Assembly (NCBI GenBank): GCA_947085325.1
Contig: CAMTVY010000010.1
Location: 121,276 to 185,275 of the forward strand
Origin: an uncultured Gammaproteobacteria bacterium
GTDB taxonomy: Bacteria > Pseudomonadota > Gammaproteobacteria > SURF-13
Direction of reading: 5' to 3'
Length of the DNA: 64,000 nucleotides
This document shows, piece by piece, positions 1 through 64,000 of this stretch. The notes below the pieces were generated by a model. It was not told the origin of the DNA. It saw nothing but the letters and a program-made list of their open reading frames with translations, and searched no databases. Each line of letters begins with the position of its first letter. The first letter of the stretch is position 1. The translations under genes and the position numbers were made by a program.

Positions 1-2
1 CC

Positions 3-203
3 CCGCTGGACGAGGCCAATGTCGGCCGCTTCTGCCAGCTCATCAGCGAGATGTCGCAGCGTATCCAGTTCATCTACATCACGCACAACAAGGCCAGCAT
101 GGAAATGGCGCACCAGTTGATGGGCGTCACCATGCAGGAACCCGGCGTGTCACGTCTGGTGGCCGTGGACGTGGACGAAGCGGTGCAACTGGTTGCAAGC
201 TGA
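3..203 (+). CDS. smc: chromosome segregation protein SMC, C-terminal end (partial; gene starts upstream of the window)
   Basis: Frame-3 translation [56 protein letters not shown] matches the conserved SMC C-terminal ABC signature region. TGA at 201-203. Followed by zipA-ligA, as in Gammaproteobacteria. Confidence 0.8.
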
Positions 204-281
204 GTTGTTGCGGCCAGCAAGGGCCGCAAAGACGTTTTGATGTCAGCAACTATCGCTGCCTGAACTGCGGAGAGACATTGC

Positions 282-2913
<2,632 letters not shown>

Positions 2914-3008
2914 AAAACAGGGGGAGCGGACTTATCCCAACCCCATCAGGCACCTCCTTGGGTATTAATGGCGCCGTGCGCGTTAAACGTTAGCGGTTCG
3001 ATTTGCGG

Positions 3009-3908
3009 TTACATGCCCGGATTGACCACCAGGACATCGCAGCCGGCTTCGTAGATGACGTGCTTCGTTACACTGCCCAACAGCGCGTCCTCCCACCCGG
3101 ACTGGCCATGCTTGCCCATGACGATCAGATCCGGCCCGATCTGCTCCGCTTTTTCCAGAATTACGGCGGGGGCATAGCCATGTTCGACCATGTGGGATAC
3201 CCGGGCTTGATCAACCCCGCACTCAGAGACAAGCTGGCGCATTCCCTGGTTCGCCGCCTCGCGCGCCCGGGCACGATAACCGTGGATAACATCCTCGCTC
3301 ACCCCGGCGAAATGCATCCTGCCTTCGAACGGCACTTCGAACGCGTGCACCAGTGTGATGTCGGCCTGCGCGGCGATGCGCGCCGCCAGCGCCACCGCCT
3401 GCCGCGATGATTCGGAAAAGTCCACCGGCACCAGCACCCGGCGGTACGCGCCTTGCGGCTCGCGCTTGACGATCAACAGCGGGCGGGAGATTTTCCGCAG
3501 TACCTTCACGGCGGTGGCGCCGAGCAACAGCTCCCGTATATCACCCCCGCCGTGCGCACCCACGACCACAAGGCCGGCGTCAACCGCGTCGGCGTAAGCG
3601 GAAATCTCCGCATGGGTGCGGCCGATCTTGACACAGGAGTTAACCGGAGCAATACGGTGTTTTTCGCTGAGCCTGCGCCCGATATCCGCCAGTTGCTCCC
3701 TGGCCGAATCCACCAACCGCCGCTCCATCTTCTGAGGCGACTCCATGAGCAGGTGCCTGAGGGCTTCCAGCGGCGAGGCGGCGAGGACGTACAGCAGATC
3801 GAGCGACTCGCTGTCCAGCTCCCGAGCCAGCATGGCGGCCCGTGTTTCGGCGCGCGCCGCGTAAGAAGACAGATCGGTGGCGGCGACAATCCTCTTCATG
3901 GACACCAT
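3009..3908 (-). CDS. universal stress protein with tandem UspA domains
   Basis: Two USP domains (VVGAHGGGDIRELLLGATA and VMGKHGQSGWEDALLGSVT). The ATG at 3908 is preceded by AAGGAGG. The ORF track extends it to TTG 3926, but that would overlap the upstream antiporter stop. Confidence 0.85.
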   Translation of the reverse strand: MVSMKRIVAATDLSSYAARAETRAAMLARELDSESLDLLYVLAASPLEALRHLLMESPQKMERRLVDSAREQLADIGRRLSEKHRIAPVNSCVKIGRTHAEISAYADAVDAGLVVVGAHGGGDIRELLLGATAVKVLRKISRPLLIVKREPQGAYRRVLVPVDFSESSRQAVALAARIAAQADITLVHAFEVPFEGRMHFAGVSEDVIHGYRARAREAANQGMRQLVSECGVDQARVSHMVEHGYAPAVILEKAEQIGPDLIVMGKHGQSGWEDALLGSVTKHVIYEAGCDVLVVNPGM

Positions 3909-3909
3909 A

Positions 3910-5559
3910 TCAATCCTCCTTGGCAAATAGTTCTTTTGCGATAGTGTTTGCCGCGAAATCCGCCGCGTCGTCGAAAGGCATGAGCACCGTGTCTACGCCG
4001 GTCTGCGCCAGACACCCGGCGTCGCGTTCGGAATGGGCGGCCATGGCGATGCGCCCCTCAAATCCGTGCCGGCGTAGCGCGTCCAGCAGCGCCAGATTTA
4101 TTTCGATCTGGGGCAGGGTGCTCACCACCCAGCGCGCCCGGGACAAGGGCAGCGTCTCGGGAAAGACCGGATCCTCGGCATCGCCATAGCGCACCGCAAT
4201 GCCCTGGCGGCTGCACGCCGCCAGCGTCTGCGGGTCGAAATCCACCCCCAGCACACCGGCTCCCCGTTTGCGCAGGTAATCGGCGAGCCGCCGGCCGTAA
4301 CGGCCCATGCCGTACACAATCACGTCCGCCTCCCCGTGCGCCCCGGCCTGGCTCTCCACCTTCATCTCCCGGAACGGTTTCCGGCGTTCGAACGCGCCGA
4401 GCCAAGGCGCCAGCAGCCGGTACAGCTGCTGCGAATACAGGATCATATAGGTGGACAGGGCGATCGTCACCAGGCCGACCAGTGTCACCAGGCTCAGCGC
4501 GTCCTGTCCGACATGGCCCAGACTGACGCCCATGACGATGAAGATGATGGAAAACTCGCTGATTTGCGCCACCGTCAGCCCGGCCAGAAACCCTGTGCGT
4601 TTGCGGTAACCCATGTAGCCCATGATCGCCATCACGATAAGCGGGTTGCCGACCAGCACGAACAACGACAATGCCGCAGCGGCGGCCACCCCTTCGCCGA
4701 GGGCGGAAATATCCAGCTTGGCTCCGAGGTCGAGGAAAAAAAACAGCAGCAAAAAATCCCGCAGGCTGACGAGCCGCGTGCTGATGGCCTCCCGGTAGCT
4801 GGTGGAGGCGAGGGAAAATCCCGCCAGGAACGCCCCGACCTCCTTGCTGAAACCGAGGGCCTCCCCGGCGGTCGCCAGCGATGTGCCCCAGGCAATGGCG
4901 AACAGGAGCAAGAGCTCCGGCGAATGCGCCAGCATGGGCAGGAGGCGCGGGAAGACGTAGCGCATCAACAGAGCGATGAGCACCAGCGCGGCGGCCACCT
5001 TGAACACGATCACTGCGGCGGTGGTGACGAGCCCGCTTTCGCCGCCGCCGACGTTATAGGCGCTCAGCATCATCATCGCCAGCACCACCGCGATATCCTG
5101 CACGATCAGGAAGCCCATCGCGATGCGTCCGTGCAGCGAATCAATTTCGCGCTTGTCGGATAACAGCTTGACGATGATGATGGTGCTGGAAAAGGTCAGC
5201 GCGATGGCGACGTACAGCGCCGTCAGGTGAGGCATGCCGAAGGCCAGCGCGATCAGATAGCCGAATACCGTGGTGAAAACGATTTGTCCGATGCCGGTCG
5301 CCAATGCCACCGGCCCCAGGTGCTTGACCAGGTGCAGGTCGAGCTTCAGCCCCACCACGAACAGCAGCAGCGTCACCCCTATTTGCGCCAGCAAATCAAT
5401 CTGGTCGTGCGCCGTCACCCAGCCGAGCACGGCCGGGCCGACCACGATCCCCACCGCGATAAACGCCACGATCAGCGGCTGGCGCAACCTGACCGCGATG
5501 GCCCCCGCCAGGGCCGAAATCAGCAGGAGCGCGGTGAATTCGTAATAGACGCTTCCCAT
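3910..5559 (-). CDS. KefB/KefC-type monovalent cation:proton antiporter (CPA2) with C-terminal RCK/TrkA-N domain
   Basis: About 12 TM helices followed by a VIVYGMGRYGRRLADYLRKRGAGVLGVD Rossmann (RCK) domain. Start taken at MGSVYYEF (5559). The USP gene lies immediately downstream on the same strand. Confidence 0.85.
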   Translation of the reverse strand: MGSVYYEFTALLLISALAGAIAVRLRQPLIVAFIAVGIVVGPAVLGWVTAHDQIDLLAQIGVTLLLFVVGLKLDLHLVKHLGPVALATGIGQIVFTTVFGYLIALAFGMPHLTALYVAIALTFSSTIIIVKLLSDKREIDSLHGRIAMGFLIVQDIAVVLAMMMLSAYNVGGGESGLVTTAAVIVFKVAAALVLIALLMRYVFPRLLPMLAHSPELLLLFAIAWGTSLATAGEALGFSKEVGAFLAGFSLASTSYREAISTRLVSLRDFLLLFFFLDLGAKLDISALGEGVAAAAALSLFVLVGNPLIVMAIMGYMGYRKRTGFLAGLTVAQISEFSIIFIVMGVSLGHVGQDALSLVTLVGLVTIALSTYMILYSQQLYRLLAPWLGAFERRKPFREMKVESQAGAHGEADVIVYGMGRYGRRLADYLRKRGAGVLGVDFDPQTLAACSRQGIAVRYGDAEDPVFPETLPLSRARWVVSTLPQIEINLALLDALRRHGFEGRIAMAAHSERDAGCLAQTGVDTVLMPFDDAADFAANTIAKELFAKED

Positions 5560-5684
5560 TTCTTCCGGATATGTTGTTGCATTATGTTGGCTGGCATCGT
5601 GCCACAAGGCGGAAGATGAAGGAAGCGTTACTCAGCCTGGCCGCACGGCGTTTTTAACGCAAATTGGAATAAGTCAGGGATCCC

Positions 5685-7430
5685 TTAACTTAGCCGGGCA
5701 GTCTTGGCGAGTTTCAGCCCCACCTTCGCGATCACGTCGTGGTCAATCTCCCGCACCGTGATGGTGACGCTCCCCCATGCCACCCGATCCCCGACAACAA
5801 GCTTGCGGTTGAGCCGGCGCTCCATCAGTTCCGCCAAGGTCAAGGGCTGCTCATCCGGCTCCAGAGCAGCGCCATAAATTGCCGCCACGTCGGTTGCGCG
5901 GGCTGATCCGTTCAACACAAACTCCCCGAAGAAGCGTTGCGTGGAGAGCGGGCCTTCGGCGGGCAGCCGGGCGAAAGCGCGCGCCAGCTTCTCATAGTCT
6001 CCTCCCACAGCTATCACCACGGCCACGTCGCCGACCGTGTACTCCGTCTTCTTGCCCGGAAACACGAGTTGCCCCTCGCGGGCGAGGGCGACACATACCG
6101 CCGAGGTCTCCGGCATAACGCTCCCCAGCAGTTCATTGACGAGGCGACCGATGCATGGCGCATCCGCTTCGACGGGAATCTGGAGCAAGTCGGCGGGCCG
6201 GGAGAGCGGGAGCGCCAGTTCGATGCGATCGATCGGCTCTGCCTGCTGGGGTACCTGCACACGAAACAGGCGCGCAATCCAGGGCATCGTCGAGCCTTGC
6301 GCCACGAGTGATACCAGGACTACAGCGAAAGCCACATGGAACAACAGCGCTGAGTCCTTGATCCCCGCCATCACGGGAAACAGTGCCAGCACGATGGGCA
6401 CCGCGCCGCGCAGCCCCACCCAGGCGATGAAGCCCACCTCGCGGCGCGGAAAATGAAACGGCAGCAGGCTCAGCCAGATGGCGACGGGACGGGCGACCAG
6501 CATCAGAAAGACGGCTACGAGGACGGCGCTGGGCGCGTCCACCAATAGCTTGGTGGGTGTCACCAGCAGCCCCAGCACGAGAAACATGCCGGCTTGCGAG
6601 AGCCAGGCGAGGCCGTCCATGACCCGCAACACATGCCCGGTGGCGTGGGTGCGCCGATTGCCGATCAGCAGCCCGGCCAGATAGATGGCCAGAAAACCGC
6701 TGCCGCCCAGAAGGTTCACCGCCGCGAATAGCGCCAGACCTCCTGAGGCGATGAGCAGGGCATAGAGACCTTCGGCGAGACGCACCCGTTCCAGCAAGCG
6801 CGCCAGCAGGAATCCGCCCAGCGCCCCGCCCGCCGCGCCCAGTCCGAACTGTTGGGTAAAACTCCAGAGCAAGTCCACCGATCCCGGCGATTGTCCTGCC
6901 TTGATCCACTCGACCATGACAATCACCAGGAAAATCGCCATCGGGTCATTTGCGCCGGATTCGATTTCCAGCGTTGACCTCACACGCTCGTTGAGCCGGA
7001 TGCCACTTTGGCGCAGCAACGAGAACACCGCCGCCGCGTCGGTCGAACCCACGATGGCCCCGAGCAGCAAGCCGTAACGCCACTCCAGACCAAGCGCCCA
7101 TACCGTAAATGCAGCCACCAAGCCAGCCGTGGCGATGACGCCGAACGTCGCCAGCGCCAGGGCCGGGCGCAGGGCGACGCGGAAGGTCTGCATATTCGTC
7201 CGCAGCCCCCCATCGAGCAGGATGATGGCGAGCGCCAAGTTGCCGATGAAGAACGCGGTTTGGAAATCGCTGAACTGGATGCGCCCGGGGCCATCTTCAC
7301 CGGCAAGCATTCCCACGCCGAGAAAGATCAGCAGCAACGGCAGGCCAAGCCGAGTCGCCAGCAGGCTCGCGAGCACACTCACGAACAACAGCAGGCCGAT
7401 CAAGAAAAGGAGAGTATTGGCTGTTTCCAT
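5685..7430 (-). CDS. nhaP2: K+/H+ antiporter NhaP2 (CPA1 family) with C-terminal TrkA-C domain
   Basis: CPA1 Na_H_Exchanger core plus a C-terminal TrkA-C regulatory domain, as in CvrA/NhaP2. Start chosen at METANTLLFLIGL; the upstream extension to 7541 is unsupported. Confidence 0.85.
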   Translation of the reverse strand: METANTLLFLIGLLLFVSVLASLLATRLGLPLLLIFLGVGMLAGEDGPGRIQFSDFQTAFFIGNLALAIILLDGGLRTNMQTFRVALRPALALATFGVIATAGLVAAFTVWALGLEWRYGLLLGAIVGSTDAAAVFSLLRQSGIRLNERVRSTLEIESGANDPMAIFLVIVMVEWIKAGQSPGSVDLLWSFTQQFGLGAAGGALGGFLLARLLERVRLAEGLYALLIASGGLALFAAVNLLGGSGFLAIYLAGLLIGNRRTHATGHVLRVMDGLAWLSQAGMFLVLGLLVTPTKLLVDAPSAVLVAVFLMLVARPVAIWLSLLPFHFPRREVGFIAWVGLRGAVPIVLALFPVMAGIKDSALLFHVAFAVVLVSLVAQGSTMPWIARLFRVQVPQQAEPIDRIELALPLSRPADLLQIPVEADAPCIGRLVNELLGSVMPETSAVCVALAREGQLVFPGKKTEYTVGDVAVVIAVGGDYEKLARAFARLPAEGPLSTQRFFGEFVLNGSARATDVAAIYGAALEPDEQPLTLAELMERRLNRKLVVGDRVAWGSVTITVREIDHDVIAKVGLKLAKTARLS

Positions 7431-7788
7431 CCCAAGGGTAAGCCGCAGAGGAACTTGGTTCGATTGCCGCAGGAACATGCGGCCTGAGCTAATCCTATGC
7501 CAAGCTTGACATAGAAAACCACTCGTCGCCAGAATGTGCATCGAGCCGCCCTACTATTGCACTGATGCTTATTGGCGATCAGGAATTGAATCGGAGAAAG
7601 CAGCTGAGTTTATTTTTTTGTGAGGTTGTTTTTGTTGCAGGGCCCAATGCGGCCGCTCGCCGCTGAACCAGTGAGTGCCCGGATGGAATGAAATGAAATC
7701 CAGGAATTAATAATGAGGCCCGCAAAATCAATGGGCCAGACTCTGAGCCCTTTAATGCCTCCCTGCTGAAAATACTGCGGACGTAAAA

Positions 7789-7830
7789 AAACCGGCAAGC
7801 TGCATAAACAGCTTGCCGGTTTTTTGTTGA
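7789..7830. terminator. bidirectional rho-independent terminator hairpin downstream of the ppiC-type gene
   Basis: GCCGGCAAGCTG-cataaa-CAGCTTGCCGGT, a perfect 12-bp stem flanked by A7 on one side and T6 on the other. Confidence 0.65.
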
Positions 7831-7833
7831 GCG

Positions 7834-8727
7834 CTACTTGTCCGCTGGTGCTTCTGGTGCGGCAGCAGGTTCTGCGGGCTTCGTGGCCGGTGCGTCCTTG
7901 ATCTCGATCTTGGCCTTGCTCTTGAGCGTGGTGAGGTAGGTTTCGATATCCTTGTTCTGGAGAATGGAGCGGATGTTGTCCTTCACCTTTTCGAATGCCG
8001 GGGGCTGGATGTCACGCGTGTCTTCCAGCTTGATGATGTGCCAGCCAAACTGCGTCTGCACCGGGGTCTTGGTGTAGGTGCCTTTTTCCATGGTCTTTAC
8101 TGCATCACCAAAGGGTTGCACCATCTGTCCGGCTTCAAACCAGTTCAGGTTGCCGCCTTCCTTGGCCGAGCCGGTATCCTGGGATTTCTCCTTGGCGAGT
8201 GCGGCAAAGTCACCACCCTTGTCGAGTTGGGTAATGATGGCCTTGGCTTCGTCTTCGGTCTTCACCAGGATATGGCGTGCGTGATATTCCTTTCCGGTCA
8301 TCGCGCCTATGCGGCTTTCATATTCCTTTTGCAGGGCCTCATCGCTGAACTTGATGGACTCGATGTGAGCGCTGATGGCGGCGCCAGCGAGGATGTTGCG
8401 CGTCTGGTTTGCAATTTCGGCGGCGACATCGGGTTTCTTGTCCAGGCCTTTCTTTATGGCCTCGTTGTAAATCAGCTCACGGCTAATGAGTTCGTCTAGG
8501 GTTACCTTGCGATCTTCCTCGTCGTTGCCGGTAGTTGGACGCGACATGGCACGCTGGCGCGCGTAGGCATCGTAGGCCGCCTGCTGGATGGCGACACCAT
8601 TGACGATTGCAATGGGTGTGGCGGAGGCAGTGCTGCCGGATGTGCTCTCTGGTTTGTTGTTGCAGGCGGAGATGAACGCCGTGCTGAACAGGACGGCGGC
8701 GAGTGCGATGGTTTTCATGGATAACAT
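7834..8727 (-). CDS. PpiC/parvulin-type peptidyl-prolyl cis-trans isomerase, lipoprotein
   Basis: Signal peptide with lipobox FISAC. Rotamase domain (GKEYHARHILVKTEDEAKAI...GGDFAALAKEKSQD...FGWHIIKLED). Confidence 0.8.
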   Translation of the reverse strand: MLSMKTIALAAVLFSTAFISACNNKPESTSGSTASATPIAIVNGVAIQQAAYDAYARQRAMSRPTTGNDEEDRKVTLDELISRELIYNEAIKKGLDKKPDVAAEIANQTRNILAGAAISAHIESIKFSDEALQKEYESRIGAMTGKEYHARHILVKTEDEAKAIITQLDKGGDFAALAKEKSQDTGSAKEGGNLNWFEAGQMVQPFGDAVKTMEKGTYTKTPVQTQFGWHIIKLEDTRDIQPPAFEKVKDNIRSILQNKDIETYLTTLKSKAKIEIKDAPATKPAEPAAAPEAPADK

Positions 8728-8731
8728 GTGG

Positions 8732-9019
8732 CTAGTCCTTGGTGGGGTCAAATTCTTCGGGGGTCAATGCCCGTATGCTGAGCGCGTGAATTTCAGAGTG
8801 CATCTCGCGCGCCAGTGCATCATATACCAGTCGATGCCGTGCGAGCAGCCCCATGCCGGCGAAAGTCCCGGCCACGACGGTGACGTTGAAGTGGCCGCCG
8901 CCGGCCTGGGCGCCGGCATGGCCTGCATGTTTATGGCTTTCGTCGCTGATGACAAGGTGGTCGGGCGCAAGGGCGGCGGTCAGGCGTGCCCGGATGGTGT
9001 CGACGCGCGCGGCGGTCAC
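8732..9019 (-). CDS. bolA: BolA family transcriptional regulator
   Basis: IRARLTAALAPDHLVISDESHKHAGH...HFNVTVV is the BolA fold motif. GTG start. Confidence 0.8.
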   Translation of the reverse strand: MTAARVDTIRARLTAALAPDHLVISDESHKHAGHAGAQAGGGHFNVTVVAGTFAGMGLLARHRLVYDALAREMHSEIHALSIRALTPEEFDPTKD

Positions 9020-9318
9020 TATGGCAGCACCTGTTTGAAGGGCCTTACCGTGACGTGGGCATATACGCCTGCGCTGCGATACGGGTCGGCCTCGGCCCAG
9101 GCCTCGGCCTCGGCGAGCGAGCCGAATTCGGCGACGATCAGGCTGCCGGTAAATCCGGCGGGACCGGGGTCGGGGCTGTCGATGGCAGGGTGCGGGCCAG
9201 CCAGCACCAGCCGTCCGGCATCGCGCAGTGCATGTAGTCGCGCGAGGTGGGCGGCGCGTGCGGCGCCGCGCAGCGCGAGACTGTCCGGAACATCTTCTCC
9301 GTAGATGGCGTAGAGCAT
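9019..9318 (-). CDS. yciI: YciI family protein
   Basis: [17 protein letters not shown]... about 100 aa, YciI-like. The stop overlaps the bolA start by 1 nt. Confidence 0.8.
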
Positions 9319-9319
9319 G

Positions 9320-9862
9320 TTATTTTTCGTCCGTGGGGGGCGGCAGGTAGCGCGACAGGTACACCGCTTGCAGGATGACAAACAGCAGCGTCAGGCCCAC
9401 GATGCCGAACAGCTTGAAATTGACCCAGGTGTCGGTGTCGAAGTAATACACCACGTACAGGTTGGCGAACCCGAGCACGCAGAAGAACACTGTCCAGCTC
9501 AGATTGAGCCGCTTCCAGAGGGTGGCGGGCAGTGTCATGCTGCCCCCCATCATGCGCTGGGTGAGGTTTTTGCTGCCCAGATACTGGCTGCCGAGAAAGG
9601 CCGCGGCGAACAGCCAGTTCAGCACCGTGGGTTTCCATTTGATGAACATCTCGTCCTTGAGCAGCAGGGTGGCGCCGCCAAACACCACAATCAGCGCCAG
9701 GGTGACGAGATGCATGGTTTCGAACCGCCGGTGCTTGAGCCAGAACGCACCCACCTGCACAAAAGAGGCGGCAATGGCCACGGCGGTGGCGACATAGATG
9801 TCGTAGACCTTGTAGGCGGCAAAGAACAGCAGGATGGGGAATAGATCAAACAGGAATTTCAT
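9320..9862 (-). CDS. yciB: intracellular septation protein A (YciB/IspZ)
   Basis: [19 protein letters not shown]..., a 5-TM protein, with the yciB-yciI neighbourhood conserved. Confidence 0.9.
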
Positions 9863-9893
9863 GGCGCTATTTTAGCAGGGACAGCGGGTGATA

Positions 9894-12458
9894 TTACGGT
9901 GGCAGCAGGTTTTTCAGGCGATACAGGGTTTCGAGTGCCTGGCGCGGTGTAAGTTCATCGGGTTTGAGCGCGCGCAAGGTCTCGGTCAGGACATGCGGTG
10001 GCGTGGGCGCAAGCAGCGGCAATTGTGCGCTGTTCGCGGGCGGCATCTGCCCGCCCTGTTCGAGCGCGTACAGGCGCTGCTTGGCCTGTGTGATCACTGC
10101 CTGCGGCACACCCGCCAGCGCCGCCACCTGCAGGCCGTAGCTCTGGTTGGCCGGGCCGTCCTTGACGGCGTGCAGGAATACTATGCCGTCGCCGTGCTCG
10201 GCCGCGTCGAGGTGCACATTGGCGCAGGCGGGCAACTGCTCGGGCAGTGTGGTCAACTCGAAGTAGTGGGTGGCAAACAGGGTGTACGCGCCGAGCCGTG
10301 CGGCGAGATAGTGGGCACAGGCCCAGGCGAGCGAGAGACCGTCGAAGGTGCTGGTGCCGCGCCCGACCTCGTCCATCAGCACCAGACTTTCACGCGTGGC
10401 GTTGTGCAGGATGGTGGCGGTTTCCGTCATCTCGACCATGAAGGTGGAGCGCCCGCCCGCCAGATCGTCGGAGCTGCCGATGCGGGTGAAGATACGGTCG
10501 ATCGGGCCTATCGTCGCCCGCGCCGCAGGCACATAGCTGCCGATGTGGGCCAACAGCACGATGAGCGCGATCTGGCGCATGTAGGTGGATTTGCCGCCCA
10601 TATTGGGGCCGGTGATGATGAGCAGGCGGCGGTTGTCGTTGAGCTCGATATCGTTCGGCACAAACGGCGTGTCGAGTGACGCCTCCACAATCGGGTGGCG
10701 CCCGTCAATGATGGTAATGCCCGCCGTGGCGCTGAGTTCCGGTGCGCGCCAGTCCAGGCTGTCCGCGCGTTCGGCGAGCGTGGCGAGCACGTCAATTTCG
10801 GCCAGCGCGGCGGCGCACTGTTGCAGCGGAATCAGCAGAGTGACCAGCGCTTCGAGCAACTGGTCGTACAGCATTTTTTCGCGCGCCAGCGCACGTTCAG
10901 CGGCGGAGAGCGCCTTGTCTTCGAAGCTTTTCAGTTCCGGCGTGATGTAGCGTTCGGCGCCTTTCAGTGTCTGGCGGCGTTGGTAGTCGTCAGGAATTTT
11001 GCCGGACTGGGCGCGGCTGACTTCAATGTAATAACCGTGTACGCGATTGTAATTCACCTTGAGCGTAGCGATGCCGGTGCGCTCACGCTCGCGCGTCTCC
11101 AGCGCCAGCAGATAGCCGCCCGCGTTCTCGCGTAATTCGCGCAACTCGTCCAGCTCGGCATCGAAGCCGGGCGCGATCACGCCGCCGTCGCGGATCAGCA
11201 TGGGCGGGTTTTCCACCAGCGTCCGCAGCAGGTGCTGATGCAGGGCGGCATGGTCGCCGGTCTGCTGCGCCAGTTCAGCGATGCGCGGTGCATCCAGCCG
11301 AACCAGCAGGGCATGCACGGCGGGCAGCAAGCCGAGCGCCGTGCGCAGTTGCGCGAGATCACGCGGGCGGGCCGATTTGAGCGCCACCCGCGCGAGGATG
11401 CGTTCGATATCGCCGATGCCGCGCAATACCTCATGCAACGGCTGATAGCGCTGATCTTCCAGCAGCACGCCGAGGCTGTGCTGACGCATGCGCAGCACGC
11501 TGTGGTTGCGCAACGGCCGGTTGATCCAGCGCTTGAGCAAGCGGCTGCCCATGGCGGTGGCAGTGTGATCGAGCACGCCGCAGAGGGTGTGCTGGTGCGC
11601 GCCCGACAGGCTGAACTCGATCTCCAGATTGCGGCGGCTGGCGGCATCGAGCAGCAGGGCGTCGCTGCGGTTTTCCAGGCTGAGCGTGTGCAGGTGGGGC
11701 AGGCGGCTGCGCTGTGTGTCCTGCACGTAGGCCAGCAGGGCGCCCGCTGCGGCGATACCCAGCAGCGCCTGCGCGCAGCCGAAACCGGCCAGGTCGCGGG
11801 TGCCGAATTGGGTGCACAGCAGGCGCGTGGCCGTGTCGAGGTCGAAGTGCCACGGTGCCACCCGCCGTACGCCACGCCAGCCGTTCAGCGCTGCGATGGG
11901 GGCCAGGGCCTCGTTCACCAGTATTTCCGCCGGTCGCAGACGCTCAAGCTCGATCGCCAGCGCCTCTTCTCCCTCCATCTCGAGCACGCTGAAGCGGCCG
12001 CCTCCCAGATCGAGCGCCGCCAGCCCGAACCGGCCCTGCTGGGCATGCAGGCAGACGATCAGGGCGTCGCGCCGCTCCTCCAGCAGCGCCTCGTCGGTGA
12101 CCGTGCCGGGTGTGATGATGCGCGCCACTTTGCGCTCCACCGGGCCCTTGCTCCTGGCCGGATCGCCGACCTGTTCGCAGACCGCGACCGACTCCCCGGC
12201 GCGCACCAGCCGCGCAAGATAGACGTCGGCGGCATGATAGGGCACGCCCGCCATCGGGATCGGCGCGCCGCCCGACTGGCCGCGCGCCGTGAGCGTGATG
12301 TCGAGCAGGCGGGCGGCCTTGCGCGCGTCCTCGAAAAACAGTTCGTAGAAATCCCCCATGCGGTAAAACAGCAGCGTATCCGGGTGTTCGGCCTTGATGC
12401 GCAGATATTGCTGCATGACGGGCGTGTGCTGCGCCCCTGGGGTGTCGGGTTTGTTCAT
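9894..12458 (-). CDS. mutS: DNA mismatch repair protein MutS
   Basis: Full-length MutS ([35 protein letters not shown], the Walker A motif [13 protein letters not shown], and the MutS C-terminal domains). Confidence 0.97.
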
Positions 12459-12546
12459 CTTGCCAGTGTAGCGAAACTGCGGAGGCCTTGTCTGTCCGGT
12501 ATTGCTTGCGCCAAGCCCGTTCTGGCGCGGCAGAGCGGGTTATTAC

Positions 12547-12575
12547 TTGAACCAGCAGGGAATTTTTTGTATAGT
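12547..12575 (+). promoter_or_regulatory. sigma70-type promoter for metY (tRNA-fMet) and the rimP-nusA-infB operon
   Basis: TTGAAC, then a 17-nt spacer, then TATAGT. The -10 ends 11 nt before the tRNA 5' end. Confidence 0.55.
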
Positions 12576-12586
12576 AGCTGGTCTAT

Positions 12587-12663
12587 TGCGGGGTGGAGCA
12601 GTCTGGCAGCTCGTCGGGCTCATAACCCGAAGGTCGCAGGTTCAAATCCTGCCCCCGCTACCA
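12587..12663 (+). tRNA. metY: initiator tRNA-fMet (anticodon CAT)
   Basis: Cloverleaf nearly identical to E. coli tRNA-fMet, including the three G-C pairs of the anticodon stem and an unpaired 1:72 (here U1/U72). Encoded CCA. Lies upstream of rimP as in E. coli metY. Confidence 0.9.
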
Positions 12664-12730
12664 GAGTTATCGTGATGGGCCGGTTTGGCTGGGTCTGTAA
12701 GTGGGCCTGCATGTAAAGTGGTTTGAGGGA

Positions 12731-12757
12731 AGTGGGCCTTGTGCCCACTTTTTGTTT
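12731..12757 (+). terminator. rho-independent terminator/attenuator between metY and rimP
   Basis: GTGGGC-cttgt-GCCCAC followed by TTTTTGTTTG. E. coli has a partial terminator at the equivalent position. Confidence 0.55.
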
Positions 12758-12769
12758 GTGGGGGCGATT

Positions 12770-13234
12770 ATGCGCAAGGACTCCGCACGGTTGCAGGAAC
12801 TCATCGCGCCGCTGGTGGCTGCGTTGGGCTGCGAACTGGTAGGTGTGGTACATGTGCCGCAGGGGCGCCATTCGCTGTTGCGGGTGTACATTGACAGTGC
12901 CGCCGGTATTACGCTCGACGATTGTGAGCGCGTCAGTCACCAGATCAGCGGTGTGCTGGATGTGGAAGACCCGATCAGGGGCCAGTATGTGCTGGAGGTG
13001 TCTTCTCCGGGACTGGAGCGGCCATTGTTCGGCAAGGAGCAGTTTGCGCGCTTTGCGGGCCAGCGCGCCAAGGTGCGGTTACATACGCCCTTGAATGGCC
13101 GCCGCAACTTTACCGGCATGCTGGCCGGGATGCGTGACGGGCAGGTGGTGATAGTGGAAGACGGAGCGGAGTTTGCGCTGCCGTTCGAGAACATCGACAA
13201 GGCGCAACTGGTGCCGGAGTACAGTAGCAAGTAG
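12770..13234 (+). CDS. rimP: ribosome maturation factor RimP
   Basis: MRKDSARLQELIAPLVAALGCELVGV... is RimP. Start at the ATG after the terminator; the longer ORF from 12701 runs through the terminator. Confidence 0.9.
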   Translation: MRKDSARLQELIAPLVAALGCELVGVVHVPQGRHSLLRVYIDSAAGITLDDCERVSHQISGVLDVEDPIRGQYVLEVSSPGLERPLFGKEQFARFAGQRAKVRLHTPLNGRRNFTGMLAGMRDGQVVIVEDGAEFALPFENIDKAQLVPEYSSK

Positions 13235-13320
13235 CAAGAAGCGCGTATGAACCTGTGCGCCCGCTTTTTTCCTGTCACTTGCCACTTGTATCTTGATAAC
13301 TGTAGTTATTAGGTGACGCC

Positions 13321-14823
13321 ATGAACAAGGAAATTTTACTGGTGGTGGATGCGGTGTCCAATGAAAAGGGCGTTGCGAAATCCATTATCTTCGAGGCCAT
13401 CGAGGCCGCGCTCGCCATGGCGACCAAAAAACGCCACGGCGAGGAGATCGACGTGCGCGTTACCATCGACCGCGACAGCGGGGACTACCAGACCTTTCGC
13501 CGCTGGCGGGTGGTGGACAATGCCGCCGAGGATTTTCAGCCCGAGAGCCAGTTGAAGCTCATGGATGCCGAAGATGTCCGGCCGGGCATCACGCTGGATG
13601 AATACATCGAAGAGCCGTTGGAGTCGGTGAGCTTTGGCCGCATCGGTGCGCAGACCGCCAAGCAGGTTATTGTGCAGAAGGTGCGCGAAGCCGAGCGCGC
13701 ACAGGTGGTGGAGGCGTACAAGGAGCGCATAGGCGAGCTGGTCACCGGTGTGGTGAAGCGCATCGAGCGCGGCAGCGTGTTGCTTGATCTGGGCAACAAT
13801 GTCGAGGCCCTTGTCAGCCGCGACGACATGATTCCGCGTGAGCCGGTGCGCTCCGGTGACCGCCTGCGTGGCTATTTGTATGAGGTGCGGGCCGAGGTGC
13901 GTGGACCGCAGCTGTTTGTCAGCCGTACCGCGCCTGAGCTGCTGATCGAGCTGTTCAAGCTCGAGGTGCCGGAGATCAGTTCCGGCCTGATCGAGATCAA
14001 GGGCGCTGCGCGCGACCCCGGCCTGCGCGCCAAGATCGGCGTCAAGGGCAACGATGCGCGTATCGACCCGGTCGGCGCCTGCGTCGGTATGCGCGGTTCG
14101 CGCGTGCAGGCGGTATCGAGCGAGATTGCCGGTGAGCGCGTCGACATCATCCTGTGGAATGAAAACCCCGCGCAGTACGTGATCAACGCCATGTCGCCCG
14201 CCGAGGTACAGTCCATCGTGGTGGACGAGGACACGCACAGCATGGATGTCGCCGTGGCCGAAGACCAGCTCTCGCAGGCCATCGGTCGCAACGGCCAGAA
14301 CGTGCGTCTTGCCAGCCAGCTCACCGGCTGGGAGTTGAACGTGATGTCCGAGGCGCAAGCCGACGAAAAGAGCGAGGGCGAGTCCGAGGAACTGCGCAAG
14401 CTGTTCATGGAACAGCTGGATGTGGACGAAGATGTGGCTGCGATTCTGGTGCAGGAAGGTTTCTCCAGCATCGAAGAGGTGGCCTATGTGCCGGCGCAGG
14501 AGATGGTCGCCATCGAGGAATTCGATGAGCAGATCGTGGAGGAGCTGCGCAGCCGCGCCAAGGACGTATTGCTTACCCGTGCCATTGCCAAGGAAGAGGT
14601 GCTGGGCACGGCGCAGGCCGCACCCGACCTGCTCGCTATGGAAGGCATGGATCCGCGCCTGGCGCAGATACTGGCCAGCCGCGGCATAGTGACCATGGAG
14701 GATCTGGCCGAGCAATCGGTAGACGAGCTGCTCGACATCGATGGCATGGACGCCGAGCGCGCCAGCCAGCTCATTATGACGGCGCGCGCGCCGTGGTTTG
14801 CCGGCGAAGAGCAGGGTTCGTGA
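13321..14823 (+). CDS. nusA: transcription termination/antitermination protein NusA
   Basis: [18 protein letters not shown]..., with the S1, KH and two AR domains. Confidence 0.97.
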
Positions 14824-14831
14824 GGCTATAA

Positions 14832-17324
14832 ATGTCAGAGGTTACCGTAAGACAGTTTGCCGACGTGGTGGGAACCACGGTAGAGCGTTTGCTGGTTCAG
14901 CTGAGCGAGGCGGGCCTCGTGGGCAAGGGCGCGGATGACATCATCGGCGACAGCGAGAAGCTGCAGTTGCTGACCCATTTGCGGCGCAGTCACGGCGCGA
15001 GCGATGAGCTGGGAACCGCCGAGCCGCGCAAGGTGACACTGAAGCGCAAGACCGTCAGCGCACTCAAGCTGACCGGCGCGCAAGGCAAGGTCAAAACAGT
15101 GAACGTCGAGGTGCGCAAGAAACGCACCTACGTCAAGCGCAGCGTCCTCGAAAGCGAAGATGCCGAGCGGGTGGCAGCGGAAGTCGCGCTGAAACAGGTA
15201 GCCGCTGAAGCTGTACAGCAGCAGCTGGAAGAGACAAAGAAGGCTGAAGCCCAGGCTGTCGCGCGCATCGAGGAAGATGCGCGGGCGCAGGTGGAAGCTG
15301 AGGCCAGGCTCAAGGCGGCGCAGGAAGCCGCTGCACAAGGCACTGCCGTAACACCGGCAGTGCAGCAGCCGGCCAAGCCGGTAGCCGCGCCTGAGAAGGT
15401 CGACAAGAAACCCAAGTGGCGCGGCGAGCGTGCAAGCGGTACCAAATACGGGCGTGAAGAGCTGCACATTGCCACCGACCTCTCGGGGCGGCGCAAGAAA
15501 AAACATCGGGCGAGCGGCGTGGTTGTCACTGGTGCGCCCAAGCACGGCTTCGAACGTCCCACTGCCCCCATCGTGCACGAGGTCGGCATTCCGGAAACCA
15601 TCACCGTAGCTGAGCTGGCGCAACGCATGTCGGTGAAGGCCGCCGAACTCATCAAGGCGATGATGAAGCTCGGCAGCATGGCTACCATCAATCAGGTCAT
15701 TGACCAGGACACGGCCGCCATCGTGGTGGAGGCGATGGGCCATGTGCCCAAGTTACTGGCAGAGAATGCGCTGGAGGCGGGGCTTGGGCAGGATGAGAAG
15801 CAGGCGGGTGACAAGGTCGCGCGCGCGCCGGTGGTCACCATTATGGGCCACGTAGATCACGGCAAGACTTCGCTGCTCGATTATATCCGTCGCACCAAGG
15901 TCGCGACGGGTGAGGCGGGGGGTATCACGCAGCATATCGGCGCCTATCATGTGGAAACGCCGAAGGGTATGATCACCTTTCTCGACACACCCGGCCACGC
16001 CGCTTTTACCTCCATGCGTGCACGCGGCGCGAAGCTCACCGATATCGTGGTGCTGGTGGTGGCGGCCGATGATGGCGCCATGCCGCAAACCATTGAGGCG
16101 ATTCAGCATGCCAAGGCAGCCTCTGTTCCGATCGTGGTGGCGGTGAACAAAATAGACAAGCCCGAGGCTGACCCTGAGCGGGTACGACAGGATCTGGTCA
16201 AATATGAAGTAGTGCCGGACGATTGGGGTGGCGACACGATTTTCACCAATGTTTCAGCCAGGACCGGCGAGAATGTAGATGCCCTGCTCGATTCCATACT
16301 GGTGCAGGCCGAAGTGCTTGAACTCAAGGCGCACATGGATGTTCCTGCATCCGGCGTGGTGGTGGAGTCGAGCCTGGACAAGGGCCGTGGCCCGGTGGCT
16401 ACGGTGCTGGTGCAAAACGGTGTGCTGCGCAAGGGCGACATGCTGCTCGCCGGTTCCGAGTACGGCCGTGTGCGCGCGCTGCTGGATGAGAATGGTGCGC
16501 AGGTGGACGCAGCCGGGCCGTCGGTGCCGGTGGTGGTGCTGGGGTTATCCGGTACGCCCAATGCAGGCGACGACGTGCTGGTGGTGAAAGATGAACGCAA
16601 GGCGCGCGAGGTTGCGTTGTTCCGGCAAGGCAAGTTCCGCGATGTGAAGCTGGCGCGCGAGCGTGCCGACAAGCCGGAAAATGCCTTCACCCAGATGGAA
16701 GAGGGCAAGGTCAGCACCCTTAACATCATCATCAAGGCCGATGTGCAGGGTTCCGCCGAAGCGCTGACGGAGTCGCTGAAGAAGCTGTCGACGGATGAGG
16801 TGCGGGTGAGAATCATCTCCAGCGGTGTCGGCGGCATCAACGAGTCGGATGCCACCCTCGCCATGGCGTCGCAGGCATTGCTGGTCGGATTTAATACCCG
16901 TGCTGATGCCACCGCGCGCCGCCTGGTGTCCGAGCACGGTGTGGATATGCGCTACTACAGCGTGATTTATAACGTGATCGACGACGTGCGGGCCGCGATG
17001 ACGGGCATGCTGGCACCTGAATTCCAGGAGCAGATCATCGGGCTGGCCGAGGTGCGCGATGTCTTCAAGTCATCCAAAATGGGTGCGGTTGCGGGCTGCA
17101 TCGTGGCGGAAGGCGCGGTGCGGCGCAATAATCCCATCCGTGTCCTGCGCAACAACGTGGTGATCTACGAGGGTGAGCTCGAGTCGCTGCGCCGCTTCAA
17201 GGACGACGTGAACGAAGTGCGCGCCGGCACCGAATGCGGCATCGGCGTCAAGAACTACAACGACGTCAAACCCGGCGACCAGATCGAGGTCTTCGAGCGC
17301 GTGCAGGTAACACGTAAACTCTAA
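14832..17324 (+). CDS. infB: translation initiation factor IF-2
   Basis: GTPase G domain [17 protein letters not shown], full-length IF-2. Confidence 0.97.
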
Positions 17325-17343
17325 AATATAGATATTTAAGAGA

Positions 17344-17424
17344 AAAGATACAAGATACAAGGTACAAGTTAATGACAAACCCGTTCAGTATTTTCTTGTA
17401 TCTTTCCCCTTGTATCTTGTATCT
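17344..17424 (+). promoter_or_regulatory. long perfect inverted repeat (probable RNA hairpin) in the AT-rich infB-rbfA spacer
   Basis: AAAGATACAAGATACAAGG (17344-17362) pairs with CCTTGTATCTTGTATCT (17408-17424) as a 17-bp perfect stem. The right arm ends 6 nt before the rbfA ATG. Confidence 0.5.
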
Positions 17425-17430
17425 GCCTTT

Positions 17431-17811
17431 ATGAAAGAATTCAGCCGAACCCTGCGCATTGCAGAAGACATCAAGCGTGATGTCGCTGCCATGGTGCAAA
17501 GCGAGATCAAGGATCCGCGTGTCGGTATGGTTACCATCTCCCGCGTCGAGGTTTCACCCGACCTGGTGCATGCCAAGGTGTTTGTTACCCTGATGGATGA
17601 CGGGCACGAACTTGCCGCCAGCCTGCAGGCGCTGAATCATGCGGCGGGCTACCTGCGTCGTGCACTGGCGAAACGGCTGCGACTGCGTATCGTGCCGCAG
17701 TTGCGCTTTGTGCATGACGAGAGCGTGGTGCGCGGTGCGCGCCTGTCCGCATTGATTGATGCTGCGGTGGCAGCGGATCGTGGCTCCAGCAAGGCGTATG
17801 ACAAGCAGTGA
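17431..17811 (+). CDS. rbfA: ribosome-binding factor A
   Basis: MKEFSRTLRIAEDIKRDVAAMVQSEIKDPRVGMVTISRVEVSPDL aligns with E. coli RbfA. Confidence 0.9.
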   Translation: MKEFSRTLRIAEDIKRDVAAMVQSEIKDPRVGMVTISRVEVSPDLVHAKVFVTLMDDGHELAASLQALNHAAGYLRRALAKRLRLRIVPQLRFVHDESVVRGARLSALIDAAVAADRGSSKAYDKQ

Positions 17812-17815
17812 ACCC

Positions 17816-18736
17816 GTGACACGCCAGCGCCGTGGACGGGACGTGCACGGCATAGTGCTGCTCGACAAACCCTCCGGTATCAGCTCCAACGCAGCGCTGC
17901 AAATTACCAAACGGCTCTATCAGGCGCGCAAGGCAGGCCACTGCGGCAGCCTTGATCCGCTCGCCAGCGGTCTGTTGCCGCTGTGTTTGGGTGAGGCGAC
18001 CAAGGTGGCGGGCTTCCTGCTGACCACCGACAAGCACTACCAGACGCGCTGCCGCCTGGGGGTCACCACTACCACAGGGGATGCCGAGGGCGAGGTGCTG
18101 GCCGTGCAACCGGTCGGGGCGTACTCCATGGCAGAGCTGGAGAGCGTGCTGGCAGGCTTTCGGGGTGAGCAGCAGCAGGTTCCGCCCATGCATTCGGCAC
18201 TCAAGCAGCAGGGCCAGCCGCTCTACAAGCTGGCCCACCGGGGCTTGTCGGTAGAGCGCGCGCCCCGCACCATCAGTGTGAATGAGCTGCGGCTGGTGCA
18301 TTACAGCGGTGACGAGCTGACCCTGGAGGTCGCATGCTCCAAGGGCACGTATATCCGCACGTTGGTGGAGGATATCGGCGTCCGTCTCGGTTGCGGGGCG
18401 CATGTTACTGCGTTGCGCCGCACTGGCGCGGGCGGTTACAGGGTGGAGGATGCCATTTCCCTGCCAGCCTTGCAGGTGCTGGCCGGACAGGGCCCGGAAA
18501 GCCTGGATCAGCTGTTGCTGCCGATGCAGAGCGCCCTGGCGGGCTGGCCGCAGCTGCGATTATCCGAGGATTCGACCTATTATTTACAGCGCGGACAGGC
18601 CGTTTTCGTGCCGCAGGCACCAGCCTCCGGCTGGGTTTCACTGTATGCGGCGGACGAACGCTTTCTTGGTATGGGAGAAATGCTGGGGGATGGCCGGGTG
18701 ACTCCGCGCCGCCTGATCAACTACCCCGCCTGCTAA
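17816..18736 (+). CDS. truB: tRNA pseudouridine(55) synthase TruB
   Basis: (V)TRQRRGRDVHGIVLLDKPSGISSNAALQ...GHCGSLDPLASGLLPLCLGEATK aligns with E. coli TruB. GTG start just after the rbfA stop. Confidence 0.92.
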   Translation: MTRQRRGRDVHGIVLLDKPSGISSNAALQITKRLYQARKAGHCGSLDPLASGLLPLCLGEATKVAGFLLTTDKHYQTRCRLGVTTTTGDAEGEVLAVQPVGAYSMAELESVLAGFRGEQQQVPPMHSALKQQGQPLYKLAHRGLSVERAPRTISVNELRLVHYSGDELTLEVACSKGTYIRTLVEDIGVRLGCGAHVTALRRTGAGGYRVEDAISLPALQVLAGQGPESLDQLLLPMQSALAGWPQLRLSEDSTYYLQRGQAVFVPQAPASGWVSLYAADERFLGMGEMLGDGRVTPRRLINYPAC

Positions 18737-18833
18737 ACTCCGGCCAGGCGCAATGCATGCTTCCCAAATCGGGCTGTTTCCGCTAAAATATTGCACTCTC
18801 AATTGAATGAATGAACGTAGCCAGGAGCCGTAC

Positions 18834-19103
18834 ATGTCGCTCAGCGTCGAACAAAAGAGCAAGGTTATACAGGATCACCAGCGTGCCGCCAATGACACCG
18901 GGTCGCCCGAGGTGCAGGTCGCGTTACTGTCCACCAACATTGACCAGTTGTCGAGCCACTTCAAGGCCCACATCCACGATCATCACTCCCGCCAGGGTCT
19001 GCTGCGCATGGTGAGCCAGCGCCGCAAGCTGCTCGACTATCTCAAAAAGAAAAATGTGGATAGCTACCGCAAACTCATCGCACGGCTGGGTCTGCGTAAA
19101 TAA
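18834..19103 (+). CDS. rpsO: 30S ribosomal protein S15
   Basis: [36 protein letters not shown]... is S15. Confidence 0.93.
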
Positions 19104-19162
19104 CAGACCCGAGTTGCCGCCCCCCGCCTGATGTGCCGTTCATTCGTATAAGGAACCAATCC

Positions 19163-21244
19163 GTGCCCTCCATCAAAAAGACCTTTCAGTACGGTGACCA
19201 TGCAGTCACGATAGAAACCGGTGAAATTGCACGCCAGGCCTCCGGCGCCGTGATGATCAGTATGGGCGACACCGTGGTGATGGTGACTGCGGTCGGCATC
19301 AAGGAAGCCAAGGAGGGGCGTGATTTCTTTCCGCTCACCGTCAACTACCAGGAACGTACCTACGCCGCCGGCAAGATCCCCGGCGGTTTTTTCAAGCGCG
19401 AAGGCCGCCCGAGTGAAAAGGAAACCCTCACCTCGCGCCTGATCGACCGTCCGTTACGTCCGCTGTTCCCGAAGGGCTTTCTCAACGAAGTGCAGGTGAT
19501 TGCCACCGTGGTGTCGATCGATCCCGAGATCGATTCCGACATTCCGGCGATGCTGGGCGCCTCGGCGGCGGTAGCGCTCTCCGGCATTCCGTTCAGCGGC
19601 CCCATCGGCGCCGCGCGCATCGGTTATAACGACGGCAAGTATTTGCTCAACCCCAGCCGCAGCCAGTTGCAGGATTCGGCGCTCGATCTGGTGGTGGCAG
19701 GCACCGAGAACGCCGTGTTGATGGTGGAGTCGGATGCGCGCGAGCTGGCAGAAGACGTGATGCTGGGTGCGGTGATGTTTGGCCATGAACAGATGCAGAT
19801 CGCCATCAAGGCGATCCGTGAACTGGCTGCTGCTGCGGCCCAGCCCGCGTGGAGCTGGCAGGCCGCGACCAAGGATGCCGAACTGCTGGCCGCTGTCGCA
19901 GCGGCAGGCGAGAGCGCCATCAACGAGGCCTATCAGCTGCGTGAGAAGCAGGCGCGCCAGCAGCGTCTGGCGGAGATTCGCACCACGGTGCTGGCCAAGC
20001 TGGCGCCGGAAGGCTCGGGCACGGCAGAGGCCGTCAAGCACGCGATCGAATCCCTGGAGAAGAAGGTCGTGCGCGGGCGCATCCTCAAGGGTGAGCCGCG
20101 CATCGACGGCCGTGACACCCGCAGCATACGCCCGATCACGGTACGCACCGGCGTGTTGCCGCGTACCCACGGTTCCGCCCTGTTCACGCGCGGCGAGACG
20201 CAGGCGCTGGTGGTGGCCACGCTCGGCACCGGGCGTGATGCACAGCTTATTGACGCCATTGAAGGTGGGCGCAAAGAGCCGTTCATGCTGCACTACAATT
20301 TCCCGCCTTCCTGTACCGGCGAGACCGGCATGGTGGGCAGCCCCAAGCGGCGCGAGATCGGCCACGGACGGCTTGCCAAGCGCGGTGTCGCGGCAGTCAT
20401 GCCGGGCATGGACGAATTTCCGTATGTGATCCGTGTGGTGTCCGAGATTACGGAATCGAATGGTTCAAGCTCGATGGCGAGCGTGTGCGGCAGCAGTCTG
20501 GCGTTGATGGATGCCGGTGTGCCGATCAAGTCGCCAGTGGCGGGTATCGCCATGGGCCTGATCAAGGAAGGCGATGGTTTTGCGGTGTTGTCCGACATTC
20601 TGGGTGACGAAGATCACCTGGGCGACATGGATTTCAAGGTGGCGGGTACCGCGCAGGGTGTGACCGCGCTGCAAATGGATATCAAGATCGACGGCATCAC
20701 GCGCGAGATCATGGCAGCGGCACTGGTGCAGGCCAAGGAAGGCCGCCTGCATATCCTCGGCATCATGAACGAGGCGCTGTCATCTCCGCGCAGCCAGATG
20801 TCCGACTACGCCCCGCGCATCATCAGCTTCAAGATACATCCGGACAAGATCCGTGATGTGATTGGCAAGGGTGGCGCCACCATCCGCGCTATCACCGAAG
20901 AGACCGGCGCCACCATCGATATCGTTGACGATGGCACGGTGAAGATCGCCTCGGTGGACAAGGCCGCCGGGCTGGAGGCACGCCGCCGGGTGGAAGAGAT
21001 TACTGCCGACGTCGAGGTTGGGCGTGTCTATGAAGGCCGCGTGGCGAAACTCATGGACTTCGGCGCGTTCGTTACCATCCTGCCGGGCCGCGACGGCCTG
21101 GTGCACATCTCACAGATATCCGAGGAGCGCGTCGAGAACGTCAGCGACAAGCTTACCGAGGGCGAGCTGGTGCGCGTCAAGGTGCTTGAGGTCGACAAGC
21201 AGGGGCGGATTCGCCTCAGCATGAAGGCAGCACTGATCAGCTGA
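19163..21244 (+). CDS. pnp: polyribonucleotide nucleotidyltransferase (PNPase)
   Basis: Full PNPase (two RNase PH domains, KH, S1). GTG start chosen by alignment with E. coli ([22 protein letters not shown]). The ORF is open from 19133. Confidence 0.93.
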
Positions 21245-21248
21245 TATC

Positions 21249-21270
21249 CCCGGGCCCGTGTCCGGGCCCG
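21249..21270. terminator. GC hairpin between convergent pnp and CDGSH genes
   Basis: CCGGGCCCG-tgtc-CGGGCCCGG, a 9-bp perfect stem with no clear U tract. Confidence 0.4.
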
Positions 21271-21282
21271 GTTCACACCGTC

Positions 21283-21519
21283 TTACAGCTGTTGGTGGGT
21301 GCCGTCGCAGTAAGGCGGCGTTCGCGTACGCTTGCAGCCGCACAGCGCCACCTTGGTCTTTTCCTTCAGCGTGAACTCCAGCGGTGTGATGCCGGTGCCT
21401 TGATGGGAGCCGTCGCAAAACGGCTGGTTAGCGGAGCGGCCACAGGCACACCACCAATATGCGCCAGCCTCCAGCGTCAGCATAAAAGGAGATTTCTGCG
21501 CAATCACGGCCTCTGTCAT
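21283..21519 (-). CDS. CDGSH iron-sulfur domain-containing protein
   Basis: Two CDGSH motifs (CACGRSANQPFCDGSH and CGCKRTRTPPYCDGTH). Confidence 0.85.
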   Translation of the reverse strand: MTEAVIAQKSPFMLTLEAGAYWWCACGRSANQPFCDGSHQGTGITPLEFTLKEKTKVALCGCKRTRTPPYCDGTHQQL

Positions 21520-21647
21520 ACTAGCTCCCTGTATCAGGTCATGGTGGAAGACATCCGTCCGCAGTATAGCGCGCCAACCCGCAGAATGATGGTATCAGCC
21601 CCATGCCTGACATCCCGTCCGTCGTAACTCACCGCTCCTCTTCCGCC

Positions 21648-22259
21648 ATGCCAAGCGTCGTCTTGCGGGCCCGGCTGCGTGTCGAGAAGCTGACCAGTCA
21701 CAGTTTTGGACCCATCAGCTTCAGCCTCGATGAGGGTGAGTGCATGTGCCTCAGTGGCCCCTCCGGGTCGGGCAAAACACTGCTGCTGCGCGCCCTTGCA
21801 GACCTGGATCCGCACGGTGGCGAGGTGTCACTGGATGAGGTCGAGTGCCGGAATATGCGCGGACATGTGTGGCGCCGGTACGTGGGCATGCTGCCGGCGG
21901 AGAGTCAGTGGTGGTGGCCGACGGTGGGCGAGCACTTCAACGAGATAGATGCAGAGAAGCTCGAATGGCTGGGGTTTGAGCGCACTGTCATGGGCTGGCC
22001 GGTGACGCGCCTGTCGAGTGGCGAGCGCCAACGCCTGGCATTGTTGCGCCTGCTGGCACATCAGCCGCGGGTGCTGCTGCTGGACGAGGCCAGCGCCAAT
22101 CTGGATGACAGCAACGTGCGTCGCGTAGAGACCTTGATCGCAGATTATCGCGCCCGGCATGGCGCCTGCGTGGTGTGGGTCAGTCATGACATGCAGCAGA
22201 TTGCGCGCATCGGCGGGCGTCACTGCATGCTGGCAGACGGCAGGCTGGAGAGCGCATGA
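21648..22259 (+). CDS. fetA: ABC transporter ATP-binding protein, FetA/YbbL-type (putative iron export)
   Basis: Walker A GPSGSGKT, signature LSSGERQR, Walker B LLLDEA. About 200 aa like E. coli YbbL. Overlaps the permease gene by ATGA. Confidence 0.8.
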   Translation: MPSVVLRARLRVEKLTSHSFGPISFSLDEGECMCLSGPSGSGKTLLLRALADLDPHGGEVSLDEVECRNMRGHVWRRYVGMLPAESQWWWPTVGEHFNEIDAEKLEWLGFERTVMGWPVTRLSSGERQRLALLRLLAHQPRVLLLDEASANLDDSNVRRVETLIADYRARHGACVVWVSHDMQQIARIGGRHCMLADGRLESA

Positions 22260-23053
22260 ATGTCATAGTTTTGAGTCCGTGGGCGCTCGCGCTGGCGGCA
22301 GTACTGGTGCTGGCGCTGGCGCTGCTTTCGCTACGGCTGCGACTCACGCTGACGCAGGAAATCATCATTGCGGCGCTGCGTACCACGGTGCAGTTGTTGC
22401 TGGTGGGTCTGGTGCTCAAGACGCTGTTCACGCATGTCCATCTGGGCTGGGTGGTGCTGATAGCATGCGTGATGTTGCTGATAGCGGGACGTGAAGTGGT
22501 TGCGCGCCAACGCCATGGTTACGCCGGCGTCTGGGGCTTTGGCATGAGCATACTGTCCATGTTTGTCGCCTCGTTTTCGGTGACCGTGCTCGCCCTGGTG
22601 GTGTTTATAGGCCCCACGCCCTGGTATACACCGCAATATTCCATTCCTCTGCTGGGCATGATGCTGGGAAATACCATGAGCGGTGTGGCGCTCGCGATTG
22701 ATCGTCTGACCCAGACCGCATGGCACCAGCGCGCGCAGATCGAGGCGCGGCTGCTGCTGGGGCAGGATTGGTCAGAGAGTGTGAGTGGCCTGCGCCGTGA
22801 CGCGGTGCGGGTGGGGCTGATTCCCACCATCAACGCCATGGCGGCGGCAGGCGTGGTGAGCTTGCCCGGCATGATGACCGGGCAGATACTGGCAGGTACG
22901 CCGCCGCTGGAGGCGGTAAAGTACCAGATACTGATCATGTTTCTGGTGACCGCAAGCACCGGCTTTGGTACGCTTGCGGCCGTCTGGCTGGGCGCCCGGC
23001 GCCTGTTTGATGAGCGCGAGCGGCTGCGTATCGACCGTTTACGGGCGGAATAG
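22256..23053 (+). CDS. fetB: iron export ABC transporter permease FetB/YbbM (UPF0014)
   Basis: Aligns along its length with E. coli FetB (IQLLLVG...SLPGMMTGQILAG...KYQIMVTF). Confidence 0.85.
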   Translation: MNVIVLSPWALALAAVLVLALALLSLRLRLTLTQEIIIAALRTTVQLLLVGLVLKTLFTHVHLGWVVLIACVMLLIAGREVVARQRHGYAGVWGFGMSILSMFVASFSVTVLALVVFIGPTPWYTPQYSIPLLGMMLGNTMSGVALAIDRLTQTAWHQRAQIEARLLLGQDWSESVSGLRRDAVRVGLIPTINAMAAAGVVSLPGMMTGQILAGTPPLEAVKYQILIMFLVTASTGFGTLAAVWLGARRLFDERERLRIDRLRAE

Positions 23054-23068
23054 CGACAGACCGTAACC

Positions 23069-23512
23069 ATGAAGAAGGCCATGCTGATGTTGCTGTTGTT
23101 GGCGTGCGGCGCTGCCGGTGCGGCGGGTGTGTACACCTGGACTGATGAAAACGGCAAAGTCCACTACGCCGATCAGCCCGGTAACGCAGCGGCGCGCGAG
23201 ATCACCCTGCCTGCCGCACCCGCGCCGGACGAAGGTCAGCGCGAACGTCTGCAGAAGCAGCAGAAACTGCTGGAGGTGTTCGAGGCCGAGCGGGAAGAGA
23301 AGCGCCAGCAGGCATCCAGACACAAGGCCGAGCAGCAGCAGCGAGAGCAGGCGTGCAAGGTTGCCAGAATGCGCCTGAAACAGTACGAGCAGGCCGGTGG
23401 CCTCAGAACGCAAGAGGCCGATGGCACGGAACGCCAGCTTTCAAAGGCAGAGTACCGGCAGGTGCTGGAAGACGCGCGCAAGGCCGTGGCACATTGGTGT
23501 GAGGGGTTTTGA
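23069..23512 (+). CDS. DUF4124 domain-containing secreted protein
   Basis: Signal peptide followed by VYTWTDENGKVHYADQP (the DUF4124 hallmark), then a charged coiled-coil tail. Confidence 0.7.
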   Translation: MKKAMLMLLLLACGAAGAAGVYTWTDENGKVHYADQPGNAAAREITLPAAPAPDEGQRERLQKQQKLLEVFEAEREEKRQQASRHKAEQQQREQACKVARMRLKQYEQAGGLRTQEADGTERQLSKAEYRQVLEDARKAVAHWCEGF

Positions 23513-23591
23513 GTGTGCGCCGTACGGTCAGACGTAAAAGTGGGGTGAGGATGGAGTTTTCTTTGTTGCCTGCAGCCGCTAAGCTAGCACC

Positions 23592-24317
23592 ATGATTCAG
23601 GACGAAGACATACGCAGGCAGTATCTGCACGCAATGGGCATAACGCTGTGGGAGCAGCGGCATGCCCGACCACAGGCGGGAGGCAGCATGCCCACAGAGC
23701 AGGCAGACGCTGTGCCGGTGACACAGACGCCGCAGGCGGCTGTAGACAGCACCGATCAGCGTGCATGGGACGAACTCGAGCAGGCGGTGCGTACCTGCAC
23801 CCGCTGTCCGCTGTATGAAACGCGCACGCAGGCGGTGTTCGGGGTCGGTAACAAGCGCGCCGAGTGGATGGTGATCGGAGAGGCGCCGGGTGCCGATGAA
23901 GACCGGCAGGGCGAACCGTTTGTGGGGCGGGCGGGGCAATTGCTCACATCCATGCTGAAGGCCATGGGGCTCACGCGGGAGCAGGTATACATCGCCAATA
24001 TCCTGAAAAGCCGGCCGCCCAACAACCGTGATCCGCTGCCGGAAGAGGTGGCCGCGTGCGAGCCTTATCTCAAACGCCAACTGGAACTGATCCGGCCCAA
24101 AATCATACTCACGGTGGGCCGCATCGCGGCGCAGAACCTGCTCAAGACAGACACCAAAATCGGTGCGCTGCGCGGCCGGCGCCATACCTGCCCCGGCACG
24201 GACATTCCTGTCGTGGTGACCTACCATCCGGCTTACCTGTTGCGGTCGCCGCTGGAGAAGCGCAAGGCCTGGGAAGACCTGAAGTTTGCGCGCCGGGTGC
24301 TGCGAGGTGACGCGTGA
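23592..24317 (+). CDS. uracil-DNA glycosylase, family 4 (4Fe-4S)
   Basis: [36 protein letters not shown]...[12 protein letters not shown] carries the family-4 UDG motifs. Confidence 0.85.
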
Positions 24318-24370
24318 GCCAGGTGCTGTATGCGCCGCTGGAGATGTTTTCTGACACCCATCTGCGCCCC

Positions 24371-24796
24371 ATGACTGCCGAGGACATCGAGGCTGTGATG
24401 GCGATCGAGCTGCGTGCCTACGAGTATCCGTGGAGCGAGGGCATTTTCCATGACTGCCTGAACGTCGGCTACTGTTGCTGGGTGTACAAGACAGAGCATG
24501 CGCTTGCAGGCTATGCGGTAATGTCAGTCGGCGCGGGCGAGTCGCACATCCTGAATCTCTGTGTGCGGCCCGAATCGCGCAGGCGCGGGCTGGGCCGCCG
24601 CCTGCTCAAGCACATGCTGGCTATCGCGCGCGGTCATCAGGCGGATACCGCATTGCTCGAGGTGCGGCCCTCGAACCGCGATGCCATAGCGCTGTATAGG
24701 GCGGTGGGCTTCAATGAGGTCGGCATACGCAAGGCCTATTACCCTGCCGCCGATGGCAAGGAAGATGCCATCATTCTCGCGCTCAGTTTGCTATAA
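24371..24796 (+). CDS. rimI: ribosomal-protein-alanine N-acetyltransferase RimI
   Basis: GNAT fold aligning with E. coli RimI ([10 protein letters not shown]...[18 protein letters not shown]...[16 protein letters not shown]). An alternative GTG start at 24314 would overlap the UDG stop. Confidence 0.8.
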
Positions 24797-24834
24797 TTGG
24801 CGCTACTGATCTTTCGATACCGTTTTATTTCCCG

Positions 24835-26415
24835 ATGTCCGTAATCAGCAGCGAAGCAGCGCGACGCCGCACCTTCGCCATTATTTCCCATCCCGACGCG
24901 GGCAAGACCACGCTCACCGAAAAGCTGTTGCTGTTCGGCGGCGCGATCCAGCTCGCGGGTACGGTGAAGGGGCGCAAGAGCCAGCGCCATGCAACCTCCG
25001 ACTGGATGGAGCTGGAAAAGCAGCGCGGTATTTCCGTCACTTCCTCGGTGATGCAGTTCCCCTATCGCGACAAGATCATCAATCTGCTCGACACGCCGGG
25101 GCACGAGGATTTTTCCGAGGACACCTACCGCACGCTGACCGCAGTCGATTCCGCGCTCATGGTCATAGATTCCGCCAAGGGCGTAGAGGCGCGCACCATC
25201 AAGTTGCTGGAGGTGTGCCGCCTGCGCACCACACCTATCGTCACCTTCATCAACAAGCTCGACCGCGAAGGGCGCGCGCCGGTCGAACTGCTGGATGAAA
25301 TCGAAACCGTGCTCAACATCCGCTGCGCACCGGTAACCTGGCCCATCGGCATGGGCAAGCGCTTCAAGGGCATCTTTCATCTGCCCAACGACAGCGTGCA
25401 CCTGTTTGCGTCTGCGCACGGCGGCAAGATACAGCAGGGCGAAATCATCCAGGGCCTGGACAATCCGCGTCTCGATGAACTGTTCGGCCCCATGGCGGCG
25501 GAACTGCGCGAGGAGATCGAACTGGTCAAGGGCGCCAGTCATGCGTTTAATCTTCAGTCTTTTCTCGCCGGAGAACTGACGCCGGTGTTTTTCGGCTCGG
25601 CGATGAACAATTTCGGCGTGAAAGAATTGCTCGATGCCTTTGTCGAGGTCGCGCCGCCGCCGCAACCGCGCGCCACCACCACGCGCAGCGTGCAGGCCGA
25701 GGAAGAAAAATTCACCGGTTTCGTTTTTAAAATACAGGCCAATATGGATCCGGCGCACCGCGACCGCATCGCGTTTGTGCGCGTGTGCTCGGGCAGTTAT
25801 TCAAAAGGCATGAGAATTCACCACGTGCGCATCGCGCGCGAGGTGCAGATATCGAACGCCATCACCTTCATGGCCGGCGAGCGCGAGCACATCGACGCCG
25901 CCTTTCCCGGCGACATCATCGGCTTGCACAACCACGGCACGATCCAGATCGGCGACACCTTCACCCAGGGCGAAGAACTGAAATTCACCGGCATCCCGTA
26001 TTTCTCGCCCGAGCTGTTCCGCCGCGTGCGGCTGCGCGATCCGTTGCGCATGAAGGCGCTGCAAAAGGGGCTCGATCAACTGTGTGAAGAAGGCGCGACC
26101 CAGCTATTCCGCCCCTTGAGTAGCAATGATCTGATTCTGGGCGCCGTCGGCGTGCTGCAATTCGACGTGGTGGCCTACCGCCTGCAGCACGAGTACGGCG
26201 TGGAATGCGCCTTCGAGAATGTGCAAGTCGCCACTGCGCGCTGGGTGAAGTGTGCCGATGCCAAAAAGCTGGAGGAGTTCCGCCAGAAAGCGTACGACCA
26301 TCTTGCCTTGGACAGCGCGGGCCAGCTCGCCTACATCGCGCCCACACGCATCAATCTGGAGCTGACCATGGAGCGCTGGCCGGAGATCGAGTTCCGCGCC
26401 ACGCGCGAGCATTAG
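24835..26415 (+). CDS. prfC: peptide chain release factor 3
   Basis: [29 protein letters not shown]..., full-length RF3 GTPase. Confidence 0.97.
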
Positions 26416-26419
26416 CAGC

Positions 26420-27364
26420 CTACTTGCGCAGTCCCAGCAGGATGGCCTCGGCGCGTGCGCCGAAATAAACGTATAACCCGAGGCCTACCAGCAGGCCCAC
26501 CGCGGTCAACATCATCCACACGCCCTGCAGTGTCTCCGCGCCGTTGTTCAAGGCGCCCTTGAACATCAGCATCAAGGCCTCGATGGAGACTGCAATCAGG
26601 ATCGCGGCGATGAAGCGGGTGATGGTGCGCCGGGTGGAACTGTGGCGGAGGATATCTTTCTGCATCAACACCTCTTCTTCCAGGATGGTCTTCCCCAGAT
26701 CGAAGATGGCGAGCGCCAGGGTTATGAAGATGATAACGCTGAACGGCTTGAGCTGTATGGCCTCGAGGGTATGTCCTGCCTGAAACAGGGTGGCGAGATC
26801 GGTGAAGGCGGAATACAGCAGCACCGCCACCACGCTGAACAACCCGATCACAATCAGCGCATAAATGGATTTGAACACTGGTTGAAACCTGCTCCGCGAA
26901 CCGTCACCCATGAGAAATTCGATGGTCTTGGCCAGATCAACATCAAGCACCAGATAGCCTGTGGTTTGTGTGTGACTGTCATGGATTTTTATCACCGCCG
27001 TGATGCACAACTTTCTGCTGGCGTTGGATAAATAAGGATCGGTGACGGTGATCTGATTGTTGGCGCGCGCTTGAATAAAGTAAGGACGCTGGCTGCGATC
27101 CTTGCTCTTGCCGTCTTCGATGGCCTGCTTCCAGTAGGGGCTGGTGATGTTGTCACTGGTTTGCATGCCGCTGGCATCGAGAATATAGAGCAGGTCAACA
27201 AAACGATAGAGTTTTGCGAGTGACTGCATCGCCTTGTGTTGCGCCGTGGGGTCATCCATCAGGCACGGTTCCGCGATGCCGGTCAGGATGGAGGCCACCA
27301 TGTCCTGTACGCCTGCGCGATGTTCGTGATAACGCTCGATGACGTTAATGTAATTCATGGTCAA
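26420..27364 (-). CDS. hypothetical membrane protein: N-terminal cytoplasmic Cache/PDC-like domain plus four C-terminal TM helices
   Basis: No N-terminal TM or signal peptide. DPYLSNASRKLCITAVIKI resembles the Cache/PDC core motif. Four hydrophobic helices follow and no output domain is present. GC is lower than the flanks. Confidence 0.5.
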   Translation of the reverse strand: MTMNYINVIERYHEHRAGVQDMVASILTGIAEPCLMDDPTAQHKAMQSLAKLYRFVDLLYILDASGMQTSDNITSPYWKQAIEDGKSKDRSQRPYFIQARANNQITVTDPYLSNASRKLCITAVIKIHDSHTQTTGYLVLDVDLAKTIEFLMGDGSRSRFQPVFKSIYALIVIGLFSVVAVLLYSAFTDLATLFQAGHTLEAIQLKPFSVIIFITLALAIFDLGKTILEEEVLMQKDILRHSSTRRTITRFIAAILIAVSIEALMLMFKGALNNGAETLQGVWMMLTAVGLLVGLGLYVYFGARAEAILLGLRK

Positions 27365-27379
27365 CCCCGGTTATCCTGC

Positions 27380-28672
27380 CTAGAATTGAAAGTCGGCCTG
27401 TAGCCAGAATTTGCTCAAGTCGCGTGACAAGGTGAGATTGCGCGCCACGTTGGTGGCATTGGTGTCGCCGCTGTAGTCGGCATATTTGGCCAGCAGGGTG
27501 AGAGTCTTGTTCACCTTCTTGCTGGCTTGCAGGCCCAGCTCGCTGCCGTAGTCGTAGCCGCCGGTGTCGGAAGAATAGCGGTCGTAACGCGCGAGCCAGT
27601 GGATGCCCTTCCAGCTTTTTTCGAGGGTGACGAAAATATCTTGCAAGCCATCCCTGGGCGTGCCCAGGAACTGATCGGCCCAGCCGTTGAAGGCATGCCC
27701 TGTGGCAAACGGCGTGGCAAAGCCGTATACCCCGTCACCGCCCAATACTTCGTAGTTCAATTTGACCTGGACGGTCTTGACCTCGGCGCCCAGAACCAGA
27801 TTCCTGTAGCTGGCGTCGACGCTGCTTGCACCGTTTTTATAATCACTCTGATTGGCGTACTCCGCAGTGTAGAAAAATTTGGTGCCGCCTTCCGGCTGAT
27901 GCCAGCCGTCAAAACGCAGGCCCAGTGTTTTATTGGACGCGGTGACTGCAATTGGCTGCCCCGGCGCATAGTCCAGCAGGTAGGCATAGCCGATCAGGGT
28001 GCCGGGCTTGAAACCGCGATAGGCGATGTTCAAAAGCTCACCGTTGAGCCTGACGTCACCCTGGCTGCTATTCTGGCCGAAAATACGGTTGGCGTTGGTT
28101 ACGTGAGCAAAGAAGACGTTGACGTTATTGGTCACTGCGGACGTTGCGGAAAAGGCGTCGAATGTCTGTGAATTCTGCCGCCAGCCTACGCTGCCGATGA
28201 AGCGCTGGTTGTCGAGATTGATGATCTGCCGTCCGTACCTGATAGTGGTATCCGCAAGCAGCGTATCGGGGCCTCCTTTGTAACTGATAAAGCCCTGATT
28301 GATCTCGGTGCTCTCCGGATCGGCAACGGTGGGGTACTGGGTCAAGCCGTTGATGGTGTCGTTGTAGCGGTTGCTGCCGAGATTGCGGATGTCTTCAAAC
28401 TGCACAAAGACGCCGAAGCCCTTGAAGTCACCGGTGGCGTAGCCAAGCTGTGTGCGCAGGGTGAAGGCGCTGGCCTTGTCGGACTTGCCTTCCTGGGTGA
28501 CCGACTCGAAGCGCGGACGCAACTGGCCGGAGACCTTGCCTCCGGTAATGGCCTCAAGAAAGGCTCCCTCGGCATGAGCCGCCGGCGATACAAGCAGGCC
28601 CAGCAGGTGAATGAGGCCCACATAATAGACAGGTCTGCGCATGCGGTTTACGGATGGTGTGATGAAGTTCAT
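27380..28672 (-). CDS. outer-membrane porin, alginate-export (AlgE-like) family, adjacent to the nitrate-type ABC transporter
   Basis: Signal peptide ending AHA-EG. Alternating beta-strand pattern and a C-terminal aromatic residue (WLQADFQF). Family assignment is from motif resemblance only. Confidence 0.6.
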   Translation of the reverse strand: MNFITPSVNRMRRPVYYVGLIHLLGLLVSPAAHAEGAFLEAITGGKVSGQLRPRFESVTQEGKSDKASAFTLRTQLGYATGDFKGFGVFVQFEDIRNLGSNRYNDTINGLTQYPTVADPESTEINQGFISYKGGPDTLLADTTIRYGRQIINLDNQRFIGSVGWRQNSQTFDAFSATSAVTNNVNVFFAHVTNANRIFGQNSSQGDVRLNGELLNIAYRGFKPGTLIGYAYLLDYAPGQPIAVTASNKTLGLRFDGWHQPEGGTKFFYTAEYANQSDYKNGASSVDASYRNLVLGAEVKTVQVKLNYEVLGGDGVYGFATPFATGHAFNGWADQFLGTPRDGLQDIFVTLEKSWKGIHWLARYDRYSSDTGGYDYGSELGLQASKKVNKTLTLLAKYADYSGDTNATNVARNLTLSRDLSKFWLQADFQF

Positions 28673-28705
28673 GTAATGAAGCTCCTTGATTATGTTTGGA
28701 TTGGA

Positions 28706-29527
28706 TCAGGCGGCATGCCTGGCATGGCGCTGATAGAGAAATTTCAATACCTCACTGCGCAGGCTCGCGTAACGCGCATCTTCGGCCAGCGCCAAACGGT
28801 TGCGCGGACGCGGCAGGGCGATCTCCAGTACTTGCCCGATCGTGGCCGCAGGGCCGTTGGTCATCATGACGACACGATCGGAGAGCAGCACCGCTTCGTC
28901 CACGTCGTGGGTCACCATCATTACCGTGCAGCCGCTGGCCGCAACGATGCGCATCAGTTCGTCCTGCAGCAGTGCGCGTGTCAGGGCATCCAATGCACCA
29001 AAGGGTTCATCCAGCAGCAGCACCTTGGGTTGCATGGAGAGCGCGCGCGCGATGCCGACGCGCTGCTTCATCCCGCCCGAGATTTCGTGCGGATATTTAT
29101 GCTGCGCCTCCTTGAGGCCGACCAGGTCGAGCACCTGTTCGGTGCGCTCACGCAAACGCGGTTTTTTCTCGGTGCGGCCAAAGACGCGCTCCACCGCGAG
29201 GTACACGTTGCCGAAGCAGGTGAGCCAGGGCAGCAGCGAGTGATTCTGGAACACCACGCCGCGATCCGGGCCGGGCCCGGTGATCTCGCGCCCGTTGCAG
29301 AGCATGATGCCGCCGCTCGCCGGAGTGAGGCCCGCCACAAGATTGAGCAAGGTGGATTTGCCGCAGCCCGAGTGGCCAATAATGGAAACAAACTCACCTT
29401 GTTGAATCGCCAGGTTGATGTCGGTGATGGCCGTGTAGGTGCCCTGTCTGGTGACAAAGACCCGCTCTACATTTTCCAGTTGTATGAATTTTTTGTGCAT
29501 GGCTGTTCCTTTTGGGTCAACTGTCAA
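28706..29527 (-). CDS. ABC transporter ATP-binding protein, nitrate/sulfonate/bicarbonate (NrtD/SsuB/CmpD) family
   Basis: Walker A GHSGCGKST, signature LSGGMKQR, Walker B LLLDEPF. Confidence 0.85.
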   Translation of the reverse strand: MTVDPKGTAMHKKFIQLENVERVFVTRQGTYTAITDINLAIQQGEFVSIIGHSGCGKSTLLNLVAGLTPASGGIMLCNGREITGPGPDRGVVFQNHSLLPWLTCFGNVYLAVERVFGRTEKKPRLRERTEQVLDLVGLKEAQHKYPHEISGGMKQRVGIARALSMQPKVLLLDEPFGALDALTRALLQDELMRIVAASGCTVMMVTHDVDEAVLLSDRVVMMTNGPAATIGQVLEIALPRPRNRLALAEDARYASLRSEVLKFLYQRHARHAA

Positions 29528-30423
29528 TATTCAAAGCGTCTGGCGAGCATGAGCAGCGCCTGTTCGAGTAACAGACCGATGATGCCGACGACAAAAATGG
29601 CGATGATGATGTGCTCGACATTGAGATTGTTCCATTCGTCCCACACCCAGAATCCGATTCCCACGCCGCCGGTCAGCATCTCCGCCGCCACGATGACCAG
29701 CCAAGCCACACCGACGGACAGCCTGACCCCGGTCATCATGTAGGGCAGTACTGCGGGAAACAGGATTTTGCTGAATATCCTGAATTCCGACAGGTTCAAT
29801 ACGCGCGCAACATTGAGGTAGTCGACCGGCACCTTGGTTACGCCGACCGCCGTGTTGATGACCATGGGCCAGATGCTGGAGATGAAGATCACCCAGATCG
29901 CGGCGGGCTGCGCCTCCTTGAATACCAGCAAGCCGATGGGCAGCCACGCCAGCGGCGACACCGGGCGCAGCAGGCTGATGATCGGCGCCGTCATTTTGTT
30001 TAGAAAGCTGAAACGTCCGATCATGAACCCCAGCGGGATGCCGACCAGCGCCGCGAGACCGAAGCCCAGCCCGACCCGTTCGAGGGAGTGCAGGATATTC
30101 CAGCCGATGCCTTGGTCATTCGGCCCGTTGTCGTAGAAGGGATCGCTGAATAACTCGACGGCGGAGTGCCAGGTTTTCACCGGCCCCGGCAGCTGCGGAC
30201 TGTACTCGGCGAGCAGTGACCACCCCAGCAGGAACACGATCAGACCGAGCAGCGGCGGGATCGCCCCTTTGGCCAGCGCATCCATGCCGCCATACAGTGA
30301 GGCCGTCCAGTTTCGCGCAGCCGGCCGTTGGGCCACGTTCGGCGTGGGCTGCTGCACTGAACCGGCGGCGTCATTCCTGCTTATTGGGATGACGTCTTTT
30401 TTCGTCATGGGCACCACGTTCAT
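29524..30423 (-). CDS. ABC transporter permease, NrtB/SsuC family
   Basis: BPD_transp_1 permease fold. Start set at MNVVPMTKKD (ATG 30423), preceded by AAGGAGG-ctcccg. The ORF is open to 30504 but that would overlap the SBP gene. Confidence 0.8.
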   Translation of the reverse strand: MNVVPMTKKDVIPISRNDAAGSVQQPTPNVAQRPAARNWTASLYGGMDALAKGAIPPLLGLIVFLLGWSLLAEYSPQLPGPVKTWHSAVELFSDPFYDNGPNDQGIGWNILHSLERVGLGFGLAALVGIPLGFMIGRFSFLNKMTAPIISLLRPVSPLAWLPIGLLVFKEAQPAAIWVIFISSIWPMVINTAVGVTKVPVDYLNVARVLNLSEFRIFSKILFPAVLPYMMTGVRLSVGVAWLVIVAAEMLTGGVGIGFWVWDEWNNLNVEHIIIAIFVVGIIGLLLEQALLMLARRFEY

Positions 30424-30436
30424 CGGGAGCCTCCTT

Positions 30437-31708
30437 TCAGGCCTTGAGCTGGAAGCTTGCGGCATACTGTTTGGGATTTTTTCCGTCCCATACCGTGCCG
30501 TCAAACAAGGTGCTGCTGCGCAACGGCTCGGCCGGCACCGGGACCTTGAGTTGCTCAGCCGCCTGTTTGTATAAAGCGATTTGATTTATCTGACTCGCCA
30601 CGGCCAGATAATCCGGATCCTCGGTCAGCAAGCCCCAGCGTTTATGCTGTGTCATGAACCACATGCCATCGGATAGATAAGGGAAATTGACGCGGCCGTC
30701 GTTGTAGAATTTCATGTAGTCGGGATCGATCCAGGATTTGCCGAGCCCGTTTTCATACTTGCCCAGCATGCGGCCTTCAATCACCGGATCGGGCGCATTC
30801 ACGTAAGACTTGCGGGCGATGATCTTGGCGACCTGTGGGCGATTAGCGGTGGTGTCTATATATTTCGACGCCTCCAGCACGGCCATGATGAGCGCGCGTG
30901 CCGTGTTGGGATATTTCTGGACAAACTCCAGCGTGGTGCCCAGCACCTTTTCCGGGTGGTCTTTCCAGATGGCCTGCGTGGTGGTGGCGGTGAAGCCGAC
31001 CTGGTCGTAGATCGCGCGCGCATTCCACGGCTCGCCGACACAGTAGCCATCCATGTTGCCTACGCGCATGTTCGCCACCATTTGCGGCGGCGGGATCACG
31101 ATGTTCTTGACGTCCTTGTAAGGATGAATGCCGTGCGCCGCCAGCCAGTAGTTGAGCCACATGGCATGGGTGCCGGTGGGGAATGTCTGTGCGAAGGTAT
31201 ACTCGCTCTTTTCAGTATCAATCAGTTTTTTCAGGCTCGCACCATCCACGGCGCCTTTGTCCTTGAGTGCGTTCGACAGGGTGATGGCCTGGGCGTTGTG
31301 GTTGAGGCCCATCAGGATCGCCATGTCTTTTTTCTGGCCGCCGATGCCGAGCTGCACGCCGTAGATGAGGCCGTACAACACGTGCGCGGCGTCCAGTTCG
31401 CCCAGCATCAGTTTGTCGCGCACCCCGGCCCAGCTCGCCTCTTTGGTCACCGTCACGTTGAGGCCGTATTTTTTGTACAGGCCGAGCTCGCCCGCCATCA
31501 CCACGCTGGCGCAGTCGGTGAGAGGAATAAAACCAATCTTGAGATCGGTTTTTTCCGGTGCATCGGAACCGGCGGCATGCACGCGGCTGCTGAGACCGGC
31601 GGGCATCACGCTGTAGATGCTTGCGGCGAGCAGCGATTTCATGAATTCACGGCGCGTCGTGCCCGTAGTGCTGCCGGTGGGTAGTTCAGTCTGTGTGTCA
31701 TGCGTCAT
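30437..31708 (-). CDS. ABC transporter substrate-binding protein, NrtA/CmpA-like, Tat-exported
   Basis: Twin-arginine signal (TRREFMKSLLAASIYSVMPAGLSSRVHAAG), then an NMT1/NrtA-type fold. Confidence 0.85.
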   Translation of the reverse strand: MTHDTQTELPTGSTTGTTRREFMKSLLAASIYSVMPAGLSSRVHAAGSDAPEKTDLKIGFIPLTDCASVVMAGELGLYKKYGLNVTVTKEASWAGVRDKLMLGELDAAHVLYGLIYGVQLGIGGQKKDMAILMGLNHNAQAITLSNALKDKGAVDGASLKKLIDTEKSEYTFAQTFPTGTHAMWLNYWLAAHGIHPYKDVKNIVIPPPQMVANMRVGNMDGYCVGEPWNARAIYDQVGFTATTTQAIWKDHPEKVLGTTLEFVQKYPNTARALIMAVLEASKYIDTTANRPQVAKIIARKSYVNAPDPVIEGRMLGKYENGLGKSWIDPDYMKFYNDGRVNFPYLSDGMWFMTQHKRWGLLTEDPDYLAVASQINQIALYKQAAEQLKVPVPAEPLRSSTLFDGTVWDGKNPKQYAASFQLKA

Positions 31709-31742
31709 GGCAAAATCTCCTCATCAAGTTATACATAGCGCC

Positions 31743-31821
31743 AAAAAAAAGCGCCCATCCCGCAAGGATTGCTCCCGCAGAATGGACGCCGTTGTCCATG
31801 CGCAAGCCGGCATTGGCTTGC
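31743..31821 (-). promoter_or_regulatory. candidate ANTAR-responsive antitermination leader upstream of the nrtA-like gene
   Basis: In the RNA sense there are two adjacent 6-7 bp hairpins with hexaloops AAUGCC and AACGGC (A at position 1, G at position 4). They are separated by 2 nt, then about 30 nt of GC-rich sequence and a U8 tract 35 nt before the start codon. Confidence 0.55.
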
Positions 31822-31896
31822 TGGTACTTTAGTTACGGAACCAGCCCTTCGTTGGGAGGGTTCTTGAATCTGCTGCGCTTAAGCCGACTTACGACT

Positions 31897-32484
31897 TCAC
31901 ATCAATAATTCCGCCGCTGTAATGACCGTCTGCGCCACTTCCGTCATGCGCAGGTTGCGTGTCATGGCCAGCTTGCGCAGGGCTTGATAGGCCTCGTCTT
32001 CCGAACACTGGCGCTGTTTCATGACCATCCCCTTGGCGCGCTCGATCAGCTTGCGCTCCTCCAGCGCAGTAGTGGCCTTGGTCAACTCACCGCGCAGGGC
32101 CTGAAACTCCTGAAAGCGCGCGATGGCGACATCGATGATGGGTTTAATGCGTTCACTGCCGAGGCCGTTGACGATATAGGCGCTGACGCCGGCATGCATC
32201 GCGAGGCGAATATTTTCCTCGTCGCCGTCATGGGTGAACATCACCAGCGGCAGGTCACGACCGATACAGCACATGTGTTCCAGGGTGTCGCGGTCGGGTG
32301 ACTCCATGTCGATGATGATGACGTCCGGCTGAATCTCCGCAACGCGCGCGCGCAGGTCGTCATGGGGCGCGATGTGCGCGGCCACCGCATGGCCTGCCTG
32401 ACGCAAGGCCTGCTCCACTGCTCCGGCCCGGTGCGGGCTTTCATCCACCAGCAGCACACGTAACGCTTTAGACGGTTTATTCAT
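31897..32484 (-). CDS. nasT: ANTAR-domain response regulator (NasT/AmiR family antiterminator)
   Basis: CheY-like receiver (LLVDESP...DVIIIDMESPDRD...VMFT) plus a C-terminal ANTAR domain (ERKLIERAKGMVMKQRQCSEDEAYQALRKLAMTRNLRMTEVAQ). Start at MNKPSKALRVLLVDE; the longer ORF from 32580 would encode through a terminator hairpin. Confidence 0.85.
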   Translation of the reverse strand: MNKPSKALRVLLVDESPHRAGAVEQALRQAGHAVAAHIAPHDDLRARVAEIQPDVIIIDMESPDRDTLEHMCCIGRDLPLVMFTHDGDEENIRLAMHAGVSAYIVNGLGSERIKPIIDVAIARFQEFQALRGELTKATTALEERKLIERAKGMVMKQRQCSEDEAYQALRKLAMTRNLRMTEVAQTVITAAELLM

Positions 32485-32504
32485 ATTCAGCCGGGCGGCC
32501 AGCA

Positions 32505-32548
32505 GGTATAAAAAGAACCCACTCTCCGAGGAGAGGCGGAGAGTGGGT
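32505..32548 (-). terminator. intrinsic-terminator-like hairpin between the two ANTAR regulator genes
   Basis: In the RNA sense: ACCCACUCUCCG-ccucuccu-CGGAGAGUGGGU (a 12-bp perfect stem) followed by UCUUUUUA. It ends 21 nt before the nasT start codon. Confidence 0.5.
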
Positions 32549-32611
32549 GTGAGCACCAGACATGCGCCCCACATAGCCAACTGAAGTTATTCGCATCATC
32601 ATCGACCTGAT

Positions 32612-33193
32612 TCAAGCATGCGCCAGTAAACTCTGTTCCATGACGATGAAGTCCTGCGCTACATCCACGGTGCGTTTGTTGCGAGTCAGGGCGAGCCTGC
32701 GCAGCGCCTGCTGGGCGCCGTTCCGGGAGATGCGGGCTTTCTGCATGAGGATGGCCGCAGCCTGCCCTATAAGTCTGCGTTCAGCCGCAGTCGTGTGGGT
32801 CTGTTCCAGTTGATTGAGCAGAAGCTGTGTTTCATTGAAGCGGATGATGGCAACATCCATGATCGGCTTTACCCGCTCCGGCCACAGTCCATCGACAATA
32901 TAGGCGCTGATGCCGGCTTTCAGTGCCGCGTTGATAGTCGGCGCATCGCCCTGGCGGGTAAACATGACGATCGGGCATGGCTGGCCAAGATAAATGCGTT
33001 CAATCTGGCGCAGTTGCCTGTGACTAACGTGTTCCAGCGCAAACACCAGTATGTCGGCTTCAATGGTTTTGAGTGCGAGCTGTAGTTCCGGGATGCTGGT
33101 GACGAGCTCGACTATCTCGTGTCCATGCTTGTGCGTGGCGGACTGTAGCAGTTCCGCATCTTCTGCATTTTCCACGACTAGCGCGATGCGCAT
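32612..33193 (-). CDS. second ANTAR-domain regulator with degenerate (pseudo-)receiver domain
   Basis: ANTAR domain (AERRLIGQAAAILMQKARISRNGAQQALRRLALTRNKRTVDVAQ). Receiver-like N-terminus with Ala at the expected phospho-acceptor position (ILVFALEH vs IIIDME in the neighbour). Confidence 0.8.
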   Translation of the reverse strand: MRIALVVENAEDAELLQSATHKHGHEIVELVTSIPELQLALKTIEADILVFALEHVSHRQLRQIERIYLGQPCPIVMFTRQGDAPTINAALKAGISAYIVDGLWPERVKPIMDVAIIRFNETQLLLNQLEQTHTTAAERRLIGQAAAILMQKARISRNGAQQALRRLALTRNKRTVDVAQDFIVMEQSLLAHA

Positions 33194-33397
33194 GAAAGTC
33201 TCCCGATCAAGTGTTGTCGGGGAAGTATCAGCAATAGCCGTGCCAACCAGAGAAAGCGTATTATTTTCAGTGAATTAAAGGTTGTATGGTGCTCGGTCTG
33301 GGAACCGTTGCGCACCATTCTGCGTGTGTCAGGGAGCGAGTTGAATCATTTTGGGGCGGAATGTGTTCGTGCAGTCTTGCCCAAGGCTGCGCAGGCG

Positions 33398-33700
33398 TTA
33401 GTGGTACTTTAGCAGCCAGCTTCGGAATTCATCGGCGGGTAAGGGGCAGGAGAAGAAGTAGCCCTGTGCCTTGTCGCAACCGAGTGCAATCAGCCGGTCA
33501 AGAGTTTCCTGAGTCTCCACGCCTTCGGCCACGACTTGCAGGTTGAGGTTGTGCGCCAGCTCAATAGTAGAGCGTACGATGGCGGCGTTGTCGTCATCGG
33601 TTACCATGTCTATCACAAAAGACTTGTCCACCTTGATTTCATCTACCGGCAGCTTCTTGAGGTAACTCAGAGACGAGTAACCTGTGCCTAAGGTCGTCAA
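33398..33700 (-). pseudogene. 3' remnant of an EAL-domain (c-di-GMP phosphodiesterase) gene
   Basis: Encodes only the last ~100 aa of an EAL domain ([28 protein letters not shown]...VAEGVETQETL...) and lacks the upstream catalytic half. The frame hits a stop about 16 codons upstream, exactly where the prfC-3' copy begins. Paralogous to the C-terminus of the intact GGDEF-EAL gene at 33902-36157. Confidence 0.7.
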
Positions 33701-33856
33701 TGGAGAGGCATATACCCATCTGGCGTTGGACGGTGTGGGTGATCTGGCCTATATCGCTCCTACGCGTATCAATCTGGAGCTGACCATGGAGCGCTGGCCG
33801 GACATCGAATTCCGCGCCACCCGCGAGCATTAGCAGGCCTGCTCACGCAGTGAAGC
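33700..33856 (+). repeat. imperfect second copy of the prfC 3' end (last ~45 codons, the stop and ~25 nt downstream); right boundary of the inserted module
   Basis: About 85% nucleotide identity to 26298-26435. Encodes ...[41 protein letters not shown], against ...[41 protein letters not shown] at the real prfC end. Confidence 0.85.
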
Positions 33857-33901
33857 TGTAGTGATAGTTTGACGGTGGACTGCAACGGATGGATGCAGCA
33901 G

Positions 33902-36157
33902 TTAGCGAAGCTCGAATTTGAACGTCTGTATCCGCTCCCAGCTCTGGACCAACCCGGCAAACTCATCGGCCGGGAGCGGCTTGCTGAAGTAGTAGCCTTG
34001 GGCCATGTCGCAGCCCTCCTCGCGCAGAAATTTGAGCTGCTCGAAGGTTTCCACTCCCTCCGCGATGACTTTCATGTTGAGCGTGCGGGCCATGGCGATG
34101 ATGGTCTTTGCTATCGCGGCATCATTGGGATCAGTGGCGATGTCACGTACGAAGCTGCGGTCTATTTTTAAGAAATCTATGGGACAGCGCTTGAGGGTAC
34201 TTAGGGATGAGTGGCCCGTACCAAAATCATCAAGCGAGCAGGACACGCCGTCCGCTTTTAGCGCCTCCAGGCACTGGATGGCATCCTCTGGGTCGCGCAT
34301 CAGCATGCTCTCGGTTAATTCAAGATCGAGTCTGGATGCCGCGAGGCCGCTCTCCTCGAGCGCCTTCCTGACCGTCCGCAGGAAATCTTTTTGTCGCAAC
34401 TGCCGGGCCGACACATTCACCGCTAGGCGCAGTGGGGGGAGGCCCATCTGCTGCAATATCCGTGTCTGCGCGCATGCAGCTTGCAGTACCCACGCGCCGA
34501 TTGGAGCAATCAGCCCGGTCTCCTCGGCCACGGGGATGAACTCCAGTGGCGTGATGAGTCCTTCCTCGGGTTGGTGCCAGCGCAGCAGTGCCTCCATGCC
34601 GATGATTTCTCCGGTACGGAGAACCACTATCGGCTGGTAGTGCAGCAGGAACTCTCCTCTCTCTAGGGCGCGGCGCAGACCGCTTTCCAGAGTCAGACGT
34701 CGGCTGGCACGGTCATGGAGATCGGGTGTGTAGAGTCTGAAGGTGTTACGCCCAGACTCCTTGGCATGATACATGGCGGTGTCGGCACTTTTGAGGAGCC
34801 CTTCCGCATCGTCTTCATCCAGCGGGTACAGGGTGATGCCGATGCTTACGCTCACATGTATCTCTCGGCCATCAACAATGAAAGGAAGATCCAGCAGCTG
34901 CTGGATCTTCCGAACCATACCGGCGACTTCGCCCACGTGATGAATCTCGGGGAGCACTATGGCAAATTCGTCTCCTCCGAGGCGGGCAATGGTATCACTC
35001 GCCCGGAGGCCGGTGCCGAGCTGCGTGGCTACCATCTTAAGCAGCTTGTCACCCGCGCTGTGTCCGAAGGTATCGTTGACATATTTAAAGTAATCGATGT
35101 CTATGAATAGCACGGCGACAATGTAATTCCCGCGGTCGGCATCGCTTATGATCTGCCGCAGGCGGTCATCAAGCAGCTGTCGGTTGGGAAGCCCGGTCAG
35201 AGAGTCATACAGCGCAAGCTGTTTGAGGCGCTCCTCGGCCTGTTTGCGCTCGGTGATGTCGCTCATGAGACAGTAGTGACCAGAGAAATTATTACGCTCG
35301 TCGTAGATTCCGACCATCACTGCATGCATGTAGAAAATCGAACCATCTTTGCGCAGTGCTCTGGCTTCCACATCCGCTTTTCCGCTCGCGCGCAAGCGCT
35401 GGTAGGCGGCCTGCATCAGGCCAAGGTCATCCGGCTGCACTGTCAGCGATCGCTCGGCGTCGATCAGGTCTTCTGGCGCGTAACCGACCATGTCGGCGTA
35501 GGACTTGTTGACCATACGAAAGCGCCCCTCTACATCCAGCCGCGCGATCCCCTCAACAGCATGTTCCAGTGCGGTGGCCGTTTCACGCAGCGCCTGTTCC
35601 ATCTTGGCACGTTCGGCAATCTCGGCGCGTAATAAATAATTTTGCTGTGAAAGGTGGAATGCGCGCGCGAGTTCCGCGCTGTACAATTCATGCTGTGCCC
35701 ACACAGCCAGCTCGTGCAGTGTGTCGAGTTGTGTCTGGTCCAGCTGGCGTGGGCGGTAGTCTGCGATGCACAAGGTGCCGATCCGGCTGTCGTTCGGTGC
35801 GCTGATCGGGAAGCCGGCGTAGAAACGGATATGCGGCGCTCCTGTCACCAACGGATTGTCAGCGAAGCGTTTGTCGAGCCGCGCGTCGGGAACGACCATG
35901 GCACGATCTCCCAGAATGGTGTGCCCGCAAAATGAAATACTGCGTGGCGTCTCGGAGGCTTGCAGGCCCTGGCAGGATTTGAACCACTGGCGTTCCGCGT
36001 CCACCAGGGTAATGAGCGCGATCGGTACATCGAACAGCCGGGTGGCGAAGCGCGTGATGCGGTCAAAGCGCTCCTCGGGAGGTGAATCCATGATGGACAG
36101 GGCATGAAGCGCGGCCAGCCTGATCGGTTCATCTGGCGGCAGCGGCGGTTCTTTCAT
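33902..36157 (-). CDS. GAF-PAS-GGDEF-EAL multidomain c-di-GMP signalling protein
   Basis: GAF (FDVPIALITLVDAERQWFKS), PAS, GGDEF (RLGGDEFAIVL), EAL (EALLRW...DDFGTGHSSLSTL). Confidence 0.9.
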   Translation of the reverse strand: MKEPPLPPDEPIRLAALHALSIMDSPPEERFDRITRFATRLFDVPIALITLVDAERQWFKSCQGLQASETPRSISFCGHTILGDRAMVVPDARLDKRFADNPLVTGAPHIRFYAGFPISAPNDSRIGTLCIADYRPRQLDQTQLDTLHELAVWAQHELYSAELARAFHLSQQNYLLRAEIAERAKMEQALRETATALEHAVEGIARLDVEGRFRMVNKSYADMVGYAPEDLIDAERSLTVQPDDLGLMQAAYQRLRASGKADVEARALRKDGSIFYMHAVMVGIYDERNNFSGHYCLMSDITERKQAEERLKQLALYDSLTGLPNRQLLDDRLRQIISDADRGNYIVAVLFIDIDYFKYVNDTFGHSAGDKLLKMVATQLGTGLRASDTIARLGGDEFAIVLPEIHHVGEVAGMVRKIQQLLDLPFIVDGREIHVSVSIGITLYPLDEDDAEGLLKSADTAMYHAKESGRNTFRLYTPDLHDRASRRLTLESGLRRALERGEFLLHYQPIVVLRTGEIIGMEALLRWHQPEEGLITPLEFIPVAEETGLIAPIGAWVLQAACAQTRILQQMGLPPLRLAVNVSARQLRQKDFLRTVRKALEESGLAASRLDLELTESMLMRDPEDAIQCLEALKADGVSCSLDDFGTGHSSLSTLKRCPIDFLKIDRSFVRDIATDPNDAAIAKTIIAMARTLNMKVIAEGVETFEQLKFLREEGCDMAQGYYFSKPLPADEFAGLVQSWERIQTFKFELR

Positions 36158-36279
36158 GTCATTGCAGCATCGTCGGTAGCTCTATTCTCGGGCGATAATA
36201 GACGATGAGATGGCAGATCGGCTAGGAATTTGTTGAAGAAAGTCCCTTCACGGACTTTACGTTGTGATCAAAACTACCT

Positions 36280-37674
36280 TCAGAGTTGTCCCTCGTGCGC
36301 AGCCTTATGCACCAATGCGTCGAATTCCTCGTGGCTCATCAGGCCATGCTCTGCCACGATGTCGCGCACGGGTTTGCCGGTCTTCTCGGATTCCTGCGCG
36401 ATCTTCGCCGCTTGCTCGTAGCCTATGCCTGGGTTGAGCAGCGTGGCCAGCGCTACGCTTTGGTGCAGGAAATTCTTGCAGCGTTCACGGTCGACCGTCA
36501 GCCCTTTGAGATTCAGTTCAGTTGCGGCGTTGATGGCGTTGGTAAGCCAGTCCATCGCGTCAAACAGCGCCGAGCCGAGTGCGGGCATCATCACGTTCAA
36601 CTCCAGTTGCCCGGCCTGGGTCATGGCGGCAATGGCGGCATCCTGCCCGATGACCTGGTAGCACACCTGGTTCAGCATCTCGAACATCACCGGGTTCACC
36701 TTGCCCGGCATGATGCTGGAGCCGGGCTGCACGGCGGGCAGAATAATTTCGCCCAGCCCCGTGCGCGGGCCGGAGGCGAGCAGGCGCATGTCGTTGGCGA
36801 TGCGCGTGAGTTCGAGCGCCAGCGCGCGGATTGCATTGGAAAGGTGTTGCAGGTCGAGCATCGACTGCATCTGTGCAGCGAGATCAGGCGCCGGGCGCAG
36901 CGGTTCGCCGCTCAGGCGCGCAAGTTCCGCCGCGACCTTTTCGATGTAGCCCGGCGCGGTGTTGAGGCCGGTACCTGCGGCACTGCCACCGAGGCCGATA
37001 TCGCACAATGGCAGGCGTGTCTCCTGCAGCCGCTCGGCGCAGCGCGTGAGCGTCCAGGCATAGGCGTTGAATTCGCGCCCTACGGTGGTGGGCACGGCAT
37101 CCTGCAAATGGGTGCGCGCGCTCTTGACCGTAGCTGTTTCGCGCGCACCGATGCGTGCGTACTCACTCGCCATGCCATGCACGGCTTTGATGAGGCGCGG
37201 CAGCTTGGCGAGCGCCGCGAGACGGATGGCGGTCGGGATGGTGTCGTTGGTGCTTTGCCCCATGTTGACGTGATCGTTGGGGTGCACCGGACGGTAAGTG
37301 CCGCGTTCAACGCCGAGTGTGGCGTTGGCAAGGTTGGAAATCACTTCGTTGCTGTTCATGTTATGGCTGGTGCCGGCGCCGGCCTGAAAACGATCCACTA
37401 CGAATTGATCGAGATAGCTGCCTGCCAGAATGTCATCGCAGGCCGCCAGGATGGCGCGCGCCGGCGTATCTTCCAGTTGCCCACACTGCTGGTTGGCAAC
37501 CGCTGCCGCGCGTTTGACGCGCACATGGGCCAGTACGAAGTCACGATCAGGGCCGCGCCCGCTGATCGGGAAATTGGCCACGGCGCGCGCGGTTTGAACG
37601 CCATACCAGGCGTGGGCGGGAACCTTCAGTTCGCCCAGGCTGTCTCTCTCGGTGCGGAAGCTGATATCATTCAT
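36280..37674 (-). CDS. aspA: aspartate ammonia-lyase (class II fumarase/aspartase family)
   Basis: GSSIMPGKVNP signature. GQSTNDTIPT and the overall alignment are closer to AspA than to FumC. Confidence 0.8.
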   Translation of the reverse strand: MNDISFRTERDSLGELKVPAHAWYGVQTARAVANFPISGRGPDRDFVLAHVRVKRAAAVANQQCGQLEDTPARAILAACDDILAGSYLDQFVVDRFQAGAGTSHNMNSNEVISNLANATLGVERGTYRPVHPNDHVNMGQSTNDTIPTAIRLAALAKLPRLIKAVHGMASEYARIGARETATVKSARTHLQDAVPTTVGREFNAYAWTLTRCAERLQETRLPLCDIGLGGSAAGTGLNTAPGYIEKVAAELARLSGEPLRPAPDLAAQMQSMLDLQHLSNAIRALALELTRIANDMRLLASGPRTGLGEIILPAVQPGSSIMPGKVNPVMFEMLNQVCYQVIGQDAAIAAMTQAGQLELNVMMPALGSALFDAMDWLTNAINAATELNLKGLTVDRERCKNFLHQSVALATLLNPGIGYEQAAKIAQESEKTGKPVRDIVAEHGLMSHEEFDALVHKAAHEGQL

Positions 37675-37731
37675 GCAGGTTTAGTCCGTGCGGGCGGCGA
37701 GTTCTGCCGAAATGGGTGTGTGGGAGGCTGT

Positions 37732-38268
37732 GTGCAGATCAGTGTTTGTAAAGCCATTTTAATCCTTTTTGCCGTGCTATGGGTATCTGCTGCGCAGGCC
37801 AAGGGCGACGGCGGCCACGACTTCACCCTGCCCGACAGCAACGGCGTGAGCCACAAGCTGTCGGATTACCGCGGCAAATGGGTGGTGGTGAACTACTGGG
37901 CCACCTGGTGCCCCCCCTGTCTGGAGGAAATCCCCGAACTGGTGATGTTCCATGACAGGCACAAAAACAAGGACGCCCTGGTGTTGGGGGTATCCGTCGA
38001 GGATATCGGCATAGCGGCCCTGCGCAAGTTCATGGATGAGCGCATGATGGATTATCCGGTGTTGCTGGGCGGGTCAACCTACGAATCACCGCTGGGGCCG
38101 GTGCGGGGTCTGCCCGTGACCTTTCTCATTGCCCCCAATGGCGAGATTGCCGCGACCCATCTGGGGCGCATAGACGCTGCGTCGATCGAGCGCTTCATAG
38201 CTTCGTCGCCTGCGCACGTCCGGGTCAAGGCAGGCGCGGTCCCTGCCGGGAAGACGACGCCCAGGTAG
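37732..38268 (+). CDS. TlpA-family thiol:disulfide oxidoreductase (thioredoxin-like), exported
   Basis: Signal peptide ...VLWVSAAQA-KG, thioredoxin motif WATWCPPC. GTG start preceded by GGGAGG. The long ORF from 36286 is only antisense to aspA upstream of this point. Confidence 0.75.
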   Translation: MQISVCKAILILFAVLWVSAAQAKGDGGHDFTLPDSNGVSHKLSDYRGKWVVVNYWATWCPPCLEEIPELVMFHDRHKNKDALVLGVSVEDIGIAALRKFMDERMMDYPVLLGGSTYESPLGPVRGLPVTFLIAPNGEIAATHLGRIDAASIERFIASSPAHVRVKAGAVPAGKTTPR

Positions 38269-38276
38269 CGGCGCGC

Positions 38277-38546
38277 ATGGCGGCCTGCATGCGTTATGTC
38301 GTGTCGGGCCGGGTGCAGGGCGTGGGTTTCCGGGTCGGCGTGTGCGCACAGGCGCAGGCGCTCGGCTTGACCGGTTGGGTGCGCAATCGTGACGACGGCG
38401 CAGTCGAACTGCTGGCCTGTGGCGCAGACAGCGCACTGGAGGCCTTGCATGCGTGGCTGCGTATCGGGCCAGTGCTGGCGGAAGTGGCGGCGGTAGAGAG
38501 GGCATCGGTTCCACTTGCGCACCACAAAAGTTTCGCAATTCGCTGA
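38277..38546 (+). CDS. acyP: acylphosphatase
   Basis: VSGRVQGVGFRVGVCAQAQALGLTGWVRNRDDGAVELLACG is the acylphosphatase signature. Confidence 0.85.
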   Translation: MAACMRYVVSGRVQGVGFRVGVCAQAQALGLTGWVRNRDDGAVELLACGADSALEALHAWLRIGPVLAEVAAVERASVPLAHHKSFAIR

Positions 38547-38564
38547 CGGCGCGCACCCATCCAC

Positions 38565-39953
38565 ATGGATTTTTTCCCGATTTTTCTGAACATCAAAGCC
38601 AGACCCTGCCTGGTGGTGGGCGGCGGCGAGGTTGCCGCGCGCAAGACACTGCAATTATTGCGCGCGGGCGCCATGGTGCATGTGGTAGCGCCTGAGTTGT
38701 GCCAGCGATTGCAGGAGCATGCAGCGCGGCACGATATTCTCTGGCGCAACGGGCGGTTCGAGGCCGCTGATGTCACAGGCTGTGTGCTCGTTGTTGCCGC
38801 GACGGATGATAGTGCCGTCAATCAGGCCGTGCACGCAGCCGCACTGCAACAAAATATCCCGGTCAATGTGGTGGACAACCCTGCCCTGTGCAGTTTCATC
38901 ATGCCTGCCGTGGTCGATCGCTCCCCGGTGTTGATTGCAGTGTCCTCCGGTGGCGCGGCGCCGGTGCTCACGCGCCTGTTGCGGGCACGGCTGGAAACGC
39001 TGATCCCCGCTGCCTATGGCAGGCTTGCCACGCTCGCCGCGAAATTCCGTGTGGCGGTGAAGCAGCGTGTTGTCGATGCTGCGCAGCGTCGCCGGTTCTG
39101 GGAAAGTGTATTGCAAGGCCCGGTGGCGGAGCGGGTCTTCGCGGGGCAGGGGCAGGCCGCCGAAGCGGCGCTGCAATCGGCGCTGGAGAGCGCGGATACC
39201 GCAGTGACCGCAGGCGAAGTCTATCTGGTCGGTGCCGGGCCGGGTGACCCCGATCTGCTCACGTTTCGCGCCTTGCGCCTCATGCAGCAGGCCGACGTCG
39301 TGTTGCACGACCGGCTGGTGCCGGATGCCATTCTCAACCTCGTGCGTACCGATGCCGAGCGCATCTACGTGGGCAAGCGCCGCAGCGAACACACGCTGCG
39401 CCAGGACATGATCAACCAGCTGCTGGTGCAGCATGCCAAGGCTGGCAGGCGCGTGCTGCGCCTGAAGGGCGGCGACCCGTTTATTTTCGGGCGCGGCGGC
39501 GAGGAGATTGCCACGCTGGCCGAGGAGGGCATTCCGTTTCAGGTCGTGCCGGGTATTACAGCAGCGTCGGGTTGCGCGGCGTATGCCGGCATCCCGCTCA
39601 CGCACCGCGAGTACGCGCAGTCGTGCGTGTTTGTCACCGGCCAGATGAAAGACGGCGGCATGGACTTGAACTGGGCCGGGCTGATTCAGCCGCAGCAGAC
39701 CATCGTCGTGTACATGGGGCTGGCGGCGGTCGATATACTGTGCCGCGAACTGATCGCGCACGGACTGCCCGCCACTACGCCGAGCGCGCTGGTCGAACAG
39801 GGCACCACACCGCACCAGCGCGTGCTGACCGGCACCCTCGACACCTTGCCGGGGATCATCGGCAACACCGAAGTGCACGCGCCCACGCTGATCATCGTGG
39901 GCGATGTGGTGCGGCTGCACGACAAACTGGCGTGGTTTCGTTCGGAGCGCTGA
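38565..39953 (+). CDS. cysG: siroheme synthase CysG (uroporphyrinogen-III C-methyltransferase / precorrin-2 dehydrogenase / sirohydrochlorin ferrochelatase)
   Basis: N-terminal NAD-binding and ferrochelatase module ([24 protein letters not shown]) plus a C-terminal SAM methyltransferase ([15 protein letters not shown]). Confidence 0.93.
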
Positions 39954-39957
39954 GCCC

Positions 39958-40449
39958 ATGCCGAATGCATCCTCTGTGATAGAAATCAGCATCGCAGAAC
40001 AGCGCCTGCGACTGCGTGAAGGCAGTCACATTGCGCTGGACGTTGCCGTGAGCACGGCCAAAAACGGTGCAGGTGAAATCAATGGCAGCGAATGCACGCC
40101 GCGCGGCGCACACGTGGTGCGCGCGAAGATCGGCGCCGGGTGTGCGGCCAATACTGTATTCGTGAGCCGGCGCCCGACCGGCGAAATTTACACGCCTGCA
40201 CTGCGCAGGCAACACCCGCAACGTGACTGGATACTCACGCGCATCCTGTGGCTGAGTGGTTTGGAGATCGGGAAAAACCGGCGGGGCAATGTGGACACCC
40301 TGCGCCGTTACATTTACATTCACGGCTGCCCGGATGAAGACACGATGGGTGTCCCCGGCTCGCACGGCTGCGTGAAGATGCGTAACCAGGATGTGATTGA
40401 ACTCTTCGAGCGTGTACCAGTGGGTGCGCGCGTCATCATTCGTGAGTGA
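39958..40449 (+). CDS. L,D-transpeptidase family (YkuD domain) protein
   Basis: IHGCPDEDTMGVPGSHGCVKM is the catalytic His/Cys motif of YkuD. ATG immediately after the cysG stop. Confidence 0.8.
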   Translation: MPNASSVIEISIAEQRLRLREGSHIALDVAVSTAKNGAGEINGSECTPRGAHVVRAKIGAGCAANTVFVSRRPTGEIYTPALRRQHPQRDWILTRILWLSGLEIGKNRRGNVDTLRRYIYIHGCPDEDTMGVPGSHGCVKMRNQDVIELFERVPVGARVIIRE

Positions 40450-40465
40450 TCGCAAGGATGAAATC

Positions 40466-41497
40466 ATGCCGCTAGGCCCGGTAATGCTTGATCTGGCGGG
40501 GCTCGAAATCAGCCCGGCCGAACGCGAACTGCTCAAGCATCCCGCTGTGGGCGGCGTGATCCTGTTTGCCCGCAATTATGCGTCTGCCGACCAGGTCGCG
40601 ATGCTGGTGGCCGAGATACACCGCTTGCGCGAGCCACGCCTGCTGGTGGCTGTGGACCACGAAGGCGGTCGGGTGCAACGCTTTCGCGACGGCTTCACAG
40701 CGCTACCCGCCGTGCGCCATCTGGGCACGCTGTATGACAGCGACCGCAAACGCGCCAAGCGCCTCGCTGAGACCCATGGCTGGCTCATGGCGGCGGAGGT
40801 GCGCGCCGTGGGCATTGATTTCAGTTTCGCGCCGGTGCTGGATCTCGATAGAGGCGTGAGCGCCATCATCGGCGACCGCGCCTTTCATTCCGACCCGGAG
40901 AGGGTCGCTGATCTTGCGCACTCCTATATGAGCGGCATGGCGCGCGCCGGCATGGCGGCGACCGGCAAACACTTTCCCGGCCATGGCGCAGTAGAGGCCG
41001 ACTCGCACGTCGCAATTCCCGTGGATGAGCGCCGCTATGAAGATATCTATGCCGAAGATATCCTGCCGTTCGAACGCATGATTCACTTCGGACTTGCTGC
41101 GGTGATGCCCGCGCACGTGATCTATCCGCGTGTCGATCCGCACCCCGCGGGATTTTCACCGTTCTGGATGCAGGAAGTGCTGCGCAAGCGCCTGGACTTT
41201 CAGGGGGTGATTTTCAGTGACGATCTCAGCATGGAAGGCGCCAGTGTGGCGGGCAGCTACGTCGAGCGTGCCCACGCCGCACTGAATGCGGGTTGCGATA
41301 TGGCGCTGGTATGCAACAATCCCGAGGCGGCGGCGCAGGTTGTGGAGGCGCTTACCGACCACCACAGCCCCGCCTCTCACGCCCGCCTGTTGCGCATGCG
41401 TGGCCGTACCGCGCCTGATCGCCTGCAGCTGCAAAAAACAGCGGCGTGGCAGCAGGCGGTGCAGGCGGTAACGATGCATGCAACCCGAATCGGCTAG
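40466..41497 (+). CDS. nagZ: beta-N-acetylhexosaminidase NagZ
   Basis: GH3 family motifs (GGVILFARN, KHFPGHG, DDLSM), about 340 aa. Confidence 0.9.
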   Translation: MPLGPVMLDLAGLEISPAERELLKHPAVGGVILFARNYASADQVAMLVAEIHRLREPRLLVAVDHEGGRVQRFRDGFTALPAVRHLGTLYDSDRKRAKRLAETHGWLMAAEVRAVGIDFSFAPVLDLDRGVSAIIGDRAFHSDPERVADLAHSYMSGMARAGMAATGKHFPGHGAVEADSHVAIPVDERRYEDIYAEDILPFERMIHFGLAAVMPAHVIYPRVDPHPAGFSPFWMQEVLRKRLDFQGVIFSDDLSMEGASVAGSYVERAHAALNAGCDMALVCNNPEAAAQVVEALTDHHSPASHARLLRMRGRTAPDRLQLQKTAAWQQAVQAVTMHATRIG

Positions 41498-41549
41498 CCA
41501 GTACCGCGCCGGCTCCTTATAATTCGTCACAATAGCCACGAGAAAGCTG

Positions 41550-42107
41550 ATGTCAGTTGCCACAGAGCAGGTGCTCGATGTTTATGCCCACGCCGACTGT
41601 CTGCATACCCAGGCTGAGGTCGAGGCGGCGCTGACGCGCATGGCCAGCGAGATCGGCGCGAGGCTCAAAGACAGTAATCCGCTGCTGCTGTGCACGATGA
41701 TCGGTGGGGTGGTGGTGACGGGGCGTCTGCTGACGCAGTTCGATTTCCCGTTGCAGGTCGACTACCTGCACGCCACGCGCTATGCGAGCGGCACACAAGG
41801 CGGCGCGCTGCAATGGAATGTGCGGCCCGCAACGGCGTTGTGTGATCGCGTGGTGCTGGTGCTGGATGACATCCTGGATGAAGGCAATACGCTCGCAGCA
41901 ATTTTGCAGTATTGCAAGGCAGAAGGCGCGCGCAAGGTGTATAGCGCGGTGCTGGTGAACAAGCTGCACGACCGCAAATGCGATGTGCACGCCGATTTTA
42001 TCGGGCTGACGGTGCCGGATCGCTATGTGTTCGGTTACGGCATGGATTACAGGAACTACTGGCGCAACGCGCCTGGCATCTTCGCGGTACGGGAGGAAGA
42101 TATTTAA
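41550..42107 (+). CDS. hpt: hypoxanthine-guanine phosphoribosyltransferase
   Basis: PRTase motif VVLVLDDILDEGNT, about 185 aa. Confidence 0.9.
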   Translation: MSVATEQVLDVYAHADCLHTQAEVEAALTRMASEIGARLKDSNPLLLCTMIGGVVVTGRLLTQFDFPLQVDYLHATRYASGTQGGALQWNVRPATALCDRVVLVLDDILDEGNTLAAILQYCKAEGARKVYSAVLVNKLHDRKCDVHADFIGLTVPDRYVFGYGMDYRNYWRNAPGIFAVREEDI

Positions 42108-42848
42108 ATGACTCAACTGGCCATTATCGGCGGCAGCGGGCTTACCTCGCTGAAAAATCTGGAGGTCACGCGGCGCGAGGTGGTGTATACCCCCTATGGC
42201 GAGCCTTCCGGCCCGCTGACGCATGGCAGGCTATGCGGCAAGGAAGTGGTGTTTTTGCCGCGTCACGGCTATGGCCACACCATCCCCCCCCACCTGATCA
42301 ATTATCGCGCCAACCTGCGGGCGCTGCAGCAGATTGGCGTGAAGCAGGTGATTGCGATCGCGGCGGTGGGAGGCATCCGCGCCGACCTGTTGCCGGGCAG
42401 TATCGTGATTCCGGATCAGGTCATCGACTATACGTGGGGGCGGGCGCATACGTTTTTCGAGGGCGGCGACATGCCCGTCACGCATATTGATTTTACCCGA
42501 CCCTACAGTGCCGAGTTGCGTGCGCTGTTGATGCGGGGTTGTGCCGGCGCCGGGCTGACGTGCAACGGCCTGGCGACCTACGGTGCGACACAGGGGCCGC
42601 GGCTGGAGACCGCGGCCGAGATCAATCGCCTGGAGCGCGACGGTTGCGACATTGTGGGCATGACCGGCATGCCGGAGGCGGGGTTGGCGGCCGAACTCGG
42701 GCTGGCCTACGCATCCTGCGCGGTGGTGGCAAACATGGCCGCAGGCCGGGGTGAGGCATCCATTTCCATGGCGGAGATTGAGCATACGCTCAAGCAGGCC
42801 ATGGAAAAGGTGCGCACCCTGCTCGCACATGTTATCCCGCTGACCTGA
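42108..42848 (+). CDS. mtnP: S-methyl-5'-thioadenosine phosphorylase / purine nucleoside phosphorylase family
   Basis: MTQLAIIGGSGL...VVFLPRHGYGHTIPPH...DIVGMTGMPEA, PNP/MTAP family. Confidence 0.85.
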   Translation: MTQLAIIGGSGLTSLKNLEVTRREVVYTPYGEPSGPLTHGRLCGKEVVFLPRHGYGHTIPPHLINYRANLRALQQIGVKQVIAIAAVGGIRADLLPGSIVIPDQVIDYTWGRAHTFFEGGDMPVTHIDFTRPYSAELRALLMRGCAGAGLTCNGLATYGATQGPRLETAAEINRLERDGCDIVGMTGMPEAGLAAELGLAYASCAVVANMAAGRGEASISMAEIEHTLKQAMEKVRTLLAHVIPLT

Positions 42849-42849
42849 C

Positions 42850-43377
42850 ATGGCCGTCAGGGAAGTGCTGCGCATGGGTAACCCGCTGCTGTTGCAGGTG
42901 GCGCAGCCGGTGGCCGAATTTAATACCCCCGAGCTCGATGACCTTATCGCCGACATGTTCGACACCATGGCGGCGCGCAACGGCGCCGGGCTCGCCGCAC
43001 CCCAGATCGGTGTCAGCCGGCGCGTGGTGATTTTCGGTGTAGAGCACAACCTGCGTTATCCGGAGGCCGAATCGGTGCCGACTACGGTGCTCATTAATCC
43101 GCTGGTTGAGGTGACGGGTGACGAAGACGACGAGTTGTGGGAAGGCTGCCTGAGCGTGCCGGGTATGCGCGGCCTGGTGCGGCGCCCGACCCAGGTGCGT
43201 TATTCGGGCTTCGACCAGCGCGGCAACCGTATTGAGCGTGAGGCGCGGGATTTTCACGCCCGCGTGGTGCAGCATGAGTGCGACCACCTCGACGGCATTT
43301 TGTATCCGCTCCGCATCGCTGATCTGCGCCTGTTCGGTTTTGAGGATGAGTTGCTGCGGGCCGCAGACCGGATCTGA
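42850..43377 (+). CDS. def: peptide deformylase
   Basis: GAGLAAPQIG, EGCLSVPG and QHECDHLDG motifs. Confidence 0.92.
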   Translation: MAVREVLRMGNPLLLQVAQPVAEFNTPELDDLIADMFDTMAARNGAGLAAPQIGVSRRVVIFGVEHNLRYPEAESVPTTVLINPLVEVTGDEDDELWEGCLSVPGMRGLVRRPTQVRYSGFDQRGNRIEREARDFHARVVQHECDHLDGILYPLRIADLRLFGFEDELLRAADRI

Positions 43378-44153
43378 TGCGCGTCGCGCTCGGGGTTGAG
43401 TACGACGGCACACGCTTTTATGGCTGGCAGGTACAGCCCGGCACGCGTACGGTGCAGGAGTGCATCGAGCAGGCCTTGTCGAAGGTTGCCGATCATCCGC
43501 TGCGCGTTATTACCGCAGGCCGTACCGATACCGGTGTGCATGCCCTGGGGCAGGTGATTCACTTTGATACCGATGCCGTGCGTGAAGATCACTCATGGGT
43601 CTTCGGCGCCAATGCCCATCTCCCCGATGACTGTGGCGTGGTGTGGGCGCGGCGCGTGGATGACGACTTCAGCGCCCGCTTTTCCGCCACGGCGCGCCAT
43701 TACCGCTATGTGATATTCAACCGCAGCGTGCGCCCGGGTGCATTTGGCACCAAGGTGAGCTGGTGTTACCGTCCGCTGACGGTGGAGCGGATGCAGGCTG
43801 CGGCGCAGTATCTCGTGGGCGAACACGATTTTTCCTCTTATCGCGCGCTGTCGTGTCAGGCGAAACATGCCGTGCGCACGGTGCAGCGGCTGGATGTCGT
43901 ACGCCAGGGCGATCTGGTGGTGATCGACATCGTCGCCAATGCCTTTTTGCAGCACATGGTGCGGAATATCGCCGGCGTGCTGATGACGGTAGGCGCAGGC
44001 GAGCGTCCGCCCGAGTGGGTGCGGGAGGTGCTGGAGGCGCGCGACCGCACTTTGGGGGGGGTGACCGCCACCCCGCATGGACTGACGCTGATGGCCGTGG
44101 ACTACCCGGCCCGCTTTGACCTGCCTCGGCCCACCTTAGCGCTGTGTTTTTAG
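43377..44153 (+). CDS. truA: tRNA pseudouridine(38-40) synthase TruA
   Basis: MRVALGVEYDGTRFYGWQ...AGRTDTGVHALGQVIHFD. Start overlaps the def stop by 1 nt. Confidence 0.93.
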   Translation: MRVALGVEYDGTRFYGWQVQPGTRTVQECIEQALSKVADHPLRVITAGRTDTGVHALGQVIHFDTDAVREDHSWVFGANAHLPDDCGVVWARRVDDDFSARFSATARHYRYVIFNRSVRPGAFGTKVSWCYRPLTVERMQAAAQYLVGEHDFSSYRALSCQAKHAVRTVQRLDVVRQGDLVVIDIVANAFLQHMVRNIAGVLMTVGAGERPPEWVREVLEARDRTLGGVTATPHGLTLMAVDYPARFDLPRPTLALCF

Positions 44154-44245
44154 CTACAATACGGCTTTATTCCGGAATCGCTCCGGGCCCCAGTCTGGCC
44201 TTTTCCCCTGCTACCCGGGCAATGTGACACTTTTATCGGTTTTAT

Positions 44246-44855
44246 ATGCGTACACGGGTTAAAATCTGCGGCATTACCCGCCCTGAGGATGCACAGGCAG
44301 CAGCGGTGCTGGGAGCGGACGCCATCGGCCTGGTGTTTTACGCGCCCAGCCCGCGCGCGGTGACGATAGTGCAGGCGCAGACGATAGTGAGCGCACTGCC
44401 GCCGTTTGTCACCGTCGTGGGCCTGTTTGTGGATGCCGCGCCGGCTGAGATCGCGGCCGTGCTGCAATCGGTGCGCATAGACGCGCTGCAATTTCACGGG
44501 CACGAGACGGCGGCGCAGTGTGAGCGCTATGGGCGGCCTTACATCAAGGCGTTGCGTATGCGCGAGGACATGGATGTGGCGGCCGGTGTGCGTGATCATG
44601 CCGGGGCGAGCGGCGTGCTGCTGGACACCCATCACGACCGGCTCACGGGCGGTACCGGCGAGGCCTTTGACTGGACGCGCGTGCCGGCGCAGCTGGCGCT
44701 GCCGGTGATACTCGCGGGCGGTCTCACGCCGCAGAATGTGGCGGCGGCGGTGCGGCAAGTGCGGCCCTACGCCGTGGATGTGAGCGGCGGTGTGGAGTCG
44801 GCAAAAGGCATCAAGGATCAGCAGAAAATGGCGGCATTCATACAAGAGGTGAACA

Positions 44856-44869
<14 letters not shown>
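44246..44869 (+). CDS. trpF: N-(5'-phosphoribosyl)anthranilate isomerase
   Basis: [32 protein letters not shown]..., PRAI fold. Confidence 0.9.
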
Positions 44870-46069
<1,200 letters not shown>

Positions 46070-46073
<4 letters not shown>

Positions 46074-46939
46074 ACCGCGCCCAGCCAGAGCAAAAAATAC
46101 AGCTGCAGGAAGCCGGCGTGAGTCGCATCACACAGTGTTTCGACCAGTTGCGCGCACAGAAACGCAAGGCGCTGATTCCTTTTATTACTGCCGGCGATCC
46201 GAATCCGGAGCTGACGGTGTCGCTGATGCATGCCATGGCGGGCGCCGGGGCGGACATCATCGAGCTCGGCGTGCCTTTCTCCGATCCGATGGCCGATGGC
46301 CCGGTGATACAGCGCGCCTCCGAGCGCGCACTCAAACACCATGTGAGCCTGCGCCGGGTGCTGGAGATGGTGCGCGTGTTCCGCGCCAGCGACAACACCA
46401 CACCGGTGGTGCTCATGGGTTACCTCAATCCGGTGGAGGTGATGGGTTATGAGCAGTTTGCCGCCGCCGCTGCTGTTGCGGGCGTCGATGGCGTGCTTAC
46501 GGTGGACATGCCGCCCGAGGAGGCCGATGACCTGCTTGCGGCCCTGCAGGCGCATGCGATTGCGCCGATCTTTCTGCTCGCACCCACCAGCACCCGCGAG
46601 CGCATCGCCAAGATCAGCGCAGTGGCGCAGGGGTATATTTACTACGTCTCGCTCAAAGGCGTGACCGGCGCCGCAACGCTGGATATAGGCGCGGTTGGGG
46701 GCAAGCTGGGCGAGATTCGCACCCTGACCGATCTGCCGCTGGGTGTGGGCTTCGGCATCAAGGATGCCGCTACGGCCGCCGCTGTGGGCCGCCTCGCCGA
46801 TGCCGTGATTGTGGGCAGTGCGCTGGTGCAAAAGGTCGAGCAGTTACAACACGCGCCGGAAAAGATTGCACCCGAAATCTGCACGCTGCTTGCCGGAATG
46901 CGTCAGGCGCTGGACGAAACTGCCGGTAACGCGCCATGA
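46070..46939 (+). CDS. trpA: tryptophan synthase alpha chain
   Basis: [11 protein letters not shown]...[25 protein letters not shown] overlap with trpB. Confidence 0.93.
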
Positions 46940-47805
46940 ACTGGTTCGAGAAACTGCTGCCGTCCAGAATCAGGACCGAGGGCAATGGCCCGAAAAAAAC
47001 GGTGCCGGAAGGATTGTGGACCAAGTGCGAGCTATGCAGCGCCGTATTGTTTCGTGCCGAGCTCGACCGTAATCTCCACGTCTGCCCGAAATGCAATCAC
47101 CACATGCGTATTGGTGCGCGCAAACGGCTGGATCATTTTCTGGACGCCGAGCCGCGCGAAGAGCTTGCCGCGCAACTGGCGCCGGTGGACGTACTCAAGT
47201 TTCGTGACAGCAAACGCTACAAGGATCGCCTGTCGCAGGCGCAAAAGGACACGGGCGAACAGGATGCCCTGATAGTCGTGGCAGGCCGGCTCAAGAACCA
47301 GCCGATAGTCGCCTGCGCATTCGAGTTTCGCTTCATGGGCGGTTCGATGGGCTCGGTGGTGGGCGAGCGCTTTGTGCGCGCGGTGAATCATTGTCTGGAG
47401 CAGGGCGTGCCGCTGGTCTGTTTCTCTGCCAGCGGCGGCGCGCGCATGCAGGAAGGCCTGTTCTCGCTGATGCAGATGGCCAAGACCAGTGCCGCCCTTG
47501 CGCGTCTGCGCGAGCGCGGCATTCCGTTTATCTCCGTGCTCACCGACCCTACCATGGGTGGCGTGTCGGCCAGCCTGGCCATGCTGGGCGATGTGAACGT
47601 GGCGGAACCCAAGGCGCTGATCGGTTTCGCCGGGCCGCGCGTCATTGAGCAGACCGTGCGCGAAGTGCTGCCGGAGGGTTTTCAGCGTGCCGAGTTCCTG
47701 CTCGATCACGGCGCCATCGACATGATCATCAGCCGCCATGAAATGCGCGACCGGGTGGCACGCCTGCTGGCGGTGTTGATGCATAGACCGGTGGTGAGTA
47801 ACTAG
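46936..47805 (+). CDS. accD: acetyl-CoA carboxylase carboxyltransferase subunit beta
   Basis: Zn ribbon CELCSAVLF...CPKCNHH plus the CoA carboxyltransferase domain. Confidence 0.95.
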
Positions 47806-47869
47806 GGCAGGGTGCGGCCCGCAATGATGGTTTTAGACGGCCAGGTGCTGCCGCGAGTTGTTCCATTAA

Positions 47870-49144
47870 ATGCGTTTTAACTCGCTCGCCGACTGGCTGT
47901 CCTGGCAGGAAACCCAGCATCCCAAACTGATCGACCTGGGCCTGGAGCGGGTCAGCGCCGTGCTCTGGCGCATGGGCCTTGCGCAGCCGTCGCATGCCGT
48001 CATCACGGTGGCGGGCACCAACGGCAAAGGGTCGTGCGTCGCCTTGCTGGAATCGATATACCGCGCTGCCGGTTACCGCACAGGCAGTTACAGCTCCCCG
48101 CATCTGCTGCGCTACAACGAGCGCATCCGGGTGCTGGGCGCGGAGGTGGATGATGCGCGTTTATGCGCGGCCTTTGAACGCATAGACGCTGCACGGGCCG
48201 GAATCTCCCTCAGCTATTTCGAGTTCGGCACGCTGGCGGCGATAGACATCCTGCAGCGCGCACAACTCGATGTGGCCATACTGGAGGTCGGGCTGGGCGG
48301 GCGGCTCGATGCAGTGAACATACTGGAGCCCGATGTCGCCGTGGTGACGAGCATCGGCATCGATCATGTGGAATGGCTGGGCCCGGATCGGGAAAGCATC
48401 GGGCGCGAAAAGGCCGGCATCTTCCGCGCCGGGCGGCCCGCGATCTGCGGCGATCCGGATCCGCCGCACAGCCTGCATGCCCGGGCCGAGGAGTTGTCCG
48501 CGCCTTTTTACCGTATCCGGCATGATTTCGGCTGGGCTGTGAGCGGCGACGGCTGGACCTGGTGGGGCAGGCCAGCGGGCACAAGTGCGCGCTATGAACA
48601 CCTGCCTTTCCCTGCCCTGCGCGGCGCATTTCAGTTGCAAAATGCGGCTACCGCAGTGATGGCGTTGCAGTTGCTCATGGCGCGGTTGCCGGTGAGCGCA
48701 GAGGCCATACAGCAGGGGTTGACGGAAGTCAGTCTGCCGGGCCGATTTCAGATGCTGTCCGGGCCGGTGACGCGAATTTTCGATGTGGCCCATAATCCGC
48801 ATGGCGCAGAGGTGCTGGCGCGCAGCCTGCTGGAGTACCCCTGTACGGGGCGCACGCTGGCAGTGTTTTCCATGCTGGCCGACAAGGATATCGCCGGTGT
48901 GGTGGGCGCCATGCGCGGGAGCGTGCATCACTGGCAGGTGGCGGCGCTGCCGGCGGCGCGCGCGGCCACTACGGCGCAGATCATGCAGGCCGTGCGCGAG
49001 AATGCCCCTGCGGCCGGCGTCGATCACAGCGCCAGCGTCGGCGACGCCTGGCGTGCCGCCTGGAGTCAGGCCCGGCAGGGCGACCGCGTGGTGGCGTTTG
49101 GTTCGTTTTATACCGTGGCTGAGGCCATGCAAGCAGCGCTATAA
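47870..49144 (+). CDS. folC: bifunctional folylpolyglutamate synthase / dihydrofolate synthase
   Basis: AGTNGKGS P-loop. Aligns with E. coli FolC over its full length. Confidence 0.93.
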   Translation: MRFNSLADWLSWQETQHPKLIDLGLERVSAVLWRMGLAQPSHAVITVAGTNGKGSCVALLESIYRAAGYRTGSYSSPHLLRYNERIRVLGAEVDDARLCAAFERIDAARAGISLSYFEFGTLAAIDILQRAQLDVAILEVGLGGRLDAVNILEPDVAVVTSIGIDHVEWLGPDRESIGREKAGIFRAGRPAICGDPDPPHSLHARAEELSAPFYRIRHDFGWAVSGDGWTWWGRPAGTSARYEHLPFPALRGAFQLQNAATAVMALQLLMARLPVSAEAIQQGLTEVSLPGRFQMLSGPVTRIFDVAHNPHGAEVLARSLLEYPCTGRTLAVFSMLADKDIAGVVGAMRGSVHHWQVAALPAARAATTAQIMQAVRENAPAAGVDHSASVGDAWRAAWSQARQGDRVVAFGSFYTVAEAMQAAL

Positions 49145-49151
49145 TGGGCGC

Positions 49152-49742
49152 ATGTCGCAACAAGGCCGATACATGGAAGACGGCGGGCTGAAGCAGCGTC
49201 TGGTGGGCGCTGTTGTACTGGTCATCCTGGGGGTGATTGTCATTCCCATGCTGCTGGGCAGGGAAGGCCACAGCCCGCTGACCAAGAGCAATATCCCTCC
49301 ACCGCCTGCGTCCGAATTCAGCTCCAAGATCATCCCGCTGGAGGATATCCCGCCTGCCGGCAGTCTCAACCCGGTGCCGGCCGAGCTGGCGCCTATCGCT
49401 GAACCTGCACCCCCTGCGCCGGTGCCGCCAGCGATTCAGAAAGCGCCGGCGCAAGCGTTGCCGATGCCGGGCAGTGTTGACCGCAAACCCGCCGCCGATA
49501 CAGCAGGGTGGGTGGTGCGTCTGGGCAGCTTTGCCAATGAGCAGAATGCACATGCCCTGCGCGACCAACTGCGGCGCAAGGGATACAAGCCGCTGGTGGA
49601 GAAGATCACGACTAACGGCGCCACATTGCTGCGCGTGAGTGTGGGGCCGGAGACTGATCGCACGCGCGCTGAAGCGGTGCGCGACCGGCTGCTGAAGGAG
49701 CTCAAGATCAAGGGTAGCGTGGTGCAGTATCCCCGACCGTAG
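49152..49742 (+). CDS. dedD: SPOR domain-containing cell division protein (DedD-like)
   Basis: One TM helix (RLVGAVVLVILGVIVIP), a Pro/Ala-rich linker and a C-terminal SPOR domain (GWVVRLGSFANEQNAHALRDQLRRKGY). The start may be ATG 49173. Confidence 0.75.
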   Translation: MSQQGRYMEDGGLKQRLVGAVVLVILGVIVIPMLLGREGHSPLTKSNIPPPPASEFSSKIIPLEDIPPAGSLNPVPAELAPIAEPAPPAPVPPAIQKAPAQALPMPGSVDRKPAADTAGWVVRLGSFANEQNAHALRDQLRRKGYKPLVEKITTNGATLLRVSVGPETDRTRAEAVRDRLLKELKIKGSVVQYPRP

Positions 49743-49814
49743 ATGCTTAGGCGGCTAAACGGGTCTGTGTTAAAATGCCGTCTGTATAGTGCGCAGGCAT
49801 AGGTCAGTGACGGC

Positions 49815-50318
49815 ATGATCTGGGTTGACTATACCATCATCGGGATTATCGCCCTTTCAACGCTGATCGGTCTGGTTCGCGGGCTGGTACGAGAGGCCTT
49901 GTCGCTGGTCGCTTGGGTTGTGGCCTTCTGGGTCGCAATAAGCTTTTCACCGCGCGGCGCCGAATTGTTTGCCGCCTATATTCCGGCGCCCTCCATGCAA
50001 CTGGCGGCGGCGTTTGTCAGTCTGTTTGTCATCACGCTGATCTGTGCGGCCATCGTGAACTACCTGATTATGCGGCTGGTGGACAAGACCGGTCTCAAGG
50101 GCACCGACCACATGCTGGGCGTGATATTCGGTGTAGCGCGCGGTGTGGTTGTGGTGGCAATACTGGTATTGCTGGCCGGAGCCACGCCGCTACCCCAAGA
50201 CCAGTGGTGGCAGGACTCGCTGCTCATCGACCAGTTCCAGACCCTGGCTGTATGGTTGCGCGGAATGCTGCCGCCGGAGTTTGCGCAGAAATTCGAGTAC
50301 GTCGACAGCCCTTTGTGA
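49815..50318 (+). CDS. cvpA: colicin V production protein CvpA
   Basis: [23 protein letters not shown]..., 4 TM, with the cvpA-purF linkage. Confidence 0.9.
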
Positions 50319-50328
50319 GGTAGCGTGC

Positions 50329-51840
<1,512 letters not shown>

Positions 51841-51842
51841 GC

Positions 51843-53042
51843 ATGATGCACGACAGAAAAAAAGGCGGCCATAAAGGCCAGCGGTTCGACACGCGCGCCG
51901 TGCGCGCAGGCCAGATTCGCACCACGGAAGACGAGCAGTCCGAGCCGATCTTCCCTACCGTGAGCTTTGTGGCGCAGAGCGCCGCGCAGGCCGCCGCGCG
52001 CTTTTCAGGCGCCGAGCCGGGCAACATCTACTCGCGTTTCACCAACCCCACGGTACGCACCTTCGAGCAGCGCCTCGCCAGCCTCGAAGGCGGCGAGCGC
52101 TGTGTGGCGACCGGCTCCGGCATGTCCGCCATCCTCACCACCTGCATGGGGCTGCTGAAGAGCGGCGACCACATCGTCGCCTCGCGCAGCATCTTCGGCC
52201 CCACGGTGATCCTGTTCAATACCATCCTCGCGCGCTTCGGCATCGAGACCAGCTTTGTGCCGCTCACCGATCTCGCTGCGTGGCAGCAGGCACTGCGCCC
52301 CAACACGCGCCTGCTGTTCCTGGAGACGCCGTCCAATCCGCTCACCGAAGTGGCCGACATCGCCGCGCTGGCGAAAATCGCGCACAAAAACGGAAGTTTA
52401 CTGGTGGTGGACAACTGCTTCTGCACTCCGGCGTTGCAGCTACCGCTCGCGCTCGGCGCGGACATCGTCGTGCACTCCGCGAGCAAATACATCGACGGCC
52501 AGGGCCGCGCGGTGGGCGGCGCGATCGTCGGCAGCGACAAACTGGTGGGCGGCGACATCTACGCCTTCCTGCGTACCGCCGGGCCGAGCATGAGCCCGTT
52601 CAATGCCTGGATTTATCTCAAGGGGCTGGAAACCCTGCGCCTGCGTATGGACGCACACAGCCGCAGTGCGCTGCAGCTTGCCGAATGGCTGGAACAGCAA
52701 CCCGCAGTCAAGCGCGTGCATTACCCGGCCCTGCCGTCGCACCCGCAGCACGCCCTCGCCATGAAGCAGCAAACCGCGGGCGGCGGCGTGTTGTCGTTTG
52801 AACTCGCGGGCGGGAAAGAGGCCGCGTGGAAACTGATCGACGCCACACAGATCATCTCCATCACCGCCACCTTCGGCGACACCAAGAGCACCATCACCCA
52901 CCCCGCCACCACCACCCACTGGCGCCTGACACCCGAAGCCCGCGCCGCCGCCGGCATCAGCGACGGGCTGGTGCGCATCGGCGTCGGCCTTGAAGACGTT
53001 GAGGATTTGAAGGACGACCTCAAGGTCGGGCTCTCCGCCTGA
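51843..53042 (+). CDS. metZ: O-succinylhomoserine sulfhydrylase
   Basis: PLP-dependent Cys/Met metabolism fold (SASKYIDGQGR). Conserved purF-metZ linkage. Confidence 0.88.
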   Translation: MMHDRKKGGHKGQRFDTRAVRAGQIRTTEDEQSEPIFPTVSFVAQSAAQAAARFSGAEPGNIYSRFTNPTVRTFEQRLASLEGGERCVATGSGMSAILTTCMGLLKSGDHIVASRSIFGPTVILFNTILARFGIETSFVPLTDLAAWQQALRPNTRLLFLETPSNPLTEVADIAALAKIAHKNGSLLVVDNCFCTPALQLPLALGADIVVHSASKYIDGQGRAVGGAIVGSDKLVGGDIYAFLRTAGPSMSPFNAWIYLKGLETLRLRMDAHSRSALQLAEWLEQQPAVKRVHYPALPSHPQHALAMKQQTAGGGVLSFELAGGKEAAWKLIDATQIISITATFGDTKSTITHPATTTHWRLTPEARAAAGISDGLVRIGVGLEDVEDLKDDLKVGLSA

Positions 53043-53105
53043 CACTACCACCCTCAGCGCGAGAGATATTGCGCCTGAGAAGCATGGCAGTGCAGCCTTG
53101 ATATG

Positions 53106-53132
53106 TGTAATGCGATGGATTACAATCGCATT
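53106..53132 (+). promoter_or_regulatory. nested palindromes immediately upstream of higB (candidate HigA operator)
   Basis: TGTAAT-gcgatgg-ATTACA nested with AATGCGAT-ggattaca-ATCGCATT, ending 6 nt before the higB ATG. Confidence 0.4.
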
Positions 53133-53137
53133 CGCCC

Positions 53138-53415
53138 ATGATAAAAACCTTCGCACGCAAAGGGCTTGAGAACTTTTTTAGCCGAGGCTCGAAAAAAGGC
53201 ATCAACCCCCAGCAGGCCGACCGTATCCGGCGCATTCTCGACCGTCTAGAAGGGGTGGTAGCGGCGGCGGATATGAGCTTGCCCGCTATGGTTTCCATGA
53301 ACTGAAGGGCAACCGGAAAGGCACCTACAGTGTGGAGGTGTCGGGCAACTGGCGGATTACATTTCGATTCAAGGGCGGCAACGCCTTTGACGTGAACCTT
53401 GAGGATTACCACTGA
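53138..53415 (+). pseudogene. higB: HigB (plasmid-maintenance killer, PF05015-type RelE/ParE toxin) disrupted by a 1-nt frameshift
   Basis: Frame A gives MIKTFARKGLENFFSRGSKKGINPQQADRIRRILDRLEGVVAAADMSLPAMVSMN*. Frame B continues ...GFHELKGNRKGTYSVEVSGNWRITFRFKGGNAFDVNLEDYH*. Together they match the HigB consensus if one G is restored in cccG-ctatgg (about 53285). Confidence 0.7.
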
Positions 53416-53729
53416 TGGAAACTCTACGCGACCCTAAACGCAAACCCACCCATCCCGGCGAAGTGCTGCGGAAAGACGTGTTACCCGCCTTGGACATCAC
53501 GCAAACGGAATTTGCCAACCGGCTAGGGGTATCGCGTCTCACCGTGTCGGAACTGCTGCACGAAAAGCGCACCCTATCCCCGGATATGGCGGTGCGCCTG
53601 GGCAAGCTGCTGAACACCACCCCGGAAAGCTGGGTAAGAATGCAATACGCTGTGGATTTGTGGGAGCTGACCCACGGCAAAAACGCCAAACGGTACCGAG
53701 GCATCAAGCCGCTGGACATAGCGGCGTAG
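53415..53729 (+). CDS. higA: HigA antitoxin (XRE-family HTH)
   Basis: HPGEVLRKDVLPALDITQTEFANRLGVSRLTVSELLHEKRTLSPDMAVRLGKLLNTTPESW. Start overlaps the higB stop (TGATG). Confidence 0.85.
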   Translation: METLRDPKRKPTHPGEVLRKDVLPALDITQTEFANRLGVSRLTVSELLHEKRTLSPDMAVRLGKLLNTTPESWVRMQYAVDLWELTHGKNAKRYRGIKPLDIAA

Positions 53730-53855
53730 GCTTCGCCAAGGATGGGAGCCATGTAGAGTGGGAAACTTGGTGTCCACATGTTTGAATCGAGCTTGAATCC
53801 GCGTGGGCAAACAAAATCCGTTTGCCCACCCTTGGCTGATTCATGAGATAGCTTC

Positions 53856-54706
53856 ATGGCCGCACCGGCGAACATCGGAACAGAGAGCCAGAAACTGATC
53901 GCGTTGCTCGATGAGGCCACAGACGTACTTACTTCATTCGTTGTTCCGCTTTATGAGGACAACGACGGTCGGCCATCCCTGTTCGGAAGTGGTTTCTTCG
54001 TCAGATCTGGAGTTGATCACTTTCTTGTTTCCGCAGCTCATGTACTTGAAGCGCTGCGGGGAAGACCACTGTTCTATTACATAACGCCAACCACCACGCG
54101 AAAACTCTCTGGACAGCTTCGGCTTAATCGGTGGAATGGTGACCGCAACAGTGACCCGATAGACATCGGGGTTCTGAGGCTGACAGAAAGCTCCCCCCAT
54201 ATCCTGAAGTGAAGAAGTTCGCGATGGACATCTCTTGCCTTCGTCCACGACTTCTTCCGCGAGATGAGAAGATATATGCATTTGTGGGCTTTCCGGCGTC
54301 ACGCGGTAAAGTGAATACACTGGTGAAGGAAGTTACAGCGGCGCCTTACGCTTATCGGAGCCGCTCCGCTCCCGATCAAGAGTACTCCATGTATGGGGTG
54401 TCGCCAGAGACTCATATCGTATTGCCGCTCGACTTAAAGCAGGGCGTCGACTCGAATGGAGGTCATCGAAACTTCCCAAAGCCTCAAGGAATGAGCGGAT
54501 CTCCAATTTGGACATTGCTCGATGAACAGGGTGCCACCGACTCGCAGGTATTTTCGGTCGTCGCCGTGGGTACCAAGTACCGAAAGGCCAAGCGAGTTCT
54601 GCTTGGGACCGATATTGGAGTTGCAGTGAGGATGATTCATGAAGCTGTCTTACGGGGCAATCAACCTGATCTACCAGAAAGTGTAGGGCGGATTAGCGAA
54701 GCGTAA
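53856..54706 (+). pseudogene. cytoplasmic trypsin-like (S1/Trypsin_2) serine protease, split into two ORFs at a C6 homopolymer
   Basis: ORF1 (53856-54212) carries the His (GSGFFV...VSAAHV) and Asp (DIGVLRL) motifs. ORF2 (54209-54706, -1 frame) carries the Ser motif GMSGSPIW. Inserting one C in the C6 run at 54193-54198 fuses them into a ~283-aa protein. No signal peptide. GC about 52%. Confidence 0.6.
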
Positions 54707-54779
54707 TCCGCCGAATGTGTGGGCTGACGCAGAAGTTAAGTTGAGCGGGTTTAACAGATGAATAAATCTTTGAAAAGAT

Positions 54780-54855
54780 TGGAGCTGGCGAGAGGAGTCG
54801 AACCCCCGACCGGCTGATTACAAATCAGCTGCTCTACCAACTGAGCTACGCCAGC
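54780..54855 (-). tRNA. tRNA-Thr (anticodon TGT)
   Basis: The reverse complement folds as GCTGGCG-TA-GCTCAGTTGGTAGAGC-A-GCTGA-TTTGTAA-TCAGC-...-GGTTCGACTCC-...-CGCCAGC-T-CCA. The 3' end abuts the low-GC islet. Confidence 0.88.
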
Positions 54856-54919
54856 GCTGGAAGCCGATCTATGCGGAAACGGCGTGGTCATTGTAGGTAA
54901 TTCGGGCAGCGAAGGCAAT

Positions 54920-55129
54920 TTAAGGAGCCTCCGCCGGCTGCAAGGGCAGCTCCTCGGTGACGACGGGGGTCAGTTGTGTGAGCTGCTCAGCGTTGAGCTC
55001 GCGCAACAACACGAGGGTTTTCGCTGTGTCTCCGCCGACGGCTGCTGTTGTCGTGGTCTGGTCGTCCATAAACTGCCAGGCCAGTGCGCCCAGGTTCAAA
55101 AGTATCAGCAACAGAAACAACACTTTCAT
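54920..55129 (-). CDS. small hypothetical protein with N-terminal hydrophobic segment
   Basis: 69-aa ORF translationally coupled to the coaX stop (MKVLFLLLILLNLGALAWQ...). No recognisable domain. Confidence 0.4.
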   Translation of the reverse strand: MKVLFLLLILLNLGALAWQFMDDQTTTTAAVGGDTAKTLVLLRELNAEQLTQLTPVVTEELPLQPAEAP

Positions 55130-55890
55130 GGTGCACCTCCCGCAATGACAGTCAATCCTTGCAGCACCAGGTCAGGCTGGTGGTGATAATGGCCGCTGAG
55201 ATGGGCCAGGACAGCGGGCGCATCTCCACCAGTGATGACGCGAATGACCTCGGTGCCGAGGGTGGCCTCAGTATCGGCAACCGCGCGTTCGATGGCGCCG
55301 GTGACGGCATACAGTGCGCCATGCTGCACCGCAGTGCTGGTTGAGCGCGCATACGGCGTGAGCGGGTACGGGGCCTGATTCATGTTTGTAGCAATTTGTT
55401 GCGTGTGATCAAGCAAGGCGCGCTGCATCAGGGCCAGTCCCGGCAGTATTACGCCGCCCGCATGATGGCCGTCGTCCATCAAGGTATCAATAGTGACGGC
55501 GGTGCCGCAATCCACCACGCACACCGCACCGGGTGTGTGGGCGTGTGCCGCGATCAGCGCCACCCAGCGGTCTGCCCCCAACCTGCCGGGCTCGGTATAG
55601 CCATTGGTGATACCAAAGGCGCTGGCCTGTGCGCAGACGAACTCCGGTTCCCGTTGCCACAGGGCCTGAGTGACTTCCGACAGGCGTGCACGCAGCTCGG
55701 CACCAGCCACATTCGATACCACGATGCGTGCAGGCGTGGCGACCGCGCCCCATACGGTGTGTGCGTGCGCGCGCAGATCCAGCCCGGCATGTGCAACGTT
55801 GCCTGTATGTTCCAGCCCGGAGGCTGACAACCACGCCCATTTGATGCGTGTGTTGCCGATATCGAGCAGCAGGATTTTGTCGGTATTCAT
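55126..55890 (-). CDS. coaX: type III pantothenate kinase
   Basis: ILLLDIGNTRIKWAW and GADRWVALIAAH (ASKHA fold, CoaX). Confidence 0.9.
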   Translation of the reverse strand: MNTDKILLLDIGNTRIKWAWLSASGLEHTGNVAHAGLDLRAHAHTVWGAVATPARIVVSNVAGAELRARLSEVTQALWQREPEFVCAQASAFGITNGYTEPGRLGADRWVALIAAHAHTPGAVCVVDCGTAVTIDTLMDDGHHAGGVILPGLALMQRALLDHTQQIATNMNQAPYPLTPYARSTSTAVQHGALYAVTGAIERAVADTEATLGTEVIRVITGGDAPAVLAHLSGHYHHQPDLVLQGLTVIAGGAP

Positions 55891-56864
55891 GATGATTTCC
55901 GCATGCTCACTTCGCCGGAATAATAACGCCGGATAACGCCATTCACCAACAGATTCAGTGCACCGTCGGCGGCAACGCCCTGGGCCACGCCATGCACGGG
56001 GCGCCCGCCATGGTCGAGTGTTACCCGCGTACCCTTGATGAGATCAAACTGTTCCCACTCCTGCATGAAAGGTGCGAGACCGTGCTGCTGGAATTCGTGC
56101 AAGGCCAGCAGCAGATGTTGCAGCAGCAGGCCGGCGAGGTGGTTGCGTGACGGCGCAGGGTCAAGCGCCGTGCGCATGTCCGCCCAGGGTTGATCCAGGG
56201 CAAAGACCGCCTGCGGTGGCATGGCGACATTGAGGCCAACGCCTGCGACCAGATGGCAGGGGCCGGTGACTTCACCCGCCATGTCGAGCAGGATGCCGGC
56301 CAGTTTGCGGCCCTGCCACAGGACATCGTTGGGCCATTTCAGCCCGGCGTTGTTGAGCCCGGCGGCGCGCAATGCCCGCATCACGCCTATGGCCACGGCG
56401 AGGCTGACGCCGCCGACGGCAGTGGGTGCCATACTAAAGCGCCATAGCAGCGAGAGGTAGATGTTCCCGCCCGGCGGCGATATCCAGGTACGCCCATGAC
56501 GGCCTCGCCCGGCGTGTTGCTGCTCGGCAAAACAGGCCGTGCCGCCCGGTGTGCCGCTGCCGGCCTGGCGCAATAAATAGATATTGGTGGAGTCGATCTC
56601 GTCCAGGATATCGATGTTGCCAAGCAGTCGCAGTGCCGACGGGCTGAGCGCCGCACGTATCGCGGTCTCATCCAGCGCCTCGATGGGGTGGGCAAGGCGA
56701 TAGCCGCGACCGGGCACGGCATGTATCTCGTGGCCGAGGCTGCCGAGCTGGCGGATTTCCTTCCATATCGCGCTGCGGCTTACGCCCAGGCGCAGCCCCA
56801 GCGCAGTGCCGGAGTGGAAGTGGCCGTCACGCAGCATATCCAGGAGTTGTCGTTTCTGGCGCAT
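55887..56864 (-). CDS. birA: bifunctional biotin-[acetyl-CoA-carboxylase] ligase and biotin operon repressor BirA
   Basis: N-terminal HTH (GTALGLRLGVSRSAIWKEIRQL) plus the BPL catalytic motif GRGRHGRTWISPPGGNIYLS. The ORF is open to 56882. Confidence 0.9.
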   Translation of the reverse strand: MRQKRQLLDMLRDGHFHSGTALGLRLGVSRSAIWKEIRQLGSLGHEIHAVPGRGYRLAHPIEALDETAIRAALSPSALRLLGNIDILDEIDSTNIYLLRQAGSGTPGGTACFAEQQHAGRGRHGRTWISPPGGNIYLSLLWRFSMAPTAVGGVSLAVAIGVMRALRAAGLNNAGLKWPNDVLWQGRKLAGILLDMAGEVTGPCHLVAGVGLNVAMPPQAVFALDQPWADMRTALDPAPSRNHLAGLLLQHLLLALHEFQQHGLAPFMQEWEQFDLIKGTRVTLDHGGRPVHGVAQGVAADGALNLLVNGVIRRYYSGEVSMRKSS

Positions 56865-56967
56865 CACGGCCCAGTGTAGCAAAATAGGAATAGCGGGTTA
56901 TATTAAGCAGCGGGTTGCGAGTAGTCGGCGGGCGGGTGCAGCCTGTGCAGCACAATTTTGGAGCGCT

Positions 56968-58302
56968 ATGCGTCAGGTCTGGATAAATGAATTTTGGCGG
57001 TTGACCGGGGTCGCGTTCGTCGCGCTCTTGATCGGGCTGATTGCCGACAACGTACTGCTGTTTATGTTGCTCGCGGCGCTGGGATATCTCGGCTGGCATT
57101 TCATTAATTTGCGGCGGTTGCAGCGCTGGCTGATGGAGAGCGAGGATGCCTACCCTCCGGTTTCGAGCGGGATATGGGATGCGACTTTTAACGATCTGGG
57201 GCGGTTGCAGGCGCGTAACAGCAAGCGCAAGCGCAAACTGACGCGTATCCTCACCCGGTTTGAAGACGCCGCTGCAGCGCTGCCCGATGCCGTGGTGGTG
57301 CTGGGGTTGAATGCCGAAATCGAATGGTTTAACAATGCAACGCAAGAACTGCTGGGCCTGCACTGGCCGCAAGACGTCGGTCAGCGCATTACCAATCTGG
57401 TGCGGCATCCGCAGTTTATCGAGTTTCTTGCGGCGAGCGACTACTCCGGCGGGATAGAGCTGGCGGCGCCCGCCAATGCCGAGGTGATGCTGGCGGCACT
57501 GATAGTCCCGTACGGCAACTCGCGGCGCCTGCTGGTGGCGCGTGACATCACGCACCTCCGCCGCCTTGAGCAAGTACGCAGCGACTTTGTCGCCAATGTG
57601 TCGCACGAGCTGCGCACGCCGCTTACCGTGATCAACGGTTTCCTCGAAACAGCGAATGAAGCGGCGCCGGAATGCCCGCCCGGCTGGCAGCGTCCGTTAC
57701 AACTGATGCGGCAGCAGGCGCAGCGTATGCAGAATATCGTGCAGGATCTGCTGCTGTTGTCACGGCTGGAGATGGAGCAGCCGTCGCTGATGGGGAGTGT
57801 GGTAGTGACCGGATTGCTGGAGGGTGTGGTTCAGGAGGCGCGGGTATTGAGTGGCGCACGTAGCCACACTATTCAGCTCGACGCCGATCCTGATCTTGGC
57901 CTGCGTGGCAATGAAGATGAGTTGCGCAGCGCGTTTTCCAACCTGGTGTTCAATGCCGTGCAATATACACCGGAGCACGGGGCGATCCGCGTGCGCTGGT
58001 TCCGCGATGCGGCGGGCGCCCACCTCGTGGTGAGCGACACCGGTGTGGGTATCGCCAACCACCATATCCCGCGGCTGACGGAGCGCTTTTACCGCGTAGA
58101 CACGGGCCGCTCGCGCCAGAGTGGCGGCACCGGCCTCGGTCTTGCCATCGTCAAGCACGTGCTCAATCGGCATGACGCCCAGTTGCATATCGAGAGCGAG
58201 CAGGGCAAGGGCAGTACCTTCCGTTGTGATTTTCCGCTCACGAAGCTGGTACATCTGGCAGGCACGCAACAGCATGTGAGTGGTGACGCGCACAACGTTT
58301 GA
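56968..58302 (+). CDS. phoR: PhoR-like phosphate regulon sensor histidine kinase
   Basis: TM, charged HFINLRRLQRWL segment, PAS, then HisKA (FVANVSHELRTPLT) and HATPase (DTGVGI...GGTGLGLAIVKH). Closely parallels E. coli PhoR. The ORF is open from 56806. Confidence 0.85.
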   Translation: MRQVWINEFWRLTGVAFVALLIGLIADNVLLFMLLAALGYLGWHFINLRRLQRWLMESEDAYPPVSSGIWDATFNDLGRLQARNSKRKRKLTRILTRFEDAAAALPDAVVVLGLNAEIEWFNNATQELLGLHWPQDVGQRITNLVRHPQFIEFLAASDYSGGIELAAPANAEVMLAALIVPYGNSRRLLVARDITHLRRLEQVRSDFVANVSHELRTPLTVINGFLETANEAAPECPPGWQRPLQLMRQQAQRMQNIVQDLLLLSRLEMEQPSLMGSVVVTGLLEGVVQEARVLSGARSHTIQLDADPDLGLRGNEDELRSAFSNLVFNAVQYTPEHGAIRVRWFRDAAGAHLVVSDTGVGIANHHIPRLTERFYRVDTGRSRQSGGTGLGLAIVKHVLNRHDAQLHIESEQGKGSTFRCDFPLTKLVHLAGTQQHVSGDAHNV

Positions 58303-58373
58303 GCGTGGCACGCAAGACAGGCGCGGGGGCAGTGGGACTGGCCGCGCCGGCGTGACCGGCGCGGATGGGGAAG

Positions 58374-58449
58374 TGGTGGGCCGTGTAGGGGTCGAACCTA
58401 CGACCTACTGATTAAGAGTCAGCTGCTCTACCAACTGAGCTAACGGCCC
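58374..58449 (-). tRNA. tRNA-Lys (anticodon CTT)
   Basis: Reverse complement: GGGCCGT-TA-GCTCAGTTGGTAGAGC-A-GCTGA-CTCTTAA-TCAGT-AGGTC-GTAGGTTCGACCCCTAC-ACGGCCC-A-CCA. Confidence 0.8.
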
Positions 58450-58573
58450 GGTACTAAAACGTGTTTGCCGCAATCTCTGGCAGGGCTGTAATGCCTGTGC
58501 CAGTCACATCCATCTGCCTGGGTGTGTGCTCCCGCTTCACGGGCCTACCCAACGGGGCTGAGGGGTCATATTA

Positions 58574-58650
58574 TGGGGTGAGCGATGGGGCTCGAACCCA
58601 CGACCACCGGAATCACAATCCGGGGCTCTACCAACTGAGCTACGCCCACC
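58574..58650 (-). tRNA. tRNA-His (anticodon GTG)
   Basis: Extra 5' G(-1) pairing with C73 is diagnostic for tRNA-His. Anticodon loop TTGTGAT. Encoded CCA. Confidence 0.9.
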
Positions 58651-58690
58651 ATAATTGGCTGCTAGTGTACTACATTCCTGCATATTCGGG

Positions 58691-58764
58691 TGCGCCCGGC
58701 AGGACTCGAACCTGCTACCCCCGGCTTAGAAGGCCGGTGCTCTATCCGGATGAGCTACGGGCGC
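58691..58764 (-). tRNA. tRNA-Arg (anticodon TCT)
   Basis: GCGCCCG-TA-GCTCATCCGGATAGAGC-A-CCGGC-CTTCTAA-GCCGG-...-CGGGCGC-A. The 3' end reads ACCC, so only CC of the CCA is genome-encoded. Confidence 0.85.
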
Positions 58765-58837
58765 AAAATGGTGTCTCAGGCCGCCCCGGCCTTCGCCCGG
58801 AAGGCTGCTCCGCAGACCCATTTAGCTCCCGACGAAA

Positions 58838-58914
<77 letters not shown>

Positions 58915-58947
58915 AAAATCCTTCACCCTCGCCAGATACTACACCTG

Positions 58948-58993
58948 CGACGCACAGGGCGTGCTAGTGTCGGGAGGCAGGATGCCGGGAGCG
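58948..58993 (+). repeat. about 48-bp direct repeat, copy 1 (upstream of folD, in the tRNA-Pro operon 5' region)
   Basis: CGACGCACAGGGCGTGCTAGTGTCGGGAGGCAGGATGCCGGGAGCG. The second copy at 60036-60084 matches 47 of 49 positions. Confidence 0.7.
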
Positions 58994-59146
58994 GCAACCG
59001 GACTCCGGCACAAGGTTGGCGATCATACGCGCCGTACCCGCGAGGGTCAATTGGGCACCCAATTATAATCCCCCCGTCCCCCGCTTGGTGAAATGCTGTG
59101 GGCATGCGATCATTGAACCCCTATTGAGATCACTCGCTTCCCCAGC

Positions 59147-60004
59147 ATGAGCGCACACATCATTGACGGCAAGGCCATTGCTGCGGGCTTGCAGCAGGCC
59201 GTAAAGCAGCGCGTGCAGGCGCGGCTGGCGGCGGGGCGGCGCGCGCCGGGGCTGGCGGTCATACTGCTGGGCGAGGGGGCCGCGTCCCAGGTCTATGTGC
59301 GCAGCAAGCGCAGGGCCTGCGAAGAGGCCGGCATACGCTCGCTGGCGTACGATCTCCCCGCAACCACCTCGCAGCATGCGCTGCTCGCCCTTATCGATGA
59401 ACTGAACGCGCGCGCCGACGTGGACGGCATTCTGGTGCAGTTGCCGCTGCCGGAGCACATCCAGGCCGATGCCGTGATCGAGCGCATCAACCCGGCCAAG
59501 GACGTGGACGGCTTTCATCCCTGTAACATCGGGCTGCTGGCGCTGCGCATGCCGCGCCTGCGTCCCTGCACTCCGCGCGGCGTGATGACGCTGCTGGAGC
59601 ACACCGGCGTGGCGCTACGGGGCAAGTATGCGGTGGTGGTGGGTACCTCCAATATCGTCGGCCGGCCGATGGGGCTGGAACTGCTGCTGGCGGGCTGCAC
59701 CGTCACCCTCTGCCACCGCTTTACGCAAGACCTCGGCGCGCACGTTGCGCGCGCCGACATCGTGGTGGCCGCCGTCGGCAAGCCCGGCCTGATTCAGGGT
59801 GAATGGATCAAGCCCGGCGCCATTGTCATCGACGTCGGCATCAACCGCCTGCCCGACGGTACACTCTGCGGCGATGTGGAATTTGAAGCCGCCTGCACCC
59901 GCGCCGGCTGGATCACGCCGGTGCCCGGCGGCGTAGGCCCGATGACAGTGGCGACACTGCTGCAAAACACCGTCGACGCGGCGGAGCATCTGTCAGTGGA
60001 GTAG
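59147..60004 (+). CDS. folD: bifunctional methylenetetrahydrofolate dehydrogenase / methenyltetrahydrofolate cyclohydrolase
   Basis: [12 protein letters not shown]...[11 protein letters not shown]...[10 protein letters not shown]...[15 protein letters not shown]. Confidence 0.93.
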
Positions 60005-60035
60005 GTTGGATCAAGGAGCGAAGCGACGGATCCAA

Positions 60036-60084
60036 CGACGCACAGGGACGTGCTAGTGTCGCGGGAGGCAGGATGCCGGGAGCG
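60036..60084 (+). repeat. about 48-bp direct repeat, copy 2 (immediately downstream of folD)
   Basis: CGACGCACAGGGACGTGCTAGTGTCGCGGGAGGCAGGATGCCGGGAGCG. Confidence 0.7.
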
Positions 60085-60094
60085 ACCAAACCTG

Positions 60095-60253
60095 CTCGAT
60101 CTATACATAGCGCCAGAAATCGTAGCGAGCGGCTTTCAGGCGGGGGCGGCGGAGCGCAGGAACCGGAGTGTACAAGTAGTACATGAGGATTCCGAGCACC
60201 GCACGCACCCGCATCTAAAGACGCGCAGTAGATTTATGGCGCTATGTATAATT
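60095..60253. repeat. pair of 14-20 bp inverted repeats (TATACATAGCGCCA / TGGCGCTATGTATA) enclosing about 120 bp between convergent folD and mfd
   Basis: Left arm 60102-60115 and right arm 60237-60250 are perfect 14-mers. With one mismatch the arms extend to about 20 bp. The right arm contains TATAAT and the mfd stop codon. Confidence 0.6.
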
Positions 60254-63200
60254 GCCCGGCGCCAATGTCTGCAACAACTGCTCGACAGCGTTAATGCGTT
60301 CGGCAGCGTCCGGCAGCGATTTAATCATGCGCAGTTTATTCTGCCCGTCCAGCTTGTAGACCTTGGGCTCGCGTTGAATCAAGGCGATGATCGTGCCGGG
60401 ATCGACGGCGGGCCGGTCATTGAAGATCACGCGCGCACCGCCTTCGCCGGCCTCGATTTTGCGGATGCCGAGCGGCTGCGCCTTGAGCTTGAGGGCGGTA
60501 AGGGCGAACAGGTTTTTGGCGGCGTCAGGCAGCAGGCCGAAGCGGTCGATCATTTCCACCTGTAGTTCGCGCAGTTCATCGTCGGTCGTGGCGCTGGCGA
60601 TACGCTTATAGAGCATGAGGCGGGCGTGCACGTCCGGCAGGTAGTCGTCCGGTATCAGCGCGGGCAGGCGCAGGTCGATCTCGGCGCCGTGGTCGAGCGG
60701 GCGGTCGAGATCAGGCTGGCGCCCGGATTTGAGCGAGGCCACGGCGCGCTCCAGTAATTCACAGTAGAGCGTAAAACCGATCTCCTGCATCTGCCCGCTC
60801 TGGTCTTCGCCCAGCAGTTCGCCTGCGCCACGAATTTCGAGGTCGTGGGTGGCGAGGGTGAAGCCCGCGCCCAGTTCCTGAATCGACTCGATGACCTCCA
60901 GTCGCTTGTGCGCGTCGGCACTGATGGCGCTGTGGTGCGGAATAATCAGATAGGCGTAGGCGCTGTGATGCGAGCGCCCGATGCGACCACGCAGCTGGTA
61001 AAGCTGCGCCAGACCGAATTTGTCCGCGCGGTTGATGATGATGGTATTGGCGCTGGGTACGTCGATGCCGGTCTCGATGATGGTGGTGCACACCAGCAGG
61101 TTGAAACGCTGGTGATAAAAGTCGAGCATGACCTGCTCCAGATCGCGCTCGCGCATCTGCCCGTGCGCGACCCGCACGCTCGCCTCCGGCACCAGCGCGG
61201 TGAGGTCGCGCGCCATTTTCTCGATGGTGTCCACGTCGTTGTGCAGAAAATATACCTGGCCGCCGCGCTTGATCTCGCGCAGCACGGCCTCATGCATCAG
61301 CGCCCTGTCCCATTCGCGCACGAAGGTCTTGACCGCGAGACGGCGCGCGGGCGGGGTGGCGATGATGGAGAGATCGCGCAGGCCGGAGAGCGAGAGCGAA
61401 AGCGTGCGCGGGATGGGCGTGGCGGTGAGGGTGAGCACGTCGACTTCGGCGCGGAGCTGTTTGAAGCGCTCTTTTTGGCGCACACCGAAGCGGTGTTCCT
61501 CGTCAAGGATCACCAGTCCCAGACGCTTGAAGGCGATGCCTTCCTGCAACAGTTTGTGTGTGCCGATCACGATGTCGATCGTGCCTTCGTCCAGACCCTT
61601 GATGACGGCGCCCTGTTCTTTCTTGGAGCGGAAGCGCGAGATGGCCTCTATGCGCACCGGCCAGTCGGCGAAGCGATCCTTGAAGTTTTGATAATGCTGC
61701 TGGGCAAGCAGGGTGGTCGGTACCAGTATGGCGACCTGACGCCCGCCTTGCACCGCGACGAAGGCCGCGCGCATGGCGACTTCGGTCTTGCCGAAGCCGA
61801 CGTCGCCGCATACCAGGCGATCCATGGGTTTGCCGCTTTGCAGGTCGGTGAGCACGCTGTCGATGGCATCGTGCTGGTCAGGTGTTTCCTCAAACGGGAA
61901 CGCCGCTGCGAAGGCATGGTAATCATGTGCGTCGAGTGCGAAGGCGTGGCCCTCACGCGCCGCGCGCCGGGCGTGAATCTCCAGCAGTTCGGCGGCGACA
62001 TCGCGCACCCGTTCCGCTGCCTTGCGCTTGGCGCGCACCCATTGCTCGCCGCCGAGTTTGTGCCATGGCGCCTGCTCCGGCGCTGCGCCGGTGTAACGGC
62101 TGACAAGGTGTAACGAGGCGACCGGTACATAGAGTTTGTCGCCACCCGCATATTCCAGGGTGAGAAATTCGGTTTGCAGGCCACCGACATCGAGGATTTG
62201 CAGGCCGCGGTAGCGCCCGACGCCGTGGTCTTCGTGCACCACCGGGCTGCCCAGGGAAAGCTCGGCCAGATTGCGTACCAGCCCTTCGGCGTCGCGCGTG
62301 CGCGCCTTGCGGCGGCGGCGCTGCAATACCTGTTCGCCGAAGAGCTGCTGCTCTGCAATGACAGCGACGTGCGCCTCCGGCAATAACAGGCCATGCTCCA
62401 GCGGCGCTACGGTAATGCCGAGCGGCGCGTTACCGGCGAGGAAGCCGGGCCAGTCGGGGAATACGGTGGGATGCAGGCCGGTGTTTTTGAGCAGATCGAT
62501 GAGCGTCTCGCGCCGCCCCGAGGTCTCAGCGGCCAGCAGCACGCGGCCGGAAAATGTAGCCAGAAACTCCAGCAGCCGTGCGGCGGGTTGTGCAGCGCGC
62601 CCATCGAACGTGAGATCAGGCGGTGTGCCGGTGGCGAAATTGATCGCTGCGAGATTCGGCGCAGGTTGCAGTTGTATCTGCGGGAAGCTTTGCAGGCCCG
62701 CGAACAGCGCCTCGGGTTGAACAAATATCGACTCCGGCGCCAGCAGCGGGCGCTCCCGGTCGTGGCGGCGCTGCTCATGGCGCTCACCCGCCGTGCGCCA
62801 GAAGGCCTGTGCCGCCTGCTCCACGCCTTCCATGATGAGTGCACAACTGGTCTGCGGCAGGTAGTCGAGCAGGGTATGGGTGTGGTTGAAGAAGAGCGGC
62901 AGGTAATATTCTATGCCGGGCGGCACAAAGCCATTGCTCACGTCGCGATAAAGCGGGCTTTGCTGCGGGTCACCCTCGAACCGGGTGCGATAGTTCTGGC
63001 GGAACAGGCTGATCGCGTTTTCATCCAGCGGAAACTCACGCGCAGGCAACAGACGGACGGACTGCACCGTGCCATGGGAGCGCTGACTCTCGGTATCAAA
63101 GGTGCGCAGGCTGTCGATGCAGTTATCAAACAGATCAATGCGATAGGGCTGGTTGCTGCCCATGGGGAACAGATCCAGCAGGCTGCCACGCACGGCAAAC

Positions 63201-63679
63201 TCGCCATGCTCCATTACCTGCGATACGCAGCGATAACCGCTGGCCTCCAGCCGGGTGCGCATGGCCGCGAGATCGAAGCGCGCGCCGGTTTCGAGCAGCA
63301 GGCTGCGCCCCTGTACGTACTCGGACGGTGCGATGCGATGCAGCAGCGTCTCTACCGGTACGATCAGCACGCCGCGCCCCAGCGCGGGGAGTTGATAGAG
63401 CGTGGTCAGGCGTTGCGAGATGATGTCCTGGTGTGGCGAGAAAGTGTCGTATGGCAATGTTTCCCAGTCGGGAAAGGTGAGCACAGGAAAACCGGCCTGC
63501 GCCCCTCCGACATAGAAGCGTATCTCATGCTCCAGCCGGGTGGCGGTGTGACTGTCCGGAGTAATGAGTAGCAGCGGTCCACCGTGGTGGCGTGCGGCTT
63601 CACAGCTGGCCAGCCCCTGGCTGCTGCCAGCCAGCTGTGCCCAGCGCGCGCAGGCGCCCGCCTCCGCAGGGAGCGGCAT
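60242..63679 (-). CDS. mfd: transcription-repair coupling factor Mfd
   Basis: UvrB-homology, RNAP-interacting, DEAD/DEAH helicase (DVGFGKTEVAMRAAF) and TRCF domains, full length. Start chosen at MPLPAEAGAC; the ORF is open to 63751. Confidence 0.95.
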   Translation of the reverse strand: MPLPAEAGACARWAQLAGSSQGLASCEAARHHGGPLLLITPDSHTATRLEHEIRFYVGGAQAGFPVLTFPDWETLPYDTFSPHQDIISQRLTTLYQLPALGRGVLIVPVETLLHRIAPSEYVQGRSLLLETGARFDLAAMRTRLEASGYRCVSQVMEHGEFAVRGSLLDLFPMGSNQPYRIDLFDNCIDSLRTFDTESQRSHGTVQSVRLLPAREFPLDENAISLFRQNYRTRFEGDPQQSPLYRDVSNGFVPPGIEYYLPLFFNHTHTLLDYLPQTSCALIMEGVEQAAQAFWRTAGERHEQRRHDRERPLLAPESIFVQPEALFAGLQSFPQIQLQPAPNLAAINFATGTPPDLTFDGRAAQPAARLLEFLATFSGRVLLAAETSGRRETLIDLLKNTGLHPTVFPDWPGFLAGNAPLGITVAPLEHGLLLPEAHVAVIAEQQLFGEQVLQRRRRKARTRDAEGLVRNLAELSLGSPVVHEDHGVGRYRGLQILDVGGLQTEFLTLEYAGGDKLYVPVASLHLVSRYTGAAPEQAPWHKLGGEQWVRAKRKAAERVRDVAAELLEIHARRAAREGHAFALDAHDYHAFAAAFPFEETPDQHDAIDSVLTDLQSGKPMDRLVCGDVGFGKTEVAMRAAFVAVQGGRQVAILVPTTLLAQQHYQNFKDRFADWPVRIEAISRFRSKKEQGAVIKGLDEGTIDIVIGTHKLLQEGIAFKRLGLVILDEEHRFGVRQKERFKQLRAEVDVLTLTATPIPRTLSLSLSGLRDLSIIATPPARRLAVKTFVREWDRALMHEAVLREIKRGGQVYFLHNDVDTIEKMARDLTALVPEASVRVAHGQMRERDLEQVMLDFYHQRFNLLVCTTIIETGIDVPSANTIIINRADKFGLAQLYQLRGRIGRSHHSAYAYLIIPHHSAISADAHKRLEVIESIQELGAGFTLATHDLEIRGAGELLGEDQSGQMQEIGFTLYCELLERAVASLKSGRQPDLDRPLDHGAEIDLRLPALIPDDYLPDVHARLMLYKRIASATTDDELRELQVEMIDRFGLLPDAAKNLFALTALKLKAQPLGIRKIEAGEGGARVIFNDRPAVDPGTIIALIQREPKVYKLDGQNKLRMIKSLPDAAERINAVEQLLQTLAPGNYT

Positions 63680-64000
63680 ATGCAGCAGCAAATCCAGTGC
63701 GGGCAGGGTGTCTGCCGCCACTGAGGCTGTTTCCGGTACCGGGCGGGTCATCAGGTGAGAGTAAATGTAGCGGTCTATTGTCCCATATTCCGCTGCCTGG
63801 GGCAGATTTTTCGTGGTGACCGGGGCCGCGACAGCTTGCTATTGAAAATTGAACTGTAACTGCCTAACCTAGGTCTCACTAGGCATGGAAATACGGCAAC
63901 TCTTGCCGCAGTCTGGCTTGCAGGCATGCCCGCTTCTGCTATTGCGACCGATATACAGTTATGGCGTACACTCCGGATCAGGGCAGGGACGATGGCGTAG

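Follow-up and report, generated by a model that had tools for sequence, protein, structure and literature searches.

A low-GC islet at a tRNA-Thr insertion hotspot in an uncultured gammaproteobacterium, probably a decaying remnant of two independently acquired cassettes

The 1.7-kb low-GC islet between metZ and tRNA-Thr(UGU) in this uncultured gammaproteobacterium is most plausibly an integrase-less, decaying remnant of lateral DNA, in which two unrelated cassettes arrived independently at a metZ/tRNA-Thr(UGU) hotspot (a probability of roughly 0.8). Rather than a new system, it is a decayed islet of an ordinary sort, and the insertion hotspot that holds it is of a known type. The annotation of this genome is corrected by these results: what had been proposed as a two-part system consists of two pseudogenes and an orphan antitoxin, lying at a tRNA-Thr hotspot. 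Here, "the window" is the whole 64-kb stretch of DNA that was analysed. The islet and its flanks are as follows.

51843-53042, + strand: metZ, flanking the islet
53043..54779, no strand: low-GC islet, from the metZ stop codon to the 3' end of tRNA-Thr(UGU), recognised by its GC and by content unlike that of every relative examined
54780..54855, - strand: tRNA-Thr(UGU) (tgt), found by ARAGORN and at 68.6 bits by the Rfam tRNA model, with its 3' end towards the islet, which stops at 54779

The GC content of the islet (0.534) is the minimum among all 1737-bp stretches of the window (mean 0.615, standard deviation 0.026), while metZ stands at 0.657. Third-position GC (GC3) is 0.52-0.54 in the protease gene against 0.85 in metZ, and overall GC is 0.56 in the higBA cassette and 0.51 in the protease cassette. 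The original prediction had set the islet against a uniform background of about 65%; the low GC of the islet stands, but the background lies at about 61-66%. Recognisable genes in the islet are limited to higB, higA and the protease gene, with no integrase or recombinase gene among them, and the seven core genes flanking the islet are intact and free of frameshifts. A search of the window for a direct repeat of the tRNA-Thr 3' end (24 nt, up to 3 mismatches) found none, and local alignment of that end to 53043-53140, 53725-53860 and 54700-54780 returned chance matches of 6-8 nt only. The repeat that had been suggested near the metZ end of the islet was thus not found, the best local alignment there being 8 nt.

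We compared the junction in five related lineages (L032, L035, L036, L117 and L118), chosen by a MetZ identity of 83-92%. The cargo between metZ and tRNA-Thr differs in each of them, and every insert is lower in GC than its flanks. In the closest relative (L032), a different HigBA pair, unrelated in sequence to that of the window, abuts tRNA-Thr. The same higBA as in the window is found in L035, there with an intact higB and accompanied by other genes, including a Y1 transposase. A Fic gene occupies the junction in L036 and L117, followed in L036 by MazG-like, SLFN-type helicase and TPR genes (the L117 contig is too short to show this part), and L118 carries an unknown gene, an HTH gene and DUF6941. 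None of the five has the protease gene at this position. The tRNA-Thr(UGU) gene was found at the equivalent place in L032 and L035 and is the conserved anchor of the hotspot, and direct repeats of its 3' half lie beside metZ in L035 (52 nt) and L118 (about 44 nt). Because cargo varies in all five lineages and repeats of the tRNA 3' half occur in two, the metZ/tRNA-Thr junction is a tRNA-linked insertion hotspot.

These comparisons support the earlier claim of a laterally acquired, decayed remnant at a tRNA 3' end. They also answer in part the question, raised with that claim, of whether metZ is directly followed by tRNA-Thr in relatives: the relatives have variable, lower-GC cargo, but no empty junction was found in any of those examined, and since this leaves no before-and-after pair, we infer insertion from the variable content. 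Another 80 metagenome loci, retrieved through MetZ at 65-76% identity, had lost the metZ/tRNA-Thr synteny and were uninformative for an empty site.

Genomic islands linked to tRNA genes have integrase-less derivatives, known as cis-mobilisable elements. The islet resembles tRNA-linked islands in its position at a tRNA 3' end, its lower GC and its variable content among relatives, as well as in the tRNA 3'-half repeats that L035 and L118 keep at this site. It differs from them in having neither integrase nor flanking repeat, and at 1.7 kb it is a remnant rather than a mobile element. An integrase targeting tRNA-Thr may first have opened the site, with integrase and repeat later removed from the window by recombination and deletion. 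The junction clearly illustrates how a small hotspot in uncultured Gammaproteobacteria is refilled with toxin-antitoxin genes and genes of a defence type, here two kinds of HigBA as well as Fic together with MazG-like and SLFN-type helicase genes.

The first cassette comprises the following features.

53096..53741, + strand: higBA cassette (promoter, higB pseudogene and higA), 93.5% identical to L035 8418-9064 in a 647-nt alignment
53098..53132, + strand: sigma-70-like promoter, with its -35 box at 53098-53103 and its -10 box at 53121-53126 (promoter scan 10/12)
53109-53116 and 53125-53132: perfect 8-nt inverted repeat over the promoter, AATGCGAT / ATCGCATT (fold -12.7 kcal/mol, z -2.4)
53138..53415, + strand: higB pseudogene (RelE-fold toxin), with 1 nt deleted after 53284 and the frame ending at 53305 after 55 aa
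53415..53729, + strand: higA, an intact HTH antitoxin and presumed autorepressor (TIGR02607 at 7.8e-30, HTH_3 at 1.6e-8)

Homology of this cassette to L035 ends abruptly on both sides, and the 3' end of metZ there is only about 86% identical; the cassette therefore looks, from these alignments, as though it behaves as a single discrete transferable block. Three claims of the original prediction hold for it. Its 1-nt frameshift in higB is borne out against the intact L035 orthologue, where the window's CCC-GC reads CCCGGC and the protein reads LPGYGFHEL. The antitoxin is indeed intact, matching TIGR02607 at 102.6 bits (cut-off 47.7), and for the operator-like palindromes noted upstream of HigA, an 8-nt inverted repeat was located over the predicted promoter. 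Once repaired, HigB matches PF05015 at 8.3e-15 and 55.5 bits (cut-off 27). HigA falls in a 90%-identity cluster of 16 proteins, among which one carries the source annotation HigA family antitoxin. Compared with L035, codon differences number 9 synonymous and 8 non-synonymous in higB, and 11 synonymous and 1 non-synonymous in higA, and by these counts higA appears to remain under purifying selection.

The cassette shares with type II HigBA modules a PF05015 toxin, a TIGR02607 antitoxin, toxin-first gene order and a 1-nt overlap (higB stop at 53413-53415, higA start at 53415), together with a promoter of its own and a palindrome across the -10 box. It departs from them in its toxin, which is frameshifted after 55 aa where such modules have an intact, translatable one. 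The higBA of the window is thus an orphan antitoxin with a toxin pseudogene. It would have arrived as a higBA type II operon and lost its toxin to the 1-nt deletion. The inverted repeat over the -10 box is a candidate HigA operator; HigA may now solely repress its own promoter, and could counteract a HigB of its own type brought in from outside.

The second cassette and its surroundings contain three features.

53803..53829, no strand: perfect hairpin with a 10-bp stem and a 7-nt loop, between higA and the protease gene (-18 kcal/mol, z -3.5)
53856..54706, + strand: protease pseudogene (stand-alone, leaderless, PA clan, trypsin fold), with a 1-nt deletion and its native stop lost
54687..54712, no strand: second hairpin, with 9-bp arms GGCGGATTA / TAATCCGCC, across the present protease stop codon (-16 kcal/mol, z -3.4)

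The perfect 10-bp arms of the first hairpin had been correctly recognised, but at 53800-53826 rather than at its actual position. This hairpin occurs once in the window, has no T-tail, and is not kept upstream of the nearest protease homologue (L121). Neither a REP-like repeated element nor an Rfam family fits it. The second hairpin and the lost protease stop had both been missed by the original prediction.

The protease gene carries two lesions, seen in alignments with the intact L121 gene and with 31 relatives. One C is missing from the run at 54193-54198, where an added C restores the invariant PPYPEV motif, and the resulting frameshift separates His and Asp of the catalytic triad from Ser. 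In addition, the native stop, TAA in L121, has become TTA at 54650-54652, so that the frame runs on for 18 more codons. The triad, the lack of a signal peptide and the frameshift had all been anticipated, and all are confirmed: His62, Asp103 and Ser214, along with P114-P115, are invariant in a family alignment of 32 sequences, and the N-terminus is hydrophilic. No cysteine is conserved. The AF2 model of the protein (pLDDT 86.8, pTM 0.85) predicts a double beta-barrel chymotrypsin fold, and a Foldseek search of the PDB with this model returned elastase, tPA and uPA (E about 2e-9, TM 0.55-0.68).

Trypsin_2 is the only Pfam family matched, at 17 bits for the window protein (gathering cut-off 27.6) and at E <= 0.01 for 26 of 32 relatives (best 1.8e-8). 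The repaired protein has no match in NCBIfam, and in PHROGs only a weak one (E 0.006) to a family without known function. Among solved structures, a sequence search gave a marginal DegP-like match (E 0.056) over about 60 residues in the His region. This best match, and Trypsin_2 as sole Pfam match, are points of likeness to HtrA/DegP-type housekeeping serine proteases. The differences are that the match is marginal, that the window protein has no PDZ domain or signal peptide, and that its family is sporadic in distribution and compositionally foreign. We suggest that the second cassette was gene-sized and encoded a stand-alone cytoplasmic trypsin-fold serine protease, which would have been inactivated by the deletion in the C run and whose gene has also lost its stop. 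The intact enzyme may have been an accessory one, possibly toxic or defensive, that cells readily lose.

Both deletions lie in short C/G runs, an error-prone context for some sequencing platforms. We considered whether errors of sequencing or assembly in short homopolymer runs could have produced the frameshifts, in which case all three genes would be intact and functional. Both indels are single-base changes in such runs (CCC-GC and C6), as this explanation would have it, but we regard it as unlikely. Over the lesions, the Logan assemblies of SRR4188484 (7018 bp) and ERR3478710 (920 bp) match the window at 100% identity, and this recurrence in two other sequencing runs makes it probable that the lesions are real. 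This support is incompletely independent, since one of the matching runs may contain the reads behind the deposited assembly. Errors of this kind would also leave unexplained that the protease stop was lost by substitution and not by an indel, that non-synonymous changes are far commoner in higB than in higA, and that the neighbouring core genes have no frameshifts.

We also assessed the reading entertained in the original prediction, in which HigBA and the protease would be the two modules of a single defence or abortive-infection system; the protease might then act, for example, on HigA or on a HigB target. The genes are adjacent, on the same strand and inside one low-GC islet, and some members of the protease family weakly match protease domains of defence systems. 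Against this, the same higBA occurs in L035, and another HigBA in L032, both without the protease. The homology boundaries of the two blocks are separate, at 53741 for higBA and at 53852 for the protease, and in the DNA alignment the nearest intact protease gene (L121) is homologous over its coding sequence only. The two cassettes are also unequal in GC. Across 27 protease loci, the protease has no conserved neighbour, and an all-against-all comparison found no conserved small gene upstream of it. Open reading frames resembling HigB or HigA occur in two of these loci, one of them 7 kb away and the other a lone HTH protein, and the proposed co-occurrence with HigBA failed in all 27, none of which has an adjacent pair. 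A single system is thus largely refuted, and we consider it very improbable.

Similarly improbable is that the C run of the protease gene is a switch, acting through phase variation or programmed -1 frameshifting to give a full-length product in some cells or ribosomes. One added C in the C6 run would restore the frame, and an ancestral C7 run (TCC CCC CCA) would be prone to slippage. Yet C6 is short for phase variation, the codons make no X XXY YYZ slippery heptamer, and intact homologues have no homopolymer here (L121 reads GTTCCACCA). The same C6 stands in the two other assemblies, and the lost protease stop and the broken neighbour higB point to general decay.

Least credible of all is that the genes are native, vertically inherited and only atypical in composition: a higBA pair does follow metZ in three lineages (the window, L032 and L035), but, on the sequences compared, vertical descent is already contradicted by the relatives, in that the L032 pair is unrelated, the L035 cassette is closer to that of the window than the flanking core genes are and lies within tRNA-repeat borders, all five lack the protease, and GC3 is about 0.3 apart from that of metZ.

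Under the preferred reading of a decayed islet with two unrelated cassettes, the lead worth keeping is the protease family, which is unnamed, stand-alone, of foreign composition in nearly every host and often decayed. The family is widespread, with 210 clusters at 50% identity (E <= 1e-30), and nearly all members have 250-285 aa (about 260) and share the motifs PPYPEV.KFAMD and FPKPQGMSGSP. In 24 of 26 loci the GC of the protease gene departs from that of its flanks, and decayed copies were also found in L018, L021 and L023. The family is over-represented beside tRNA 3' ends, with the gene at most 600 bp from one in 4 of 24 scanned loci; at one of these four (L011), a 47/48 tRNA-Asn repeat delimits an islet of 4.3 kb. 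Phage records gave no match to the protease; matches were found on seven plasmids (21-30% identity) and on one distant IMG/VR contig.

Trypsin-like protease domains with anti-phage roles have been described in Lamassu (LmuA-protease), in the retron type XI RT-protease and in trypsin-MBL and trypsin-nuclease pairs (PMC12799240; bioRxiv 10.1101/2025.11.14.688446, 10.1101/2025.09.03.673762). The window protein is like these in its predicted PA-clan fold, its His-Asp-Ser triad and its cytoplasmic location. Unlike them, the members of its family stand alone, at about 260 aa: they are not fused to a sensor, and no effector or partner gene is conserved beside them. The islet itself has no LmuB/C, reverse transcriptase, MBL or nuclease effector, or sensor domain. 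A search of the repaired window protease against PADLOC models, which the original prediction had proposed, gave no match, including to the single-gene candidate PDC-S45. Its relatives match PDC-S45 in 18 of 32 cases (best E 1.1e-4), LmuA weakly in 23 of 32 (best 3e-7) and RT-Protease_XI weakly in 12 of 32 (best 1e-5).

Because family members match the protease domains of defence systems weakly, we treat a defence role as a hypothesis. One tentative possibility, which we would give about one chance in four, is that the family represents an effector, as yet uncharacterised, that consists of a single gene and is toxic or acts in abortive infection; it would spread as a gene-sized unit into tRNA-proximal hotspots and disappear quickly where it is not needed. 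If so, the copy in the window would be the dead remains of a new defence gene, and a defensive family would add a trypsin-like protease with neither sensor nor partner to the known repertoire. The neighbours of the protease (147 genes, scanned with Pfam and PADLOC as one pool and not per locus) are heterogeneous. One protease copy, in a repeat-bounded islet, lies beside a PD-T4-6-like kinase.

The interval between metZ and tRNA-Thr(tgt) (53043-54779) has a GC content of 0.534, the lowest among all 1737-bp stretches of the window (mean 0.615, sd 0.026). ORF lists and frame translations revealed three genes in it, higB, higA and a protease gene, the last with a third-position GC of 0.52-0.54 as compared to 0.85 in metZ. 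The GC scan, ORFs and profile matches thus confirm the original prediction of a low-GC islet with a frameshifted higB, an intact higA, a hairpin and a split protease gene. The features are as follows.

51843-53042, forward strand: metZ, left flank of the islet
53098-53126, forward strand: promoter-like site (TTGATA, 17 nt, TACAAT) upstream of higB
53138-53415, forward strand: higB, reading frame ends after 55 aa; once repaired, its product matches PF05015 (8.3e-15)
53415-53729, forward strand: higA, intact; matches TIGR02607 at 7.8e-30
53803-53829, no strand: 10-bp hairpin, occurring once in the window, without a T-tail
53856-54706, forward strand: protease gene, split into frames of 118 aa and 165 aa
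54687-54712, no strand: second hairpin, across the protease stop codon
54780-54855, reverse strand: tRNA-Thr(tgt), right flank, 3' end towards the islet

A perfect 8-nt inverted repeat overlaps the promoter-like site before higB. Near the limits of homology to the closest intact protease locus (L121), a 13-nt direct repeat (12/13), GG[C/A]TGATTCATGA, lies directly upstream of the protease start (53834-53846) and within the gene's 3' end (54630-54642), probably by chance.

Comparison with relatives, ranked by MetZ identity and read for the genes that follow metZ, identifies the metZ/tRNA-Thr junction as a hotspot. The closest relative (L032, MetZ 92%) lacks the protease and carries an unrelated HigBA, with its stop 6 nt short of tRNA-Thr. 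In L035 (84%), the window's higBA cassette is followed by two unknown genes, a Y1 transposase, an HTH gene, a nucleotidyl transferase and tRNA-Thr, while L118 (83%) has an unknown gene, an HTH gene and a DUF6941 gene. Two further relatives (L036, 8393-14576, and L117, 9404-10594; 84-85%) have Fic after metZ. The genes downstream of Fic are known from L036 only, because the L117 contig stops just past Fic; they encode MazG-like, SLFN-type helicase/ATPase and TPR proteins, which together with Fic resemble a defence island, again at this hotspot. The inserts of all relatives are lower in GC than their flanks (0.50-0.56 vs. 0.60-0.63). Direct repeats of a tRNA 3' half are the usual footprint of insertion into tRNA genes by tRNA-targeting integrases. 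In L035, 52 nt of the tRNA-Thr 3' half recur 33 nt past metZ, as a direct repeat of the true tRNA 5.4 kb away; the copy in L118, at the same position, is ~44 nt long. The differing cargo, low-GC inserts and tRNA repeats support the proposal of a remnant at a tRNA site; the direct repeat of the tRNA-Thr 3' end anticipated in the window itself was not found there, nor was an integrase gene. Among distant MetZ relatives (65-76%) synteny is gone, and no empty metZ/tRNA-Thr site was found.

Two smaller observations concern the surroundings of this hotspot. Directly after higA, L035 holds a ~100-nt remnant of a metZ 3' end (9073-9173), 95% identical to the L118 metZ end vs. only 88% to L035's own, which suggests metZ-anchored recombination as the route by which higBA and the tRNA fragment entered L035, displacing the native gene end. 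Between folD and mfd, L032 also encodes a RelB/YafQ toxin-antitoxin pair (8596-9166); in the window this interval is only 238 bp (60005-60241), which makes it a second small variable site nearby.

The original prediction paired HigBA with the protease as one system. This pairing found no support, and the two read from their sequences as separate cassettes. Homology to the L035 higBA runs from the -35 box (53096) to 12 nt past the higA stop (53741), at 93.5% nucleotide identity vs. only ~86% for the metZ end. Protease homology to L121 is limited to 53852-54661, beginning 4 nt ahead of the ATG and ending shortly after the native stop, and GC differs between the blocks (higBA 0.56 vs. protease 0.51). 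All-against-all comparison of 27 protease loci revealed no conserved partner among the neighbours, and HigB/HigA-like ORFs occurred in only two, 7 kb away in L007 and as a lone HTH protein in L015. A pooled scan found 163 Pfam families in 147 neighbours, none more than three times. The only neighbours occurring more than twice were small GFA-domain (PF04828) genes within 2 kb of the homologue in 3/27 loci (L006, L007, L027), on varying sides and at varying distances, probably a coincidence between small accessory genes.

Both broken genes appear to carry real lesions. In alignment with the intact L035 orthologue, higB lacks one G after 53284 (CCC-GC vs. CCCGGC), and its repair restores LPGYGFHEL. 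Codon differences from L035 (11 synonymous and 1 non-synonymous in higA, 9 and 8 in higB) fit relaxed constraint on the toxin only. For the protease, the reference was P0001, the nearest intact homologue, encoded at L121 (83% amino acid, 85% nucleotide identity). One base is missing at the C-run 54193-54198, where L121 has GTTCCACCA; one added C restores PPYPEVKKFAMD, which includes two prolines invariant in 32 sequences. The stop is also lost (TTA vs. TAA at 54650-54652), adding 18 codons. Logan assemblies of two other runs, SRR4188484 (7018 bp) and ERR3478710 (920 bp), are 100% identical to the window over the lesion sites, and the flanking core genes (purF, metZ, coaX, birA, a sensor kinase, folD, mfd) are intact. 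The C6 run is unlikely to serve programmed frameshifting or phase variation: it is short, it forms no slippery heptamer, and the gene that holds it has also lost its stop. The protease as encoded is not expected to be active, since Ser is cut off from His and Asp. Within this tRNA-linked hotspot the islet is a decayed remnant, in which HigA is orphaned beside a dead HigB and the orphan protease gene survives only as a dead copy. Two Logan contigs from two independent runs (L030, L031) both stop at 54826, within tRNA-Thr, and the limits of a third (L025) are precisely 53793 and 54712. Contigs may break here because of repeats, because the population varies at the hotspot, or simply for want of coverage.

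Of all that the islet holds, the protease family alone merits a wet-lab test. A word-indexed search returned at least 168 homologues of the repaired protein, and a profile search of 50%-identity representatives gave 210 at E <= 1e-30, 1699 at 1e-10 and 3408 at 1e-3. Members are almost all 250-285 aa, with one matched stretch each, and are annotated by their sources as hypothetical proteins. Trypsin_2 matches 26/32 aligned members, the window's own protein scoring below threshold. The AF2 model (pLDDT 86.8) shows a chymotrypsin-type double barrel after an N-terminal helix, and its Foldseek matches are generic S1 proteases. His62, Asp103 and Ser214 are invariant in the 32-sequence alignment; the family has no conserved cysteine and a hydrophilic N-terminus.

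The leading hypothesis, a doubtful one drawn from context and weak homology, sees the intact protease as an accessory enzyme, either toxic or defensive. PADLOC models did not match the window's repaired protease; its relatives gave weak matches to LmuA (23/32, best 3e-7), PDC-S45 (18/32, 1e-4) and RT-Protease_XI (12/32, 1e-5). Published defence proteases of the trypsin fold are sensor-fused or effector-paired (PMC12799240; bioRxiv 10.1101/2025.11.14.688446), whereas this family has neither a sensor fusion nor an effector partner. A collection search found the family absent from phage genomes, and distant relatives lie on only seven plasmids. GC of the gene differs from its flanks in 24/26 loci (below them in Proteobacteria, above them in two Flavobacteria), and other copies have decayed (L018, L021 and L023, frameshifted or fragmentary). 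A tRNA gene has its 3' side no more than 600 bp from the protease gene in 4 of the 24 loci scanned (the window, L011, L016, L017), vs. <1% expected, by rough estimate, for a random gene. The L011 islet (CP019169.1, Betaproteobacteria bacterium GR16-43, 6864-11215; 4.3 kb, without an integrase) has tRNA-Asn at one border and, at the other, a direct repeat of that tRNA's 3' end (47/48). Its cargo, all on one strand, comprises a protein kinase, a 306-aa unknown gene, a DUF4145 gene and the protease homologue, and the kinase is probably the single PD-T4-6 match of the pooled PADLOC scan.
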